Source of the DNA: Escherichia phage vB_EcoM_G2540-3
DNA: 64,000 nucleotides
Sequence record: MK327944.1
Direction: 5' to 3' (one strand)
Shown here: positions 1 through 64,000 of the stretch, one piece after another
Position numbering within the stretch: the stretch's first letter is position 1
Layout: every line of letters begins with the position of its first letter
Notes under the pieces: generated by a model
Told to the model about the DNA's origin: nothing
Databases searched by the model: none
The model's input: only the letters and a program-made list of their open reading frames with translations
Translations under genes and position numbers: made by a program

Positions 1-1320
1 GGAGTAGTAGCTCTTTATCCAGGCGAGTTGGGCGATAAAATCGAAATCGAAATCGTATCTAAAGCTGACTACGCAAAAGGAGCTTCTGCATTACTCCCAA
101 TTTATCCAGGTGGCGGAACACGCGCATCTACTGCCAAAGCAGTGTTTGGATATGGACCACAAACTGATTCGCAATACGCTATTATAGTTCGTCGTAATGA
201 TGCTATTGTTCAAAGCGTTGTTCTTTCAACAAAGCGTGGTGAAAAAGATATTTACGATAGTAACATCTACATTGATGACTTTTTCGCAAAAGGCGGTTCA
301 GAATATATTTTCGCAACTGCACAAAACTGGCCAGAAGGATTCTCTGGAATTTTAACTCTGTCTGGTGGATTATCATCAAATGCTGAAGTAACAGCAGGAG
401 ATTTGATGGAAGCTTGGGACTTCTTTGCTGACCGTGAATCTGTTGACGTTCAGTTGTTTATTGCGGGTTCTTGTGCCGGTGAATCTTTAGAAACAGCATC
501 TACTGTCCAAAAACACGTCGTTTCAATTGGGGATGCTCGCCAGGATTGCTTAGTATTGTGCTCACCACCGCGCGAAACTATAGTTGGAATTCCTGTAACT
601 CGCGCTGTTGATAACTTAGTCAATTGGAGAACCGCAACAGGTTCATACACTGATAATAACTTTAATATCAGTTCAACCTACGCAGCAATTGATGGTAACT
701 ACAAATATCAGTATGACAAATATAATGATGTCAATCGCTGGGTTCCATTAGCAGCTGATATTGCCGGTTTATGTGCAAGAACCGATAACGTTTCTCAGAC
801 TTGGATGTCTCCAGCTGGTTATAATCGCGGCCAGATTCTTAACGTTATTAAACTTGCTATTGAAACTCGCCAAGCTCAGCGCGACCGTTTATATCAAGAA
901 GCTATCAACCCAGTAACTGGTACAGGTGGTGATGGTTACGTATTATATGGTGATAAAACAGCTACTTCTGTTCCTTCTCCATTTGATCGTATTAACGTTC
1001 GTCGTCTGTTTAATATGTTGAAAACGAATATCGGACGTAGTTCAAAATATCGTTTGTTCGAATTAAACAACGCGTTTACTCGTTCATCATTCCGCACAGA
1101 AACTGCCCAATACTTACAGGGAATTAAAGCTCTCGGTGGAATTTATGAATATCGTGTAGTTTGCGATACAACAAATAACACTCCGTCAGTAATTGATAGA
1201 AATGAGTTTGTTGCAACATTCTACATCCAACCGGCGCGCAGTATAAATTATATTACTTTGAATTTCGTCGCAACTGCTACTGGTGCAGACTTCGATGAGT
1301 TAACTGGTCTTGCAGGTTAA
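1..1320 (+). CDS. 18: tail sheath protein gp18, C-terminal part (5' end upstream of window)
   Basis: Frame 1 is open from base 1 to the stop at 1318-1320; product reads as myovirus tail sheath; gene 19 follows. Confidence 0.9.
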   Translation, partial: GVVALYPGELGDKIEIEIVSKADYAKGASALLPIYPGGGTRASTAKAVFGYGPQTDSQYAIIVRRNDAIVQSVVLSTKRGEKDIYDSNIYIDDFFAKGGSEYIFATAQNWPEGFSGILTLSGGLSSNAEVTAGDLMEAWDFFADRESVDVQLFIAGSCAGESLETASTVQKHVVSIGDARQDCLVLCSPPRETIVGIPVTRAVDNLVNWRTATGSYTDNNFNISSTYAAIDGNYKYQYDKYNDVNRWVPLAADIAGLCARTDNVSQTWMSPAGYNRGQILNVIKLAIETRQAQRDRLYQEAINPVTGTGGDGYVLYGDKTATSVPSPFDRINVRRLFNMLKTNIGRSSKYRLFELNNAFTRSSFRTETAQYLQGIKALGGIYEYRVVCDTTNNTPSVIDRNEFVATFYIQPARSINYITLNFVATATGADFDELTGLAG

Positions 1321-1977
1321 TTGATTATGGGGCTTCGGCCCCTATTCTCGAGGAAACAAGTGATTATTTCTAAGTTTGTTAAAGTGAAAATTGTACCATC
1401 AAATTTTAAACATTATCAATCAAAGGGTTATAAATTAACACCTCTTGGAGCGGTTAAACATGGATTTAGGTATTATGAAATTGATGTTAAAGTTGAAGAC
1501 ATTAAAGGTAGTACCGCGTATGTAAAATGTCGTTGCGATAAATGTGGAATTGAATATAACCAACGCATTGGAAGAAACACTGATATTTGTCGTGATTGCT
1601 GTCATAAAGATAAAATGCGCAATAATTCATATGGTTCCGCGAATAAAGGAAAAACAGTAGAATGTATGCATGGCGTAAATCATCCAAGATGGAACCCAAA
1701 TAAATCTGAAATGCGTGAATATATTTCATTGGTATATAAAGAAACTCGTAAGCATAAGAAAATTTGGTCAAAATGGCCAAATGCTGATAAAATAGGAGTG
1801 TGTGGTACAAAAGGTGCTTACCAACTTGATCATAAGGTATCTATCAAATACGGTTTTGATAATTTAATTCCTGCTAAAATAATTGGCGGTATTAATAATT
1901 TAGAAATAATCACTTGGGAATCTAACCGAGAAAAATCAAAAAGAAATAGTGTAGATCTTTGGGATTTACTAGAATGA
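1321..1977 (+). CDS. HNH-type endonuclease-like protein with N-terminal Cys-rich zinc-ribbon-like segment
   Basis: C-terminal CGTKGAYQLDHKVSIKYG...NNLEIITWESNREKSK fits the HNH (His-Me finger) pattern; upstream CRCDKCG...CRDCCH cluster; start codon uncertain (TTG 1321 or ATG 1327, inside hairpin). Confidence 0.6.
   Translation: MIMGLRPLFSRKQVIISKFVKVKIVPSNFKHYQSKGYKLTPLGAVKHGFRYYEIDVKVEDIKGSTAYVKCRCDKCGIEYNQRIGRNTDICRDCCHKDKMRNNSYGSANKGKTVECMHGVNHPRWNPNKSEMREYISLVYKETRKHKKIWSKWPNADKIGVCGTKGAYQLDHKVSIKYGFDNLIPAKIIGGINNLEIITWESNREKSKRNSVDLWDLLE
1329..1342 (+). terminator. GGGGCUUCGGCCCC hairpin (UUCG tetraloop) just 3' of gene 18
   Basis: Perfect 5-bp GC stem with UUCG loop; no clean U-run, so may be a stability or attenuation hairpin rather than a strong terminator; overlaps first codons of the HNH ORF. 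Confidence 0.35.
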
Positions 1978-1984
1978 TTCTAAA

Positions 1985-2002
1985 GGCCTGTTTCGGCAGG
2001 CC
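1985..2002 (+). terminator. hairpin GGCCUG-loop-CAGGCC after the HNH ORF
   Basis: Inverted repeat ggcctg/caggcc directly after stop at 1977. Confidence 0.4.
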
Positions 2003-2062
2003 ATATAAATACACTATATCCTTAATTCTTTAATTCTATATGCCCTAGGTTAAACATAGGGA

Positions 2063-2070
2063 TATAAATA
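2063..2070 (+). promoter_or_regulatory. T4-type late promoter TATAAATA upstream of gene 19
   Basis: Exact TATAAATA 15 nt before the gene 19 ATG; a second copy at 2004-2011. Confidence 0.6.
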
Positions 2071-2084
2071 CTACAGAGGCTAAT

Positions 2085-2576
2085 ATGTTTGTAGATGATG
2101 TAACACGAGCGTTTGAATCTGGTGATTTTGCTCGACCTAACTTATTCCAAGTAGAAATTTCTTATCTTGGACAAAATTTTACGTTTCAATGTAAAGCCAC
2201 TGCTTTACCAGCTGGTATTGTAGAAAAAATTCCAGTCGGATTTATGAACCGTAAAATTAACGTAGCAGGCGATCGTACATTCGATGACTGGACTATTACA
2301 GTAATGAATGATGAGGCGCATGATGCACGCCAGAAGTTTGTTGACTGGCAAAGCATTGCTGCTGGGCAAGGAAACGAAATTACTGGTGGAAAACCAGCAG
2401 AGTATAAAAAGAGTGCTATTGTACGCCAATATGCTCGTGACGCTAAAACTGTAACAAAAGAAGTCGAAATTAAAGGCCTGTGGCCTACTAACGTGGGTGA
2501 ACTTCAGTTAGATTGGGATTCAAACAATGAAATCCAAACCTTTGAAGTAACTCTCGCTCTCGATTATTGGGAATAA
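2085..2576 (+). CDS. 19: tail tube protein gp19
   Basis: 163 aa; MFVDDVTRAFESGDFARPNLFQVEISYLGQNF... matches T4 gp19. Confidence 0.95.
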   Translation: MFVDDVTRAFESGDFARPNLFQVEISYLGQNFTFQCKATALPAGIVEKIPVGFMNRKINVAGDRTFDDWTITVMNDEAHDARQKFVDWQSIAAGQGNEITGGKPAEYKKSAIVRQYARDAKTVTKEVEIKGLWPTNVGELQLDWDSNNEIQTFEVTLALDYWE

Positions 2577-2608
2577 AATGAATGGGGAGAAATCCCCATC
2601 CTGCTTAA

Positions 2609-4233
<1,625 letters not shown>

Positions 4234-4234
<1 letters not shown>

Positions 4235-4476
4235 TGGAAGGTTTAATTGAAGCTATTAAATCAAACGACCTCGTAGCCGCTCGTAAATTATTTGCTGAAG
4301 CCATGGCTGCAAGAACGATTGATTTAATTAAAGAAGAAAAAATCGCTATCGCTCGTAATTTCTTAATCGAAGGTGAAGAACCTGAAGACGAGAATGATGA
4401 CGAAGATGGTGATGATAAAGACGACAAAAAAGACAAAGACTCTGACGAAGATGACGAAGACGAGGATGATGAATAA
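4234..4476 (+). CDS. 67: prohead core protein gp67 (acidic C-terminal tail)
   Basis: 80 aa, D/E-rich C-terminus; ATGA overlap with gene 20 stop; position 20-67-68-21. Confidence 0.85.
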
Positions 4477-4901
4477 TGCTTCTGATCCCTGAAACTCATG
4501 AATTAGTTCTCGAGAATGTCGAAGCACTTATTCCTGAAGCACAGGGTCGCTTTGACGAATTGTCTTCTGCTTTAAATAAAGACGATATAAATACAATTGT
4601 CGAGAATATGCTTGATGATGAAACTGATTTAGCAGTTGCATTAGCTTCTATTAATGAAAATATGCCGTTAAATGAATTCATTGTTAAGCACGTTTCAGCT
4701 CGTGGTGAAATTACACGTACTAAAGATCGCAAAACACGCGAACGTAATGCATTTCAAACCACTGGGCTGTCTAAAGCAAAACGTAGACAAATTGCTCGCA
4801 AAGCTACCAAAACGAAGATTGCCAATCCAGCAGGTCAATCTCGTGCTCAGCGTAAGCGTAAAAAAGCTCTTAAACGCCGTAAAGCATTAGGATTAAGCTA
4901 A
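4476..4901 (+). CDS. 68: prohead core protein gp68
   Basis: 141 aa; start overlaps gp67 stop and stop overlaps gp21 start; conserved position. Confidence 0.85.
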
Positions 4902-5539
4902 TGAATGAACCCCAATTACTAATTGAAACTTGGGGTCAACCTGGCGAAATTATTGATGGTGTGCCAATGCTCGAATCCCACGATGGAAAAGACTTAGGTT
5001 TAAAACCTGGTTTATACATCGAAGGAATATTCATGCAAGCGGAAGTCGTCAATAGAAATAAACGTCTTTATCCAAAACGCATATTAGAAAAAGCGGTAAA
5101 AGACTATATTAATGAGCAAGTTTTAACTAAACAAGCTCTCGGAGAATTAAATCATCCTCCACGCGCTAATGTTGACCCAATGCAAGCTGCTATCATTATA
5201 GAAGATATGTGGTGGAAAGGAAATGACGTATACGGACGAGCTCGTGTTATTGAAGGCGACCACGGTCCTGGAGATAAATTAGCAGCTAATATTCGTGCCG
5301 GATGGATTCCAGGAGTTTCTTCTCGTGGATTAGGTTCATTGACTGACACAAATAAAGGTTATCGTATCGTAAACGAAGGATTCAAATTAACTGTAGGTGT
5401 TGATGCAGTATGGGGTCCAAGTGCTCCAGATGCATGGGTAACTCCTAAGGAAATTACCGAATCACAGACGGCGGAAGCCGATACAAGTGCCGATGACGCC
5501 TATATGGCTCTCGCAGAGGCCATGAAAAAAGCGTTATAA
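4901..5539 (+). CDS. 21: prohead core scaffold protease gp21
   Basis: 212 aa; [31 protein letters not shown]... matches T4 gp21. Confidence 0.95.
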   Translation: MNEPQLLIETWGQPGEIIDGVPMLESHDGKDLGLKPGLYIEGIFMQAEVVNRNKRLYPKRILEKAVKDYINEQVLTKQALGELNHPPRANVDPMQAAIIIEDMWWKGNDVYGRARVIEGDHGPGDKLAANIRAGWIPGVSSRGLGSLTDTNKGYRIVNEGFKLTVGVDAVWGPSAPDAWVTPKEITESQTAEADTSADDAYMALAEAMKKAL

Positions 5540-5542
5540 ATA
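5535..5542 (+). promoter_or_regulatory. late promoter TATAAATA upstream of gene 22
   Basis: Exact TATAAATA spanning the gene 21 stop, 28 nt before the gene 22 ATG. Confidence 0.55.
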
Positions 5543-5569
5543 TTATTATCTAAACAACAGGACTACAAA

Positions 5570-6379
5570 ATGCTTAAAGAACAACTGATTGCTGAAGCGC
5601 AAAAAATTGATGCTTCCGTTGCTCTTGATAGTATTTTCGAATCAGTTAATATTTCTCCGGAAGCAAAAGAAACTTTCGGCACTGTATTCGAAGCTACCGT
5701 CAAGCAGCACGCCGTTAAATTAGCTGAATCTCATATCGCTAAAATTGCTGAAAAAGCAGAAGAAGAAGTAGAAAAAAATAAAGAAGAAGCCGAAGAAAAA
5801 GCTGAGAAGAAAATCGCTGAGCAAGCTTCTAAATTCATCGACCATCTTGCGAAAGAATGGCTCGCTGAAAATAAATTAGCAGTTGATAAAGGCATCAAAG
5901 CCGAATTGTTTGAATCCATGCTTGGTGGATTAAAAGAGCTCTTTGTTGAACACAACGTTGTTGTTCCAGAAGAATCAGTTGATGTTGTGGCTGAAATGGA
6001 AGAAGAGCTGCAAGAACATAAAGAAGAATCAGCTCGTCTGTTCGAAGAACTCAATATGCGCGACGCATATATCAATTATGTGCAGCGTGAAGTGGCATTG
6101 AGCGAAAGTACTAAAGATCTGACTGAGTCTCAAAAAGAAAAAGTCTCTGCTCTGGTCGAAGGTATGGATTATTCAGATGAATTCTCAAATAAATTGAGTG
6201 CCATCGTAGAAATGGTGAAGAAGTCTAATAAAGATGAAAGCACTATTACTGAGGGTATAAATACTCCTGATACTGAAGCAGCCGGACTGAATTTCGTCAC
6301 TGAAGCTGTAGAAGATAAAGCTGCACCTGGTGCAGAAGATATTGTAAGTGTATATGCGAAAGTCGCATCTCGTTTCTAA
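5570..6379 (+). CDS. 22: major prohead scaffolding core protein gp22
   Basis: 269 aa, highly charged Glu/Lys-rich helical protein; position between 21 and 23. Confidence 0.95.
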   Translation: MLKEQLIAEAQKIDASVALDSIFESVNISPEAKETFGTVFEATVKQHAVKLAESHIAKIAEKAEEEVEKNKEEAEEKAEKKIAEQASKFIDHLAKEWLAENKLAVDKGIKAELFESMLGGLKELFVEHNVVVPEESVDVVAEMEEELQEHKEESARLFEELNMRDAYINYVQREVALSESTKDLTESQKEKVSALVEGMDYSDEFSNKLSAIVEMVKKSNKDESTITEGINTPDTEAAGLNFVTEAVEDKAAPGAEDIVSVYAKVASRF

Positions 6380-6397
6380 TTTTAAAGGTTAACACAA

Positions 6398-7963
6398 ATG
6401 ACTATCAAAACTAAAGCTGAACTTTTGAACAAATGGAAGCCATTACTGGAAGGTGAAGGTTTACCGGAAATTGCTAATAGCAAACAAGCGATTATCGCTA
6501 AAATCTTTGAAAACCAGGAAAAAGATTTCCAGACAGCTCCAGAGTACAAAGACGAAAAAATTGCTCAGGCATTCGGTTCTTTCTTAACAGAAGCTGAAAT
6601 CGGTGGTGACCACGGTTACAACGCTACTAACATCGCTGCAGGTCAGACTTCTGGCGCAGTAACTCAGATTGGCCCAGCTGTTATGGGTATGGTACGTCGT
6701 GCTATTCCTAACCTGATTGCTTTCGATATTTGCGGTGTTCAGCCGATGAACAGCCCAACTGGTCAGGTATTCGCACTGCGCGCAGTATATGGTAAAGACC
6801 CAATCGCTTCCGGTGCTAAAGAAGCATTCCACCCAATGTATGGTCCAGATGCAATGTTCTCTGGTCAGGGTGCTGCTAAGAAATTCACAGCTCTGGCTGC
6901 TAGCACACAAACCACAGAAGGTGATATCTATACTCACTTCTTCCAGGACACTGGTACTGTGTATCTGCAGGCTTCTGCTGTAGTAACAATCGATGCTGGC
7001 GCAACTGATGCAGCTAAATTAGATGCTGAAATTAAGAAACAAATGGAAGCTGGTGCACTGGTAGAAATCGCTGAAGGTATGGCTACTTCTATCGCTGAAC
7101 TTCAGGAAAGTTTCAACGGTTCCACCGATAACCCATGGAATGAAATGGGCTTCCGTATCGATAAACAAGTTATCGAAGCTAAATCTCGTCAGCTGAAAGC
7201 TGCTTACTCTATCGAATTAGCACAAGACCTCCGCGCTGTTCACGGTATGGATGCTGATGCTGAACTGTCTGGTATTCTGGCTACCGAAATCATGCTGGAA
7301 ATCAACCGTGAAGTTGTTGATTGGATTAACTACTCAGCTCAGGTTGGTAAATCTGGTATGACCCTGACTCCGGGTTCTAAAGCTGGTGTATTTGACTTCC
7401 AGGATCCGATTGATATTCGTGGTGCTCGCTGGGCGGGTGAATCCTTTAAAGCTCTGTTGTTCCAGATTGACAAAGAAGCAGTTGAAATTGCTCGTCAGAC
7501 CGGTCGTGGTGAAGGTAACTTCATCATCGCTTCCCGTAACGTAGTTAACGTTCTGGCTTCAGTTGATACTGGCATTTCTTATGCTGCACAGGGTCTGGCT
7601 ACCGGCTTTAACACTGATACTACCAAGTCAGTATTTGCTGGTGTTCTGGGTGGTAAATACCGTGTATATATCGACCAGTATGCTAAACAGGATTATTTCA
7701 CTGTAGGTTATAAAGGTCCGAACGAAATGGATGCTGGTATTTACTATGCTCCATATGTAGCTCTGACTCCGCTGCGTGGTTCCGATCCGAAGAACTTCCA
7801 ACCAGTAATGGGATTCAAAACTCGTTACGGTATCGGTATCAACCCATTTGCAGAATCCGCTGCTCAGGCTCCGGCTTCTCGCATCCAGAGCGGTATGCCT
7901 TCTATTCTGAATAGCCTTGGTAAAAACGCTTACTTCCGCCGTGTATATGTTAAAGGTATCTAA
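6398..7963 (+). CDS. 23: major capsid protein gp23
   Basis: 521 aa; MTIKTKAELLNKWKPLLEGEGLPEIANSKQAIIAKIFENQEKDFQTAPEYKDEKIAQAFGSFLTEAEIGGDHGYNATNIAAG... matches T4 gp23. Confidence 0.98.
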   Translation: MTIKTKAELLNKWKPLLEGEGLPEIANSKQAIIAKIFENQEKDFQTAPEYKDEKIAQAFGSFLTEAEIGGDHGYNATNIAAGQTSGAVTQIGPAVMGMVRRAIPNLIAFDICGVQPMNSPTGQVFALRAVYGKDPIASGAKEAFHPMYGPDAMFSGQGAAKKFTALAASTQTTEGDIYTHFFQDTGTVYLQASAVVTIDAGATDAAKLDAEIKKQMEAGALVEIAEGMATSIAELQESFNGSTDNPWNEMGFRIDKQVIEAKSRQLKAAYSIELAQDLRAVHGMDADAELSGILATEIMLEINREVVDWINYSAQVGKSGMTLTPGSKAGVFDFQDPIDIRGARWAGESFKALLFQIDKEAVEIARQTGRGEGNFIIASRNVVNVLASVDTGISYAAQGLATGFNTDTTKSVFAGVLGGKYRVYIDQYAKQDYFTVGYKGPNEMDAGIYYAPYVALTPLRGSDPKNFQPVMGFKTRYGIGINPFAESAAQAPASRIQSGMPSILNSLGKNAYFRRVYVKGI

Positions 7964-7978
7964 TCTTTGACGATTTAA

Positions 7979-7994
7979 GGGACCTTCGGGTCCC
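7979..7994 (+). terminator. rho-independent terminator after gene 23 (GGGACCUUCGGGUCCC + U-rich tract)
   Basis: GC stem with UUCG loop followed by tttagttgttttt. Confidence 0.6.
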
Positions 7995-8011
7995 TTTAGT
8001 TGTTTTTATGG

Positions 8012-8019
8012 TATAAATA
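8012..8019 (+). promoter_or_regulatory. late promoter TATAAATA upstream of gene 24
   Basis: Exact TATAAATA 27 nt before the ATG. Confidence 0.55.
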
Positions 8020-8046
8020 AATCATATAAACCAAAAGGAAAGCGCA

Positions 8047-9330
8047 ATGGCTAAAATCAACGAACTTCTGCGCGAATCAACCACAACGAATAGCAACTCA
8101 ATCGGTCGCCCAAATCTCGTTGCTTTGACTCGCGCTACCACTAAATTAATATATTCTGACATTGTAGCAACGCAAAGAACTAATCAACCTGTTGCTGCTT
8201 TTTATGGTATCAAATACCTTAATCCAGATAACGAATTTACTTTTAAAACTGGTGCTACTTACGCTGGCGAAGCTGGGTACGTAGACAGAGAACAAATCAC
8301 AGAATTAACAGAAGAGTCTAAATTAACTCTCAATAAAGGCGATTTATTCAAATATAATAATATCGTTTATAAAGTATTAGAAGATACACCATTTGCTACT
8401 ATTGAAGAAAGCGATTTAGAATTAGCTCTTCAGATTGCAATTGTTCTTTTAAAGGTTCGTCTATTTTCTGACGCAGCGTCAACGAGCAAATTTGAAAGCT
8501 CTGATAGCGAAATTGCGGATGCTAGATTCCAGATTAATAAATGGCAAACTGCAGTTAAATCTCGTAAACTTAAAACTGGCATCACAGTTGAATTGGCACA
8601 AGATTTAGAAGCAAATGGATTCGATGCTCCTAATTTCTTGGAAGATTTGCTTGCAACTGAAATGGCAGATGAAATTAATAAAGATATTCTACAGTCTTTG
8701 ATTACAGTATCAAAACGCTATAAAGTTACAGGAATTACTGATACCGGATTCATTGATTTGAGTTATGCATCTGCACCTGAAGCTGGTCGTTCATTATACC
8801 GAATGGTGTGTGAAATGGTTTCACATATCCAGAAAGAATCAACTTACACAGCAACGTTCTGTGTTGCTTCAGCTCGTGCCGCCGCGATTCTTGCTGCATC
8901 AGGTTGGTTAAAACATAAACCAGAAGATGACAAATATCTTTCACAAAATGCCTACGGGTTCTTAGCTAATGGTTTACCGCTTTATTGTGATACTAACAGC
9001 CCATTAGATTATGTAATCGTTGGTGTGGTAGAAAATATTGGCGAAAAAGAAATTGTTGGATCAATTTTCTATGCTCCGTATACAGAAGGTCTTGACTTAG
9101 ATGACCCTGAACATGTAGGTGCATTTAAAGTTGTAGTTGATCCAGAAAGTTTGCAGCCATCTATCGGTTTATTAGTTAGATATGCTTTATCTGCAAATCC
9201 TTACACTGTAGCAAAAGATGAAAAAGAAGCAAGAATAATTGATGGTGGAGACATGGATAAAATGGCGGGTCGTTCAGATTTGTCTGTTTTATTAGGTGTT
9301 AAGCTACCAAAAATTATCGTTGATGAATAA
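8047..9330 (+). CDS. 24: capsid vertex protein gp24
   Basis: 427 aa; gp23-like fold implied by position and size. Confidence 0.95.
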   Translation: MAKINELLRESTTTNSNSIGRPNLVALTRATTKLIYSDIVATQRTNQPVAAFYGIKYLNPDNEFTFKTGATYAGEAGYVDREQITELTEESKLTLNKGDLFKYNNIVYKVLEDTPFATIEESDLELALQIAIVLLKVRLFSDAASTSKFESSDSEIADARFQINKWQTAVKSRKLKTGITVELAQDLEANGFDAPNFLEDLLATEMADEINKDILQSLITVSKRYKVTGITDTGFIDLSYASAPEAGRSLYRMVCEMVSHIQKESTYTATFCVASARAAAILAASGWLKHKPEDDKYLSQNAYGFLANGLPLYCDTNSPLDYVIVGVVENIGEKEIVGSIFYAPYTEGLDLDDPEHVGAFKVVVDPESLQPSIGLLVRYALSANPYTVAKDEKEARIIDGGDMDKMAGRSDLSVLLGVKLPKIIVDE

Positions 9331-9336
9331 AACAAA

Positions 9337-9352
9337 GGGACCTTTCGGTCCC
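9337..9352. terminator. bidirectional terminator hairpin between gene 24 (+) and rnlB (-)
   Basis: GGGACCUUUCGGUCCC flanked by A-run upstream and T-run downstream. Confidence 0.6.
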
Positions 9353-9359
9353 TTTTTAT

Positions 9360-10364
9360 TTAACTTACCAATTCAATCCAAGCCGGACGAAGTACATCTT
9401 GTACCATTTTAACTAATTCCTTTTTAACCAAAGAAGGATTATCTGCTTGAGTTAGAGTAATACCTTCACGAGAAGTTTCTTCCAAAATATCTTGAACAGT
9501 TAGTCCCATCACCTTTCCAAAATCCTTTGGACCAATTTCGCCAATTTTAGAAATAACGTTATTTACTCGGTTCAGTGTAACGTAACAAGCTAAAATTCCC
9601 ACCAATTTGTTATCAGCTTCTGACAGTTCAACTTTAGCTTTAATAGGTTTATCAGACTTTTTCTTTTCGCTAAATTTAGAGTTCTTGCATTTAATCGCTA
9701 CGCGATTGCCATTAGGCATCCAAGAAGGATAACAAGGTTTCAATACATATCCTTCAGCAGTAAATACTTCGCCTTTTGCTTCGGCATTCCAGACGCATTT
9801 ATTTGCATCAACTAATCCAGCATGGTCTACTGTAAAATTATAATCTTGGACGACAGAATCTAAATCATTTGGCAATTTAATAAGCTCTTCAAATTTACCG
9901 CGACCCAAAAGTGGAGCCATTTTAAATTTAAATGTATTACAGAATGATTCCATCATATAATCATCGACATAAGTCACATCACCACTTTCGGTAGTAACAA
10001 TAATGTCAAATACATAAAAATCTTTATCACCATAATCGACATTCTTCTGAATGCCAGGTCCAGCGAATTCGCCAAAGACTTGATAAAATACAACTGCCGA
10101 AGTTTCCATAATATCTTGTACTGCTTTAATGGAATCAGCGTAATTCTTTAGAATAATTTCATACCCAAAGAAATCTTCAGCAGGAAGAATCGGTCCAGTA
10201 CGTTTAGCACAAGTTGCTTTATCACGCTCAATAATCAATGAAAAGTTTGTACCGTGAATCTTTTCACGAGCTACCCATTCGCCACCAGTCAATCCTAAAC
10301 TGTAAAGTTTTTCAATGAATTTAGAATTGTAATGATTTTCAAGACTGCTATACTTTTTAAACAT
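9360..10364 (-). CDS. rnlB: RNA ligase 2 (Rnl2)
   Basis: 334 aa; [43 protein letters not shown]... with ligase lysine motif KIHG. Confidence 0.95.
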
Positions 10365-10373
10365 AATTAATCC

Positions 10374-10652
10374 TCAGAATGTAATTTCTAACCAATCACC
10401 ATCACGCTGATCACTATTGACTTTAAAGCTAAATCCTTCTTTTCTCAGCCAATTACCAATTTCTTCAGTAATCAATTTATCACGAGCAGTACAATAATAA
10501 CTAAAATATGTTTTACCTTGTTCAGCTGCTTTATTAGCAAGTTCCGAAAAATCTTTAATAAAACACTCTAGCTTAAACTGTTTGCTTTTAAGTGCTTTTT
10601 CGCGTAATTGATTAGCAAAAGATTCATTTTCATAAAGATCATACTGTTCCAT
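10374..10652 (-). CDS. hypothetical protein (24.2-like)
   Basis: 92-aa ORF in conserved position between rnlB and hoc. Confidence 0.55.
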   Translation of the reverse strand: MEQYDLYENESFANQLREKALKSKQFKLECFIKDFSELANKAAEQGKTYFSYYCTARDKLITEEIGNWLRKEGFSFKVNSDQRDGDWLEITF

Positions 10653-10854
10653 TTTTCACCTTTTTATTAATATGTCTTTTTCTATAGACAACTTTTTCTC
10701 GAGTCTCAAATTTATTCTTAGCAGTCATAGCTCGAGCCCATAATACAGCCACTTCTTTCGCCTGTAAGTTCAATTCACGAGCAATTTCAATGAATGACTT
10801 TCCAGACTCATGGAGTGTAAACACCACAACCTCAGTTCTCATAATCAATCTCAT
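10639..10854 (-). CDS. hypothetical small basic protein, possible HTH (24.3-like)
   Basis: 71-aa ORF overlapping the downstream gene start; conserved position. Confidence 0.5.
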   Translation of the reverse strand: MRLIMRTEVVVFTLHESGKSFIEIARELNLQAKEVAVLWARAMTAKNKFETREKVVYRKRHINKKVKNGTV

Positions 10855-10923
10855 GTTATCGAGTTGATGCCATTATATACATCGTTTTCTGATTGTGTTT
10901 TGTGTGCTTTCAAAATGAAGAAA

Positions 10924-10937
10924 GGGGCCGAAGCCCC
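10924..10937 (-). terminator. terminator hairpin after hoc (GGGGCUUCGGCCCC on - strand)
   Basis: GC stem with UUCG loop immediately 3' of hoc stop, U-rich tail on - strand. Confidence 0.55.
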
Positions 10938-10942
10938 TGAGA

Positions 10943-12361
10943 TTATGGATAGGTATAAATGATACCAGTTTCTAAAGCAGTTTTATGAATGATGTATCCA
11001 TTGCGCGATTCTTGAACATCAACTTCTGGATAGTCTTTCATCATCTTCTGAAGAGTGTAACGATGCAGGTAGTATTTACTATCTGGATCTTCAGTTTTCC
11101 AATCTTTACCTTCTTCAGTCATTTTTTGGATTTCATCCATAACCCACCAACCGCACCAGATATAAGCTGAGCTACGATGTGGAAGAGGATGAACATAAGG
11201 TAATTCACCTTCTGGTTCCGGAGCAACTTTATCAGTCACTTGAACTTGACCTGTGGCTTTAACTGTTTTACTATCATAGTCAGTTGCTGTAACGACAGCA
11301 GTAACTTCAATAGTTTGACTTCCAATAGATGAGGTATCAACAGTATATACGTTAGTTGACCCTTCCACAGGAGAAGAATCTTTCTTCCATGAGTAAGTAA
11401 TTTGTGCTGCTTCAGGTGCGCCATTAACATTAGCAGTAAATGTAGCCGAAGCATCTTGCTGAACATTAATAGAAGGAGGAGTCAATGTAACCTGTGGATT
11501 CATTGTCTTCTTATTAACTGTCAATGATACTTCATTGGAAGTAACTTCCTTTTCATTATAATTTTCTGCAGTTACTTGGGCTACGCATTTAATTCTTTTT
11601 ACTCCACTTGTAGTTGGAGTATAGTTAAATGTAGAGTTAGTTTCTCCACCAACTTGTGAATCATCTACATACCACTGATACGTAGCAGACGCTCCGTCAG
11701 GTTGAGAAGCTAATGCAGCAGTAAATTGAACCGGGGTTCCAATTACTCCAGCAGCAGGACTAGCAGGAGTTACTGCCAAGGTAGTTGTCTGTGTCTTTTT
11801 ATTAACTGTCAATGATACTTCATTGGAAGTAACGCTCAGTGCATCATAATCTGTCGCAGTTACTTGAGCTACACACTTAATTTTTTTAACTCCGCTTGTA
11901 GTAGGAGTATAATTGAATGTAGCAGAAGTTGCTTCGCTCACAGGAGAACCGTCAACGTACCATTGATACGTAGCAGATGCGCCCGATGGCTGTGAAGCTA
12001 AGGCAGCAGTAAATTCAACGGCTGTTCCGATTACTCCTTCTGGAGGACTATTAGGAGTTACAGCTAAAGTAGTTGTCTGTGTTTTATTTTGAACTGTAAT
12101 AGTTGTACTAATTTCAGCTGTTTCAGCTTCAGAATCAGGAATAGTATTTGTTGCAACTACCTTAATAGTCTTTTGACCAGCAGGTCCTTTTAATACATAA
12201 TCAAAAGTTGCTGCTGATCCTTCTTGGGGAGCATTATCTACGCTCCAAGCATAGGTAATAGTTCCACCTCCAGTTTCACCACTGGGTGTAGCAGTAAACT
12301 GCTTGGTTTCATCAATAACCCCTGTTGGTGTTTTAGGAGTTATATCAACTGTAAAAGCCAT
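10943..12361 (-). CDS. hoc: highly immunogenic outer capsid protein Hoc with an extra Ig-like module
   Basis: 472 aa; N-terminus MAFTVDITPKTPTGVIDETKQFTATPSG... and C-terminal capsid-binding region PEPEGELPYVHPLPHRSSAYIWCGWWVMDEIQK as in T4 Hoc; internal 96-aa module duplicated. Confidence 0.9.
   Translation of the reverse strand: MAFTVDITPKTPTGVIDETKQFTATPSGETGGGTITYAWSVDNAPQEGSAATFDYVLKGPAGQKTIKVVATNTIPDSEAETAEISTTITVQNKTQTTTLAVTPNSPPEGVIGTAVEFTAALASQPSGASATYQWYVDGSPVSEATSATFNYTPTTSGVKKIKCVAQVTATDYDALSVTSNEVSLTVNKKTQTTTLAVTPASPAAGVIGTPVQFTAALASQPDGASATYQWYVDDSQVGGETNSTFNYTPTTSGVKRIKCVAQVTAENYNEKEVTSNEVSLTVNKKTMNPQVTLTPPSINVQQDASATFTANVNGAPEAAQITYSWKKDSSPVEGSTNVYTVDTSSIGSQTIEVTAVVTATDYDSKTVKATGQVQVTDKVAPEPEGELPYVHPLPHRSSAYIWCGWWVMDEIQKMTEEGKDWKTEDPDSKYYLHRYTLQKMMKDYPEVDVQESRNGYIIHKTALETGIIYTYP
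11505..12080 (-). repeat. in-frame tandem duplication (2 x 288 bp) of an Ig-like module inside hoc
   Basis: Units 11505-11792 and 11793-12080 both begin gtctt(c/t)ttattaactgtcaatgatacttcattggaagtaac; protein copies KTQTTTLAVTP...SNEVSLTVNKK. Confidence 0.75.
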
Positions 12362-12370
12362 AAGTTATCC

Positions 12371-13051
12371 TTATTTTAATGTTACGAAAGAAGAATTGCG
12401 TGTTTCACGAATTAGAACTGATCCGTCACGATTAATGTAGTAAATTAAGCTAAATAAGGTTTGGTGTGCCGACGCGTGTTCAAAACTAGTTGGGTGAGAT
12501 TTCCAATCCGGAGTTTCAGCAATCCACTGGTAAATCCACCAAGGAACCGTGCAAAATCCTGGATTTTTTCCAATCAACTGAAGATTCGGGCTAAAGTTTT
12601 CTGGAAGAGTGAATACAGACGGCTTTTCAGATTCAATAATCTCAGCTACAGCCTGTTCGAATTTTTCTTCAACAAAAGGAGTATCTTCAATCAAAACATC
12701 GATATTTTCAGGAATTTTATCCGTTTCTACTACTTCAATTTTAATGTCAGATTTAACCGGAGAATCAATCAGAAGTGCTGCTTCTGGATTGACTTCTTCA
12801 TCGTCATATTTTAACCCCTCTGCGGCATCAGCAGCATTTATTAAGTCTTTAATAGATAACCCATCAGTCTCTGGCATAGGTTCACTAGCGAGCTTCTGGA
12901 GGGCTTCTTCAATATCAATAACGATATTATCAAAAGATTTATTCTTTTTGACCTTTATACCAAACTGTTCAGCATATTCAGCTAATTTAGCCTTAGCTTC
13001 TTTATTATCATCAAGAGCCTTCAGCTCTGCAATATAATCTTTATCTATCAT
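12371..13051 (-). CDS. inh: Inh, inhibitor of prohead protease gp21
   Basis: 226 aa; position directly downstream of hoc. Confidence 0.8.
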   Translation of the reverse strand: MIDKDYIAELKALDDNKEAKAKLAEYAEQFGIKVKKNKSFDNIVIDIEEALQKLASEPMPETDGLSIKDLINAADAAEGLKYDDEEVNPEAALLIDSPVKSDIKIEVVETDKIPENIDVLIEDTPFVEEKFEQAVAEIIESEKPSVFTLPENFSPNLQLIGKNPGFCTVPWWIYQWIAETPDWKSHPTSFEHASAHQTLFSLIYYINRDGSVLIRETRNSSFVTLK

Positions 13052-13073
13052 AATATTTCCTCAGTATAAATAT

Positions 13074-13081
13074 AGATATAT
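13074..13081 (+). promoter_or_regulatory. TATAAATA late-promoter-like motif upstream of the GIY-YIG gene
   Basis: Exact TATAAATA 20 nt before ATG 13101. Confidence 0.4.
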
Positions 13082-13100
13082 TTATTACTCGGAAAATAGT

Positions 13101-13718
13101 ATGTACCACTTTGTATATGAAACAACAAATCTAATAAATGGTAAAAAGTATATAGGAAAACACTCTACTGATGACTTGAATGATGGTTACCTTGGTTCCG
13201 GTAAGGCAATTCAGCAGGCTATAAAGAAATATGGTGAAAACAATTTCTCTAGAACAATACTAAAAGAGTTTAAAACTTCCGAAGAAGCGTACATGTATGA
13301 AGAAGAAATTATAACTCCTGAAATAATAAAAAGCAAAAATTATTATAATATGAAACCTGGCGGAATTGGTGGAATTGTTATGACTACAGAGGTTATAGCA
13401 AAGATGAAAGAATCTTCCGCTAAGAGATTTGAAAACTCACCGGGCACGGTATTAGGTACAACTTGTTACACTAATGGAACTAAAAATATTTTTATTAAGC
13501 CTGGAGAACTTGTTCCAGAAGGATTTGTAAAAGGGATGGTTCATCCTAATAGAAAGTCCAGAAAAGGATGTAAAGTCAAACCGACTACCACAGGAACTTT
13601 TTGGGTCAATAATGGTGCAATAAATAAATTAATACAACCAGACGGTATTATTCCCGACGGATTTATTAAAGGTCGTCTCATGAAAAGAGATTCTAAAGGC
13701 AAATTTAGTAAGGCATAA
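13101..13718 (+). CDS. segE: GIY-YIG homing endonuclease (SegE-like)
   Basis: 205 aa; N-terminal YHFVYETTNLINGKKYIGKHS... GIY-YIG motif; sits between inh and uvsW. Confidence 0.8.
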   Translation: MYHFVYETTNLINGKKYIGKHSTDDLNDGYLGSGKAIQQAIKKYGENNFSRTILKEFKTSEEAYMYEEEIITPEIIKSKNYYNMKPGGIGGIVMTTEVIAKMKESSAKRFENSPGTVLGTTCYTNGTKNIFIKPGELVPEGFVKGMVHPNRKSRKGCKVKPTTTGTFWVNNGAINKLIQPDGIIPDGFIKGRLMKRDSKGKFSKA

Positions 13719-13720
13719 TT

Positions 13721-15229
13721 ATGGATATTAAAGTACATTTTCACGACTTCAGTCATGTACGCATCGATTGTGAAGAGAGCACGTTCCACGAATTAAGAGA
13801 TTTCTTTTCGTTTGAGGCCGATGGATATAGATTTAACCCTCGCTTCAGATATGGCAACTGGGATGGACGAATCCGTCTTTTAGATTATAATCGTCTTCTT
13901 CCGTTTGGCTTAGTCGGGCAAATTAAAAAGTTCTGTGATAACTTTGGCTATAAAGCCTGGATTGACCCGCAAATTAACGAAAAAGAAGAATTATCAAGAA
14001 AAGATTTTGATGAATGGCTTTCTAAATTAGAAATCTATTCAGGAAATAAAAGAATTGAACCGCACTGGTATCAAAAAGATGCAGTGTTCGAAGGATTAGT
14101 TAATCGTCGTAGAATTCTTAATCTTCCAACATCCGCAGGTAAATCTTTAATTCAAGCTTTGCTTGCACGTTATTATTTGGAAAATTATGAAGGTAAAATT
14201 CTTATCATTGTTCCAACAACTGCTCTGACAACTCAGATGGCTGATGACTTCGTCGACTATCGTTTATTCAGTCATGCAATGATAAAGAAAATTGGTGGCG
14301 GAGCATCAAAAGATGATAAATATAAAAATGATGCACCAGTCGTTGTTGGTACATGGCAAACTGTAGTTAAACAACCGAAAGAATGGTTCTCACAGTTTGG
14401 AATGATGATGAATGATGAATGTCATCTTGCTACAGGAAAAAGTATTTCATCTATCATATCAGGTTTAAATAACTGCATGTTCAAATTCGGTTTGTCTGGT
14501 TCATTACGTGATGGCAAAGCCAATATCATGCAGTATGTTGGAATGTTTGGTGAAATATTTAAGCCAGTAACGACTTCTAAATTAATGGAAGATGGACAAG
14601 TAACTGAGCTAAAAATTAATAGTATTTTTCTTCGCTATCCAGATGAGTTCACTACTAAATTAAAGGGAAAAACTTATCAAGAAGAAATAAAAATTATTAC
14701 TGGGCTCAGTAAAAGAAATAAATGGATCGCTAAATTAGCTATTAAGCTTGCGCAAAAAGATGAAAACGCTTTTGTCATGTTTAAACATGTATCACATGGT
14801 AAAGCTATTTTCGATTTAATTAAAAACGAATACGATAAAGTTTATTACGTATCAGGGGAAGTTGATACAGAAACCCGCAATATAATGAAAACCTTAGCTG
14901 AAAACGGTAAAGGAATAATTATAGTAGCTAGTTATGGTGTATTTTCTACTGGTATTTCAGTTAAAAATCTGCATCACGTTGTTTTAGCACACGGTGTTAA
15001 ATCAAAAATCATTGTATTACAAACAATCGGTCGTGTATTACGTAAGCATGGTTCTAAAACAATCGCAACAGTCTGGGACCTCATAGATGACGCGGGTGTA
15101 GTTTCTAAATCAAAAACATCTTCTAAAAAATACTCGCATTTAAACTATCTTTTAAAACATGGACTTGATCGTATTCAGCGTTATGCTGATGAAAAGTTTA
15201 ATTATGTGATGAAAGAGGTTAAACTTTGA
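13721..15229 (+). CDS. uvsW: UvsW DNA/RNA helicase (SF2)
   Basis: 502 aa; Walker A LPTSAGKS, DEAH-box-like MMNDECH, C-terminal helicase motifs. Confidence 0.95.
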   Translation: MDIKVHFHDFSHVRIDCEESTFHELRDFFSFEADGYRFNPRFRYGNWDGRIRLLDYNRLLPFGLVGQIKKFCDNFGYKAWIDPQINEKEELSRKDFDEWLSKLEIYSGNKRIEPHWYQKDAVFEGLVNRRRILNLPTSAGKSLIQALLARYYLENYEGKILIIVPTTALTTQMADDFVDYRLFSHAMIKKIGGGASKDDKYKNDAPVVVGTWQTVVKQPKEWFSQFGMMMNDECHLATGKSISSIISGLNNCMFKFGLSGSLRDGKANIMQYVGMFGEIFKPVTTSKLMEDGQVTELKINSIFLRYPDEFTTKLKGKTYQEEIKIITGLSKRNKWIAKLAIKLAQKDENAFVMFKHVSHGKAIFDLIKNEYDKVYYVSGEVDTETRNIMKTLAENGKGIIIVASYGVFSTGISVKNLHHVVLAHGVKSKIIVLQTIGRVLRKHGSKTIATVWDLIDDAGVVSKSKTSSKKYSHLNYLLKHGLDRIQRYADEKFNYVMKEVKL

Positions 15230-15918
15230 ATTATAAATTAATATATGATAATTTAATTAATAGAGCCCAAAATCGGGCTCGCCTTAATGGATACACTGAA
15301 ACACATCATATAATTCCTAGATGTATGGGTGGTACAAATGATAAGTGTAATTTAGTAGAACTAACGGCTGAAGAACATTTTATAGCCCATAAACTTTTAG
15401 CTAAAATTCATCCAAACCATTACGGTATAATTAAAGCTGTTATATGTATGGGGATGAATTCAAATACTCATGAAAGACACGTTAATAAATCTTACGCATG
15501 GGAACGTCGTAAAATGGCAGAACTTCAATCCGGCGAAGGTAATCCATTTTACGGAAAACACCATACGGAAGAACATAAACAATATATGTCAAAACTCATG
15601 AAAAGTCGTCCAATTACATGGGGAAATAAAATTAGTAAAACTAAAAGAATGAACCCAACGAAATGGACTGAAGAAGCTAAAAGATTACATTCAATCAATC
15701 AATCGGGTAAAAATAACGGCATGTATGGAAGGAAACATTCCGCTAAATCTATTCAGAAAATTAAAGATAACATGCCAGATAATTCAGGAGCTAATAACCC
15801 AGCTGCTAAACCTATAGAAGTAAATGGTGTTAAGTATAAATGTATGAAAGATGCTTCTAAAGCTACTGGATTATCAATGTACAAACTAAGAATACTTAGA
15901 AAAACAGTTAATTTATAA
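15226..15918 (+). CDS. HNH homing endonuclease-like protein (MobE paralog) inserted between uvsW and uvsW.1
   Basis: 230 aa; MNYKLIYDNLINRAQ...ETHHIIPRCMGGTNDKCNLVELTAEEHFIAH parallels the mobE-like ORF at 42097-42831; NUMOD3-like GKHHTEEHK repeats; TTG start overlapping uvsW stop. Confidence 0.8.
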   Translation: MNYKLIYDNLINRAQNRARLNGYTETHHIIPRCMGGTNDKCNLVELTAEEHFIAHKLLAKIHPNHYGIIKAVICMGMNSNTHERHVNKSYAWERRKMAELQSGEGNPFYGKHHTEEHKQYMSKLMKSRPITWGNKISKTKRMNPTKWTEEAKRLHSINQSGKNNGMYGRKHSAKSIQKIKDNMPDNSGANNPAAKPIEVNGVKYKCMKDASKATGLSMYKLRILRKTVNL

Positions 15919-15930
15919 GGGCTTCGGCCC
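15919..15930 (+). terminator. hairpin GGGCUUCGGCCC after the HNH gene
   Basis: GC stem with UUCG loop followed by ttt. Confidence 0.45.
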
Positions 15931-15943
15931 TTTGGAGAAAAAG

Positions 15944-16174
15944 ATGTTACTAAAATTTAAACAATTTCTTTATGAAGCTTCTATTGATGAATTTATGGGT
16001 AAAATTGCCTCTTGTCAAACATTAGAAGGTTTAGAAGAACTTGAAGCTTATTATAAGAAAAGAGTCAAAGAAACTGAATTAAAAGATACTGATGACATCT
16101 CTGTGAGAGATGCTTTGGCAGGAAAAAGAGCTGAATTAGAAGATTCAGACGATGAAGTAGAAGAAAGCTTTTAA
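15944..16174 (+). CDS. uvsW.1: UvsW.1
   Basis: 76 aa from ATG 15944: MLLKFKQFLYEASIDEFMGKIASCQTLEGLEELEAYYKKRVKETELKD... Confidence 0.85.
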   Translation: MLLKFKQFLYEASIDEFMGKIASCQTLEGLEELEAYYKKRVKETELKDTDDISVRDALAGKRAELEDSDDEVEESF

Positions 16175-16229
16175 ATTAAAAAAGGCCCAACCAAAAAGGA
16201 AGGGCCAAAACTATAGACTAAAGGTCACA

Positions 16230-16397
16230 CTATAGCAAAAGTTGTGTTTCATTTAATTGTTCTTCCGAACTTTCTGAAACTGGTAGTTCTTTAATGTAAT
16301 TATAGCAAGGCCCAGGATGTACAGGACCTTTGTCTGTTTCAACAACCAATGCAGAATCAATTGGAGTTTTACAGACAACACAAATCTTATCTGACAT
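16230..16397 (-). CDS. small CxxC protein (uvsY.-2-like), below the 60-aa track cutoff
   Basis: 55 codons, MSDKICVVCKTPIDSALVVETDKGPVHPGPCYNY...; AGGAGA Shine-Dalgarno 6 nt upstream; late-promoter motif at 16413-16420. Confidence 0.5.
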   Translation of the reverse strand: MSDKICVVCKTPIDSALVVETDKGPVHPGPCYNYIKELPVSESSEEQLNETQLLL

Positions 16398-16520
16398 GAT
16401 TGTCTCCTCTGAATTATATATCTATTTATAACCCCATCTTAAAACGCATTTCTTGTACACGCTTTAAACATGCTTCCATTTTTGCTAAAAGTCTAAATAC
16501 TTCTTTATAATTTGTCATAT

Positions 16521-16748
16521 TTACCCCATATCTCTCATATGCATATTAATGCCCATATCTTTAGAATAAAAATATTCATCAAGATATCCGGCAAATTTTC
16601 CTTTAATATAAAGGACATCTTCACCACACGGGTGGTCGGCCAGGATACGAATATCCTGACGCTTGAGATTATACTTTTTCATTAAGAATTGAATTTCCGT
16701 TTCAAATTCTTCTTCATAATTAAAAGCATCATCAATGCTATATCTCAC
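16521..16748 (-). CDS. hypothetical protein (uvsY.-1-like)
   Basis: 75-aa ORF immediately downstream of uvsY, stop/start overlap. Confidence 0.65.
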   Translation of the reverse strand: MRYSIDDAFNYEEEFETEIQFLMKKYNLKRQDIRILADHPCGEDVLYIKGKFAGYLDEYFYSKDMGINMHMRDMG

Positions 16749-17161
16749 TATTTTCCAGCCTCAAATGCCCGCATGTCTTGAATATGCTTAATAGCAAATC
16801 CGCGTGATTTAATAGCATCAAGAGCTCCGCTACAGAAATCTAATAAAATCCCCCAATACTGTAACGAGGTATCAACCTTTAAAACATCCTTATCAGCTGA
16901 TAGAACTGTCTTCATTTCTGATTTCTCGTAACGATCCATACTAAATTCATCACCATCTCCTCGTCCCGAGTAGTAGTCTAATTTAGCTTTAAGAGCAACT
17001 TTTTTCTGTGCTTCAATTCTAAGCATTTCCTTTTTAATACTTGAATGCTTATTAAGCCATTTACTATATAACATCACATTATTAGCTGCTTCATATTGTA
17101 ATTTAGTCGAATCTATAAACACATCTTTCTTCAATTCTTCTTGAAGATCTTCTAATTTCAT
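16748..17161 (-). CDS. uvsY: UvsY recombination mediator
   Basis: 137 aa; conserved position upstream of gene 25 on the - strand. Confidence 0.9.
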   Translation of the reverse strand: MKLEDLQEELKKDVFIDSTKLQYEAANNVMLYSKWLNKHSSIKKEMLRIEAQKKVALKAKLDYYSGRGDGDEFSMDRYEKSEMKTVLSADKDVLKVDTSLQYWGILLDFCSGALDAIKSRGFAIKHIQDMRAFEAGK

Positions 17162-17201
17162 ACTGTTCTCTATTCAATTGTTATTGGATGGACTTAGATT
17201 C

Positions 17202-17230
17202 ATTATACCACGTTTATACGTGAAGCATTA
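17202..17230 (-). promoter_or_regulatory. MotA-dependent middle promoter upstream of uvsY
   Basis: On - strand: TAATGCTTCA (MotA box) - 13 nt - TATAAT, about 40 nt upstream of the uvsY ATG. Confidence 0.5.
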
Positions 17231-17626
17231 TACTCTATTACTGGAAGCCAGTTGCAGTTTTATCTGCTCAATATCATCAGGGTTATCAATGACCGAAAAG
17301 CGTATTTCTACTATCAGAGTATAATCATCATAAACCGGTATTACATTAACTGCTAATTTATCAATACGTGGCTCATAGTTTCTTACTGCGCTTTCGATGT
17401 TACGCTCAACCGTATCAGCAGTAAGAGGAGTCATATTTTCAAAAAGCTGATCTGATAAATCACATCCAAATTCAGGGTCAAACGGTCTTGAACCTTTTCT
17501 GGTTGTAATAATTCCTAAAAGGCTATTTTTAATTGACCTTAATCCAAGAGATCTGGAAACGTCTTTGTCCCAGTCCATTTTCATTTCTGGGTCGATGTCA
17601 GAATAAAGCTTATTAATATTTGCCAT
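17228..17626 (-). CDS. 25: baseplate wedge protein gp25
   Basis: 132 aa; conserved position and size. Confidence 0.9.
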   Translation of the reverse strand: MANINKLYSDIDPEMKMDWDKDVSRSLGLRSIKNSLLGIITTRKGSRPFDPEFGCDLSDQLFENMTPLTADTVERNIESAVRNYEPRIDKLAVNVIPVYDDYTLIVEIRFSVIDNPDDIEQIKLQLASSNRV

Positions 17627-18252
17627 TATAGTAACTCAAAGAATTCTTTGAGTCCTCTTATTACATGAGCGTGAGTTTTTCCACACTCTGGACACTTAAT
17701 TGGAACAGCCAAATAAACAGTAGGCTTTAAAAGCATATCTTTTATAGCTACAATATCTGACTCTGTGATGATAGAGTATAAATCTTCCAGTTCTTTTTCA
17801 TTTAAGTCTTCAACTGGAATGCTTTCCCCGTTAGCATGAATCGTTTCTATGCATGATACTATCATGTGGGCTATATTTTTATCATCAAAAATTTTAGGGT
17901 ATCGGAATTTAATTTTAATGTCACCTAGTGTATACCAGAGGTCTTCTGGTGCATCTATTTGTGTATGTAATAGATTTATATGGGTTGGTATTTCAGTTCC
18001 ACAGGTGCACTTCCAGGAGTTTTCGTGATTAACTTCTCCAAGAGAATGCGCCCATAAATGAATCAGTAATAGTTCTGATTCTTGGCGGTTTAAATCTTTT
18101 GCATTTGTACAGTCTTTGATTAGCTTTTTAACAATCTCTTCTACTGAACCATTCTTTTTAGCAGTAATAAGTTCTAGATATTCTTTAAGCGTGAATGCGC
18201 GACAATTGATTATTTTAGAACCAACTCTCACATCAAATTTGTATTCATACAT
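17626..18252 (-). CDS. 26: baseplate hub protein gp26
   Basis: 208 aa; start overlaps gp25 region; divergent from gene 51. Confidence 0.85.
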
Positions 18253-18274
18253 ATTTTAGCTCCTTTATTTATCA

Positions 18275-18286
18275 TATTTATAAATA
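18275..18286. promoter_or_regulatory. bidirectional late promoter pair between genes 26 (-) and 51 (+)
   Basis: tatttataaata reads TATAAATA on both strands (18279-18286 on +, 18275-18282 on -). Confidence 0.6.
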
Positions 18287-18303
18287 GAATAAAAGGAGCA
18301 TCT

Positions 18304-19056
18304 ATGGCAAACATTATTCGTTGTAAATTACCAGATGGTGTTCATCGTTTTAAACCATTTACGGTAGAAGATTATCGAGATTTTTTGTTAGTTCGAAACG
18401 ATATAGAGCATCGGTCACCACAAGAACAAAAAGAAATAATTACTGATTTAATTGATGATTATTTTGGAGACTATCCGAAGACTTGGCAACCATTTATATT
18501 TTTGCAGGTATTTGTAGGGTCAATAGGTAAAACTAAAGTACCAGTCACATTTGTATGTCCAAAATGTAAAAAAGAAAAGACAGTTCCATTTGAAATATAT
18601 CAAAAAGAATTAAAGGAACCTATTTTTGATGTAGCTAATGTTAAAATTAAATTAAAGTTTCCTTCTGAGTTTTATGAAAATAAAGCAAAGATGATTACTG
18701 AAAATATTCATTCTGTTCAAGTAGATGAAATGTGGTATGATTGGAAGGAAATTAGTGAATCGAGTCAAATAGAACTTGTTGACGCCATCGAGATAGAAAC
18801 ATTAGAAAAAATTCTCGATGCAATGAATCCTATTAATTTAACATTGCACATGTCGTGTTGTGATAAGTACATTAAAAAATACACTGATATAGTAGATGTG
18901 TTTAAGCTATTAGTTAATCCAGATGAGATATTTACTTTTTATCAAATTAATCACACGCTTGTAAAAAGTAATTATAGCTTAAATTCAATAATGAAAATGA
19001 TTCCTGCCGAGCGCGGATTCGTATTAAAACTGATTGAGAAGGATAAACATCAATGA
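18304..19056 (+). CDS. 51: baseplate hub assembly protein gp51
   Basis: 250 aa; conserved position. Confidence 0.9.
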
Positions 19057-20225
19057 GTATGTTACAACGTCCTGGATATCCAAATCTCAGCGTTAAATTA
19101 TTTGAGAGTTATGACGCTTGGAGTAATAATAGATTTGTTGAATTAGCTGCTACTATTACCACATTAACTATGCGTGACTCTCTTTATGGTCGAAATGAAG
19201 GAATGCTGCAGTTTTATGATTCTAAAAATATCCACACAAAAATGGATGGAAATGAAATAATTCAAATTTCTGTAGCTAATGCAAACGATATTAATAATGT
19301 TAAAACACGAATTTATGGATGCAAGCATTTTTCCGTGTCAGTAGATTCAAAAGGCGATAACATCATTGCTATTGAATTGGGAACTATTCATTCTATAGAA
19401 AATCTTAAATTTGGTAGACCATTTTTCCCTGATGCAGGTGAATCTATAAAAGAAATGCTTGGTGTCATTTATCAAGACCGCACATTATTAACTCCAGCAA
19501 TAAATGCTATAAATGCTTATGTTCCTGATATTCCATGGACTAGCACATTTGAAAACTATTTGTCATATGTAAGAGAAGTTGCTCTAGCGGTAGGAAGCGA
19601 TAAGTTCGTATTTGTATGGCAAGACATCATGGGAGTTAACATGATGGACTATGATATGATGATAAATCAAGAACCATATCCAATGATTGTAGGTGAGCCA
19701 ACTTTAATAGGTCAATTCGTCCAAGAATTGAAATATCCATTAGCATATGATTTTGTTTGGTTGACTAAATCAAACCCGCATAAACGTGATCCAATGAAAA
19801 ATGCTACTATCTATGCTCATTCATTTTTAGATTCTTCACTGCCAATGATTACTACAGGAAAGGGTGAAAACTCTATTGTGGTGTCAAGGTCAGGTGCTTA
19901 TTCTGAAATGACTTATAGGAATGGATATGAAGAAGCTATTCGTCTTCAAACTATGGCACAATATGACGGCTATGCTAAATGTTCTACTGTCGGTAATTTT
20001 AACTTGACTCCTGGTGTTAAAATTATTTTTAATGATAGTAAAAACCAATTTAAAACAGAATTTTACGTTGATGAAGTTATCCATGAATTATCCAATAATA
20101 ATTCAGTAACTCATCTATATATGTTCACTAATGCAACGAAACTGGAAACAATAGACCCAGTTAAGGTTAAAAATGAATTTAAATCTGATACTACCACTGA
20201 AGAAAGTAGTTCTTCCAATAAGTAA
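19053..20225 (+). CDS. 27: baseplate hub protein gp27
   Basis: 390 aa; ATGA overlap with gene 51. Confidence 0.9.
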
Positions 20226-20706
20226 TAAAGAAGTTTCTATTCCTAAAATGGGTCTTAAACATTATAACATTTTAAAGGATGTTAAAGGTCCTGATGAAAA
20301 TTTAAAACTTCTTATTGATTCTATTTGTCCGAATTTATCACCGGCAGAAGTTGATTTCGTTTCTATTCATTTATTGGAATTTAATGGAAAGATTAAATCT
20401 CGTAAAGAAATAGATGGTTATACTTATGACATTAATGATGTTTATGTGTGCCAAAGATTAGAATTTCAATACCAAGGAAATACATTTTATTTTAGACCTC
20501 CTGGAAAATTTGAACAATTTTTAACGGTGAGCGATATGTTATCCAAATGCTTGCTTAAGGTCAATGATGAAGTTAAAGAAATTAATTTTCTTGAGATGCC
20601 AGCATTCGTTTTAAAATGGGCAAATGATATTTTTACAACTTTAGCAATTCCTGGCCCTAATGGTCCAATAACCGGAATTGGCAATATTATTGGATTATTT
20701 GAATGA
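20173..20706 (+). CDS. 28: baseplate hub distal subunit gp28
   Basis: 177 aa; overlaps 3' end of gene 27 in another frame. Confidence 0.8.
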
Positions 20707-22475
20707 AAAAGCCACAAGAAATGCAAACGATGCGTAGAAAAGTTATTTCAGATAATAAACCAACACAGGAAGCGGCTAAATCCGCTTCTAACACTTTATC
20801 TGGACTTAACGATATATCTACGAAATTGGATGATGCTCAAGCTGCTTCTGAATTAATTGCTCAAACTGTTGAAGAAAAATCGAATGAAATAATTGGAGCA
20901 ATTGACAATGTAGAAAGCGCAGTGAGTGATACTACTGCTGGTTCTGAGTTAATTGCTGAAACTGTCGAAATTGGCAATAATATTAATAAAGAAATCGGTG
21001 AATCGCTCGGAAGTAAATTAGATAAATTAACGAGTTTACTCGAGCAAAAAATCCAGACAGCCGGAATTCAACAAACAGGAACTAGTTTAGCTACGGTTGA
21101 AAGCGCTATTCCTGTTAAAGTTGTTGAGGACGATACAGCTGAATCCGTGGGTCCTTTATTACCAGCTCCTGAAGCAGTTAATAATGATCCTGATGCTGAT
21201 TTTTTCCCTACCCCTCAGCCAGTTGAACCTAAACAAGAATCGCCAGAAGAAAAACAGAAAAAAGAAGCATTTAACTTAAAATTATCTCAAGCTTTAGATA
21301 AATTAACAAAGACTGTTGATTTTGGATTTAAGAAATCTATTTCAATTAGTGATAAAATATCAAGCATGTTATTTAAGTATACCGTTAGTGCTGCTATTGA
21401 AGCTGCTAAAATGACTGCAATGATATTGGCTGTTGTTGTTGGAATAGATCTGTTGATGGTTCACTTCAAATATTGGTCAGATAAATTTTCGCAGGCATGG
21501 GATTTGTTTAGTACAAACTTTACCAAATTCTCTAGCGAAACCGGAACGTGGGGTCCTTTATTACAGAGCATCTTTGATTCTATTGATAAAATTAAACAAC
21601 TTTGGGAAGCGGGAGATTGGGGTGGATTGACAGCAGCTATTGTTGAAGGACTCGGAAGTGTTCTTTTTAATTTAGGTGAACTTATTCAATTAGGTATGGC
21701 TAAATTATCTGCTGCAATTCTTCGAGTCATTCCTGGTATGAAGGATACTGCTGATGAAGTAGAAGGAAGAGCATTAGAAAATTTCCAAAATTCTACTGGA
21801 GCATCTCTCAATAAAGAAGACCAGGAAAAAGTTGCAAATTATCAAGATAAACGAATGAATGGAGACCTTGGTCCGATAGCAAAAGGATTAGATAAAATTG
21901 CTAATTGGAAAACTCGTGCATCTAATTGGATTCGTGGAGTTGATAATAAAGAAGCACTAACTACTGACGAAGAGCGTGCGGCAGAAGAAGAAAAATTAAA
22001 GCAACTTTCACCTGAAGAAAGAAAAAATGCTTTAATGAAGGCTAATGAAGCCCGTGCCGCAATGATTCGCTTTGAAAAATATGCTGATTCAGCTGATATG
22101 AGTAAAGACTCAACGGTTAAATCAGTTGAAGCTGCCTATGAAGACCTTAAAAAACGGATGGATGACCCGGATTTAAATAATTCACCGGCAGTTAAAAAAG
22201 AACTTGCTGCTAGATTTTCTAAAATTGATGCTACTTATCAAGAGCTCAAGAAAAATCAGCCTAATGCCAAACCTGAAACTTCTGCTAAATCACCAGAAGC
22301 GAAACAAGTCCAGGTGATTGAAAAGAACAAAGCACAGCAAGCTCCTGTTCAACAAGCATCTCCTTCAATCAATAATACTAATAATGTTATTAAGAAAAAT
22401 ACTGTCGTTCATAATATGACACCCGTAACGAGCACGACTGCTCCTGGTGTATTTGATGCGACTGGAGTTAATTAA
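20703..22475 (+). CDS. 29: baseplate hub / tail length determinant gp29
   Basis: 590 aa, Ala/Glu-rich helical protein; conserved position. Confidence 0.9.
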   Translation: MKKPQEMQTMRRKVISDNKPTQEAAKSASNTLSGLNDISTKLDDAQAASELIAQTVEEKSNEIIGAIDNVESAVSDTTAGSELIAETVEIGNNINKEIGESLGSKLDKLTSLLEQKIQTAGIQQTGTSLATVESAIPVKVVEDDTAESVGPLLPAPEAVNNDPDADFFPTPQPVEPKQESPEEKQKKEAFNLKLSQALDKLTKTVDFGFKKSISISDKISSMLFKYTVSAAIEAAKMTAMILAVVVGIDLLMVHFKYWSDKFSQAWDLFSTNFTKFSSETGTWGPLLQSIFDSIDKIKQLWEAGDWGGLTAAIVEGLGSVLFNLGELIQLGMAKLSAAILRVIPGMKDTADEVEGRALENFQNSTGASLNKEDQEKVANYQDKRMNGDLGPIAKGLDKIANWKTRASNWIRGVDNKEALTTDEERAAEEEKLKQLSPEERKNALMKANEARAAMIRFEKYADSADMSKDSTVKSVEAAYEDLKKRMDDPDLNNSPAVKKELAARFSKIDATYQELKKNQPNAKPETSAKSPEAKQVQVIEKNKAQQAPVQQASPSINNTNNVIKKNTVVHNMTPVTSTTAPGVFDATGVN

Positions 22476-22483
22476 GGAATAAT

Positions 22484-23578
22484 ATGGCAATTGTTAAAGA
22501 AATAACTGCTGATTTAATTAAAAAGTCTGGTGAGAAAATTTCAGCCGGACAGAGTACTAAATCAGAAGTAGGAACTAAAACATACACTGCCCAGTTTCCA
22601 ACTGGGCGTGCTAGTGGTAATGACACTACAGGGGACTTCCAGGTAACAGATCTATATAAGAATGGATTATTATTTACTGCATACAATATGTCATCTAGGG
22701 ATTCTGGAAGTCTTAGATCGATGAGATCTAACTACTCTTCTTCATCTTCGAGTATTTTACGTACAGCTAGAAACACTATTAGTAGTACAGTATCAAAACT
22801 ATCAAATGGATTAATATCAAATAATAATTCAGGAACAATAAGTAAAGCTCTTGTCGCAAACATTCTTTTACCGAGATCTAAATCTGATGTTGACACATCA
22901 TCACATAGATTTAATGATGTTCAAGAAAGCCTTATCAGTAGAGGCGGAGGTACTGCTACTGGTGTGCTAAGTAATGTTGCTTCAACCGCAGTATTTGGGG
23001 CACTGGAAAGTATAACACAAGGTATAATGGCTGATAATAATGAACAGATTTATACGACAGCCAGAAGTATGTATGGTGGTGCTGAAAATAGAACTAAAGT
23101 GTTTACATGGGATTTGACTCCACGTTCAACAGAAGATTTAATGGCTATTATTAATATCTATCAATATTTTAACTATTTTTCTTATGGTGAAACAGGTAAA
23201 TCTCAATACGCTGCTGAAATAAAGGGGTATTTAGATGATTGGTATCGTTCTACGTTAATTGAACCTTTATCTCCGGAAGACGCAGCTAAAAATAAAACAC
23301 TATTTGAGAAAATGACAGCAAGTTTAACGAACGTTCTAGTAGTTTCAAACCCGACAGTTTGGATGGTGAAAAACTTTGGCGCAACATCTAAGTTTGATGG
23401 AAAAACGGAAATATTTGGTCCATGCCAAATACAGAGCATTAGATTTGATAAAACCCCTAATGGTAACTTTAACGGATTAGCTATTGCTCCAAACCTCCCT
23501 AGTACATTTACTCTCGAGATTACTATGAGAGAAATTATCACGTTAAACCGTGCTTCTTTATATGCGGGGACTTTTTAA
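22484..23578 (+). CDS. 48: baseplate tail tube cap gp48
   Basis: 364 aa; conserved position. Confidence 0.9.
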   Translation: MAIVKEITADLIKKSGEKISAGQSTKSEVGTKTYTAQFPTGRASGNDTTGDFQVTDLYKNGLLFTAYNMSSRDSGSLRSMRSNYSSSSSSILRTARNTISSTVSKLSNGLISNNNSGTISKALVANILLPRSKSDVDTSSHRFNDVQESLISRGGGTATGVLSNVASTAVFGALESITQGIMADNNEQIYTTARSMYGGAENRTKVFTWDLTPRSTEDLMAIINIYQYFNYFSYGETGKSQYAAEIKGYLDDWYRSTLIEPLSPEDAAKNKTLFEKMTASLTNVLVVSNPTVWMVKNFGATSKFDGKTEIFGPCQIQSIRFDKTPNGNFNGLAIAPNLPSTFTLEITMREIITLNRASLYAGTF

Positions 23579-24543
23579 TGTATTCTTTAGAGGAATTTAA
23601 TAATCAAGCAATAAACGCAGATTTCCAACGTAATAATATGTTTAGCTGCGTTTTTGCAACAACTCCATCAACTAAAAGCTCTTCGTTGATAAGTTCAATT
23701 AGCAACTTTTCTTATAATAACTTGGGCCTAAATTCAAATTGGTTAGGATTAACTCAAGGTGATATTAATCAGGGAATTACCACGCTAATTACCGCTGGCA
23801 CACAAAAACTAATAAGAAAATCAGGAGTCAGTAAATATCTTATTGGTGCCATGAGTCAACGTACTGTCCAGAGTTTATTAGGCTCATTTACAGTCGGTAC
23901 ATATTTAATCGATTTCTTTAATATGGCGTATAATTCATCTGGATTGATGATATATTCTGTAAAAATGCCAGAGAATAGATTATCCTATGAAACTGACTGG
24001 AACTATAATTCTCCTAATATTCGTATAACTGGGAGAGAATTAGACCCTTTGGTTATTTCATTTAGAATGGATTCAGAAGCTTGTAACTATCGTGCAATGC
24101 AAGACTGGGTTAACTCCGTTCAAGACCCAGTAACTGGACTACGTGCTTTGCCGCAAGATGTCGAGGCAGATATTCAGGTTAATCTTCATTCTCGTAATGG
24201 ATTGCCTCATACTGCGGTGATGTTCACCGGATGCATTCCAATATCAGTGAGCGCTCCTGAGTTATCGTATGATGGAGATAACCAAATAACTACATTTGAT
24301 GTTACTTTTGCGTATAGAGTGATGCAGGCTGGAGCAGTTGATAGGCAAGCTGCGCTTGAATGGCTTGAATCTGCTGCTATAAATGGTATTCAAAGCGTTC
24401 TCGGAAATAGTGGAGGTGTTACTGGACTATCTAATTCGCTTTCACGACTCAGTAGATTAGGTGGAACTGCAGGAAGCATTTCAAACATTAATACTATGAC
24501 AGGAATTGTCAATTCGCAAAGTAAAATATTAGGAGCAATATAA
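23578..24543 (+). CDS. 54: baseplate tail tube initiator gp54
   Basis: 321 aa; overlapping stop/start with gene 48. Confidence 0.9.
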   Translation: MYSLEEFNNQAINADFQRNNMFSCVFATTPSTKSSSLISSISNFSYNNLGLNSNWLGLTQGDINQGITTLITAGTQKLIRKSGVSKYLIGAMSQRTVQSLLGSFTVGTYLIDFFNMAYNSSGLMIYSVKMPENRLSYETDWNYNSPNIRITGRELDPLVISFRMDSEACNYRAMQDWVNSVQDPVTGLRALPQDVEADIQVNLHSRNGLPHTAVMFTGCIPISVSAPELSYDGDNQITTFDVTFAYRVMQAGAVDRQAALEWLESAAINGIQSVLGNSGGVTGLSNSLSRLSRLGGTAGSISNINTMTGIVNSQSKILGAI

Positions 24544-24547
24544 CAAT

Positions 24548-24565
24548 GGGGACCGAAAGGTCCCC
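24548..24565. terminator. bidirectional terminator between gene 54 (+) and the alt-downstream ORFs (-)
   Basis: GGGGACCGAAAGGUCCCC followed by atatttttattt. Confidence 0.6.
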
Positions 24566-24571
24566 ATATTT

Positions 24572-24862
24572 TTATTTACGGAATGAAATGAAAGCAGCAA
24601 CTGAAGCAACTAAACTGTCTTCAATATAAACTTCAATTTTTACCGGAGCTTCTGACTCAAATTTACCTGTTACTACACCCTGAAAAATACTTTCAGTCTG
24701 TTCTGGCTTTGAAAAATTTTCAGAAGGAAAAATTCCAAACTTTTTATCTGTTCCGAAAATTTTGATAAATTCATCATAAACTGCTTCATTAAAAGCATTA
24801 TCAGCAGGAATAACGCCTTCAACTACAAGTTCTTGACCTAAAAAGCGTAAAGAAGATTTCAT
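24572..24862 (-). CDS. hypothetical protein (alt.-3-like)
   Basis: 96-aa ORF with GAGGA Shine-Dalgarno and the 54-bp early promoter cassette directly upstream. Confidence 0.6.
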   Translation of the reverse strand: MKSSLRFLGQELVVEGVIPADNAFNEAVYDEFIKIFGTDKKFGIFPSENFSKPEQTESIFQGVVTGKFESEAPVKIEVYIEDSLVASVAAFISFRK

Positions 24863-24869
24863 TTTGTGT

Positions 24870-24923
24870 TCCTCATGTTATGTCAGTAAGACTACTATAA
24901 CACAACACGAGGGACTTGTAAAC
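24870..24923 (-). promoter_or_regulatory. early promoter and leader cassette, copy A
   Basis: - strand: GTTTACAAGTCCCTCGTGTTGTGTTATAGTAGTCTTACTGACATAACATGAGGA (TTTACA -35, TATAGT -10, GAGGA SD); identical to 38159-38212. Confidence 0.55.
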
Positions 24924-25280
24924 TACATTTTGAACTTTTTAGTACGCGTAATAGGCATGCGTCGATTTTATACTGTTTCATTGTTTGAAGAGCAGTATCA
25001 AAAACAGCATTAATGACACCAATTGGATTTCCACCCAAGTTTTTAAGCTTAACTAATGATAGTTTCTCATTAACACCTATCATTACGATATGCATCATTT
25101 TATCGCCCGGCTTAACGTTTTATTCGTATCACCGCCAGAGGTGTATGTACAAAATCTAAATCCAGGAAGCACGCTTTCTTCGCCGGCTTGAATAGCAAAA
25201 ATTTGTGGTATTTTATGCTTAGGATTTAAGTTAACAACCGGCGCCGAAGCGCCGTCAAATAATTCTGTAATAAGTTCCAT
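24895..25280 (-). pseudogene. partial paralog of the alt 5' region (~ first 125 codons) split over two frames
   Basis: MELITELFDGASAPVVNLNPKHKIPQIF...FCTYTSGGDTN and MMHIV...QYKIDACLLRVLKS parallel alt residues 1-130; 1-nt difference versus alt at gataaaatgatg shifts the frame. Confidence 0.5.
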
Positions 25281-25283
25281 GAT

Positions 25284-27393
25284 TTATCCTTGAACGAACT
25301 TGTAAGGCATGTTTGCAATATCTATGCAAGACGCAATAATTCCAAGAGATGATTCTACTTTCTGTTTAACATTTGATGAAACAAATGATGCAAAGTCAAC
25401 TCTATCTTCTATATCACCTGTCATTGTAACCAATTCACCAGTTTCCATTAAACGGTCACCGTCATAGATTACCGATTCGGTGAGTTCTTCTGTGGTCATA
25501 ACTTCAGCTTGAATAAGCTTGTTGTTAGTTCTAACTGTTCCATCGTTGTAAGATGCATCGGTTATTTTATTAACTTTGACCATTAATCCACGTGGCAAAA
25601 TGACTTCCATTTCATTTGAAGGCGCTAAACTTCCACCGGGTAAAACAACATTGACCTTATCAGCCCCAGTAATAACCCGCTAAACTTCCACCGGGTAAAA
25701 CAACATTGACCTTATCAGCCCCAGTAATAACCCATCCAATTCCAACTAAATTATCGCTAGAATTTACTAGTCCTTCATCAGTTTTATCAATAGAAACACT
25801 TAGACGCTTTTCGTCTGGTAAAACACCTATAGATGAATCAGTCATCCAAGTACCAAAAATATTTGGATATAATGATGTTGACACAAAGTTTCTAAAATAA
25901 AAAACTCGATTTTTTACCATTGCTTCATATATTGAAGGTAACATTCGTTGTGAACGATACAAAGTAATACCTTTTGGTAATCGTTCACCATTTTTAAAGG
26001 CTGAATCTAAATTATCAATGGCTTGTTCTATTTCAGGTGCTGTTAAAATACTTGTACGCTCATCTGGATTATATAATCCCAAAAGAGCATTATTTATGTC
26101 TACATATCCTGAACCTACATATTCACGAATTCCGCGTTTTTGCGCTGGTGTGTATTTAGATGAATCTTTATTTTCGACTATAGGATGTAATGACCATCCA
26201 GCGGTAAGAGCATATCCACGTAATTCTCTTCGAATAATCTTTGTTTTTATTGCATTCCAAGAATTTTGCACTAACTCATTATTCGCAGCGTCTTGATTTA
26301 AATGCGAATGTCTGTTAATATTTCTTTCAAACCAGGCACCTTTATATTTTTCTAAAGTATCATCGACGATAGAAGCAATAGTTTCTAAAGTTTTTATTGA
26401 AGTAATAGATTCTTTTCGTAATTTTTCTAAAGCTTTATTTTTTATTTCTGCATTAATAATGGATTCTTTATCTTCAGGAATTATAGAAGCTTCTCTGAAT
26501 GCCATCCCAGCTGTAACACTGCTAAGAGCATTCTCTAGTGCAAATCCTGAAGTAGAAATTACCGTTAATTCATTAGAATCAGAAATTAAAGGCGCGTCCG
26601 CTGGTTTATTTAATTCTGCCGCTGAAGCCTCAAATTTTTGAAACATCGGTGTTTCAAATCTAGAAGATTCCAATGACTGACTTTGTGCAATTGCTCTACG
26701 GGAAATTTTAACTTTAACGATTACAGCTTGGTCAGAACGTTTATCATTTTCTTGTGCAATAGATGCTGCAATTGCCTCATTTTTAGTTACTTGAGCTCCA
26801 GTATCTTTATTGATATAAACATCACCGACCTTCGATTCAACTTTAGTAAAGAGCTCGGTACTAATTTCCGGAACCCCTGGAATGTCTTCTAGTGATACAT
26901 TTTTGCGATGTATAAGAATATATGCATACTTTTTATCATAATCCCAGAGTTCCTTAAGAAGGACGTATCTGCCACCTGAACGACTACGGATAAGTCTATC
27001 AGCAATAACTTGAATTTGTCGAGCTTGGCCAGCAGTTTTAGACTTAAGAATACGAAGCATACAAGCATCAATTTTATACTGACGCATTGTTTGCATTGCA
27101 ACAGTAAAAACCGAATTGATATAATTAATTGGGCTTGGACCAAGACCTTTCAATTTAGCAATTGAACCTTTAGCGGTTAATGTAAAAGGAACAATATGCA
27201 TCATTTTATCGCCCATCTTTAAATCACGATTAGTATCACCTCCAGATGTATAGGTACATAAACGAAAGCCTGGTTGTTCAATTGCGTCATCAACATGAAC
27301 TGAAAAAATTTGCGGTATTTTCTTCTTTGGATTTAAGTTTGTAATCGGAAGAGTAGTATCTTCGTCAAATAATTCTGTAATTAGTTCCATCAT
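25284..27393 (-). pseudogene. alt: alt (capsid-packaged ADP-ribosyltransferase), frame broken by a 55-bp tandem duplication
   Basis: 577-aa ORF 25660-27393 with R...STS motif, then 108-aa ORF 25284-25610 in another frame; deleting one repeat copy restores a 684-aa frame. Confidence 0.8.
25624..25733 (-). repeat. perfect 55-bp direct tandem duplication inside alt
   Basis: gctaaacttccaccgggtaaaacaacattgaccttatcagccccagtaataaccc at 25624-25678 and again at 25679-25733, 100 percent identical. Confidence 0.95.
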
Positions 27394-27412
27394 ATCCTCT
27401 CTAGTGTTTATT

Positions 27413-27420
27413 CTATTTAT
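27413..27420 (-). promoter_or_regulatory. late promoter TATAAATA upstream of alt (- strand)
   Basis: tatttata on + strand reads TATAAATA on -, about 20 nt before the alt ATG. Confidence 0.5.
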
Positions 27421-27442
27421 AAAATTAAAGGCCCGAAGGCCT

Positions 27443-27631
27443 TTAGTAATCTAGTGGTAAGAGAGTACGATATATTTCAAACTTTGGTCCTTTTTCATAG
27501 GCATCAAATGTTTCTGTGAATTTATTATAAGCGTATGCATCTACAAATTCGAGAATGACTTGTGATACAGAAGTAGAAACATCTCCACCTTCTTTTTGAG
27601 CAATGACAATTGTTTCTAAGTAAGCTTTCAT
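27443..27631 (-). CDS. hypothetical protein
   Basis: 62-aa ORF; ATGA overlap with gene 30 stop. Confidence 0.5.
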   Translation of the reverse strand: MKAYLETIVIAQKEGGDVSTSVSQVILEFVDAYAYNKFTETFDAYEKGPKFEIYRTLLPLDY

Positions 27632-29091
27632 AGACCAGTTACCTCATGAAAATCACCAAATACATCTTCGAACGTATTAGCTTTAGTTTTATCTTCGCGT
27701 AAACGAATCGCAATCGGAAGAAATAATTTAACGTAATCAGTGCGGCCATCAGATTTTAACCAACCGTTGCATTCGCACTCTAGAATTTTTCCAATATAAT
27801 AATTTTGGTTTTCCATAATGCGAGTACGGTCAAGTTCATGCGATTTTACACCGGCTTTATCTTTTAAGCCTGAACCAGCATTTACCTTAATTTTTCCACA
27901 CTCTGACTCAAGAATAAATCCACCTGCTTTAGTAGGGTCTTTACGGTGAGGATAAATTCCTACAATTTTTAAATCAACATCAATTACTTCTTTAAATTTA
28001 TAGAGATTTTTTGAACGAGCATTTTCCCATAATCCATCGATATTTTTGAGAATAATACCTTCAAGACCTTGGTCAATATACTTTTTATAAATTACCTTAG
28101 CTTCATCTAGGTTATTTACTACCTGGTTTTCAATTAAAATTACTTTATCATAGCCTGATGTCATTTGTTCTAGTTTAGAAAAACGTACATCATATTTCAA
28201 ACGAAATGCAGGAAGACCGTATATTTCTACCAACGGAACATAATCCCAGACCTGAAACTTCATGCATTGAGCTTCTTTTTCAGAAATGGTTCCCTTTAAA
28301 GATTTATTGGCGATGCCATTAGATGCAGTACGTGATTCAGCTACTTCTGTGAAGTCTTTAACTTTACTGTTTTCAGGATGAGCATCAAAAAGAAAATCTA
28401 GGCCTTCTGGCTCCTTTTTAACTTGCTCATGGTATACCAATTCGCCATCAATTAACACGCCTTCTGGATGAATCTGGCGGGCTTCAGCGGTCATTTTGAT
28501 TAATTCTTCCTTAAGAAGATCTAATCCTAGATATTCATTACCGGCTCGTGATAAAAGACGAACATCATCTAATTCATCACCTCTGACTTCGGCAAAGCAC
28601 CGAGCCCCATCAGCTTTTAACTGGGCAAAGGCTGGAAATTTGATATTCTTATTAATGCCTTTTTCATCATAAGAACTTGCAAGCATTTGAGGTTGTTCAG
28701 GAATTAAACCTGGCCAAACTTTGTTTGCAATAGATACTGAAGCACCACATTCAAGGTCTCGCATCATCACTCGACGCAAAACTTCAACATCATCTTTTTT
28801 ACCATCGGTGATATATCCAGATAATTCCTCAATTGCCGCATTTCCGGTCAATTTCCGAGTAGCTAACGTGAATTCAATGAAGTCAAGCATATCGGTAAGA
28901 GTCAACATTCCAAAACTCTGGGTAGCAATACCAGGTTTAGGCCATTTCTTAATATAATACTGCAACCCACGAGAATAAGTCAGACGATATACTCGTTTAA
29001 GCAATTCATTATCTTTATTCTTTTCAAGAATTGCTTGCTTCTGCTTAGTTGAACCAATAGATGCTATTTCGTTCAGAATTTTAAGAATCAT
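27628..29091 (-). CDS. 30: ATP-dependent DNA ligase gp30
   Basis: 487 aa; MILKILNEIASIGSTKQKQAILEKNKDNELLKRVYRLTY... with active-site KADGAR. Confidence 0.95.
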   Translation of the reverse strand: MILKILNEIASIGSTKQKQAILEKNKDNELLKRVYRLTYSRGLQYYIKKWPKPGIATQSFGMLTLTDMLDFIEFTLATRKLTGNAAIEELSGYITDGKKDDVEVLRRVMMRDLECGASVSIANKVWPGLIPEQPQMLASSYDEKGINKNIKFPAFAQLKADGARCFAEVRGDELDDVRLLSRAGNEYLGLDLLKEELIKMTAEARQIHPEGVLIDGELVYHEQVKKEPEGLDFLFDAHPENSKVKDFTEVAESRTASNGIANKSLKGTISEKEAQCMKFQVWDYVPLVEIYGLPAFRLKYDVRFSKLEQMTSGYDKVILIENQVVNNLDEAKVIYKKYIDQGLEGIILKNIDGLWENARSKNLYKFKEVIDVDLKIVGIYPHRKDPTKAGGFILESECGKIKVNAGSGLKDKAGVKSHELDRTRIMENQNYYIGKILECECNGWLKSDGRTDYVKLFLPIAIRLREDKTKANTFEDVFGDFHEVTGL

Positions 29092-29357
29092 TATTTATCC
29101 TTCAGAGTTTGATTTACAGTTCTATTATAAATCAATTCATCATTAAGCTCAGGCAAAGACTTATGATATGTAGTTCTAACTTTATTTCCTTGCATCCAGT
29201 GCTTGACGTAAATGAAACCTTGCTCTACACATTTTTTAAAAATTCGTTCGTCTTTTTGAGCTCGGAATTCTGGATTGCATCTAAAAAATTGATTTACGTG
29301 ACCGTAATCACGTGTAGTATTACCTTCATTTTCATAAATAGTGTGAACAACAAACAT
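29091..29357 (-). CDS. hypothetical protein (30.1-like)
   Basis: 88-aa ORF in tight early operon array. Confidence 0.55.
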   Translation of the reverse strand: MFVVHTIYENEGNTTRDYGHVNQFFRCNPEFRAQKDERIFKKCVEQGFIYVKHWMQGNKVRTTYHKSLPELNDELIYNRTVNQTLKDK

Positions 29358-30196
29358 TAGAATGCTCCTTGGAAAATATTATCACCACAAGTAGGTCTAT
29401 TATACAAATACTCTATACCGCCGGGTTTAATATAGTTCCATGTCTGAAACGGATGCGTCTGATATGGATGATATAGATGATTATAAGGATTAAATCCAGG
29501 AGTTCTCCAGGTAGTGTTCCAAGGAAAAGAATCGTTTTTAATCATCTTTTCAATTACATCTTTTATAGCTTTTTCACTATCAAAACTTTCTTTATTTTCC
29601 TTTGGTGAAAAAAGCTTATTCTCTACATCGTTCCATGTATAAACTCGCTGAGCAGTTTTTGGAATACTGTCACGTTCCCCTCGAGCCATCCAATAAACAG
29701 GAACACTTAATATTTCACTCGCGTGGTCGCAGTGGTGAGCGAGATCGTCAATATAACAAATTACGTTATATTTCTCTTTTGCCTTTTTGAACAACTCTTC
29801 TTTTGAAGAATCATGACCACACATCAGTACTTCTGAGAAGGCACCAGGAAAAAGAGCATTCAAATTAAATTGACGATTCAGCAGAGCGTCAATAGAATCA
29901 CCCAGTGCTGTAACAGCTACAAAATTATAATCTTCTTTTAATTTGTTAATTACACACAGGGCATCTTTATATGGCGACAAGTAACGAATAAAATCTGAAC
30001 GATTGTATTTTTCAATTAGCTTAACGCCAAGTTCTTCATCACAATTAAAAAGTTTACCAGGAGAAATAAATTTCTCATCTTGGATCATTTTTAAAATATG
30101 TTCTAACGGAAGATTATATTTCTGAGCAAAATAAGGAAGGCCTGATTGCCAGCTTAAACATACTCCATCAATATCAGTTAAAATAGTAGGCTTCAT
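29357..30196 (-). CDS. HAD-superfamily hydrolase-like protein (30.2-like)
   Basis: 279 aa; N-terminal DIDGV resembles HAD motif I. Confidence 0.6.
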   Translation of the reverse strand: MKPTILTDIDGVCLSWQSGLPYFAQKYNLPLEHILKMIQDEKFISPGKLFNCDEELGVKLIEKYNRSDFIRYLSPYKDALCVINKLKEDYNFVAVTALGDSIDALLNRQFNLNALFPGAFSEVLMCGHDSSKEELFKKAKEKYNVICYIDDLAHHCDHASEILSVPVYWMARGERDSIPKTAQRVYTWNDVENKLFSPKENKESFDSEKAIKDVIEKMIKNDSFPWNTTWRTPGFNPYNHLYHPYQTHPFQTWNYIKPGGIEYLYNRPTCGDNIFQGAF

Positions 30197-30657
30197 AGAG
30201 AGTCTCTTAATAGGTTTAACACATCAATAAATTCAGCTTCGGTTAGTATTGTATCATCTTTTGTTAGACCACTAGCCATGCTGTGCTTCAAAACTTTTCC
30301 TTTCGAGGCTAGTAATGCATCACGAAAGCCCTTGTTTTGAATCGCTGCTTCAAAATATGCATTTGTGTATAATTCTTTCCACGCCGGGGAGTATCTTGAA
30401 AACGGAACTCCGAGCCAGAAGAGGGTCCCACGGTCCTGAGCTCTTGCATAAGACCTTCCAGCTTGCTGTGCGGCAAGCCCGGATAACCCAAATATACGAC
30501 GTTGTTGTTCAACATTTTTCACCTTACACCCTTGGAGGAATCCTTCGAGACCTCCAAATTGAATACCATCCATGACGAAAGGCCATTGGGCGAAATTACT
30601 TAATGCACATGATGGCCACCTAAAATTGCTTCTAATCTCTAACTCAGACATTTTCAA
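30193..30657 (-). CDS. NADAR (YbiA-like) domain protein (30.3-like)
   Basis: 154 aa; LSNFAQWPFVMDGIQFGGLEGFLQGCK parallels the YbiA/NADAR core SNFA.WP..vDG...E..fQ..K. Confidence 0.65.
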   Translation of the reverse strand: MKMSELEIRSNFRWPSCALSNFAQWPFVMDGIQFGGLEGFLQGCKVKNVEQQRRIFGLSGLAAQQAGRSYARAQDRGTLFWLGVPFSRYSPAWKELYTNAYFEAAIQNKGFRDALLASKGKVLKHSMASGLTKDDTILTEAEFIDVLNLLRDSL

Positions 30658-30850
30658 TGCTTATAATTTCAACATCAGCCCAATGACCATAGCAAGGAAG
30701 ACGAAATTCAACTGGCCAGTTAGGGTCCTTTTCTAATATAATAGACTCAACTCGTGGTTCTTCACGTTCATCAGTATATGGATTTTTATCTGTTACTTTA
30801 TATGTGACCTTAATGTACTGAATTCCAAAAATCTTATTAATTATATTCAT
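30644..30850 (-). CDS. hypothetical protein
   Basis: 68-aa ORF in overlapping early array. Confidence 0.45.
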   Translation of the reverse strand: MNIINKIFGIQYIKVTYKVTDKNPYTDEREEPRVESIILEKDPNWPVEFRLPCYGHWADVEIISIENV

Positions 30851-31044
30851 ACTAATTCCTTTAATCCGTAGATAGGAGATAATTCATCACCCATACGAAG
30901 GTCTTCATTTCCATCTACCCAGGAAACAATATAAGCCTCTTTTATTTGAATACCACTCCATTTAAATGGAGGTAGAACCTTAGAAATTAATCCAGGTATA
31001 CCAACTCCCTTTAATTCAACAGTTTGACCTAAAAAGAATTTCAT
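30847..31044 (-). CDS. hypothetical protein
   Basis: 65-aa ORF in overlapping early array. Confidence 0.45.
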   Translation of the reverse strand: MKFFLGQTVELKGVGIPGLISKVLPPFKWSGIQIKEAYIVSWVDGNEDLRMGDELSPIYGLKELV

Positions 31045-31331
31045 TAGAACCTCATCTGAAAACCGTGCGATTTAACATTACCGCCGCCAATATCAGAAAT
31101 GTTAATTTCACGCGCAATTGAAGGGTCAATGTCAATTTCGCGATTGAGTTTAGTGATAGCTAAAGTATCACGCCCATTTACAGTACGGAACTCTAGAGGA
31201 CAAACCACATTAACGTAGTTTTTAATCGATTCACTGGTAGGTTGCAAATGAGCAGGAAGGTCTTTAGGCGCCTTAGAAAAAACCACTTCACAGAAGTTTT
31301 TACGAGTATCAAAATAAGTAGTCATAAACAT
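31044..31331 (-). CDS. hypothetical protein
   Basis: 95-aa ORF; ATGA-type overlap with downstream gene. Confidence 0.5.
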   Translation of the reverse strand: MFMTTYFDTRKNFCEVVFSKAPKDLPAHLQPTSESIKNYVNVVCPLEFRTVNGRDTLAITKLNREIDIDPSIAREINISDIGGGNVKSHGFQMRF

Positions 31332-31372
31332 AGTATTTTCCTCAGCAAGGGGCCGAAGCCCCTCATTTTATT

Positions 31373-31750
31373 TTAAATATCAAATTCGTTAAGAACTACA
31401 TCAAAGATTGCTTCAAGATGCTCAGGTTTAGCTCTATTACTCAGAATATGACGAATCCAAGTTTTAACCAGAAGCTTGCGATTAACGCCATTCCAGCAAG
31501 GATGAGTCCCTAAATCGCGTTGACGAAAATCATCATCCAAAGCAATTTTGAAGTTGGAACCTTCCATTGTGATTGAAACCGTGATGCCATTTTCAAATCG
31601 CATATAAACGTAGTTAGGAGTCATATACTGTTCAATTTCGCATACTGATCCATTTTGATGTTTCCAAAGGCAGATAGTATCAATAGAACCTGCAATACCA
31701 TTAGAAACATATTTACGTTCAAAGTTGATGTAGTTCATTTTATTCTCCAA
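31373..31750 (-). CDS. hypothetical protein
   Basis: 125-aa ORF followed by GGGGCUUCGGCCCC hairpin at 31349-31362. Confidence 0.5.
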   Translation of the reverse strand: MENKMNYINFERKYVSNGIAGSIDTICLWKHQNGSVCEIEQYMTPNYVYMRFENGITVSITMEGSNFKIALDDDFRQRDLGTHPCWNGVNRKLLVKTWIRHILSNRAKPEHLEAIFDVVLNEFDI

Positions 31751-31805
31751 GATGTTTAATTGCGGTACAGGTATATAATATCATATCCTGTACCAAAGTA
31801 AACAA

Positions 31806-32138
31806 TTATTTTACTACTTTCCAATGCTGCATGTCAAGTTTACCAACTTTTTTCATCTTCTCAATTAAGCGTTCGGCACGTTGGCGAGCTGTAACATAAT
31901 ACCATTCACCTAATTCATTTTGTTCAATTTTTCCAACGATTACTGTATTCAATTCATAAATCCAACCAGTAAAGAAATTATGAACTTGAATTGTAAAGGT
32001 GAAATCTGTTCCCATACCTTCTGTTGTTTCTACTTCAATAATATCACCTTCAACTGCCATTAAAAACCACATAGTTTCATCATATTTACCATTGAAGCAT
32101 TTAGTTTTAACCGCAGCGTTCAGATTAATCGTTTTCAT
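31806..32138 (-). CDS. hypothetical protein
   Basis: 110-aa ORF. Confidence 0.5.
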   Translation of the reverse strand: MKTINLNAAVKTKCFNGKYDETMWFLMAVEGDIIEVETTEGMGTDFTFTIQVHNFFTGWIYELNTVIVGKIEQNELGEWYYVTARQRAERLIEKMKKVGKLDMQHWKVVK

Positions 32139-32248
32139 TTTATTCTCCTTTGTTTGTGTAAGATAATACTATCACAAAGGAACCATACTGTAAACAACTT
32201 TGTGCAATCTTTGGAAAATAAAAAAGGACTCCCGAAGGAGTCCTTAAC

Positions 32249-32425
32249 TTATGCTTTCTGCTTACCAAAACGAGAAGCATCATCTCGAAGAACCGCACGT
32301 GCTCGGCGCATGATCTTCTCAACAGTTTGATTGATACGAGAGTTCGACCCACGCTTGTAACCAGCGCGTTTAGAATCACCAACTTTCTTTTCAACTGCTT
32401 TCTTTGCTTTAGCTTGTTTTGCCAT
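32249..32425 (-). CDS. small basic Lys/Arg-rich protein
   Basis: 58 aa from ATG 32425 (MAKQAKAKKAVEKK...); terminator hairpin 32226-32243 downstream. Confidence 0.5.
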   Translation of the reverse strand: MAKQAKAKKAVEKKVGDSKRAGYKRGSNSRINQTVEKIMRRARAVLRDDASRFGKQKA

Positions 32426-32670
32426 TATAAATTCTCTTTTAAATGAAAATGCAGGACTTATTGGCATTGCCTGCGCAAGCCCTCAAGGGGAACATAGGTT
32501 TTTGGATATTTAACGACCAGGATAACCATAAACCCGTCATCATTCACATTCAAGAGGTACACCATAAAACTGCCGGGGTCTTAAAACTATAATGATTCGC
32601 AAATCATTAATCAGACAGTTCGATGGCTCCTCGATTTTAGCTCACACTAAGGCAGTGACTCTCCAATAAA

Positions 32671-32919
32671 TTACTTCAGTGTTACCACAAAGTGACGAAC
32701 TGCTTTTCGTGCAGCAGAAGCCAAAGGCTTAGCATATTTAAGTTCATCTTTTTCCTGAAGCTCAGCAGCTAATGCAGTTTGAGCAGGATTTAGATGTTTG
32801 AAATAACGCAGGATTTCAAGAGCTTCGGCTTCAACATCAATAGATGCGCCATAGTTTTCGTGACCATTATTCCATGCGTTTCGTTGCAGTTCAAGAGCGT
32901 GTTGTAATTGTTTAATCAT
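32671..32919 (-). CDS. rIII: RIII lysis inhibition accessory protein
   Basis: 82 aa; MIKQLQHALELQRNAWNNGHENYGASIDVEAEALEILRYF... Confidence 0.9.
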   Translation of the reverse strand: MIKQLQHALELQRNAWNNGHENYGASIDVEAEALEILRYFKHLNPAQTALAAELQEKDELKYAKPLASAARKAVRHFVVTLK

Positions 32920-33066
32920 TTAAAAATTCTCGTTAGAGATTAAAACTCGGTAGTCACGTTCTTCTGAATTTCATCTTCTTTCGACAGATCTCTCAGTTGT
33001 AGACTACCACGTAGAATTGTTCGGTTAACTTATTATTCCGACACCCAATTCATATTATTATTTATA

Positions 33067-33402
33067 TCACTTATAAAGACATGGAATAGCTTTATAGTGG
33101 CAAGTGACGAATTTTTGTTTAATTTCTTTTGGCTGCTTAAGACCCAGAGCTACAAAAGGATGCGGAACGTTTCGAATTTGACCAACTGGAAGAGAAGTCA
33201 AATCACCAACTTCACAAAAACCTTCAGGAACATCATGACCGACAGAGTGAATTACACACAGTTCAGGAACTTCACCTTGAACACGTTTACCGATAATAAG
33301 TCCTGATTCTGTAACTTCTTCATCACCGGCTTGTGCAGGTTCAGAAACTAAAATAACATATTCACCTACAGCACGAATTGGTAGCTGTTGTACTTCAGAC
33401 AT
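33067..33402 (-). CDS. 31: gp31 co-chaperonin (GroES-like, capsid folding)
   Basis: 111 aa; [40 protein letters not shown]... Confidence 0.95.
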
Positions 33403-33458
33403 CGTTTTTCCTTTTTGTTAACAGATGAATTAATAATAACAAATAATTCTTAAAGCAT

Positions 33459-33767
33459 TTATTTACCAATAAATTGAAGCAAATGCTCAACTTTCATACC
33501 ATTAACGGAAATCAATTTGTCAATAGAAAAACCTCGCCATGCACCAAGCTCAACATCAAATACTGGAATCATGTCAGTAGATTCTTTCCGAGTAGATTCA
33601 GTCAATTTGCCAGTTTGCATGGTTGGCATAAAGTCTGCATCACGAGTACCTTTCATAGTACGAATAGTACCGTCAGACTTTTCAAAAACTACGTTTGAAA
33701 TACCCATGGACAATTTAGTTTTTAAAATTTCGCGAATTGCTACTTTCTGCTCAGTTGTCAGTTTCAT
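33459..33767 (-). CDS. hypothetical protein (31.1-like)
   Basis: 102-aa ORF. Confidence 0.55.
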   Translation of the reverse strand: MKLTTEQKVAIREILKTKLSMGISNVVFEKSDGTIRTMKGTRDADFMPTMQTGKLTESTRKESTDMIPVFDVELGAWRGFSIDKLISVNGMKVEHLLQFIGK

Positions 33768-34004
33768 TTATTTACCTATCACAGTTTTAATATGAGTTGT
33801 TCCACGTTCTTTAAGGGTGGAAAGTAATTTTTGGCATTTTTCTAAATCAGATTTCCAACTATATGGTCTATCAATACTAGTCCAATCAGTTTTATAATAC
33901 TGTTTCCATTTAGAGAAAAAATATTTCTTATACTCTACAGCAAATGAGATGTTCTCATTAGAATAAGAACTAATTGCTGTGAGCTTTACCAAACGAAATT
34001 TCAT
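33768..34004 (-). CDS. hypothetical protein (31.2-like)
   Basis: 78-aa ORF. Confidence 0.5.
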   Translation of the reverse strand: MKFRLVKLTAISSYSNENISFAVEYKKYFFSKWKQYYKTDWTSIDRPYSWKSDLEKCQKLLSTLKERGTTHIKTVIGK

Positions 34005-34585
34005 TATTCACCACAGAATTCGTTGATATTTTCCCAGTTTAACTTATTCAAGTTTTTCTTAGGAACATTAAACACTTCAATACCTGCATTTCGCAGAATA
34101 TCATCCCAACCAGGTTTATTTTTATCGTATGTTTCACAATAAACCAGCTTTTTAATTCCAGATTGAGCTATTGCTTTTGCACAATCTGGGCAAGGAGAAA
34201 GTGTTACATACATAGTAGCACCTTCAATAGAAGAACCATTTCGTGCAGCAAACAAAATTGCATTTAGTTCAGCATGAATTTCATTTTTAGATGACCATTC
34301 CGAGTGAGCACTACGATGTTCTTTCGCCAAGACAAAACGATCAGTTGAACCAAATGATACGCATTCAGGCTTATGGCCTTGAATGATAGTATGTTTAGGC
34401 TTATTCAACAACCATCCTTGCTCAGCAGCATAATCACAACAGTTCACACCTCCTGCGGGTGAACCATTATACCCAGTAGAAATAATACGTCCATTCTTTT
34501 CAATTACTGCTCCTACCTTCCAGGAGCAACATTTTGATTCCTGCGATACTAAATATGCAATTTGAAGTACTGTACTCGCTTTCAT
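34004..34585 (-). CDS. cd: dCMP deaminase
   Basis: 193 aa; zinc-binding HAELNAI ... PCPDCAK cytidine/deoxycytidylate deaminase motifs. Confidence 0.95.
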   Translation of the reverse strand: MKASTVLQIAYLVSQESKCCSWKVGAVIEKNGRIISTGYNGSPAGGVNCCDYAAEQGWLLNKPKHTIIQGHKPECVSFGSTDRFVLAKEHRSAHSEWSSKNEIHAELNAILFAARNGSSIEGATMYVTLSPCPDCAKAIAQSGIKKLVYCETYDKNKPGWDDILRNAGIEVFNVPKKNLNKLNWENINEFCGE

Positions 34586-34920
34586 TTCATAATCACCAGA
34601 TAAGCAGATTTAGTAGTTTCAACACGATAAATTTCGTGACGAAGTTTAGTTATACTTTTAATAACAGAACTAATTATATTCTGCCCATCTTTAAAGCGGT
34701 TTTTCTTATCAATAAAAACTGCGCCAGTCATCTTTTTGTGAAGCTCAACTGGATACTTCGTCACAATAATAGCATCATACACAGAAGGATGAATACTATT
34801 CACCAGAGTATCATTCATTAAAGTTATTCTAATGAACTTTGCTGTTTCAGAGTCAAGCGCTCTATGATCACCAGTATCATTTTCAAGACAATTATCAATT
34901 ATATCAGTTAAATTCATCAT
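34582..34920 (-). CDS. hypothetical protein (cd.1-like)
   Basis: 112-aa ORF; ATGA overlap with cd. Confidence 0.55.
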   Translation of the reverse strand: MMNLTDIIDNCLENDTGDHRALDSETAKFIRITLMNDTLVNSIHPSVYDAIIVTKYPVELHKKMTGAVFIDKKNRFKDGQNIISSVIKSITKLRHEIYRVETTKSAYLVIMK

Positions 34921-35156
34921 AGTACGCCATACACCCTTTGTGCTTCAACTAATCCATCAAAATCCAATTTGAGATGTGTTATTTGATCACCATCACCTGG
35001 ATTCACAATTACTAATACTGAACGAGGAGTTTCGGTAATAACACGAACCGATGTTTCAGGAAATCGTTCAGAAACCTTATTTACTAATTCCTGTGCAAAT
35101 AGTTTAACTTTTTCTTGGAATTCTTTAACAGTAATTGGTTTTTCACTTAGCAGCAT
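34917..35156 (-). CDS. hypothetical protein (cd.2-like)
   Basis: 79-aa ORF. Confidence 0.5.
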   Translation of the reverse strand: MLLSEKPITVKEFQEKVKLFAQELVNKVSERFPETSVRVITETPRSVLVIVNPGDGDQITHLKLDFDGLVEAQRVYGVL

Positions 35157-35217
35157 TTTGTTTTCCTCATTTGTTTGGTAGAGCTATAATATCACAACTC
35201 TACCGTAAAGTAAACTA

Positions 35218-35493
35218 TTAAATCGCTTTGAATTCCGCAGTTTGAGATTCAAAGCGAATGTCGCCTTTGATAACTAACTCAGCATCAAGACCGAATACAA
35301 CAATGATATGCGCGGAACCTGGATACAGCGTAATGGCAACAGAATCCACCTGGTCTGGAAGCAAAGTGTTCAATACATGAGTCACTTGAGCGTGGATTCG
35401 AAGCTCAGCTGCATTATCAAGTTTTTCAAACATATTATTAGCTATAATTTGGCTAAACACTACTTCTACGATTTTAGAGTAAGTCGGAAACAT
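35218..35493 (-). CDS. hypothetical protein
   Basis: 91-aa ORF. Confidence 0.5.
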   Translation of the reverse strand: MFPTYSKIVEVVFSQIIANNMFEKLDNAAELRIHAQVTHVLNTLLPDQVDSVAITLYPGSAHIIVVFGLDAELVIKGDIRFESQTAEFKAI

Positions 35494-35557
35494 ATTTACC
35501 TCACATAATTTTCTTCAAGCCAATTAATAATATCCCAAGTTTCATGGTGCAAAGCCA

Positions 35558-36783
<1,226 letters not shown>

Positions 36784-36786
36784 TTA

Positions 36787-37017
36787 TTATTTCTCAACCA
36801 ATGATTGAATATAATCATGCAGGTCTTTAGATGCTTTACCCCACTTATTTTGGTATTCATTTTTAAGATTAGCCCGAGATTGAGCTAATAAAACATCATT
36901 AGTTGGAGGTAAAGATTCTAATCGCTGAATCTGGCGTCCATAAATCATTGCAGCCATCTCGGATTCATAAATCAATCCTTTGAGATGTTCAAATTGATGC
37001 CATGAAATCATTTGCAT
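36787..37017 (-). CDS. hypothetical protein
   Basis: 76-aa ORF. Confidence 0.45.
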   Translation of the reverse strand: MQMISWHQFEHLKGLIYESEMAAMIYGRQIQRLESLPPTNDVLLAQSRANLKNEYQNKWGKASKDLHDYIQSLVEK

Positions 37018-37307
37018 TTATCCTCTTTTAACTCTTGACGATAATAACATATCATAGTTTTCTGATCATGTACATATCGTTTTACATCATTAAGCCAAAT
37101 GCGAAATTCCTGGGAATCTTCAAATGGCATACCGACCCAAGCTTTACCATCAATAACTTTAACTTGCCAGGATAGTTTAGCTTCATCGTATGACTTTATT
37201 TGTACTGGCCAATTAGGATGAACTGTTTCTTTCTTTACTTCTAGAGGCTTTGTCGAACAACCAACTAGAAGACCAATAGATAATATTACTGCTGATAGTC
37301 TAATCAT
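37008..37307 (-). CDS. outer-membrane spanin lipoprotein (o-spanin, pseT.2-like)
   Basis: 99 aa; signal peptide with lipobox LLVGC (MIRLSAVILSIGLLVGCSTKP); adjacent to i-spanin. Confidence 0.7.
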   Translation of the reverse strand: MIRLSAVILSIGLLVGCSTKPLEVKKETVHPNWPVQIKSYDEAKLSWQVKVIDGKAWVGMPFEDSQEFRIWLNDVKRYVHDQKTMICYYRQELKEDKCK

Positions 37308-37657
37308 TTAGAAAGGTCCTGGATGTCTTCTGCGAACTTGTTGAAGGAGTTGTTGATTTGTTTTTCAACCAATCCTGGCTTATGAGCCACCACATCCGCC
37401 TTCTTTGCGTCTTTGCGCAGTTTTTCATTTTCACGCTCAATAGCAGCAATTGCCTCACGATTTTTATTATTCATCGCATCAATATAATTATACTGAATTC
37501 GCAAATTATTTAATGCTAAAGCGTTTTCATTGGCCGTTTTTGTAATTTCTACAACAGACGTTTCTAATCTTTCAATTTTATTTTTTAAAATTAAAGAAGT
37601 TCCGCCCAATGCAATTACAATTAATAACAAGCCTGCTGTCGTATTACTTAATTGCAT
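37304..37657 (-). CDS. inner-membrane spanin (i-spanin, pseT.3-like)
   Basis: 117 aa; N-terminal TMD LLLIVIALGGTSLIL then coiled-coil-like region; overlaps o-spanin start. Confidence 0.7.
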   Translation of the reverse strand: MQLSNTTAGLLLIVIALGGTSLILKNKIERLETSVVEITKTANENALALNNLRIQYNYIDAMNNKNREAIAAIERENEKLRKDAKKADVVAHKPGLVEKQINNSFNKFAEDIQDLSK

Positions 37658-38154
37658 AAAGTTTTAATAACCTCTATAATATCGTCTTGAGAAAGACCGT
37701 TAATTAAAATATGATGTTCAGCCGGAGATTTAGAAATTTTAAAGCATGCCTCAACATCTTCTGCCATATCCGATGCGCTACGATTTGGATTACTAATCCC
37801 AAGGCGGTGTTTTCCCGTCAAAGGATTAACGATGATATAGCATTTACAACTATTGATATGAACATTAGGCTGAGTCTGATTAATGAACACTTCACAATCA
37901 TACTTAGCGAGTTGATTTTCTAAAAAGACTTTCATCTCTTCAACCGCATCAGGAAGCATATCACGGGCTTGCTCAAGACGACGATTTCGATATTCTTTAA
38001 TGGTCGTTTTCCGCTTGACTTGCTTAGCTAAATCTTTCTTAAGATCGGTGATATATCCAACTCGACGATTTCCTTTGAATACAGAAATCCCATCTGTAGT
38101 ATCACCGTATGCTTCAACGACCATTTCAGTAGTAATAAGTTGTAAATCCATCAT
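37648..38154 (-). CDS. alc: Alc, inhibitor of host transcription on C-containing DNA
   Basis: 167-168 aa (two adjacent ATG); MMDLQLITTEMVVEAYGD...; promoter cassette copy B directly upstream. Confidence 0.85.
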   Translation of the reverse strand: MMDLQLITTEMVVEAYGDTTDGISVFKGNRRVGYITDLKKDLAKQVKRKTTIKEYRNRRLEQARDMLPDAVEEMKVFLENQLAKYDCEVFINQTQPNVHINSCKCYIIVNPLTGKHRLGISNPNRSASDMAEDVEACFKISKSPAEHHILINGLSQDDIIEVIKTLCN

Positions 38155-38158
38155 AAAG

Positions 38159-38212
38159 TCCTCATGTTATGTCAGTAAGACTACTATAACACAACACGAG
38201 GGACTTGTAAAC
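38159..38212 (-). promoter_or_regulatory. early promoter and leader cassette, copy B (upstream of alc)
   Basis: 54 bp identical to 24870-24923; -35 TTTACA, 17-nt spacer, -10 TATAGT, GAGGA SD 4 nt before ATG. Confidence 0.55.
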
Positions 38213-38215
38213 AGC

Positions 38216-39803
<1,588 letters not shown>

Positions 39804-39830
39804 AATAAAATGGGCCTTGCGGCCCACTCC

Positions 39831-40333
39831 TTAAAAGTATTTTTTAAAACTCATCATAACTTTATCATCAACATCATTATCAATCTGTGCAACAAGGTAA
39901 GATGACAGTTCTACTTCTTGTGGCGCGGATTGAACATTATCAGAATTAAGATATTCACGAATCCAAGGATATGGATGTTTAACCGGAGCATCGGTAATTG
40001 GGCATGGAAGACCGCACTGTTTCATACGAGATACAGTTAAGTAATCAATAAAGCTCCACATGCTATTTGTATTTAATCCAGGAACATCACCATCTTTAAA
40101 TAAATGAACTGCCCAATCTTTTTCTTGGCGGTTAACTTCCATGAAAATATCAACTGCTTCTTGTTCACACTCTTGAGCAATTTTAACCCATTCATCGCCA
40201 TCAGTGCCAAGTTGAAGTTGACGAATAATATATTGAGTGCCTTTAAGGTGAAGCTGCTCATCACGTGCAATGAACTTCATAATCTTGGCATTACCTTCCA
40301 TGATTTCCATATTCTTGTGGAAGTTAAAGGTAC
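39831..40333 (-). CDS. nrdB: ribonucleotide reductase small subunit NrdB, exon 2
   Basis: MEGNAKIMKFIARDEQLHLKGTQ... continues the exon 1 product; 3' splice site inferred after ...GAACAUAACG. Confidence 0.7.
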
Positions 40334-41424
40334 CGTTATGTTCGATTGAGCTCGCTAATTCTCAACCCGTTCTCTTATGAACTGCTACATATTACTATGC
40401 AGACCAGACTATATCACAATCCCAGAGGGATTCTCCCCATTTCGAGTCGCTTGACCCTACGTCCGAAGACTAGTCGTTGAACCTTGCTTTGCAATTGTCG
40501 CCGTGCCATCGTTTATATGTTGATGGTGATAAATCTTTCTTATCACAATATGGACAATTCAATTGAATTCTATTTGGATTTAATTTACATCTGTCATTAT
40601 GTTTTAGATAAAATCCAGGACCTTTACCAATGTGACCGCAGAAATCACATGTGATTTCTTTTTGTGCAGGATGGGTCCCGTTCTTAACCATTTCTAATGT
40701 TTTTGCTGATGTTCTTTTCTTATGGTCTTCTGACAAGAAATGATGTGAACTGTCATTTACCCGTTTTGATTGAGTTTCTGACTGCATTTTACCACCGCAA
40801 AATACATGAGTACCTTCTTTTATAGCTGCAATATTGCGTTCTTTAACTTTTGCAATATGCTCAGCTTGTTGAAAATTATGTATACCTAATGCAACTCTAT
40901 TTAAATTAGATTTACGCTGTATTTCACCGTCTAAAAGATGAAATGTACCATTTTCTATCTTAGATTTAATAGAGGCAATATTTTTAGCTCGTACTTCAGG
41001 GATATTAAAAATCTGGATTTCTCTAGATTTTGCGGCTTTAGAAGCTAATTCAGAAATTTCTTCAGGAGAATATTTCATTCTAAGCTTTATAGCATGACAA
41101 GCCTGGTAATCTTTTTGAGCTAAATGTATATCATAATGTTCCTGTATAGAAAGGCACATCAAATTATCTAAATCATTATTTTCACGGTTACCGTCTTTAT
41201 GATGGATTTCGTATGTTCTTCCATCGGAATCTTTAGGTATAGGTCCGTTAGCATCTATCCAAATTTTTCTATAGTTCAATTGTGCATCCTCTTAAAAGTA
41301 TAATCATATTTATATTATACTAATTAAAGGTGCAAGCAAAACCTTGGCTGCTAGTTTTCCTATAAAGGACTTTCCAGCAATTAAAGGAGTTTTCGATAAA
41401 CGTTACCGTTTAAAGGCGCATTTT
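40334..41424 (-). mobile_element. group I intron in nrdB carrying I-TevIII (about 1091 nt)
   Basis: Exon 1 frame stops at TAA right after ...YVSFA; 3' region shares core elements with the td intron; boundaries inferred by joining to give ...YVSFAC/TFNFHKNMEIMEGNAKI. Confidence 0.65.
40470..41279 (-). CDS. I-TevIII: intron-encoded HNH homing endonuclease I-TevIII, full length
   Basis: 269 aa; YEIHHKDGNRENNDLDNLMCLSIQEHYDIH HNH motif plus C-terminal Cys zinc-finger region; apparent TTG start. Confidence 0.8.
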   Translation of the reverse strand: MNYRKIWIDANGPIPKDSDGRTYEIHHKDGNRENNDLDNLMCLSIQEHYDIHLAQKDYQACHAIKLRMKYSPEEISELASKAAKSREIQIFNIPEVRAKNIASIKSKIENGTFHLLDGEIQRKSNLNRVALGIHNFQQAEHIAKVKERNIAAIKEGTHVFCGGKMQSETQSKRVNDSSHHFLSEDHKKRTSAKTLEMVKNGTHPAQKEITCDFCGHIGKGPGFYLKHNDRCKLNPNRIQLNCPYCDKKDLSPSTYKRWHGDNCKARFND

Positions 41425-42100
41425 ACGCAAAAGATACATAAAAACGAATAGCTTCTAAGGCATTAATAACGTGTAAACAGAGGTAAAGAGACTTCATTAA
41501 AGCACGTTTAGCTTCGGCTTCTTGTTTAATAGCTCGGTTTAAACGAAAGTCGGCATCAGGAGATTCTTTAGCTAGTTCTACAAATTCTTTAGCATTTTCC
41601 CATTCACGGGTTTTAACCAAGACATCATCATAATAACGTCCAATGGACTCAGCGCGTTTCATAATATCTTCATCTAATACAATCTCATCAAATACCTTTG
41701 ATGGGTCAGTATAAAGATTTCGCATGATATGAGTATATGAACGGCTGTGAATAGTTTCACTAAAAGTCCATGTAGCAACCCATGTATCAAGACTTGGGTC
41801 TGAAATTAATGACATAAGTACTGCAGACGGTGCACGACCCTGAATGCTATCCAAAAGTGATTGATACTTCAGGTTATTAGTAAAAATATCTTGCTGATAC
41901 TGAGGAAGCTTGTTAAATTGTGCAGCATCCATCATTAAGTTTACTTCTTCAGGACGCCAGAAAAATGACAACTGCTTTTCGGTTAAATCTTCAAAAACTT
42001 TATGACGTTGAATATCATAACGCGCAATACCAAGACCTGAACCAAAAAACATAGGTTCTTTTAAAACATCAACTGGATTTGTATTAAAAACTGTGCTCAT
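41425..42100 (-). CDS. nrdB: ribonucleotide reductase small subunit NrdB, exon 1
   Basis: MSTVFNTNPVDVLKEPMFFGSGLGIARYD...RFYVSFA; ATG overlaps the mobE-like stop (ATGA). Confidence 0.8.
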
Positions 42101-42831
42101 AAATTTTTCCTCTTTAAAATTCTGCCGTGTTTCCAACCTGGCGGTATAATATCATCTTTACCTATAAGCGTGCATTCACTTCCATTATTAATCCATTTCT
42201 TACCGCGGATTCCTTTATAATCTCTTGGTTTTATTTTGTCAAACTTTGCATCAAGTTGATATGACCATCTAAATCCATAAGCATATTGAAATTTACCCTC
42301 GGCACAATATTTGATATTTGACCCGTTTCCATTAACTGACCGGGACGCTGCCGCAATAGAGTGAAAGGTTTCTATGAAATCCCCATCTAATGAGAATTTA
42401 TGTATTTCTACAGATGGGCACGCATATCTATTCACGTTAGATACATGCTGTTTAGTTTCGTTTTTATGATGCTTGCCTAGCATCCCTTTAGGATGAGGAT
42501 TATTTTTCCAATATTTCTTAAAGAACTCAGAATTAGCTTTAGCAAATAATTTTCTGTGTAAGCTGTACAATCTGTTATTAATTCTATTGCCAGCTTTATC
42601 TGTTGCCATTAACGTTAACGCAGAGGCAAGACCAAAATGGCCTTCATTTATCTTACATAGTAATAGATGAGCTATAAAATGTTCTCTGGCTGTTAATTCA
42701 ACTAAATTTTCCTTATCATCAGAACCTCCCATACATTTAGGGATTATATGATGTGTCTCTTTATATTCTAGTAAAGATTCCCGAGCCTGAGCTCGGGAAA
42801 TTAGGTCGTTATAGATTTTTTGATAATTCAT
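42097..42831 (-). CDS. mobE: HNH homing endonuclease (MobE-like) wedged between nrdA and nrdB
   Basis: 244 aa; ETHHIIPKCMGGSDDKENLVELTAREHFIAH; start overlaps nrdA stop (TAATG), stop overlaps nrdB start (ATGA). Confidence 0.8.
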   Translation of the reverse strand: MNYQKIYNDLISRAQARESLLEYKETHHIIPKCMGGSDDKENLVELTAREHFIAHLLLCKINEGHFGLASALTLMATDKAGNRINNRLYSLHRKLFAKANSEFFKKYWKNNPHPKGMLGKHHKNETKQHVSNVNRYACPSVEIHKFSLDGDFIETFHSIAAASRSVNGNGSNIKYCAEGKFQYAYGFRWSYQLDAKFDKIKPRDYKGIRGKKWINNGSECTLIGKDDIIPPGWKHGRILKRKNL

Positions 42832-45095
42832 TACAATTTACACGCTGCGCAATCATCGGCTTTTGGAGTTTCTATTTCATAATCATCAGTACCAGAACCA
42901 TCGCGGGTATTATGATAATAGAAATTTTTAATGCCATAATACCATCCGTATAGCATGTCATCAATCATTATTGACATTGGAACCTTTCCTTTTGGAAAAA
43001 TCTGTGGGTCATAATATGTATTCGCTGAAGCTGATTGACACACCCATTTCAGCATAATAGCTACCTGCGTAAGATAAGGTTTATTACCTTTCTTAGCTAA
43101 TTTCCACGTATAATCATATAGGTCTATGTTATGCTCAATATTGGGCACGACTTGATTAAAGGAACCCTCTTTTGATTCTTTAACAGAGACTGGTCCACGT
43201 GGAGGCTCGATACCGTTTGTACTGTTAGAAACTTGGGAAGATGACTCACATGGCATAAGTGCTGATAATGTGCTATTACGGATGCCAAAGAGCTTAAGGT
43301 CTTCCCGCAGCGCCGACCAGTCACAAACGTATTTTGGAGCTGCGATTTGGTCAATCTTTTTATTGTACCAGTCGATAGGTAATTCGCCTCGAGACCAACG
43401 AGTGTCTGAATAATATTCGCAAGGTCCTTTTTCTTTGGCGAGCTTAATGGATGCTTTAATGAGTCCATACTGTAATCTCTCAAATAGTTCATGTGTTAAA
43501 TCGTTAGCATCTTCATAAGAAGCAAAGTTACTTGCCAGCCAAGCTGCATAGTTAGTAACACCTACACCAAGGTTTCGACGCTTTTTAGCTTTTTCTGCTT
43601 CAGGAACTGGATATCCTTGGTAATCCAAAAGATTATCAAGAGCACGAACTTGAACTTCTGCTAATTCATTAATTTTATCTTGGTCTTGCCAATCGAAGTT
43701 ATCCAGCACAAATGCAGATAACGTGCACAATCCAATTTCAGCATCAGGACTATTCACATCATTTGTTGGAATAGCAATTTCACAGCACAAGTTACTCTGA
43801 CGAATAGGTGCCTTTTCACGAATAAACGGAGTATAGTTATTCGTATTATCAATGAACTGTACATAAATTCTTGCTGTTCCTGAACGTTCAGTCATGAGCA
43901 ATTCAAATAGTTCACGGGCTTTAATACGCTTTTTACGAATATTAGGGTCTTTTTCTGCTGCTTCGTATAATTCACGGAAACGGTCTTGGTCTTTAAAATA
44001 AGAATAATAAAGCTCTCCACCCATTTCATGTGGACTAAACAAAGTAATGTAATCGTTCTTTCCAAAACGTTCCATCATCAAATCATTCAGCTGGACACCA
44101 TAATCCATATGACGGATACGGTTTTCTTCTACGCCTTTGTTATTTTTCAAAACGAGAAGATTTTCAACTTCCAAATGCCAAATAGGATAATAAGCAGTAG
44201 CAGCGCCGCCACGAATTCCGCCCTGTGAACATGATTTAACAGCAGTCTGAAAATGTTTCCAAAAAGGAATAACACCAGTATGACGCACTTCACCTGTGCC
44301 AATCTTAGAACCTTCGGCACGAATCATACCAACGTTAATGCCGATTCCAGCTCGCTTGGAGATATATTCAACAATTGAAGCAGAAGCTTTGTTGATAGAC
44401 TTCAGCGAATCACCTGCCTCAATAACAACGCATGAACTAAACTGTCGAGTTGGAGTACGACATCCAGCCATAATAGGAGTTGGCAGTGAAATCTGTCGAG
44501 TAGATACTGCTTCATAAAAACGAATAACATGTTTTAATCTGTCAACAGGTTCATCTTGATGCAATGCCATTCCAATAGTCATAAATGCAAACTGCGGAGT
44601 TTCATAAATTTGACCAGTGGTTTTATCTTTAACGAGATATTTTTCTTTTAATTGCATCGCTCCGGAATAAGTAAATTCCATATCCCGCTCGTGCTTAATT
44701 TTTGATTCTAAAAATGTAATTTCTTCTGCAGAATATTTTGACAACAATTCAGGGTCGTATTTACCTTCATTTACACAGTAAGAAATATGGTCAATAAATG
44801 AACGTGGTTCATATTGTCCATAAACATGCTTACGAAGAGCAAACATTAAACAGCGTGCAGCTACATATTGATAATCAGGCTCTTCAACCGAAATAGAATT
44901 CGCAGCAGCCTTAATTACAATGGTTTGAATGTCATCAGTGGTCATTCCATCACGGAGATATGATTTAATATTTTCATATAATTCATAAGGATCTACAGAT
45001 GTTCCTTCAGCTGCCCAAGATAAAACTTTAATAATTTTTTGCGGGTCAAAGCTTTGAGAAACACCACTACTTTTGATAACATTAATTAATTGCAT
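42831..45095 (-). CDS. nrdA: ribonucleotide reductase large subunit NrdA
   Basis: 754 aa; class Ia RNR alpha with ATP-cone N-terminus. Confidence 0.95.
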   Translation of the reverse strand: MQLINVIKSSGVSQSFDPQKIIKVLSWAAEGTSVDPYELYENIKSYLRDGMTTDDIQTIVIKAAANSISVEEPDYQYVAARCLMFALRKHVYGQYEPRSFIDHISYCVNEGKYDPELLSKYSAEEITFLESKIKHERDMEFTYSGAMQLKEKYLVKDKTTGQIYETPQFAFMTIGMALHQDEPVDRLKHVIRFYEAVSTRQISLPTPIMAGCRTPTRQFSSCVVIEAGDSLKSINKASASIVEYISKRAGIGINVGMIRAEGSKIGTGEVRHTGVIPFWKHFQTAVKSCSQGGIRGGAATAYYPIWHLEVENLLVLKNNKGVEENRIRHMDYGVQLNDLMMERFGKNDYITLFSPHEMGGELYYSYFKDQDRFRELYEAAEKDPNIRKKRIKARELFELLMTERSGTARIYVQFIDNTNNYTPFIREKAPIRQSNLCCEIAIPTNDVNSPDAEIGLCTLSAFVLDNFDWQDQDKINELAEVQVRALDNLLDYQGYPVPEAEKAKKRRNLGVGVTNYAAWLASNFASYEDANDLTHELFERLQYGLIKASIKLAKEKGPCEYYSDTRWSRGELPIDWYNKKIDQIAAPKYVCDWSALREDLKLFGIRNSTLSALMPCESSSQVSNSTNGIEPPRGPVSVKESKEGSFNQVVPNIEHNIDLYDYTWKLAKKGNKPYLTQVAIMLKWVCQSASANTYYDPQIFPKGKVPMSIMIDDMLYGWYYGIKNFYYHNTRDGSGTDDYEIETPKADDCAACKL

Positions 45096-45411
45096 AAGTC
45101 CTCAACTTGAAAATCGTCTTTAAACAATCGGTTAACTATATGAGCTATTATATCACCATGACACGGCTTTGGTTTACATGTGCATCCTAGCCTCATTCCA
45201 CGTAAAGGCTCTAAATGTGCTTTAGTTATTTCTCCGGATTTAATTCGACGTATAAAATCTTTTTTGAATAATTCAATGGCAGCCTCCCGGCTGCCAGCAT
45301 CTTTACCGACGTAATTTCCCAAAATGTACCACGGTGAATATTAACATCAAAGTCGGATTTATATTTATTCACTACCTGGCATAGACGGCCCGCGCGGTGA
45401 TAATTCGTCAT
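45086..45411 (-). pseudogene. DUF4326-like gene split by a single-base frameshift in a G-run
   Basis: Frame A from ATG 45411 gives ...FDVNIHRGTFW; frame B continues GNYVGKDAGSREAAIELF...LGCTCKPKPCHGDII; one extra G in ttttggg would fuse them into 108 aa. Confidence 0.45.
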
Positions 45412-45640
45412 ATTGTTTTTCCGTTAAAACAGTAATATCATAGTAACAATCTGAAGAAGTTTTAACTGTAGAAATTTTATTATCAAAATACTCACGAGTC
45501 ATTTTATGAGTATAATATTTTTTGCCATAAATGATAATAGGCTGATTTGGTCCTGGAACTTCTAATTCACTTGGGTTAGGAAGTGTAAAAAGAACTACAC
45601 CAGAAGTATCTTTAAATCGTAAAATCATATATCCTCGCAA
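45365..45640 (-). CDS. hypothetical protein
   Basis: 91-aa ORF between td exon 2 and the DUF4326-like gene. Confidence 0.45.
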
Positions 45641-45651
45641 TTAAATTAAAA

Positions 45652-45963
45652 TTATACCGCCATTTTTCCTTTCAAGACACCGTGGGACTGATAATCTTTG
45701 AGAACGAAATCTTTAGGCCTGAGTTTAAGAACATATTCCAATTGTTCTTTAGTAGAAAGATAACGGAATTTATAAGGCAATCCGCCTATTACCAGTTCAC
45801 AAAGCTCTTTAGGTTCACGACGCAAAATTTCTTTGCACTGTTCTACATGATTCATATAGATATGAGTATTACCACCAGAAAATATCAAATCTCCTGGAGT
45901 AAGATTACACATCTTAGCTACAATATGAACTAACGCAGCATATGATGCAATATTAAACGGTAG
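45652..45963 (-). CDS. td: thymidylate synthase, exon 2
   Basis: LPFNIASYAALVHIVAKMCNL... is the C-terminal part of ThyA; intron ends ...CUGAACAUAAUG immediately before CUACCG. Confidence 0.9.
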   Translation of the reverse strand, partial: LPFNIASYAALVHIVAKMCNLTPGDLIFSGGNTHIYMNHVEQCKEILRREPKELCELVIGGLPYKFRYLSTKEQLEYVLKLRPKDFVLKDYQSHGVLKGKMAV

Positions 45964-46979
45964 CATTATGTTCAGATAAGGTCGTTAATCTTACCCCGGA
46001 ATTATATCCAGCTGCATGTCACCATGCAGAGCAGACTATATCTCCAACTTGTTAAAGCAAGTTGTCTATCGTTTCGAGTCACTTGACCCTACTCCCAAAA
46101 GGGATAGTCGTTAGGCATTTATGTAGAACCAATTCCATTTATCAGATTTTACACGATAAGTAACTAATCCAGACGAAATTTTAAAATGTCTAGCTGCATC
46201 TGCTGCACAATCAAAAATAACCCCATCACATGAAATCTTTTTAATATTACTAGGCTTTTTACCTTTCATCTTTTCTGATATTTTAGATTTAGTTATGTCT
46301 GAATGCTTATGATTAAAGAATGAATTATTTTCACCTGAACGATTTCTGCATTTACTACAAGTATAAGCAGAAGTTTGTATGCGAACACCGCACTTACAAA
46401 ACTTATGGGTTTCTGGATTCCAACGCCCGTTTTTACTTCCGGGTTTACTGTAAAGAGCTTTCCGACCATCAGGTCCAAGTTTAAGCATCTTAGCTTTAAC
46501 AGTTTCAGAACGTTTCTTAATAATTTCTTCTTTTAATGGATGCGTAGAACATGTATCACCAAACGTTGCATCAGCAATATTGTATCCATTAATTTTAGAA
46601 TTAAGCTCTTTAATCCAAAAATTTTCTCGTTCAATAATCAAATCTTTCTCATATGGAATTTCTTCCAAAATAGAACATTCAAACACATTACCATGTTTGT
46701 TAAAAGACCTCTGAAGTTTTATAGAAGAATGGCATCCTTTTTCTAAATCTTTAAAATGCCTCTTCCATCTCTTTTCAAAATCTTTAGCACTTCCTACATA
46801 TACTTTATTGTTTAAAGTATTTTTAATCTGATAAATTCCGCTTTTCATAAATACCTCTTTAAATATAGAAGTATTTATTAAAGGGCAGTCCTACAATTTA
46901 GCACGGGATTGTCTACTAGAGAGGTTCCCCGTTTAGATAGATTACAAGTATAAGTCACCTTATACTCAGGCCTCAATTA
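45964..46979 (-). mobile_element. td group I intron (1016 nt) carrying I-TevI
   Basis: 5' end UAAUUGAGGCCUGAGUAUAAGGUGACUUAUACUUGUAAUCUAUCUAAACGGGGAACC on - strand right after exon 1 ...GGT; 3' end ...GGGGUAAGAUUAACGACCUUAUCUGAACAUAAUG. Confidence 0.9.
46111..46848 (-). CDS. I-TevI: intron-encoded GIY-YIG homing endonuclease I-TevI
   Basis: 245 aa; MKSGIYQIKNTLNNKVYVGSAKDFEKRWKRHFKDL... GIY-YIG domain, C-terminal zinc finger and DNA-binding region. Confidence 0.9.
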   Translation of the reverse strand: MKSGIYQIKNTLNNKVYVGSAKDFEKRWKRHFKDLEKGCHSSIKLQRSFNKHGNVFECSILEEIPYEKDLIIERENFWIKELNSKINGYNIADATFGDTCSTHPLKEEIIKKRSETVKAKMLKLGPDGRKALYSKPGSKNGRWNPETHKFCKCGVRIQTSAYTCSKCRNRSGENNSFFNHKHSDITKSKISEKMKGKKPSNIKKISCDGVIFDCAADAARHFKISSGLVTYRVKSDKWNWFYINA

Positions 46980-47528
46980 ACCCAAGAAAACATCTACTGA
47001 TCGTTGATACCACTGAAGGTCAAGATAACCATTACGCACATTAAACTGATAGAACATATGACAGGGCGGTAATGCCATCTGCTTGAGTTCAGCTGGATTC
47101 CATGCCGACACAATTTGACGTCTATCATTGGGAAATGTTTTAATACGATTAACAACTTCTACAATTTGATCTACACCACCAAAATCACGCCACTGTTTTC
47201 CGTAAATTGGACCAAGTTCACCGCTATGATAACCTAAGTCTTTGGCCTGGTTTTCGTAGTTTTCATCCCAAATTGTTTTTCCTGCAATTAAAGATCCATG
47301 AGTACGTTGACGTAAATCATTTACGTTAGTACTTCCTGATAAGAACCACAATAACTCAGAAATACACGCATTCCAGGCGAGCTTCTTGGTTGTTACTGCA
47401 GGAAAACCTTTAGTTAAATCCCAGCGCAATTTAGTACCGAACAAAGCAATTGTTCCTGTGCCTGTTCGGTCATCAGTTTCATAGCCATTTTCAAAAATGT
47501 CTTTAATTAAATCTTGGTATTGTTTCAT
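46980..47528 (-). CDS. td: thymidylate synthase, exon 1
   Basis: 183 codons MKQYQDLIKDIFENGYETDDRTGTGTIALFG...RSVDVFLG. Confidence 0.9.
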
Positions 47529-47572
47529 TTAGTACCTTATATAAATTATAATACATTTTATGAAGCTAATAA

Positions 47573-47932
47573 TCAATACGGTTTAGCATCAAATTTTCTT
47601 TCAATTTCAGGCGTGAAATATAATTCTTTACCGCGTTTGGAAAAGCGACCAATAATATGATAATTATTCTCATCAAACGTAATATTGCCAATATCCATAG
47701 CTTTCAACCAAATATCGATATTTCTGTCAAGCTTTATATCAAAATTCCAATACGGAGAACTATTACCGAAAATACTACAAGCGGATTCAGTGAAACAGCT
47801 GCTATAAATCTTGTCTTTAGGAACTACTAATTGATAGACGCCTTTAATAAACTGAGGACCCTGCCATTTTGGTTGTTTCGCGTCTTTTTCTAATAGAATA
47901 GGGTAATAATTAAAATTCATATTTTCCGCCAC
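47573..47932 (-). CDS. hypothetical protein between frd and td
   Basis: 119-aa ORF; no motif recognised. Confidence 0.5.
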   Translation of the reverse strand: MAENMNFNYYPILLEKDAKQPKWQGPQFIKGVYQLVVPKDKIYSSCFTESACSIFGNSSPYWNFDIKLDRNIDIWLKAMDIGNITFDENNYHIIGRFSKRGKELYFTPEIERKFDAKPY

Positions 47933-47940
47933 GCGTTATT

Positions 47941-48528
<588 letters not shown>

Positions 48529-48771
48529 TCAAAACCCCCTTTCAATAAACCATTCAGTGGCTTTATTAGCATCAAAGAATAATTCTTCATATGTCTTTTC
48601 TTTGTTTTCAAAGACTGTCACACAAACACGTTGACATTCTCCACAGTATTCTTCTGACATGCTCAAAGCGTCAGAAAACATTTCATTAAATTCATTTAAA
48701 TCAGGATTATGCAATGCGTTAAAAATTGCATAATCGAATTCATCATTCATAAATTCAAATACAAAAATCAT
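48529..48771 (-). CDS. hypothetical protein (frd.1-like)
   Basis: 80-aa ORF. Confidence 0.5.
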   Translation of the reverse strand: MIFVFEFMNDEFDYAIFNALHNPDLNEFNEMFSDALSMSEEYCGECQRVCVTVFENKEKTYEELFFDANKATEWFIERGF

Positions 48772-48779
48772 ATTATCTC

Positions 48780-49115
48780 CTAATATAAAGGATCGGGAAT
48801 ATATCCACTGGCTTTAATCATTTTAATTAACGTTAACATTCCTTTATTAACTGCTTGTGAGATTTCATTAAAAACTTCATCACTAAAAAGTTCTAACACG
48901 CCCTTCTGAACTTTTAATTTACAACCAACAATTTCGTCATCGCCTATAGTAAATTCGTTTCCGCCAATTCCACCGAAAAACTTAATTACGCCAGTTAACT
49001 GTCTTCCACGAGAATATGGGTCGTGTGATAAAGTAATATGAGTCACCCCAGGTACAGTTTTAAATTGGCAGCGAATGTTTACTTGTGAAATTCCAGTTAC
49101 GTGAATGTCAGACAT
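48780..49115 (-). CDS. hypothetical protein (frd.2-like)
   Basis: 111-aa ORF. Confidence 0.5.
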   Translation of the reverse strand: MSDIHVTGISQVNIRCQFKTVPGVTHITLSHDPYSRGRQLTGVIKFFGGIGGNEFTIGDDEIVGCKLKVQKGVLELFSDEVFNEISQAVNKGMLTLIKMIKASGYIPDPLY

Positions 49116-49125
49116 AATATTTTCC

Positions 49126-49368
49126 TCAGACAGACTTTTTCACAATTTTCCAATCAGCTTTAAACTGTTCAACGTCAGAGTGGTAAATCCAGAATCCTGC
49201 GCTTTCTCCATCTTCATAAAGAGGGCATCCATCGCATTCATCTTCCCATCCCATATCACGTAAAAGTTGTTCAGCTTTTTCAACAAGTTCAGAATCTTTA
49301 CCGATGATATTAAAATACCATTTACCTCTAGCTTCTGAATCTTTAATGCTCTGACGTTGTAATCTCAT
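49126..49368 (-). CDS. hypothetical protein (frd.3-like)
   Basis: 80-aa ORF. Confidence 0.5.
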   Translation of the reverse strand: MRLQRQSIKDSEARGKWYFNIIGKDSELVEKAEQLLRDMGWEDECDGCPLYEDGESAGFWIYHSDVEQFKADWKIVKKSV

Positions 49369-49422
49369 TTTATTCTCCTTAGTTGATAGGGTAATAGTAT
49401 CACACTACTACCCTTCTGTAAA

Positions 49423-49803
49423 CTACTTTTTGAAAGTTTTTCGCAAAAGTTCAATGATTTCATCTACATTGTTTTCGTCAACAATGCAGTGAATTTTTGT
49501 TACGCCAGAAATCTTGTCTTCGACTTCATCTTCTTCAGAAGTCGGTTCTTTATACTCACGAAAACAATGAAATTCGTCTTCACAAATTTCTAAAAGTCTA
49601 TCTTTGAGGTAAAAATGTTTTCCATTTGCGCATTCAATGTGTTTTACTGCTTTATATCCATTAGCGACGGAAACTTCTTTAACTTCAAACCATCCGCCAT
49701 TATCTCGAATAGCTTTAACTATTGATGAATTAGAACGTGGGCTATAATTAATAAATGTATCAATAAGTCTTGGAACAAGTTCATACTTTCTACCAGTATA
49801 CAT
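49423..49803 (-). CDS. hypothetical protein
   Basis: 126-aa ORF. Confidence 0.5.
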   Translation of the reverse strand: MYTGRKYELVPRLIDTFINYSPRSNSSIVKAIRDNGGWFEVKEVSVANGYKAVKHIECANGKHFYLKDRLLEICEDEFHCFREYKEPTSEEDEVEDKISGVTKIHCIVDENNVDEIIELLRKTFKK

Positions 49804-49846
49804 AATGTTTCCTCATTTTGATAGGGACTTGATAGCCCCTTGATAA

Positions 49847-50137
49847 TTATTGTTCAATCAGTCCCATATAAAATTCTGCGTCTTCAGAATCCATGCCATC
49901 ACAATATTCATTAGCCATAAAGCGGGTGAGGTCTTCAAGAGGACCTTCAATAACGATTTGAATACTCCAAAACTTAGAATCTTGTACGCTTGTGATACTA
50001 AGTTCAGGATAACGATTACGAATAATTTCTTCAATATATTCAAAATCAACGATGTCAATATCAACTTTAGCCATATTATTTTCCTCTTTAATCATCAGCA
50101 GTATTGCCGATAGTTGTATAGTACCATGGAATGACAA
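49847..50137 (-). CDS. hypothetical protein
   Basis: 96-aa ORF downstream of gene 32. Confidence 0.5.
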
Positions 50138-50177
50138 GGATGTAAACCGTTTTGTGAAAAAATTTTTGAAATAAAAA

Positions 50178-50196
50178 GGGGACCTCTAGGGTCCCC
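50178..50196 (-). terminator. terminator hairpin after gene 32 (- strand)
   Basis: ggggacctctagggtcccc inverted repeat with A-run on + side (U-run on - strand). Confidence 0.55.
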
Positions 50197-50218
50197 AATT
50201 AATTAGTAATATAATCTA

Positions 50219-51127
50219 TTAAAGGTCATTCAAAAGGTCATCCAGGTCTGTGTCATCAGCACTAGATGAACTGCCAGAGCTTGAGCTCATAAAATCATCT
50301 TCAGTTTTTGTTTTGAAGTCATCAACATTGAATGCATCCAAATCATCAGCAACTTTATCGGCTTTCTTAGCGGCAGTTGCTGCGGCACCACCCATAGCAG
50401 CAGTTCCCATAACTTGACTGAACTTAGTGCTCAGTTCTTCAAACGATTTGAATTTATCTTTAGAAGTCATTTCAGAAAGGTCAACCATTTGTTCGAACAG
50501 TTCTTTCTGGAAAGATTCATCATCAATGTTTGGAATCGCAGATTGATTCAGGAATTTAGATTCATCGTAGTTACTAAAACCAGAAACTTGTTTAACTTTC
50601 AGTACAAAGTTAGCACCTTCCCACGGACAAGTTACATCAACCGGAGTTTCACCCATTTCAACATCAACTGCAATCATTGCATTGATTTTATCCCAGATTT
50701 TCTTACCAAAACGGTATTTAAATACTTTACCTTCATTTTCTGGAGCAGCTGGGTCTTTTACTACAAGAATGTTAGCCCAGTAAGAAGTTTTGCGTTTAAC
50801 AAGACCGTACTCTTTATTGTCAGTGTTATACAAATCATTTTTACTGATGTACTGACATACTGGACAAGAATCGTAATCACCGTGGGTAGATGAACAGTTT
50901 TCAATATACCATTTACCATTTTTCTTGAAACCGTGATTTACAAGAATTGCGAATGGTGCTTGTTCATCATTTTTAGACGGAAGAAAACGAATTACTGCTT
51001 GACCGTTACCCGCATTGTCGAGTTTCAGTTTCCACTCGCCTTTATCTTCAGAAGAAAAACCACCTTTATTTCCAGCCAGTTTAGCCATTTGTGCAGCGAG
51101 TTCAGCAGTAGATTTACGTTTAAACAT
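50219..51127 (-). CDS. 32: single-stranded DNA-binding protein gp32
   Basis: 302 aa; [17 protein letters not shown]...; Ser/Asp-rich acidic C-terminus; late-promoter motif upstream at about 51214. Confidence 0.95.
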
Positions 51128-51227
51128 TTTTATTTCCTTTTTTAATTTAATTAACAGTTGGTGCTATGACGATGTATGACCTCATAGCTGGTCAGTGAGA
51201 TAATTATAATCTATTTATAATAAGCAA

Positions 51228-51881
51228 TTAATACTTGCAAGATTTCACAGTTTCAATGAAAACACTTTTAGCTTTCTGTGAATCAATATTTAAAATTTTT
51301 CTATAAGCTTTTAACTTTATAGAATAATTATTCCAGACTAAATTATCAGTCTGTTCATCATGTTTATCAATTATATTTAAAAACGAATCAAGCAAGATAA
51401 ACGTCTCAAACGAAATTATATTCGATTGAAGTAGTTTAAAAATATAACTTGATTGAACTTTTGGATTATACTCAAAGATTTCTTTAAAAGCAGAAACTTC
51501 AACTTTTTTACTAAAATAATAAATGTTGCGAATATCTTCTTCAAACTTAAATTTAATTTGCTTTAAGCGTCCGATATATTCACGATAAAACACAAGTGCA
51601 TCAGCGTCAGAGATGTCACCAATCCAAGCATCCTGGTTAGCAACAAGATTGCTTATAAAGATTAAAGCAAGTTCCTTTAATTTATATTTTTCTGATAACT
51701 TCTGGAAAAAATACTTATCCCTTCGCTTTTGATAAGCGGCATCAGACACCCGCATGCACCAATTATACTTAATTACATCATACTTTCCATTCATATGTTG
51801 TTTTATCATTAAGTATAATTTATAAACTGATTTACCATCAATGTATCTTTCACCACCAGCAGGCATGCGGAGTTTAATCAT
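51228..51881 (-). CDS. 59: gp59 helicase loader
   Basis: 217 aa; conserved position between 33 and 32. Confidence 0.9.
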   Translation of the reverse strand: MIKLRMPAGGERYIDGKSVYKLYLMIKQHMNGKYDVIKYNWCMRVSDAAYQKRRDKYFFQKLSEKYKLKELALIFISNLVANQDAWIGDISDADALVFYREYIGRLKQIKFKFEEDIRNIYYFSKKVEVSAFKEIFEYNPKVQSSYIFKLLQSNIISFETFILLDSFLNIIDKHDEQTDNLVWNNYSIKLKAYRKILNIDSQKAKSVFIETVKSCKY

Positions 51882-52225
51882 AGTAGAAAATCTAATGTAT
51901 TAGTTTTTTCACAACGAACAACAGAAGGACGTAAAAGATTTTCGTCAATAGCTTCTGACTGAATTTTTTCAATTATACCCGAAGGAATAAATTTAGCAAA
52001 TTGAGTTTCAGGAATAGAATTTTCTTCCAAGAATGCTGTTGTAGCTTCAAGATAACTCATTCCAAATTCTTCTACCATTTTTTCAATAATAAATCCATTT
52101 TCTTGGCGGTCAAGAAGTTTTGCTATTTCATCCTTTTCTTTCTTAATTGAAAGTTCTTTTTCTGAAAGACCGGTCTCATCGACCGGACGAATATCATTTA
52201 GAGAAAACTGTGTCATAAAGTTCAA
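51878..52225 (-). CDS. 33: gp33 late transcription co-activator
   Basis: 115 aa; ATGA overlap with gene 59. Confidence 0.85.
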   Translation of the reverse strand: MNFMTQFSLNDIRPVDETGLSEKELSIKKEKDEIAKLLDRQENGFIIEKMVEEFGMSYLEATTAFLEENSIPETQFAKFIPSGIIEKIQSEAIDENLLRPSVVRCEKTNTLDFLL

Positions 52226-52463
52226 CTACCTCTTCAGTTTCAGCTTCAAACACATCACGGTTATCTTTATGATACAAAGCTAATAGACGATTAAACATCT
52301 TACCATCAACGCCAAGTTCATCTTTAGCACGAATTCGAATATCTTTAATCAATTCATTATAACCGGAAATTTTCAGTTTATGGTCAGATGCTTCTTTGAT
52401 AAATTTAGCCAAGTCTTCGCCATGGATAGCTTCATCAAATTCGACCATTTCTTTTTTAGCCAT
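52194..52463 (-). CDS. dsbA: DsbA double-stranded DNA-binding protein
   Basis: 89 aa; between rnh and 33. Confidence 0.8.
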   Translation of the reverse strand: MAKKEMVEFDEAIHGEDLAKFIKEASDHKLKISGYNELIKDIRIRAKDELGVDGKMFNRLLALYHKDNRDVFEAETEEVVELYDTVFSK

Positions 52464-52471
52464 TATTCACC

Positions 52472-53389
52472 TCAAAATTCATTAATGCTATTAGTTAATT
52501 TAGAAAGACCCGCTTTTACAAAATATGAATAAATTTTGCCACGCGGTGGTAATTTATATGAATTATAGTAATTCACAATGTTTGAAGCAATATTATCAGG
52601 AATATAATCAAAATCAATTAGAACTAAATTTTCTTTGTATCGATTGTATTCAGATTCGGTGAGAAGCACCTTAGCTTGCTCACGGTCATTAGCAATAGCT
52701 TCAACAATAGAGGTTTTCATTGAAGGAGTTCGTTCACCTTCAACTCTAGTAAACCAAAAGTCAGATCGTACTTTAACTGAAGCAACGTTATCCTTTTTGT
52801 CGCCTTTAAGGATTTTAGTCATGCAATCAATTTCAGCAGAACCGCTTTTAATTTTAACCCATTTCTTATGCATCGGTGACCATTGCTTAACATTTGGATA
52901 TTTGTGAAGTTGAGTAAAGTCACCATCCGACGAAATGATTAAAATCTTATGTCCTTCTAAAGAGAATTTTTTAACAAGAACAGCAATGTGGTCATCCGCT
53001 TCATACTTATCAATATCCATAACAATGTATGGCATATAAGCTTTTAATTCATCTATAACTTTATGACTGGATTCAAAATAACCTTCCCAGTCCCAAGTAG
53101 ATTCTTCTCGTGCTTTTCCACGGTTTTTCTTGTAATAATACGCGAAATCACGACGCCAATATCCAGATTTCGCGTTATCAATACACAGTACAATTTTAGT
53201 GTATCCAAGCGTTTTTGCTTTTTTGACATTAAACTTAATTGAGTTCAATATCAAATGACGAACCATCGATAAATTAATTTTTTCTTTATCTGGGAAGTTT
53301 ACCAGAGCAGTTGAAAGAGCAATTTGACTAAAGTCAATAAAGCAAATTCCTTCTTTGTAATCTTCATCCAGCATCATTTCTAAATCCAT
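52472..53389 (-). CDS. rnh: RNase H (5'-3' exonuclease / flap endonuclease)
   Basis: 305 aa from MDLEMMLDEDYKEGICFIDFSQIALSTA...; track ORF has a 5-codon upstream extension. Confidence 0.9.
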   Translation of the reverse strand: MDLEMMLDEDYKEGICFIDFSQIALSTALVNFPDKEKINLSMVRHLILNSIKFNVKKAKTLGYTKIVLCIDNAKSGYWRRDFAYYYKKNRGKAREESTWDWEGYFESSHKVIDELKAYMPYIVMDIDKYEADDHIAVLVKKFSLEGHKILIISSDGDFTQLHKYPNVKQWSPMHKKWVKIKSGSAEIDCMTKILKGDKKDNVASVKVRSDFWFTRVEGERTPSMKTSIVEAIANDREQAKVLLTESEYNRYKENLVLIDFDYIPDNIASNIVNYYNSYKLPPRGKIYSYFVKAGLSKLTNSINEF

Positions 53390-53449
53390 ATGAACCTCGT
53401 TCAATTAGTGAGATTTCTATTATATACTATCTAAATCTTAAAGTAAACA

Positions 53450-53457
53450 GGTATAAA
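53450..53457 (+). promoter_or_regulatory. late promoter TATAAATA upstream of gene 34
   Basis: Exact TATAAATA 37 nt before the ATG. Confidence 0.6.
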
Positions 53458-53493
53458 TACTTATTATTGAAAACACAATAGGAGCCCGGGAGA

Positions 53494-56400
53494 ATGGCCG
53501 AGATTAAAAGAAAGTTCAGAGCAGAAGATGGTCTGGACGCAGGTGGCGATAAAATAATCAACGTAGCTTTAGCTGACCGTACCGTAGGAACTGACGGTGT
53601 TAACGTTGATTACTTAATTCAAGAAAACACAGTTCAGCAATATGATCCAACTCGTGGATATTTAAAAGATTTTGTAATCATTTATAATAATCGTTTTTGG
53701 GCAGCAACGGATAATATTCCAAAACCTGCTGGAAATTTTAATAGAATTCGTTGGAAAGCATTACGTACTGATGCCGTATATACAACCGTATCATCTGGAC
53801 CATATCAATTAAAATCCGGAGAAGCAATTTCAGTAGATACATCAGTTGGCAATGACATTGAGTTTACTTTACCACCTTCTCCGCTTGATGGAGAAACCGT
53901 AATAATTCAAGATATCGGTGGAAAACCTGGCATAAATCAGGTTAAAATAAATTCTTCAAATCAGAGTATTGTCAATTTTAGAGGTGAACAGGTACGTTCA
54001 GTTTTAATGACTCATCCAAAGTCACAGATGATATTCATTTTTAATAATCGTTTGTGGCAAATGTATGTTGCTGATTATAGCAGAGAAGCTGCGATTGTTA
54101 CTCCATCGACTGCGTATCAAGCACAATCTAATGATTTTATCGTACGTAGATTTACTTCTGCTGCACCAATTAATGTTAAACTTCCGAGATTTGCTAATCA
54201 TGGCGATATTATTAATTTCGTTGATTTAGATAAACTGAATCCACTTTATCATACAATTGTTACTACATACGATGAAACGACTTCAGTACAAGAAGTTGGA
54301 ACTCATTCCATTGAAGGCCGTACATCGATTGACGGTTTCTTGATGTTTGACGATAATGAGAAATTGTGGAGATTGTTTGACGGGGATAGTAAAGCACGTT
54401 TACGCATTATAACAACTAATTCAAATATTCGTCCAAATGAAGAAGTCATGGTATTTGGCGCGAATAATGGAACAACCCAAACAATTGAACTTCAGCTTCC
54501 GACTGATATTTCTGTTGGTGATACTGTTAAAATTTCCATGAATTACATGAGAAAAGGACAAACAGTTAAAATCAAAGCTGCTGGTGAAGATAAAATTGCT
54601 TCTTCAGTTCAATTGCTGCAATTCCCAAAACGTTCAGAATATCCGCCTGAAGCTGAATGGGTAACAGTTCAAGAATTAGTTTTTAATGGTGAAACTAATT
54701 ATGTACCAGTTTTGCAACTTGCTTATATAGAAGATTCTGATGGAAAATACTGGGTTGTACAGCAAAACGTTCCAACAGTTGAAAGAGTCGATTCTTTAAA
54801 TAATTCTACTAGAGCAAGATTAGGCGTAATTGCTTTAGCTACACAAGCTCAAGCAAATGCTGATTTAGAAAATTCTCCACAAAAAGAATTAGCAATTACT
54901 CCAGAAACGTTAGCTAATCGTACTGCTACTGAAACTCGCAGAGGTATTGCAAGAATAGCAACTACTGCTCAAGTAAATCAGAACACCACATTCTCTTTTG
55001 CAGATGACCTTATCATCACTCCTAAAAAGCTGAATGAAAGAACTGCTACAGAAACTCGTAGAGGTGTTGCTGAAATTGCTACGCAGCAGGAAACTAATAC
55101 AGGTATCGATGATACTACAATCATCACTCCTAAAAAGCTTCAAGCTCGTCAAGGTTCTGAAACATTATCGGGTATTGTAACTTTTGTATCTACTGCAGGA
55201 GCTACTCCAGCTTCTAGTCGTGAATTAAATGGTACAAATGTTTATAATAAAAACACTAATAATTTAGTTGTTTCACCTAAAGCTTTGGATCAGTATAAAG
55301 CTACTCCAACGCAACAAGGCGCAGTAATTTTAGCAGTTGAAAGTGAAGTAATTGCTGGACAAAGCCAAGAAGGATGGGCAAATGCGGTTGTAACACCAGA
55401 AACGTTACATAAAAAGACATCAACTGATGGAAGAATTGGTTTAATTGAAATTGCTACGCAAAGCGAAGTTAATACAGGAACTGATTATACTCGCGCAGTC
55501 ACTCCTAAAACTTTAAATGACCGTAGAGCAACTGAAAGTTTAAGTGGTATAGCTGAAATTGCTACGCAAGTTGAATTCGACGCAGGCGTCGACGATACTC
55601 GTATCTCTACACCATTAAAAATTAAAACCAGATTTAATAGTACTGATCGTACTTCTGTTGTTGCTCTATCTGGATTAGTTGAATCAGGAACTCTCTGGGA
55701 CCATTATACCCTTAATATTCTTGAAGCAAATGAGACACAGCGTGGTACACTTCGTGTAGCTACACAAGTTGAAGCTGCTGCAGGAACATTGGATAATGTT
55801 CTAATAACTCCTAAAAAGCTTTTAGGTACTAAATCTACTGAAGCACAGGAAGGCGTTATTAAAGTTGCAACTCGGTCTGAAACTGTAGCTGGAACGTCAG
55901 CAAATACTGCTGTATCTCCAAAAAATTTAAAATGGATTGTGCAGAGTGAACCTACTTGGGCAGCGACTACTGCGATAAGAGGTTTTGTTAAAACTTCGTC
56001 TGGTTCAATTACATTCGTTGGTAATGATACAGCTGGTTCAACACAGCCATTAGAATCATATGAGAAAAATGGTTATGCAGTATCACCATATGAATTAAAT
56101 CGCGTATTAGCAAATTATTTGCCATTAAAAGCAAAAGCCGTAGATAGTAATTTATTAGATGGTCTAGATTCGCTCCAGTTCATTCGTAGGGACATTGCAC
56201 AAACAGTTAATGGTTCACTAACCTTAACCCAACAAACGAATCTGAGTGCCCCTCTTGTATCATCTAGTACTGCTACATTCGGTGGATCAGTTTCAGCAAA
56301 TAGTACATTAACTATTTCTAATACTGGAACGGCAACTCGTCTGATTTTTGAGAAAGGACCTCAAACTGGAACAAACCCGGCTCAAACGATGACAGTCAGA

Positions 56401-57363
56401 GTGTGGGGAAATCAATTTAGCGGGGAATCAGACACAACACGTTCTACCGTATTTGAAGTTAGTGATGAAACGTCTAGTCATTTTTATTCTCAGCGTAATA
56501 AAGCTGGAAATATAACATTTAATATCAACGGTACAGTAACACCGATAAATGTTAATGCTTCAGGAACATTGAATGCAAATGGTGTAGCAACATTTGGTAA
56601 TTCAGTCACTGCAACTGGTGAAATTATTTCTCGAAGCGCAAATGCTTTCCGTGCTATTAACGGAAATTATGGTTTCATTGTTCGCAATGATGGATCAGTA
56701 ACGAATTTTATGCTTACTGCATCGGGTGATCAGACTGGTGGATTTAATGGATTACGTCCAGTATCAATTAATAATCAATCTGGTCAGGTTACAATTGGTG
56801 AAAGCTTAATCATTGCAAAAGGTGCTACTATAAGTTCAGGCGGTTTAACTGTTAACTCGAGAATTCGTTCTCAAGGTACTAAAACTTCTGATTTATACAC
56901 TCGCGCACCAACATCTGATACAGTAGGATTCTGGTCAATTGATATTAATGATTCAGCCACTTATAATCAATTCCCTGGTTATTTTAAAATGGTTGAAAAA
57001 ACTAATGAAGTGACTGGTCTTCCATATTTAGAACGTGGCGAAGAAGTTAAATCTCCTGGTACATTGACTCAGTTTGGTAACACACTTGATTCACTTTACC
57101 AAGATTGGATTACTTATCCAACGACCCCAGAAGCACGTACCACTCGCTGGACACGTACATGGCAGAAAACCAAAAACTCTTGGTCAAGTTTTGTTCAGGT
57201 ATTTGACGGAGGTAACCCTCCTCAACCTTCAGATATAGGAGCGATCCCATCTGATAATGGAATAATAGGTAATCTTACTATTCGCGATTTCTTGCGAATT
57301 GGTAATGTTCGCATTATTCCTGACCCAGTGAATAAAACTGTTAAATTTGAGTGGATTGAATAA
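53494..57363 (+). CDS. 34: long tail fibre proximal subunit gp34
   Basis: 1289 aa; repetitive fibre sequence. Confidence 0.95.
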   Translation: MAEIKRKFRAEDGLDAGGDKIINVALADRTVGTDGVNVDYLIQENTVQQYDPTRGYLKDFVIIYNNRFWAATDNIPKPAGNFNRIRWKALRTDAVYTTVSSGPYQLKSGEAISVDTSVGNDIEFTLPPSPLDGETVIIQDIGGKPGINQVKINSSNQSIVNFRGEQVRSVLMTHPKSQMIFIFNNRLWQMYVADYSREAAIVTPSTAYQAQSNDFIVRRFTSAAPINVKLPRFANHGDIINFVDLDKLNPLYHTIVTTYDETTSVQEVGTHSIEGRTSIDGFLMFDDNEKLWRLFDGDSKARLRIITTNSNIRPNEEVMVFGANNGTTQTIELQLPTDISVGDTVKISMNYMRKGQTVKIKAAGEDKIASSVQLLQFPKRSEYPPEAEWVTVQELVFNGETNYVPVLQLAYIEDSDGKYWVVQQNVPTVERVDSLNNSTRARLGVIALATQAQANADLENSPQKELAITPETLANRTATETRRGIARIATTAQVNQNTTFSFADDLIITPKKLNERTATETRRGVAEIATQQETNTGIDDTTIITPKKLQARQGSETLSGIVTFVSTAGATPASSRELNGTNVYNKNTNNLVVSPKALDQYKATPTQQGAVILAVESEVIAGQSQEGWANAVVTPETLHKKTSTDGRIGLIEIATQSEVNTGTDYTRAVTPKTLNDRRATESLSGIAEIATQVEFDAGVDDTRISTPLKIKTRFNSTDRTSVVALSGLVESGTLWDHYTLNILEANETQRGTLRVATQVEAAAGTLDNVLITPKKLLGTKSTEAQEGVIKVATRSETVAGTSANTAVSPKNLKWIVQSEPTWAATTAIRGFVKTSSGSITFVGNDTAGSTQPLESYEKNGYAVSPYELNRVLANYLPLKAKAVDSNLLDGLDSLQFIRRDIAQTVNGSLTLTQQTNLSAPLVSSSTATFGGSVSANSTLTISNTGTATRLIFEKGPQTGTNPAQTMTVRVWGNQFSGESDTTRSTVFEVSDETSSHFYSQRNKAGNITFNINGTVTPINVNASGTLNANGVATFGNSVTATGEIISRSANAFRAINGNYGFIVRNDGSVTNFMLTASGDQTGGFNGLRPVSINNQSGQVTIGESLIIAKGATISSGGLTVNSRIRSQGTKTSDLYTRAPTSDTVGFWSIDINDSATYNQFPGYFKMVEKTNEVTGLPYLERGEEVKSPGTLTQFGNTLDSLYQDWITYPTTPEARTTRWTRTWQKTKNSWSSFVQVFDGGNPPQPSDIGAIPSDNGIIGNLTIRDFLRIGNVRIIPDPVNKTVKFEWIE

Positions 57364-57371
57364 GAGGTATT

Positions 57372-58487
57372 ATGGAAAAATTTATGGCAGAGTTTGGACA
57401 AGGATATGTCCAAACGCCATTTTTATCGGAAAGCAATTCAGTAAGATATAAAATAAGCATAGCGGGTTCTTGCCCGCTTTCTACTGCGGGGCCATATGTT
57501 AAATTTCAGGATAATCCCGTTGGAAATCAAACATTTAGTGCAGGTCTTCATTTAAGAGTTTTTGACCCTTCTACGGGAGCATTAGTTGATAGCAAGTCAT
57601 ATGCTTTTTCTGCTTCAAACAATACAACATCTGCCGCTTTTGTTAGTTTCATGAATTCTTTGTCAAACAATAGACTTGTTGCTATATTAACTAGCGGAAA
57701 GGTTAATTTTCCTCCTGAAGTGGTATCTTGGTTAAGGGGAGCAGGAACTTCAGTTTTTCCATCAGATTCAGTATTGTCAAGATTTGACGTATCATATGCT
57801 GCTTTTTATACTTCTTCTAAAAGAGCTATTGCATTAGAGCATGTTAAACTAAGTAATAGAAAAAGCACAGATGATTATCAAACTATTTTAGATGTTGTAT
57901 TTGATAGTTTAGAAGACGTCGGAGCGACAGGATTTCCAAAAAGAACTTATGAAAGTGTCGAGCAATTCATGTCAGCAGTTGGTGGAACTAATAACGAAAT
58001 TGCGCGATTGCCAACTTCAGCTGCTATAAGTAAACTTTCTGACTATAATTTAATTCCTGGTGATGTTCTTTATCTTAAAGCACAGTTATATGCTGATGCT
58101 GATTTACTTGATCTTGGAACTACAAACATATCCATTCGTTTTTATGATGCATCAAATGGATATATTTCCTCGACCCAAGCTGAGTTTACTGGGCAAGCTG
58201 GGTCTTGGGAATTAAAAGAAGACTATGTAGTTGTTCCAGAAAACGCCGTAGGATTTACGATATATGCACAAAGAACTGCTCAAGCAGGTCAAGGCGGCAT
58301 GAGAAATTTAAGTTTTTCTGAAGTATCAAGAAATGGCGGCATTTCAAAACCTGCCGAATTTGGCGTCAACGGTATTCGCGTTAATTATGTCTGTGAATCG
58401 GCTTCACCTCCAGATATAATGGTACTTCCTACACAAGCCTCTTCTAAAACTGGCAAAGTGTTTGGACAGGAATTTAGAGAAGTTTAA
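57372..58487 (+). CDS. 35: long tail fibre hinge connector gp35
   Basis: 371 aa; immediately downstream of 34. Confidence 0.9.
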   Translation: MEKFMAEFGQGYVQTPFLSESNSVRYKISIAGSCPLSTAGPYVKFQDNPVGNQTFSAGLHLRVFDPSTGALVDSKSYAFSASNNTTSAAFVSFMNSLSNNRLVAILTSGKVNFPPEVVSWLRGAGTSVFPSDSVLSRFDVSYAAFYTSSKRAIALEHVKLSNRKSTDDYQTILDVVFDSLEDVGATGFPKRTYESVEQFMSAVGGTNNEIARLPTSAAISKLSDYNLIPGDVLYLKAQLYADADLLDLGTTNISIRFYDASNGYISSTQAEFTGQAGSWELKEDYVVVPENAVGFTIYAQRTAQAGQGGMRNLSFSEVSRNGGISKPAEFGVNGIRVNYVCESASPPDIMVLPTQASSKTGKVFGQEFREV

Positions 58488-58492
58488 ACTGA

Positions 58493-58510
58493 GGGAGCCT
58501 TCGGGTTCCC
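58493..58510 (+). terminator. terminator after gene 35
   Basis: GGGAGCCUUCGGGUUCCC followed by tttttcttt. Confidence 0.6.
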
Positions 58511-58518
58511 TTTTTCTT

Positions 58519-58526
58519 TATAAATA
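58519..58526 (+). promoter_or_regulatory. late promoter TATAAATA upstream of gene 36
   Basis: Exact TATAAATA 24 nt before the ATG. Confidence 0.6.
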
Positions 58527-58549
58527 ATATTAAAATAAAGGGGCATATA

Positions 58550-59200
58550 ATGGCTGATTTAAAAGTAGGTTCAACTGTAGGTGGATCTGTCATTTGGCAT
58601 CAAGGAAATTTTCCATTGAATTCAGCCGGTGACGATGTACTCTACAAATCATTTAAAATATATTCAGAATATAATAAACCGCAGGCAGCTGATAACGATT
58701 TCGTTTCTAAAGCTAATGGTGGTACTTACACCGGTCCAATTACTATTAATTACGGGGTAAATAGTTATCTTCAATTAAGTAATAATGAAACCCCCATCCG
58801 AATTCGTTCTGGTGGCGGCACTGGTAATACTCTTGTAGTTGGTGGCTCTTCTGGCGGTATTAGTTTTAGACCAGCAGGTAGTGAAATCACTACTGGACAA
58901 ATTACTATTACGCCAGAAGGTTTGACAACATTTACCAAAGCTGTAACGGCTCCATCTGTAACTGTTACATCTACTCCTTCCGCAGCATCTGATGTTACTC
59001 GCAAAGATTATGTTGATGGAGCAATAAATACTGTTACAGCAAATGCAAACTCTAGGGTATTACGCTCTGGAGACACTATGACAGGAAATTTAACTGCGCC
59101 AAACCTTTTTTCACAGAATCCTGCATCTCAACCTTCACACGTTCCACGATTTGACCAAATCGTAATTAAGGATTCTGTTCAAGATTTCGGCTATTATTAA
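58550..59200 (+). CDS. 36: long tail fibre distal connector gp36
   Basis: 216 aa; conserved position. Confidence 0.9.
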
Positions 59201-59208
59201 GAGGACTT

Positions 59209-62157
59209 ATGGCTACTTTAAAACAAATACAATTTAAAAGAAGCAAAACTGCAGGTCAACGTCCTGCTGCTTCAGTATTAGCCGAAGGTGAATTGGCTAT
59301 AAACTTAAAAGATAAAACAATTTTCACAAAAGATGACTCAGGCAGTGTTATAGAATTAGGTTTAAAATATGGAGGAACAATTGATGGTTCTTTAACTGTT
59401 AATGGAAATATAATTGGAAATTTAACAGGTAACGCTGCAACTGCAACGAAATTAAAAACAGCACGAAAAATTAATGGTATATCCTTTGATGGGTCAAAAG
59501 ATATCACGCTAACTCCATCTGACATAAATGTCAATAGCACAACGTTTATAAAAAATAATGGCGAATTACCTGTTGATGCTAATTTAGATACGTATGGGCC
59601 TGTTGAAGAATATCTTGGAGTTTGGTCGAAAGCAACTTCAACCAACGCTCAACCAGCAAATAAATTTCCAGAAGAAAATGCTGTAGGTGTGCTAGAAGTA
59701 TTTGTGGCCGGTCAATTTGCTGGTACTCAGAGATATACAACTAGATACGGAAATGTTTATATTCGTTCCTTGACTGCTACATGGAACGGAGTAAACGGTC
59801 CGTGGAGTGCGTGGCGAAATATTCAATCTGGTACTCGTCCACTGTCAACAACGATTGATCTTAATGATCTAGGAGGCGCTGAACACCTTGGTTTGTGGCG
59901 AAATAGTTCAAATTCCATTGCTACCTTTGACAGAAATTTCCCAGAAGAAGGATCGTCCGCTCAAGGACTTTTAGAAGTATATGAAGGTGGAAACTATTCT
60001 CGCACACAGAGATATACGACCAGATTTGGTGTTGTTTATACTCGTTGTCTTGCTGCTGCGTGGGATGCTTCTGCGCCTAAATGGGGACCTTGGCAACAAG
60101 TCGGTAATGTCACACCGGCGACTTTCTATGACGGAGATCTGAATGATTTTAAAACTCCTGGGTTATATAATATTTTAGGCACTGATGCCGTTATTAACTG
60201 TCCTACCGGTGAAGGTTTGCCGACTGTTATTGTTGGTTTGCTGGAAGTTAAACAGCGTGCTTCTGGCGGTGCTATTTTCCAAAAATTTACTACTGCCGGA
60301 ACGGGTGCAACTACTCGCGATCGTATTTTTGAGCGTGCATATACTGGTGGTGTGTGGGGTGCATGGAACGAAGTATATACATCTTACTCTCTGCCAATTA
60401 CTTTAGGTATGGGTGGTATTAAAACTCAATTAGCGGAGCTAGATTGGCAAACATTTGATTTTGTTCCTGGTAGTATGTTTAGCGTTCCTTTGAACAAAAT
60501 AAAGAACATGCCAGCTAATATGAATTGGGGCACGATTGACGGAAACTTAATTATGTTTTCTGTTGGTCCTAGCGAGCACACCAGCACAGGACGTACTGTT
60601 CAGGTTTGGCGTGGAACTGTATCCCAGACAAACTATCGTTATTTTGTCGTTCGTGTGTTCGGTAATTCTGGAAATAGAACTTGCACAGTTCGCCGTGTTG
60701 TTCTTGAAGATGGATCACATACTTGGACTGCTCAACAAAACTTTAGGGGATTGTTGAATATCACTGCTGCTGTTAATCTTGGTGCTAATCAGAAAATTTC
60801 ACTTGCTCCAGGAGCATATATTCAAGCCCCTGCTAGCGGTTCTGGTTCTAATACTTACGCGAATCAGAATACTACCATTGCACCATTATATCAGGCCATT
60901 GACGATTCAAATAAAAACCAGTTTGCGCCAATTGTTAAACAGAAAAACACTGTAACAAATATTACTATGGCTTCTGGTATGGATATTGCTAGTTCAGAAT
61001 ATCGTATCGTTGCTCAGGGTGATTTATCCGCTACTGGAACTACAGCCACTAAATTAGCTACATGGCGTTTCTTGCCGTCTGGCCGATTCATGTCACAAAG
61101 CCGAGTTTATGCTGGCGCAGCATTCTTGAACACTGATGGTAACATTGCTGGTTCAATCTGGAAGAAATACAACGATGCAACCAATTTAGATGCTGCCTTG
61201 AATACTCGCCTAGGTAAAGGCGGTGATACGATGACAGGTCGGTTAACAATCAATGCACCTAATGATTCTATCGTATTATCAACAACTGCTAGTAATTCTT
61301 TGCATATTCGCGGTGACATAGACGGGACTGGTAACTGGTATATTGGCAAGGGTGGTGCTGATAATTCGCTAGCATTTTATAGCTATGCTACTCAGGCGGC
61401 AGTACATATCACAAACAATGGTGAGATTTCGCTAAATCCACAAAATATCGCAATGGTTAACGTTAACCGCGATCGTGTACACATTAACGGTTCTGGATGG
61501 ATTGCTAGACAACCGGGTGATTGGGGCAACCAATGGCGAGTAGAAGCTCCATTATTCGTCGATCATGGTTATGTTTCACAGGATTGTTATTATCCAATTA
61601 TTAAAGGAAGAAGTGTAATCACCAATCAAGGGTTTGTAACTGCCGTCGATCTTGGTATTCGTCGTGTCCCTAACAATTGGGGGCAAGCAATTATTCGTGT
61701 TGGATCTGCAGAGGCATCGCCAGCGGCTGAACACCCTAACGCGGTATTTGAATTTCATTACGACGGTACTTTCTATTCTCCTGGTAATGGTAACTTTAAC
61801 GATGTGTATATTCGTTCCGATGGTCGTCTTAAGATTAATAAAAAAGAGCTAGAAAACGGAGCACTTGAAAAAGTATGTCGACTGAAAGTTTATATTTACG
61901 ATAAAGTTAAGTCTATTAAAGACCGTAGTGTTATTAAACGTGAAGTTGGTATTATTGCTCAGGACCTTGAAAAGGAATTACCGGAAGCTGTATCTAAAGT
62001 TGAAGTTGATGGATCTGATGTTCTGACAATTTCTAACTCTACAGTGAATGCTCTTTTAATTAAGGCTATTCAGGAAATGAGTGAAGAAATTAAAGAATTG
62101 AAAACGCCTCTCTTTACTAAAATTGCTCGCAAAATTAGTAAATATTTTAAATTCTAA
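59209..62157 (+). CDS. 37: long tail fibre distal subunit gp37 with C-terminal intramolecular-chaperone-like domain
   Basis: 982 aa; last 113 aa begin [20 protein letters not shown], resembling S74-type autoproteolytic chaperone domains. Confidence 0.9.
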
Positions 62158-62163
62158 CAACAA

Positions 62164-62178
62164 GGGGGAAATGCCCCC
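62164..62178 (+). terminator. hairpin after gene 37
   Basis: ggggg-aaatg-ccccc followed by tttgg. Confidence 0.4.
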
Positions 62179-62193
62179 TTTGGAGTATAAATT

Positions 62194-62973
62194 ATGGCAG
62201 TAGTTGGAGTTCCTGGCTGGATTGGAAGTTCAGCCGTAAATGAAACGGGTCAGCGCTGGATGAGTCAAGCAGCTGGTCAATTAAGATTGGGTGTTCCTTG
62301 CTGGATGAGTCAATTTGCAGGTCGCTCAAGAGAAATTATTCATACACTTGGAGCAGACCATAACTTCAATGGTCAATGGTTCCGAGATAGATGTTTTGAG
62401 GCAGGTAGTACACCTATAGTGTTTAATATCACTGGAGATTTAGTATCATATTCTAAAGATGTTCCTTTATTCTTCATGTACGGAGATACACCGAATGAAT
62501 ATGTTCAGTTGAATATACACGGCGTAACGATGTATGGACGTGGCGGTAATGGCGGTAGCAATAGTCCTGGTTCAGCTGGAGGTCATTGTATTCAAAACGA
62601 TATTGGTGGGAGACTAAGAATTAATAATGGCGGAGCTATTGCTGGAGGCGGCGGCGGCGGCGGCGGCGGCAACAGGGGTAGACTATCCTTTGACGGCGGA
62701 GGCGGTCGTCCATTTGGCGCTGGTGGGTCTTCCTCTCATATGAGTGCTGGTGCAACCAGCGGCACTATTTACGCTCCGGGTGCAGGATCTGTCGGTGAGG
62801 GGTCTCTTAGTGCATATACAGGCGGGAATGGCGGTGAAGTTGGCTCCGCAGGAGGTAGATGTAATACTCACGGTACCGGTACAGAATATGACGGCGGTGC
62901 TGCTGGTTATGCCGTCATAGGGTCTACACCGACATGGCAAAATGTTGGAGCAATATATGGTCCAAGAGTATAA
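62194..62973 (+). CDS. 38: T2-type receptor-recognising adhesin gp38 (glycine-rich motifs)
   Basis: 259 aa with several poly-Gly blocks ([49 protein letters not shown]) separated by variable segments. Confidence 0.85.
62647..62670 (+). repeat. (GGC)8 trinucleotide run encoding poly-Gly in gp38
   Basis: ggcggcggcggcggcggcggcggc, preceded by gga, gives nine consecutive Gly. Confidence 0.95.
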
Positions 62974-63003
62974 TTTGAATAAATATCCTTAAAAGGAGGG
63001 TCT

Positions 63004-63660
63004 ATGGCAGCACCTAGAATATCATTTTCGCCCTCTGATATTCTGTTTGGTGTTCTAGATCGCTTGTTCAAAGATAACGCTACCGGGAAGGTTCTTGCTT
63101 CCCGAGTAGCTGTCGTAATTCTTTTATTTATGATGGCGATTGTTTGGTATAGGGGAGATAGTTTCTTTGAGTACTATAAGCAATCAAAGTATGAAACATA
63201 CAGTGAAATTATTGAAAAGGAAAGAAATGCACGCTTTGAATCTGTCGCCCTGGAACAACTCCAGATAGTTCATATATCATCTGAGGCAGACTTTAGTGCG
63301 GTGTATTCTTTCCGCCCTAAAAACTTAAACTATTTTGTTGATATTATAGCATATGAAGGAAAATTACCTTCAACAATAAGTGAAAAATCACTTGGAGGAT
63401 ATCCTGTTGATAAAACTATGGATGAATATACAGTTCATTTAAATGGACGTCATTATTATTCCGACTCAAAATTTGCTTTTTTACCAACTAAAAAGCCTAC
63501 TCCCGAAATAAACTACATGTACAGTTGTCCATATTTTAATTTGGATAATATCTATGCTGGAACGATAACCATGTACTGGTATAGAAATGATCATATAAGT
63601 AATGACCGCCTTGAATCAATATGTGCTCAGGCGGCCAGAATATTAGGAAGGGCTAAATAA
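63004..63660 (+). CDS. t: holin T
   Basis: 218 aa; single N-terminal TMD VAVVILLFMMAIVWY and large periplasmic domain. Confidence 0.95.
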   Translation: MAAPRISFSPSDILFGVLDRLFKDNATGKVLASRVAVVILLFMMAIVWYRGDSFFEYYKQSKYETYSEIIEKERNARFESVALEQLQIVHISSEADFSAVYSFRPKNLNYFVDIIAYEGKLPSTISEKSLGGYPVDKTMDEYTVHLNGRHYYSDSKFAFLPTKKPTPEINYMYSCPYFNLDNIYAGTITMYWYRNDHISNDRLESICAQAARILGRAK

Positions 63661-63933
63661 TTATTTGTTCGTATACATTTCTAGATATCGATATACACCC
63701 TCAAAACCCTCGTTGAATTCATCGATGAGGGTTTTCTTATCTTCTTGAGTTAATTCAGAAACAATTTTACGAAATGAATTCTGATTTAACTTTCTACCTT
63801 CATGCGTTACTCCAATCTCATTAAGAAATGCAATAAAATTAGCACGATTCTCAACAATATCTTCTCTGGAAAATTTAATCAAAATAGATGCAACAGTAAT
63901 AATTTCACGAACTGTATCAATGTTTTTATTCAT
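63661..63933 (-). CDS. asiA: anti-sigma70 factor AsiA
   Basis: 90 aa; MNKNIDTVREIITVASILIKFSREDIVENRANFIAFLNEIGVTHEGRKL... Confidence 0.95.
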   Translation of the reverse strand: MNKNIDTVREIITVASILIKFSREDIVENRANFIAFLNEIGVTHEGRKLNQNSFRKIVSELTQEDKKTLIDEFNEGFEGVYRYLEMYTNK

Positions 63934-63961
63934 TAACTATACCACTCAATTAGTTGACTTT

Positions 63962-63994
63962 GTTATAATATCATCAGACGCTTGATTTGTAAAC
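63962..63994 (-). promoter_or_regulatory. early promoter upstream of asiA
   Basis: - strand GTTTAC - 18 nt - TATTAT, about 30 nt upstream of the asiA ATG; same GTTTACAA -35 architecture as the duplicated cassette. Confidence 0.5.
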
Positions 63995-64000
63995 TGGTCT

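Follow-up and report, generated by a model that had tools for sequence, protein, structure and literature searches.

A probable natural one-nucleotide deletion splits the DUF4326 gene nrdA.1 of Escherichia phage vB_EcoM_G2540-3 into two reading frames

Introduction

The Streisinger model accounts for frameshifts that arise by replication slippage in short homopolymers of T-even phages, with hot spots in T4 rII and in the lysozyme gene. Homopolymers in T2 agt and T4 rIIA have been described as phage "contingency loci", and the A6 run of nrdA.1 figures in the published tables of T2, T4 and T6 repeats of 6 nt or longer, with a read-level indel frequency of only 0 to 4e-4 (Gomez, Barrick and Waters, bioRxiv 10.1101/2025.10.21.683753). 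DUF4326, the family to which the nrdA.1 product is assigned below, is a predicted enzyme of the rhodanese-phosphatase superfamily whose proposed substrates are the phosphates of ADP-ribose derivatives (Iyer, Burroughs and Aravind; PMC9503650, PMC7824862). The locus described here resembles that of T4 nrdA.1 (NP_049846, [quoted passage not shown]) in its position, its synteny and its overlaps with both neighbours. In T4, T2 and RB3, nrdA.1 is an intact 327-nt ORF, whereas the copy of phage vB_EcoM_G2540-3 lacks one G and lies in two frames. The analysis covers a window of 64,000 nucleotides from sequence record MK327944.1, to which all coordinates refer.

Results

Organization of the nrdA.1 locus

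The genes td, nrdA.2, nrdA.1 and nrdA follow one another in the same order as in Tequatrovirus relatives. The features of the locus, all on the minus strand, are:

45365..45628, minus strand: nrdA.2 (DUF5496), 87 aa, ATG at 45628; Pfam PF17600, 198 bits
45226..45411, minus strand: nrdA.1 5' fragment (frame A), ATG at 45411, 61 aa, TAA stop at 45228-45226
45318..45324, minus strand: T4G3 run, the site of the 1-nt deletion, with TTTT at 45324-45321 and GGG at 45320-45318
45086..45322, minus strand: nrdA.1 3' fragment (frame B), a 78-aa ORF corresponding to residues 32-108 of NrdA.1, TAA at 45088-45086
45277..45296, minus strand: 8-bp G+C hairpin UGGCAGCC-GGGA-GGCUGCCA inside the coding sequence, from RNA folding
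45260..45265, minus strand: A6 run of nrdA.1 (ORF nt 148-153 of the intact gene), a second frameshift hot spot
45055..45330, minus strand: near-invariant nucleotide block comprising the 3' two-thirds of nrdA.1 and the first 41 nt of nrdA, from diversity and identity counts
42831..45095, minus strand: nrdA (ribonucleotide reductase large subunit), 754 aa, ATG at 45095, from the ORF list and the annotation of relatives

The upstream neighbour nrdA.2, a name used in the annotation of T4, RB3 and AR1, overlaps the start of nrdA.1 by 47 nt. Similarly, the frame B stop overlaps the start of nrdA, whose ATG at 45095 sits 10 nt within the end of frame B. In the window nrdA.1 is not one uninterrupted ORF; it is split by a 1-nt deletion at 45318-45320. 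Frame A consists of 31 authentic NrdA.1 codons, then 30 codons read out of frame and the TAA, and its residues 1-31 are identical to those of the intact NrdA.1 of relatives. Frame B, translated as (M)GNYVGKDAGSREAAIELFKK...LGCTCKPKPCHGDII..., carries the GCTCKPKPCHGD motif and starts with a TTG that is put in frame by the deletion itself. Its 78-aa product is deposited exactly as QBO65640.1 of phage vB_EcoM_G2540-3, where it is labelled hypothetical protein.

The two frames together encode a DUF4326 protein

The first-pass annotation had read the two overlapping ORFs as a single DUF4326 gene lying in different frames, and its coordinates are confirmed, with the alignment and Pfam in agreement. 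Frame B alone matches DUF4326 (PF14216) with 57.3 bits over profile positions 23-81 of 82, and the conceptual one-G repair (108 aa) matches with 77.5 bits (E=1.3e-21) over positions 2-81; both exceed the curated gathering threshold of 25 bits, which was taken as the cut-off for membership of the family. The repair gains profile positions 2-22, thus the N-terminal part of the domain that frame B lacks is contributed by the frame A segment. On these profile matches the resemblance to DUF4326 is more than chance, and the family assignment holds in the profile search, whose failure had been named at first pass as a refuting outcome. The same first reading had predicted that one extra G in the ttttggg run would fuse the frames into 108 aa, and the sequence repaired in this way is identical to a protein found on 295 other contigs; tblastn also matched it at 100% in phages that have been deposited. 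It is the same as the form present in RB3/HY01/Shfl2 and shares ~95% identity with that of T4. The repaired protein has both the N-terminal motif C..NKYxSDFDxNIxRGTxWGN and the C-terminal motif GCTCxPxxCHG, and it contains all 27 residues that are invariant in a 44-sequence alignment of the family, which in the window are divided into 12 upstream and 15 downstream of the shift. DUF4326 homologs are present in 1,966 phage records, typically beside ribonucleotide-reductase genes, a placement also seen in many other phage lineages. A sequence search of solved structures gave no significant match.

The lesion in the G-run

Alignment with RB3, AR1, P922 and T4_ev240 places the sole indel exactly in the G-run, which is G4 in these relatives and G3 in the window. 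In place of the TTTTGGGG (ORF nt 88-95) of T4, T2, RB3 and ~480 further Tequatrovirus records on deposit, the window has TTTTGGG. Exact matches to the G4 form were obtained in 264 of 488 phage records and, in a 42-mer context, 484 of 492 records have one difference from the G3 form of the window, as expected of G4; the exact G3 form was found in none of the 492 other deposited phage records. More than 95% of ~490 relatives encode NrdA.1 in one frame, and the sampled tblastn matches are all single-piece (60/60). The ortholog alignment proposed at first pass returned G4 and generally single-frame relatives, and not a two-frame arrangement common to them.

The G3 DNA, together with the exact 78-aa product, is present in five independent metagenome/SRA contigs (ERZ28624691, ERZ27232894, SRR21977586, SRR30884459 and SRR8960398). 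The flanks of these contigs differ on both sides and are equally close to intact genomes as to one another. The allele is thus found on five distinct flanking backgrounds, a pattern in which recombination of a single old allele and recurrent mutation would look alike. The exact G3 25-mer had 0 matches in IMG/VR, versus 5 for G4, and a variable-gap pattern returned 9 matches among metagenome contigs, all of them G4, with no extra G3 carriers. The sister isolate G2540 was considered for a near-isogenic comparison and set aside as a different phage, 94.5% identical.

Other broken alleles and the conserved block

The nrdA.1 gene is dispensable and often broken. Of 489 deposited phage records, 10 have exact A7 in place of the A6 run, which is also extended to A7 in P0055 and contigs L029-L032, and in phage Lutter nrdA.1 is annotated as two ORFs. 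A quasi-repeat-templated −1 lesion affects the same T/G run in 5 phages, a G is inserted at the GG of 45284-45283, within the hairpin, in 4 contigs (P0041 / L033-L036), and nrdA.1 of ECO07P4 has a C-terminal frameshift. No homopolymer frameshift variants of nrdA.2 were found in the same database. Two distant phages, TG1 and L039, in which the annotated DUF4326 protein starts at the WGN motif, were rejected as carriers of the same frameshift: upstream of the annotated start the reading frame stays open in both, and the short annotations arise because the gene callers picked an internal ATG.

The G-run indel is located at the 5' edge of the near-invariant block, where pi is ~0.002 compared with 0.03-0.05 in the flanks. 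Among 276-nt windows the block belongs to the 2.4% with the highest conservation, and it shows no substitution relative to G2540. Identity of at least 99% is displayed by 488 of 511 matching records in the block, against 18 of 496 in the adjacent nrdA.2 block. The RNA fold of the block is not unusually stable (z = +0.17). A promoter and terminator scan gave weak sigma-70-like matches only and no terminator, thus promoters and terminators do not explain the invariance.

Discussion

Origin of the two-frame arrangement

Three causes had been offered by the first-pass annotation, and a genuine frameshift is the one favoured by the presence of G3 in five assemblies and by the lack of any other clean frameshift in a coding sequence. 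The window probably carries a genuine natural G4 to G3 deletion, by which its copy of the dispensable accessory gene nrdA.1 would become a null or near-null pseudogene allele, and replication slippage in the TTTTGGGG run would be the most likely origin of the lost G. An error of sequencing or consensus calling at the homopolymer, confined to this single deposited assembly and with nrdA.1 really intact in the phage, would be compatible with the position of the lesion in a homopolymer, with the failure to find G3 in the other deposited phages and with a source study that ran PacBio RSII/HGAP on some phages, not saying which. However, the run is short, at just 4 nt, the stated coverage is 410x, and G3 is common to five independent assemblies with different haplotypes. 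In addition, no other clean frameshift interrupts the conserved genes over ~60 kb of the same assembly; relative to RB3, all other isolated 1-nt indels in this ~60 kb are intergenic or lie in divergent or compensated patches. The marks of a sequencing artefact, an allele restricted to one assembly and further homopolymer frameshifts in that assembly, were not found. Because G3 recurs in five contigs and no second clean frameshift accompanies it, an error is unlikely.

The remaining proposed cause, ribosomal or transcriptional slippage, is essentially rejected. Frame B is indeed −1 relative to frame A, the shift occurs at the T4G3 run and a stable 8-bp hairpin is located downstream, as might be anticipated if programmed −1 ribosomal frameshifting or transcriptional slippage still made full-length NrdA.1 from the G3 template. 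In contrast, the 0-frame codons are ACA UUU UGG GAA, which contain no X XXY YYZ heptamer, with UUUUGGG out of phase, and the tRNA re-pairing predicted from these codons would be mismatched after a −1 slip. The only stable hairpin begins 22 nt past the run and not at 5-9 nt, and the fold z-scores of −1.47 (116 nt) and +0.17 (291 nt) are non-significant. An Rfam scan of 44700-45800 returned just one sub-threshold CRISPR-repeat chance match. Transcriptional slippage is known at A/T runs of ~9 nt and longer, and the T4 and G3 runs are far shorter than this. The two-frame arrangement is not conserved among relatives, more than 95% of which use one frame, and thus no recoding mechanism is conserved. 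Continued synthesis of the full-length protein from the G3 template is therefore extremely improbable.

Consequences for the protein

The G4 to G3 deletion shifts the frame between W31 and G32, within the most conserved motif of the protein (...RGTxW/GN..., the slash marking the shift), and a break at this place is expected to result in loss of function. The G3 allele would thus be null or near-null, as far as can be judged from sequence. Ribosomes initiating at the normal ATG would incorporate 31 correct residues and a further 30 in the wrong frame, terminating 131 nt upstream of nrdA, and the C-terminal 77 residues with the conserved Cys/His motif would be left without a credible start. It is very unlikely that the 78-aa C-terminal fragment, or both fragments together, are expressed and active and that the allele is still functional. 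The in-frame TTG start created by the deletion (TTG GGA AAT), the 57 bits that frame B still scores against DUF4326, the preserved overlap with the nrdA start and the persistence of an ORF with the Cys/His motif in other frameshift alleles are all consistent with such a fragment. However, no Shine-Dalgarno-like sequence precedes the TTG, and the fragment is devoid of 12 of the 27 family-invariant residues, including those of the NKYxSDFDxNIxRGT motif. Furthermore, the downstream frame would be expected to be intact anyway, since the block is near-invariant in all genomes, and for this reason its perfect preservation is uninformative.

Significance of nrdA.1 loss

The deletion probably leaves an accessory phage gene as a natural pseudogene of an ordinary kind. 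The 78-aa hypothetical protein of the depositors would be better annotated as a disrupted nrdA.1. The widely conserved nrdA.1 can nonetheless be lost in culturable phages, and the natural null alleles of available isolates (G3, A7 and HY03 type) constitute ready material for finding an nrdA.1 phenotype. It is unusual that several independent frameshift alleles fall within a block that ranks among the best conserved of the region and that none is seen in the neighbour gene. The clustering of these alleles in a conserved block raises the possibility that loss of nrdA.1 is sometimes advantageous. A more specific proposal, which we consider unlikely, is that nrdA.1 is a natural on/off switch, the "off" state being favoured on hosts in which carrying the protein is a burden or a defence system detects it. 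Sites in the first half of the gene prone to slippage or template switching (TTTTGGGG, GG and A6) would then repeatedly inactivate the predicted ADP-ribose-related DUF4326 enzyme. Such a switch would explain the presence of frameshift alleles in a few percent of wild Tequatrovirus within a near-invariant block and their absence from nrdA.2.

Comparison with known systems

The domain encoded by nrdA.1 belongs to the same Pfam family as the DUF4326 domains of viral NAD+/ADP-ribose conflict systems (PMC9503650, PMC7824862). In those systems DUF4326 is fused to Macro, NADAR or SLOG, whereas the putative enzyme domain in the window is stand-alone and lies beside ribonucleotide-reductase genes. The locus shares with programmed −1 sites, such as E. 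coli dnaX and the phage tail-chaperone G/GT, the presence of overlapping frames that belong to one protein family. Unlike these sites, it displays no in-phase slippery heptamer and no well-spaced stimulator, and its arrangement is unconserved. Similarly to the contingency loci of Gomez et al., homopolymer indels turn an accessory phage gene off, although the G-run, which measures 4 nt in relatives and 3 nt in the window, falls short of the repeat length of at least 6 nt used for those loci, a length that the A6 run of nrdA.1 does reach. As in Streisinger-type slippage in T-even phages, a homopolymer of a T4-type genome has lost a single base. The Streisinger cases are laboratory mutants, whereas the nrdA.1 alleles are natural and come from field isolates and metagenomes.

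Organization and identity of the nrdA.1 locus

The nrdA.1 region, which lies upstream of nrdA and is transcribed on the minus strand, contains two overlapping open reading frames (frames A and B) that the first-pass annotation had read as one interrupted DUF4326-type protein.

Features of the nrdA.1 region (window coordinates)
47528..46977, minus strand: td exon 1
46848..46111, minus strand: I-TevI intron ORF
45966..45652, minus strand: td exon 2
45628..45365, minus strand: nrdA.2 (DUF5496, 198 bits, Pfam)
45411..45226, minus strand: frame A, 31 NrdA.1 residues followed by 30 unrelated residues
45324-45321 (TTTT), then 45320-45318 (GGG), minus strand: frame A/B junction
45322..45086, minus strand: frame B, encoding GNYVGKDAGSREAAIELFKK…LGCTCKPKPCHGDII…
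45095..42831, minus strand: nrdA

Against the Pfam DUF4326 profile, frame B alone scores 57.3 bits over positions 23-81 of 82, while conceptual repair by one G raises the score to 77.5 bits over positions 2-81. Since the repair extends the match in this way, the frame-A segment is the N-terminal part of the domain that frame B lacks. The single-protein reading is thus borne out, and the family assignment holds in a profile search. The locus is the T-even gene nrdA.1, annotated as a single 327-nt, 108-aa ORF in T4 (NC_000866), RB3, AR1 and G2540, where it overlaps nrdA.2 upstream and nrdA downstream. The open frame is likewise annotated in P922 and T4_ev240, with the start placed later (288 nt). 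Every relative in the alignment has TTTTGGGGAAA at the position of TTTTGGGAAA in the window, and this single-nucleotide difference in the G-run is the only indel in the alignment. The one extra G proposed to fuse the frames does yield a 108-aa protein, identical to the sequence known from 295 contigs (RB3, HY01, Shfl2 and others) and with 100% tblastn matches among deposited phages. The exact 78-aa frame-B product occurs in NCBI only as QBO65640.1 of vB_EcoM_G2540-3 (MK327944), a pig-manure isolate of 168,654 bp sequenced at ~410x coverage (PMC6563267).

Consequences of the frameshift

A 44-sequence alignment of the DUF4326 family displays 27 invariant residues, 14 of them in the N-terminal motif C11…N15-K16-Y17-x-S19-D20-x-D22-x-N24-I25-x-R27-G28-T29-x-x-G32-N33 and 13 around the C-terminal motif G76-C77-T78-C79-x-P81-x-x-C84-H85-G86. 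With the frameshift located between W31 and G32, 12 invariant residues are retained in the 61-aa product and 15 are lost; the 78-aa fragment is devoid of those 12. No Shine-Dalgarno-like sequence precedes the frame-B TTG in the window. Judged from sequence, the G3 allele (the run one G short) may reasonably be expected to cause loss of function. Ribosomes that start at nrdA.1 now terminate 131 nt short of the nrdA ATG, as opposed to 7 nt past it when the gene is intact, and this earlier stop would abolish any translational coupling to nrdA, which has its own GAGGA upstream.

Origin of the G3 allele

In a 68/69-nt context, G3 is exact in 0 of 488 deposited phages and G4, the run of the relatives, in 264. 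In a 42-nt context G3 is again exact in none of 492; 484 are one difference off, as expected of G4, and the other 8 records carry a different lesion (the HY03 type). Exact 25/26-mers retrieved G4 five times and G3 never from IMG/VR, and a variable-gap pattern retrieved G4 nine times and G3 never from metagenome contigs. Because the frame-B TTG is in frame only with G3, a look-up of the exact 78-aa product detects further sequences with this frameshift. Five independently sampled contigs (2 ENA metagenome assemblies and 3 SRA-derived assemblies) encode this product, and their DNA reads G3. Their flanks differ on both sides, and their distance to intact genomes is similar to that to other carriers; the window and its closest intact genome differ at 3 nt in the upstream flank and 11 in the downstream flank, and for its closest G3 carrier the counts are 5 and 13. 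G3 is therefore present on five distinct backgrounds.

The first-pass annotation left a homopolymer sequencing error, a genuine frameshift and slippage as possible causes. An error in the window's record could be suspected, as the source study sequenced part of its phages with PacBio RSII and part with MiSeq and the platform of vB_EcoM_G2540-3 is unstated. Such an error is nevertheless unlikely, since G3 is demonstrably natural in five other assemblies, a far better account than an error at the identical base. In addition, in a base-by-base comparison with RB3 over ~60 kb, nrdA.1 is the one conserved gene with a clean frameshift, all other isolated 1-nt indels being intergenic by annotation or located in divergent or compensated patches.

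Recoding of the site, by ribosomal −1 frameshifting or by transcriptional slippage, is hardly credible and was rejected. Passage from frame A to frame B needs a −1 ribosomal slip, but the 0-frame codons ACA UUU UGG GAA contain no X XXY YYZ heptamer, and the UUUUGGG string is out of phase, leading to mismatched re-pairing after the slip. The sole stable structure near the run, an 8-bp hairpin (UGGCAGCC-GGGA-GGCUGCCA), begins 22 nt downstream, and fold z-scores are −1.47 (116 nt) and +0.17 (291 nt). Transcriptional slippage is known at runs far longer than the T/G runs of nrdA.1. The two-frame arrangement, which was sought among relatives, is not general, and more than 95% of them require no recoding. 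The genuine frameshift is the cause that stands, supported by the five other assemblies with distinct flanks, and G3 in the window is most likely a natural null allele.

The hairpin itself (45277-45296, minus strand) is a perfect G+C stem within the nrdA.1 coding sequence. Its loop and stem junction contain GGAG, which is the core of the motif that T4 RegB cleaves.

Other disrupted nrdA.1 alleles

The family search returned unusual short members, of which G3, A7, +G and the HY03 type were verified in DNA.

Disrupted nrdA.1 alleles
G3: −1 in the G4 run, ORF nt 92-95; window and 5 contigs
A7: +A in the A6 run, ORF nt 148-153, window 45260-45265; 5 metagenome/SRA contigs (L029-L032, L048)
+G: GG to GGG (GGGAGG to GGGAGGG), ORF nt 129-130, window 45283-45284; 4 SRA-derived contigs (L033-L036)
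HY03 type: ACATTT-TGGGGAAA-TTACGT to ACATTT-AGAGCCT-TTACGT, net −1, same T/G run as G3; 8 records from 5 phages (HY03, SG1, pSe_SNUABM_01, ELT1, JEP6)
ECO07P4: C-terminal frameshift, deduced from protein sequence only; 1 phage

A7 is a second natural nrdA.1 frameshift allele, more frequent than G3; 10 of 489 deposited Tequatrovirus records match it exactly, among them Lutter and the MZ2340xx series. In Lutter, nrdA.1 is annotated as two ORFs. The +G contigs comprise two haplotypes with the insertion adjoining the loop of the coding-region hairpin, and this allele was not found among deposited isolates. The replacement sequence of the HY03 type exactly copies a quasi-repeat located ~105 nt downstream within nrdA.1, and the lesion looks like a templated mutation. 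The two quasi-repeats are ACATTT..TTACGT at the G-run (45327-45309) and ACATTTAGAGCCTTTACGT (45218-45200); the upstream copy is overwritten by downstream sequence in the five HY03-type phages (in HY03 itself, L037 1585-1603). Altogether, nrdA.1 is disrupted in at least 18 of ~490 deposited records (~4%), the window not included. As a rough control, the same search detected no homopolymer frameshift variant of nrdA.2 (87 aa, also with an A6 run) in 12 clusters.

Two distant phages with annotated DUF4326 proteins starting at the WGN motif were discarded as internal-ATG start calls. In Yersinia phage TG1 (L038 1135-1440) and in L039 (1135-1446) the annotated start is an internal ATG directly before (F/W)GN, the ORFs are open ~22 codons further upstream and a conserved NKYxSDFD motif is encoded there; the deposited starts are probably wrong. 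Phage TB37 (L027, OZ035850, 590-750) has a tandem duplication of 79 bp across the nrdA.1/nrdA junction, leaving nrdA.1 intact and placing a 30-aa nrdA N-terminal stub before the real nrdA; this duplication could be real or an assembly artefact.

A near-invariant block

45330 to 45055, minus strand, 276 nt: near-invariant block (3' two-thirds of nrdA.1 and first 41 nt of nrdA)

The block is at least 99% identical to the window in 488 of 511 matching records, compared with 18 of 496 for the adjacent nrdA.2 block, and its diversity (pi) is ~0.002 against 0.03-0.05 in the flanks. It carries zero substitutions relative to G2540, and identity to G2540 in the surrounding region is 94.5%. In a five-genome scan of the whole 64-kb window it falls in the top 2.4% of 276-nt windows by conservation, a level shared by portal, prohead and capsid genes, uvsY and gene 31. 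The block is thus exceptional but not unique. Given this near-invariance, the intact downstream frame is no indicator of continued use. Several frameshift alleles inside so conserved a block are odd; the pattern may have been caused by a recent sweep, by a function at the nucleotide level or by selection for loss. No unusual RNA fold and no Rfam match were found for the block.

Other features of the window

At ~48535, near the 3' end of a small ORF upstream of frd (48529-48771, minus strand), the plus strand reads C5 (G5 coding) versus C4 in RB3. With the C5 run, the protein of the small ORF has a different C-terminus (80 aa; the RB3 protein has 81), and its stop codon no longer overlaps the start of frd. 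Between frd and td exon 1, at 47573-47932 on the minus strand, is a GTG-initiated ORF of 119 aa. RB3 and G2540 have an annotated ORF of 348 nt at the equivalent position, and T4 lacks a gene of this kind in the frd-td interval.

Function of the intact protein and comparison with known systems

Experimental data on NrdA.1 function were not found. Iyer, Burroughs and Aravind assigned DUF4326 to the rhodanese-phosphatase superfamily, noted its fusions to Macro, NADAR and SLOG domains and predicted that it acts on terminal phosphates of ADP-ribose derivatives (PMC9503650, PMC7824862). Stand-alone DUF4326 genes adjoin ribonucleotide-reductase genes (nrdA, nrdB/nrdF, nrdG) in many phage groups that are not related to one another, among them T4-like phages infecting Klebsiella, Acinetobacter and Aeromonas, Vi01-like phages and jumbo phages (RaK2, for example). 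This gene neighbourhood suggests a functional link to nucleotide metabolism, which is not obviously explained by the ADP-ribose hypothesis.

The nrdA.1 lesion is a textbook slippage-type frameshift of a T-even phage. A 2025 preprint (10.1101/2025.10.21.683753) proposed that T2 and T4 homopolymers of 6 nt or more are contingency loci; its tables include the nrdA.1 A6 run and report read-level indel frequencies of 0 to 4e-4. In contrast to those loci, the G-run of the window is below the length criterion. The finding is best described as a natural frameshift pseudogene allele, and neither as a recoding site nor as a demonstrated contingency locus.

Follow-up and report, generated by a model that had tools for sequence, protein, structure and literature searches.

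What is the small open reading frame (ORF) that separates frd and td in a T-even phage, when the same two genes overlap in T4? In T4, frd and td share 4 nt (ATGA) with nothing between them, in agreement with the initial annotation, which described the two genes as adjacent or overlapping. The DNA analyzed here (hereafter, the window), a stretch of 64,000 nt from Escherichia phage vB_EcoM_G2540-3 (MK327944.1), is a segment of a T-even (Tequatrovirus) phage genome with these genes all on the minus strand, and it carries an ORF of 119 aa between frd and td, with short gaps of 8 nt after the frd stop codon and 44 nt before the td start codon, exactly as first described (Table 1). The flanking genes of the window encode Frd and Td that are 87% and 91% identical to their T4 counterparts, respectively.

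Table 1. Features of the frd-td region in the window, and the 68-aa ORF found in other phages.
Feature	Coordinates	Strand	Remark
frd-td ORF as listed	47573..47932	minus	from the ORF list; 119 aa, GTG start
Preferred coding sequence of the frd-td ORF	47573..47920	minus	115 aa plus stop, ATG start; member of PHROG 1928
Four-codon extension up to GTG (47932-47930)	47921..47932	minus	probably untranslated
Shine-Dalgarno-like GGCGGA	47930-47925	minus	inside the four-codon extension, 5 nt upstream of ATG 47920
frd (dihydrofolate reductase)	47941..48525	minus	194 aa; upstream neighbour of the ORF
td exon 1 (thymidylate synthase)	46977..47528	minus	downstream neighbour of the ORF
I-TevI	46111-46848	minus	inside the td group I intron, between exons 1 and 2
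td exon 2	45652-45966	minus	beyond the group I intron
Gene 32	50219-51127	minus	from the gene list of the window
Three frd.x ORFs		minus	listed between gene 32 and frd
Spacer from ORF stop to td ATG	47529..47572	minus	44 nt; holds td ribosome-binding site AAGG and promoter-like TTAGCTTCA...TATAAT
Left TAAATGAAA copy	47939..47947	minus	spans the frd stop codon
Right TAAATGAAA copy	47523..47531	minus	spans the td start codon; 416 bp from the left copy
68-aa ORF (phrog_9550)	L026 557-763; L004 3188-3394; L007 3148-3354		L026 is Shigella phage Sf21

The start codon of the small ORF is more likely the in-frame ATG, which lies 20 nt from the frd stop codon and gives a product of 115 aa. This start is preferred because the Shine-Dalgarno-like element stands in front of it, whereas the GTG has no such element, because the homologues begin with MNFNYY, and because gene callers predicted the 115-aa form on 341 contigs versus the 119-aa form on 14. 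A similar element, GGTGAAAAGCG, precedes the ATG of the small ORF in locus L034. The inspection of codon usage and ribosome-binding site that had been proposed in the initial annotation placed GGCGGA before the ATG and not before the GTG, and found codon usage in line with that of the neighbouring genes (GC3 0.28; codon index 0.68, with a window mean of 0.67 and sd of 0.04). In the spacer before td, TTAGCTTCA is followed by TATAAT / TAATTT, which resembles a T4 middle (MotA-type) promoter and is regarded as putative. This spacer is only 13-15 nt long in the F2 and REP1 variants.

The frd-td ORF is a real gene under selection. Compared with its counterparts in T2, AugustSocin, and an IMG/VR contig (L011), it shows 10-14 synonymous and no non-synonymous differences, corresponding to pS of 0.16-0.22, pN of 0, and dN/dS of about 0. 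The 115-aa protein is 100% identical to that of T2 and 99-100% identical within Tequatrovirus, whereas Frd has alleles that are only 87% identical. As well, the frd-td interval has no terminator-like site on the minus strand, so the ORF is probably co-transcribed with its two neighbours. The gene is dispensable, since T4 lives without it.

Hundreds of GenBank records already carry the gene as a "hypothetical protein", and no paper among those searched mentions it. A 701-nt query across the region matched 569 phage records, 352 of them over its full length, while tblastn with the protein matched 580 GenBank phage records, including 362 at ≥90% identity (among them T2, RB14, RB27, RB32, RB33, RB51, and AR1) and 218 below 60%. 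The diverged homologues span 26-66% identity, and the nearest relatives outside Tequatrovirus are 60-66% identical, the closest among 15 billion proteins standing at 66%. An exhaustive profile search against 1.84 billion cluster representatives recovered no more than about 20 true clusters, each made up of stand-alone proteins 95-116 aa long; two long matches (P0025 and P0026) were discarded as low-complexity repeat proteins. The sole family match is PHROG 1928, of unknown function, to which the protein aligns over its full length (phrog_1928 HMM, E = 9.5e-36, residues 8-115 against profile positions 2-125 of 126), and the motif residues Q16, W19, G27, Y29, and G91-R-F-x-K95-x-G97 are common with its distant members. 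Pfam, NCBIfam, and PADLOC searches with 10 diverse members gave no match, which bears out the initial remark that the product has no recognizable motif. No second copy was found elsewhere within the window, and an Rfam scan of positions 45000-49000 gave nothing significant.

The order frd-ORF-td was present in 23 of the 23 loci first collected and in five of five metagenomic contigs. The loci compared came from Tequatrovirus, Kanagawavirus, Jiaodavirus, Gelderlandvirus, Marfavirus, Moonvirus, Winklervirus, Kagamiyamavirus, Erwinia phage Cronus, and the five contigs, and at least nine T4-like lineages have homologues between the two genes. The family is confined to T4-like phages, with its locus fixed between frd and td and with zero to three tandem copies. 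In most genera, the homologue overlaps both the 3' end of frd, often via an ATGA junction, and the following gene, and translation in step with Frd and Td would follow from these overlaps. In the window and in T2, the small gene overlaps neither neighbour (spacers of 20 and 44 nt), so its coupling would be looser. Directly after the homologue, most genera have a paralogue of about 115-124 aa, which also belongs to phrog_1928 (hhalign probability 99.6%, E = 2e-24).

Other occupants of the interval were also observed. A metagenomic contig (SRR28387184; L028 2245-3288) carries three tandem paralogues of 148, 106, and 95 aa between the genes for DHFR and thymidylate synthase, together with an unrelated 76-aa ORF. 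In some genera, an unrelated 68-aa ORF (phrog_9550) lies immediately before td; its product is very basic (pI about 10), and it is the sole frd-td insert in many Tequatrovirus phages. The Tequatrovirus version shares 69-79% identity with the third frd-td ORF in Kanagawavirus and Marfavirus, while Frd is far less similar between these genera. Tequatrovirus thus shows three frd-td states, namely the T2 type with the small ORF alone, the Sf21 type with the 68-aa ORF alone, and the T4 type with nothing. In Acinetobacter phage Kimel, a more distant T4-like phage (Twarogvirinae), frd and td are separated by a 78-aa ORF of another kind (L033 1837-2073), so the interval is variable well beyond Tevenvirinae; in Kimel, a homing endonuclease gene lies just beyond td. 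In Escherichia phage F2 (L027 476-1093), extra A residues near the frd stop codon extend Frd to 205 aa, and the extended Frd overlaps the small ORF, which is 93% identical to that of the window, by 11 nt.

Removing 416 bp flanked by the 9-bp direct repeat TAAATGAAA from the T2-type sequence gives exactly the T4 junction. The region measures 537 bp in the T2 type and 121 bp in T4, and the difference is exactly the spacing of the two repeats. In teqdroes and some other phages that carry the ORF, both flanks are 100% identical to T4, and only the 416-bp segment differs. Searched with a junction-specific 40-mer, the T4 state was found in only 32 GenBank records, more than half of which are T4 itself. 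TAAATGAAA comprises a stop codon, a start codon, and a Lys codon. The window has 10 copies of it where 3.5 would be expected, and a count of 10 was not attained in any of 100 shuffles. TAAATGAAA is therefore a common gene-junction motif, which offers ready microhomology and makes weak evidence for a target-site duplication. Judged from these sequences, the T4 state most likely arose by a microhomology deletion between two copies of this motif. However, Mosigvirus, Dhakavirus, and Gaprivervirus have the ATGA overlap of T4 as well, and the left repeat runs on as ATGAAATAA, a sequence reminiscent of a vestigial td start, ATGAAACAA, so the opposite direction of the indel is possible too: the Tequatrovirus lineage might have regained the segment long ago by insertion into an overlapped junction. 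The 9-bp repeat by itself is no proof of a deletion in T4, given the commonness of the motif and the overlap in three sister genera. TAAATGAAA acts as gene-junction punctuation, and whole genes might be lost precisely via the microhomology that it offers.

The neighbouring genes vary in their own right. In the window, a frd-ORF-td spacer of the T2 type occurs together with a td group I intron of the T4 type that carries I-TevI (td region 45652-47528), while td of T2 is uninterrupted (861 nt); the intron and the small ORF are therefore not mutually exclusive. With only about 600 bp from the small ORF down to the intron site, co-conversion during homing could replace the ORF. Frd of the window is 87% identical to both T4 and T2 Frd and 100% identical to that of a Yersinia phage ZN18-like contig (L014). 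Two allele classes of Frd seem to exist in Tequatrovirus (112 records at ≥90% identity and 398 at 80-90%), and the small ORF is 99-100% identical across both.

The protein encoded by the window is about 13 kDa and rich in aromatic residues (20 of 115), and the family is soluble and mildly basic, with a median pI of 8.7. An AlphaFold model built with a 26-sequence alignment was confident (pLDDT 92, pTM 0.85), with predicted strands at residues 6-12, 27-34, 38-40, 48-50, and 62-64, a helix at 68-76, and further strands at 80-82, 86-96, and 99-104. The predicted fold is a small β-barrel with one helix and an OB-like topology. The invariant or nearly invariant residues (L9, Q16, W19, G27, Y29, G91, F93, K95, G97, and F102) map to the loop that follows strand 1 and to the final hairpin. 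A Foldseek search against viral models returned only uncharacterized T4-like phage proteins, two profile searches of PDB sequences gave best matches of E = 0.02 or higher to unrelated proteins, and no sequence profile of a known OB family was matched. Neither a catalytic motif nor a nuclease, DHFR, or other enzyme signature was found in the protein.

The small ORF is best explained, at roughly even confidence for the explanation as a whole, as a genuine member of the T-even cluster gene 32-frd-td-nrdA that is inherited vertically and can be dispensed with. As to its function, the product may be a non-catalytic binding module at the thymidylate/folate node, a tentative reading held with low confidence. 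Such a module could serve as an accessory partner of Frd, of Td, or of the phage dNTP-synthesizing complex, presumably binding through its conserved D-x-x-Q-x-K-W loop and G-R-F-x-K-x-G hairpin, and copies of it would be made in step with Frd and Td wherever the genes overlap. The protein identity of 99-100% within the genus, beside Frd alleles of 87%, argues for a conserved partner and against an arms race. Gene order is conserved throughout T4-like genomes regardless of function, and the position between frd and td is therefore weak evidence for a shared function. Moreover, T4, Mosigvirus, Dhakavirus, and Gaprivervirus all retain Frd and Td without the small gene, so the two enzymes do not need its product. 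A more specific proposal, which we consider rather improbable, is that the family would form a non-catalytic part of the phage thymidylate cycle, bridging Frd and Td or tethering both to gp32 or DNA at the replication fork. In bifunctional DHFR-TS enzymes, the junction region links the two activities, which provides an analogy for the bridging of Frd and Td. Such a component, if real, would have escaped notice owing to the loss of the gene from T4, the model phage.

Nearly as likely as a binder at the thymidylate node, and likewise uncertain, is a host-directed or anti-defence small binder, for which the frd-td position would be merely inherited gene order. Small early ORFs of T-even phages commonly have host-takeover or counter-defence roles, and the protein is small, non-enzymatic, and dispensable. 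Related phages carry from 0 to 3 copies of it, three alternative frd-td states coexist in one genus, and its identity between genera is 27-47% versus 75-85% for Td, all of which would suit such a role. However, the protein matches neither PADLOC nor any anti-defence family, it is almost invariant within the genus (dN/dS about 0), unlike typical arms-race genes, and it was never found outside the frd-td interval. A lesser possibility is that the protein would be an OB-like nucleic-acid binder, acting either as an RNA or translational regulator of the frd-td-nrd messages or as a single-stranded DNA binder that links nucleotide synthesis to the fork; we regard this as unlikely.

Far less probable is that the gene was recently inserted by horizontal transfer or is a mobile element, a reading that takes in the initial idea of an insertion as well as the label "putative homing endonuclease" in some GenBank records, and to which the absence of the gene from T4, the 9-bp direct repeat around the segment, and the uninterrupted overlap in three sister genera might seem to point. 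However, the protein has no nuclease motif or family match, its conserved residues are not nuclease-like, and at 115 aa it is far below the size of known free-standing homing endonucleases. The gene occupies the same locus in all lineages and is not found sporadically at varied sites; its composition is native; its divergence in L034 and L035, contigs of the nearest relatives outside Tequatrovirus, is in step with that of neighbouring genes (ORF 63-66% versus gp32 61-62% and Frd 47-48%); its closest relative outside Tequatrovirus, at 66% identity, leaves no recent donor visible; and the repeat is the same junction motif that recurs through the window. A chance ORF in a non-coding spacer, with nothing in its favour beyond the absence of any annotated function, has a negligible probability and is refuted by conservation, namely by dN/dS of about 0, by homologues with conserved motifs at identities down to 26%, and by the confident structure prediction. 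Recent insertion, a mobile element, and a chance ORF are essentially excluded.

Of the initial view that an accessory gene had been inserted into the nucleotide-metabolism operon, the accessory part stands, as the gene is dispensable and missing from T4, while the inserted part is not supported, as the gene is native to the interval in every related locus examined; the possible ancient re-insertion in the Tequatrovirus lineage would speak in its favour. A foreign origin is contradicted by the overlaps with frd, the paralogue, and td in most genera, by GC3 and codon usage of native type, and by the fact that the ORF is the majority state in the genus (362 records versus 32 with the T4-type junction). 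The initial annotation had also held that presence of the ORF at the same position in T4 and all relatives would tell against an accessory gene; it is present there in most relatives, but not in T4 itself.

Several database labels turned out to be misleading and can be corrected. The label "putative homing endonuclease" is unsupported, given that 10 diverse members have no Pfam or NCBIfam match; "putative dihydrofolate reductase" fails, since there is no DHFR_1 match and the real DHFR is the upstream gene; and "putative glucose-1-phosphate adenylyltransferase", also found in GenBank, is unsupported by any enzyme signature. The practical value of these results is modest, as this is an ordinary catalogued hypothetical gene. 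If the protein does bind Frd or Td, it would be a part of nucleotide metabolism that is invisible to T4-centred work.

Compared with known systems, the gene is the same as the other members of phrog_1928 in T-even phages, including RB32ORF229c and the unnamed frd-td ORF of T2, with the same genome position and no difference. The second frd-td ORF of Moonvirus, Winklervirus, Gelderlandvirus, Kanagawavirus, Marfavirus, and Kagamiyamavirus shares the motifs L-L-x-x-D-x-x-Q-K-x-W, H-G-x-Y, and G-R-F-x-K-x-G with it, but has about 15-20 extra residues (APTIxxYKRxPxKY) inserted past the tryptophan and is absent from Tequatrovirus. In terms of the predicted fold, the nearest comparison is with the OB-fold nucleic-acid-binding domains (S1, SSB/PriB, RPA/Teb1, and HIN), the OB fold being a five-stranded closed β-barrel in which a helix separates strands 3 and 4. 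Finally, the ATGA junction of T4 has the same flanking genes as the window but is without the 416 bp between the TAAATGAAA copies, and the overlapping frd and td of T4, which are often cited, represent a minority state among relatives; the stretch between the two genes is a small cassette site of variable content, with room for zero to three copies of this family or for the unrelated 68-aa ORF.

Follow-up and report, generated by a model that had tools for sequence, protein, structure and literature searches.

A nine-glycine run containing a perfect (GGC)8 repeat in the gp38 adhesin of phage vB_EcoM_G2540-3 is likely a structural helix of conserved length beside a predicted OmpA-type specificity loop

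Gene 38 of Escherichia phage vB_EcoM_G2540-3 encodes a T2-type receptor-binding adhesin, part of whose long glycine block is encoded by a perfect (GGC)8 microsatellite. It lies in a 64,000-nucleotide stretch of sequence record MK327944.1 that was analysed here as a whole (the window). We consider it likely that the glycine block is a structural helix in an OmpA-type adhesin and that its length is fixed by purifying selection. The long glycine run of gp38 keeps its length of 9 residues in T-even phages, in a Krischvirus, in phage-plasmids and in large Salmonella contigs, and its codons drift.

The ORF list and a reading of the sequence place gene 38 at 62194-62973 on the plus strand, from ATG to TAA, with a product of 259 residues. 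The gene is already known, since the public protein QBO65661.1 (Escherichia phage vB_EcoM_G2540-3) is identical to its product and near-identical relatives have a characterised receptor. Pfam analysis assigned residues 47-259 to GP38 (PF05268; 2.8e-69, 233.7 bits) and residues 1-42 to Gp38_N (PF21721; 9.5e-21, 74 bits), the curated cut-off being 25 bits for both families; at E ≤ 0.001 the protein matched adhesin families only and had no match to the T4-type gp38 chaperone family. The gene order g37-g38-t-asiA is canonical for T-even phages and matches the NBG2 annotation, and the ORFs and their Pfam matches place gp34, gp35, gp36 and then gp37 upstream of gene 38. The features referred to below are the following.

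59209-62157, plus strand: gene 37, distal long tail fibre subunit of 982 residues whose tip carries gp38 (ORF; Pfam gp37_trimer and Peptidase_S74; synteny with NBG2)
61816-61992, plus strand: C-terminal Peptidase_S74 (intramolecular chaperone) domain of gp37, residues 870-928 (Pfam PF13884, 5.3e-11)
62182-62185, plus strand: GGAG ribosome-binding site, 8 nt 5' of the gene 38 ATG (sequence reading)
62194-62319, plus strand: N-terminal attachment domain of gp38, residues 1-42, which docks on the gp37 trimer tip (Pfam Gp38_N; Trp9, Trp22, Trp37)
62536-62583, plus strand: first glycine-rich motifs and a short variable segment (GRGGNGG, SNSPGS, AGG), residues 115-130, with approximate boundaries (conservation and segment map)
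62644-62670, plus strand: 9-Gly block, residues 151-159, homologue of the central PGII helix 3 by alignment to S16 and PP01
62647-62670, plus strand: perfect (GGC)8 microsatellite within the 9-Gly block (Tandem Repeats Finder, 8.0 copies, 100% matches)
62671-62694, plus strand: variable loop NRGRLSFD, residues 160-167, equivalent by alignment to PP01 loop-B and to Trojet's HVS2; OmpA 'type 2' motif
62692-62694, plus strand: GAC codon of Asp167, a Gly in relatives and the first Gly of their 'GGGGGRP' motif (A at 62693, G in NBG2, EV240, FL12 and kvi)
62695-62727, plus strand: next glycine-rich motif, residues 168-178 (invariant G168-G171, P173, G175 and G178)
62728-62892, plus strand: remaining variable segments and glycine motifs, residues 179-233, with no EV240 differences (segment map)
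63004-63660, plus strand: holin t (Pfam Phage_holin_T, 1.9e-117)
63661-63933, minus strand: AsiA (Pfam)

A GGGGG-N5-CCCCC hairpin at 62164-62178, just 5' of the GGAG, also lies within the 36 nt that separate the stop of gene 37 from the start of gene 38; it has no terminator-type T-run on the plus strand. A scan for sigma-70 promoters and terminators around gene 38 gave none above shuffled expectation except for two hairpins, namely the g37-g38 hairpin read on the minus strand and one after t.

The solved adhesin structures provide a framework for the glycine block. In phmmer searches gp38 matched PP01 gp38 (PDB 9v85, 1.3e-77) and S16 gp38 (6f45_D, 9e-53), and an AlphaFold2 model built from 70 homologues (pLDDT 88.9) was aligned by Foldseek to 9v85_C with a TM-score of 0.87 and an rmsd of 2.1 Å and to 6f45_D with a TM-score of 0.78. 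By these matches gp38 has the three-domain fold of the solved structures, with a predicted polyglycine-II sandwich. Together, the Pfam, PDB and model matches bear out the original prediction that the protein is a T2-type adhesin and not the T4-type assembly chaperone, and the ORF, the conservation and the segment map confirm its description of a 259-residue gp38 with glycine motifs split by variable segments. There are 63 glycines in the 259 residues, 47 of them among the 127 positions from 115 to 241. Among 70 gp38 sequences the glycine clusters are invariant at 115-120, 129-130, 152-156 and 168-178 (in the first motifs G115, R116, G117, G118, G120, G129 and G130) and glycine is at least 90% conserved at 211-220, with variable segments between the clusters. 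W9 does not vary in these 70 sequences, and the conservation of W22 and W37 is 90% or higher; in S16 gp38 the three Trp residues of the attachment domain insert into gp37 and anchor the adhesin (PMC6851490). The N-terminal helical bundle would serve for docking on gp37, and in the C-terminal polyglycine-II sandwich the glycine motifs would form the rigid core from which the intervening variable loops contact the receptor.

Within this fold, the long run appears to correspond to a defined structural element. S16 residues 151-GGGGGGGG-158 form helix 3, the long central PGII helix, the main chain of which is fully hydrogen-bonded to its neighbours (PMC6851490). The HMMER alignment of the window gp38 to S16 and PP01 has no gaps across the glycine run, and in 70 diverse gp38 sequences G152-G156 never vary and G157 is retained in at least 90%. 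By this alignment, the 9-Gly run is the putative homologue of S16 PGII helix 3, a core element abutting a specificity loop. PP01 loop-B (residues 158-170) is located at the distal tip, and chimera analysis implicates it in OmpC adsorption (PMC12892980). The next loop of the window gp38 is its equivalent, which agrees with two further points of the original prediction, that the run encodes a structural glycine motif and that it lies beside a specificity loop. Deletions of GRM2/3/4 and HVS1/2/3 have also been sought in T6, and none were recovered among 220 phages screened.

We then considered the repeat at the nucleotide level. The uninterrupted (GGC)8 is present just as first described, with 100% matches in Tandem Repeats Finder; the block that it encodes is larger. 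The repeat is in frame, (62647-62194)/3 = 151, so that its codons specify residues 152-159, and the preceding GGA at 62644-62646 is Gly151; the block is therefore 9 residues long (151-159), not 8. It is the sole perfect microsatellite of at least 8 units within the 64-kb window. GGC accounts for only 15% of the glycine codons in the long ORFs of the window, and (GGC)8 is therefore not a chance outcome of genome codon usage. The share of GGC is, by comparison, 62.5% across 25 distinct family runs, at which usage the probability of at least 8 consecutive GGC among 9 codons is ~0.03; (GGC)8 is therefore unremarkable within the family. FL12 independently has (GGC)8, L013 has (GGC)7 and Pu-Krd-SF1 has (GGC)6; of the 18 distinct 9-codon runs, 12 have a longest perfect stretch of just 1-3 codons, and run positions 7 and 8 are GGC in 17/18 and 18/18 of these runs. 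The NBG2 run differs from that of the window by one silent change, a T at 62655 that makes the third GGC a GGT, and the EV240 run is interrupted (GGA GGT GGC GGC GGC GGA GGC GGC GGC). The perfect repeat would thus be one synonymous state in a neutral walk, a single silent T-to-C step from the nearest relative. The GGC bias itself could have come from common descent, from translation or from use of the run as a patch for recombination.

Run lengths were compared among 242 distinct gp38 proteins. A protein search, cluster listings and annotated phage records replaced an IMG/VR protein scan that had yielded 13 loci, too few for statistics. The run is exactly 9 glycines long in 161 of the 165 distinct proteins of the two closest subfamilies (125 of 128 with an NRGRL-type loop and 36 of 37 with a T6-type loop), and no run longer than 9 was found among these 165, a constancy that rests on deposited or assembled consensus sequences and is silent on minority variants within a lysate. 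The four exceptions are contractions, to 8 Gly in P0156, 6 in P0165 and P0106 and 4 in P0079, each a single sequence found on one contig where counted, and they show that the run is capable of length change. The 24 genes of AIA-Gly-run architecture that were fetched (85-99.7% nucleotide identity) encode 9 Gly without exception, and their codons vary from gene to gene as mixes of GGC, GGT, GGA and GGG. The same length was found in a phage-plasmid copy and in a copy on a ~224-kb Salmonella contig. Eleven sampled full-length hits in deposited phages aligned 141 nt onto 141 nt across the run region, and among 49 sampled partial (T6-type) matches there was no net indel, 43 aligning 80 nt onto 80 nt up to the run end. 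A metagenome pattern scan (left flank plus at least 6 Gly codons) returned five loci, four T6-type with 9 Gly and one PP01-type with 8, and no new run-length variants. Other gp38 subfamilies are functional with runs of 5-8 Gly, which indicates that glycine is not strictly necessary at the outer positions of the block.

The constant length and the drifting silent sites argue for purifying selection on a structural element and not for a tuning device, and selection is the cause that we infer for the constancy from these sequences. The original proposal implies that run length is a meaningful variable; with 161 of 165 proteins at 9 Gly, zero expansions and free silent sites, the comparison of consensus sequences does not support this part of it. 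In its full form it would make the repeat a contingency locus, in which hypermutable (GGC)8 changes the loop base by in-frame slippage and gives rise to adsorption variants useful to the phage. The repeat is indeed perfect and in frame, the ninth glycine of the block aligns with PP01 Tyr159, a loop-B residue with an adaptive change, and the rare contractions in assemblies and the 5-8 Gly of other subfamilies point in the same direction. However, all four length variants are singletons, and the mostly interrupted runs of the relatives imply that the perfection of the repeat is not maintained. Repeat-number polymorphism among close relatives, as expected of a contingency locus, was not seen beyond these four. 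In addition, experimental host-range adaptation has proceeded by point substitutions with no run-length changes: PP01 evolved by loop substitutions only (Y159H, Q161H, N163H, A123E/V and T207I), and Q206L alone switches RB51/RB68 between OmpF and OmpW (RB68 from OmpF to OmpW; bioRxiv 10.64898/2026.04.02.716166). We therefore regard a contingency locus as very improbable.

Several candidate length changes were considered and rejected. Cluster members of 257 and 258 aa, with the exception of P0156 (8 Gly), have their indels in the N-terminal domain or elsewhere and are not run variants. The truncated gp38 of HP3 (P0180) might be taken for a slippage frameshift, but the RefSeq record NC_041919.1 begins inside the glycine run (positions 1-77), its annotated gp38 of 187 aa leaves the family after the 8th Gly, and a record or assembly boundary is the likelier explanation. 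HP3.1 and HP3.2 differ by an 11-nt deletion that falls near the N-terminal end of the gp38 coding sequence, outside the run; in HP3.2 (directed evolution; L040, against L041 for HP3.1) the annotated CDS restarts downstream, and there is also one G-to-A change near the second variable loop.

In three further sequences, P0023 (L038 and L039; ENA and Logan records), P0027 and P0031, the first long glycine run is fused to the 'RPFG' of the next motif. The whole intervening loop is gone in these short contigs, which resemble deletions between two glycine-codon repeats. Together with the contractions, these loop-deleting fusions suggest that glycine-codon repeats occasionally misalign. Perfect microsatellites in general slip more readily, and a perfect (GGC)8 should do so modestly more often than interrupted runs. 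Slippage at the run would probably occur as a mutational event, with its products being removed by selection; point changes in the loops, together with recombination at conserved motifs, would drive the evolution of specificity.

The receptor can be proposed with some confidence. The earlier view that it cannot be assigned has been overtaken by work on EV240, the gp38 of which differs from that of the window at two residues, T112A and D167G, with no other amino acid differences, and confers OmpA specificity experimentally. EV240 was identified as an OmpA/HepI phage by RB-TnSeq, and moving its gp38 into CM8 switched the receptor from Tsx to OmpA (bioRxiv 10.64898/2026.04.02.716166). FL12, FL18 and FL20, which form a narrow-host-range 'type 2' group, also require OmpA (PMC12032242). 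The loop after the run, of the NRG[RK]L[VI]F type, is common to these three phages and the window gp38, and the other variable segments show few differences from FL12 and FL20. [quoted passage not shown]

Asp167 is the last residue of the specificity loop after the run. No other of the 242 gp38 sequences has Asp here, at a column where Gly is at least 90% conserved (70 sequences), and the residue is the sole amino acid difference from NBG2 gp38. Gly167Asp could be a natural change of affinity or specificity, or a consensus error. As the one feature not met in relatives, it is a candidate natural specificity-modifying change. A bolder combination, in which (GGC)8 slips more than interrupted runs, minority 8- or 10-Gly adhesins arise and, with Gly167Asp, retune the recognition of OmpA loop variants, would equip a phage adhesin with a small 'loop-length dial' that works in frame, and we consider it highly unlikely.

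Both the perfect run and the Asp167 codon might instead have entered the consensus by error, in a stretch of the deposited assembly that is GC-rich and of low complexity. The only two differences from NBG2 in 780 nt, at 62655 and 62693, are 38 nt apart and both fall in the glycine-codon region, and the break of the HP3 record within the run, with a gp38 that departs from the family there, indicates that the region does trouble assemblies. However, both differences are substitutions and not indels, the one at 62655 is silent at a site that varies freely in relatives, and the reading frame and the rest of gp38 are intact, with the same protein in the public record. An artefact is thus very improbable.

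The GGC-rich run might also, in addition to its structural role, act as a DNA-homology patch for swapping the downstream loops, which would help to explain why it is GGC-rich at the nucleotide level and not just glycine-rich. GRMs have been proposed and used as crossover points (Tetart 1996/1998, as cited in later work). A cross between CM8 and EV240 exchanged only the part 'from HVS2 onwards' (bioRxiv 10.64898/2026.04.02.716166), which places the crossover 5' of HVS2, in conserved sequence that has the run as its final 27 nt. In nearly all sampled records, Megablast homology to T6-type genes was 91-98% up to query position 80-81, approximately the run end, and then stopped. The pairing of near-identical gp38 with unrelated gp37 in NBG2, the presence of such gp38 in a Krischvirus and phage-plasmids, and the 62.5% GGC of the run against 15% genome-wide are compatible with such an anchor. 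On the other hand, none of the 14 chimeras of Trojet et al. had a crossover between GRM1 and GRM5, 27 nt is little homology for recombination, translation or shared ancestry could equally give the GGC bias, and the near-constant GGC at positions 7 and 8 fits descent. We regard this added role as possible but rather unlikely.

The gene can be annotated as a gp38 long-tail-fibre adhesin with predicted OmpA specificity, which helps phage choice for cocktails. Population data are needed before a perfect triplet repeat in such a structural position is taken for a generator of diversity.

Two other repeats were observed elsewhere in the window. A perfect 55-bp tandem duplication at 25623-25733 splits an Alt-like ADP-ribosyltransferase gene into ORFs of 577 and 108 aa (25660-27393 and 25284-25610, minus strand), both of which match PF03496, at profile positions 1-153 and 161-195. 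The 10 best-matching phage records listed are without the duplication (361 nt aligned onto 306 nt) and mostly carry an ADP-ribosyltransferase annotation; either the duplication truly disrupts the gene or it arose in assembly. At 11504-12097, a 288-bp unit is present in 2.1 copies with 79% identity (TRF score 743).

Genes of this kind are also found outside Tequatrovirus. Genes for gp38 with the 9-Gly, NRGRL[VI]F and 5-Gly motifs were observed at L042:2720-3502, L043:8001-8783 and L028:151-930, and the window gene shares ~90% nucleotide identity with the gp38 genes of the Krischvirus phages kvi/FL20. Other copies are more divergent, at 65-68% protein identity; some are carried by non-mobilizable E. 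coli plasmids of ~110-120 kb and others by contigs from Salmonella samples that reach ~224 kb. The E. coli plasmid copies adjoin ParA-like, toxin-antitoxin and DnaB-like genes, and these plasmids are probably phage-plasmids; the 4.5-kb segment used as query had matches in 724 plasmid records, and in 121 of these the match covered at least 80% of its length. On the Salmonella contigs, gp38 is followed by a 167-aa ORF with a Gp38_N domain only.

Comparison with known systems places the window gene among the T2-type adhesins. Bacterial contingency loci are phase-variable simple-sequence repeats. Gene 38 resembles them in having a perfect short tandem repeat in a surface-interaction gene; it differs in that the copy number does not vary among relatives, where an interrupted repeat is usual, and because the repeat unit is in frame there is no on/off switching, unlike in contingency loci. 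The gp38 of T4 shares the gene name and the map position after gene 37, but it is an unrelated assembly chaperone that is absent from the virion. The Tsx adhesin of T6 is 82% identical in protein sequence and shares the N-terminal domain and the 9-Gly run, whereas the loop after the run is YYSPFPQMRLTF, the downstream loops are different and the receptor is Tsx. PP01 (9V85) and S16 (6F45) gp38 have the three-domain polyglycine-II sandwich with a long central glycine helix, but their runs are 8 Gly long, their loops are different, with a PP01 loop-B of 13 residues against 7-8 in the window gp38, and their receptor is OmpC.

The 'type 2' gp38 of FL12, FL18 and FL20 shares the loop motifs and the 9-Gly run, and FL12 also has (GGC)8 (PMC12032242); FL12 and FL20 differ from the window gp38 by 18-21 amino acids, FL12 carries another N-terminal attachment variant and FL20 has a Krischvirus genome. 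The nearest DNA relatives of gene 38 among 406 matching phage records are NBG2 (99.7%), T4_ev240 (98.6%) and IME340 (95.5%). EV240 (T4_ev240, LR597657) gp38 is likewise 259 aa, with a 9-Gly run and loops identical bar one residue; it has Ala112 in place of Thr112 and Gly167 in place of Asp167, and its run is interrupted. The gp38 of vB_EcoM_NBG2 (MH243439) lies between g37 and t, as in the window, with 1 amino acid difference; it has GGT at the third GGC position and Gly167, and its gp37 is mostly unrelated. Alignment of the gp37 proteins of the window (59209-62157, 982 aa) and NBG2 (L014:722-3961, 1080 aa) is confined to ~60 residues at the N terminus and ~130 at the C terminus. The near-identical gp38 beside an unrelated gp37 implies that gp38 moved as a module independent of the fibre shaft.
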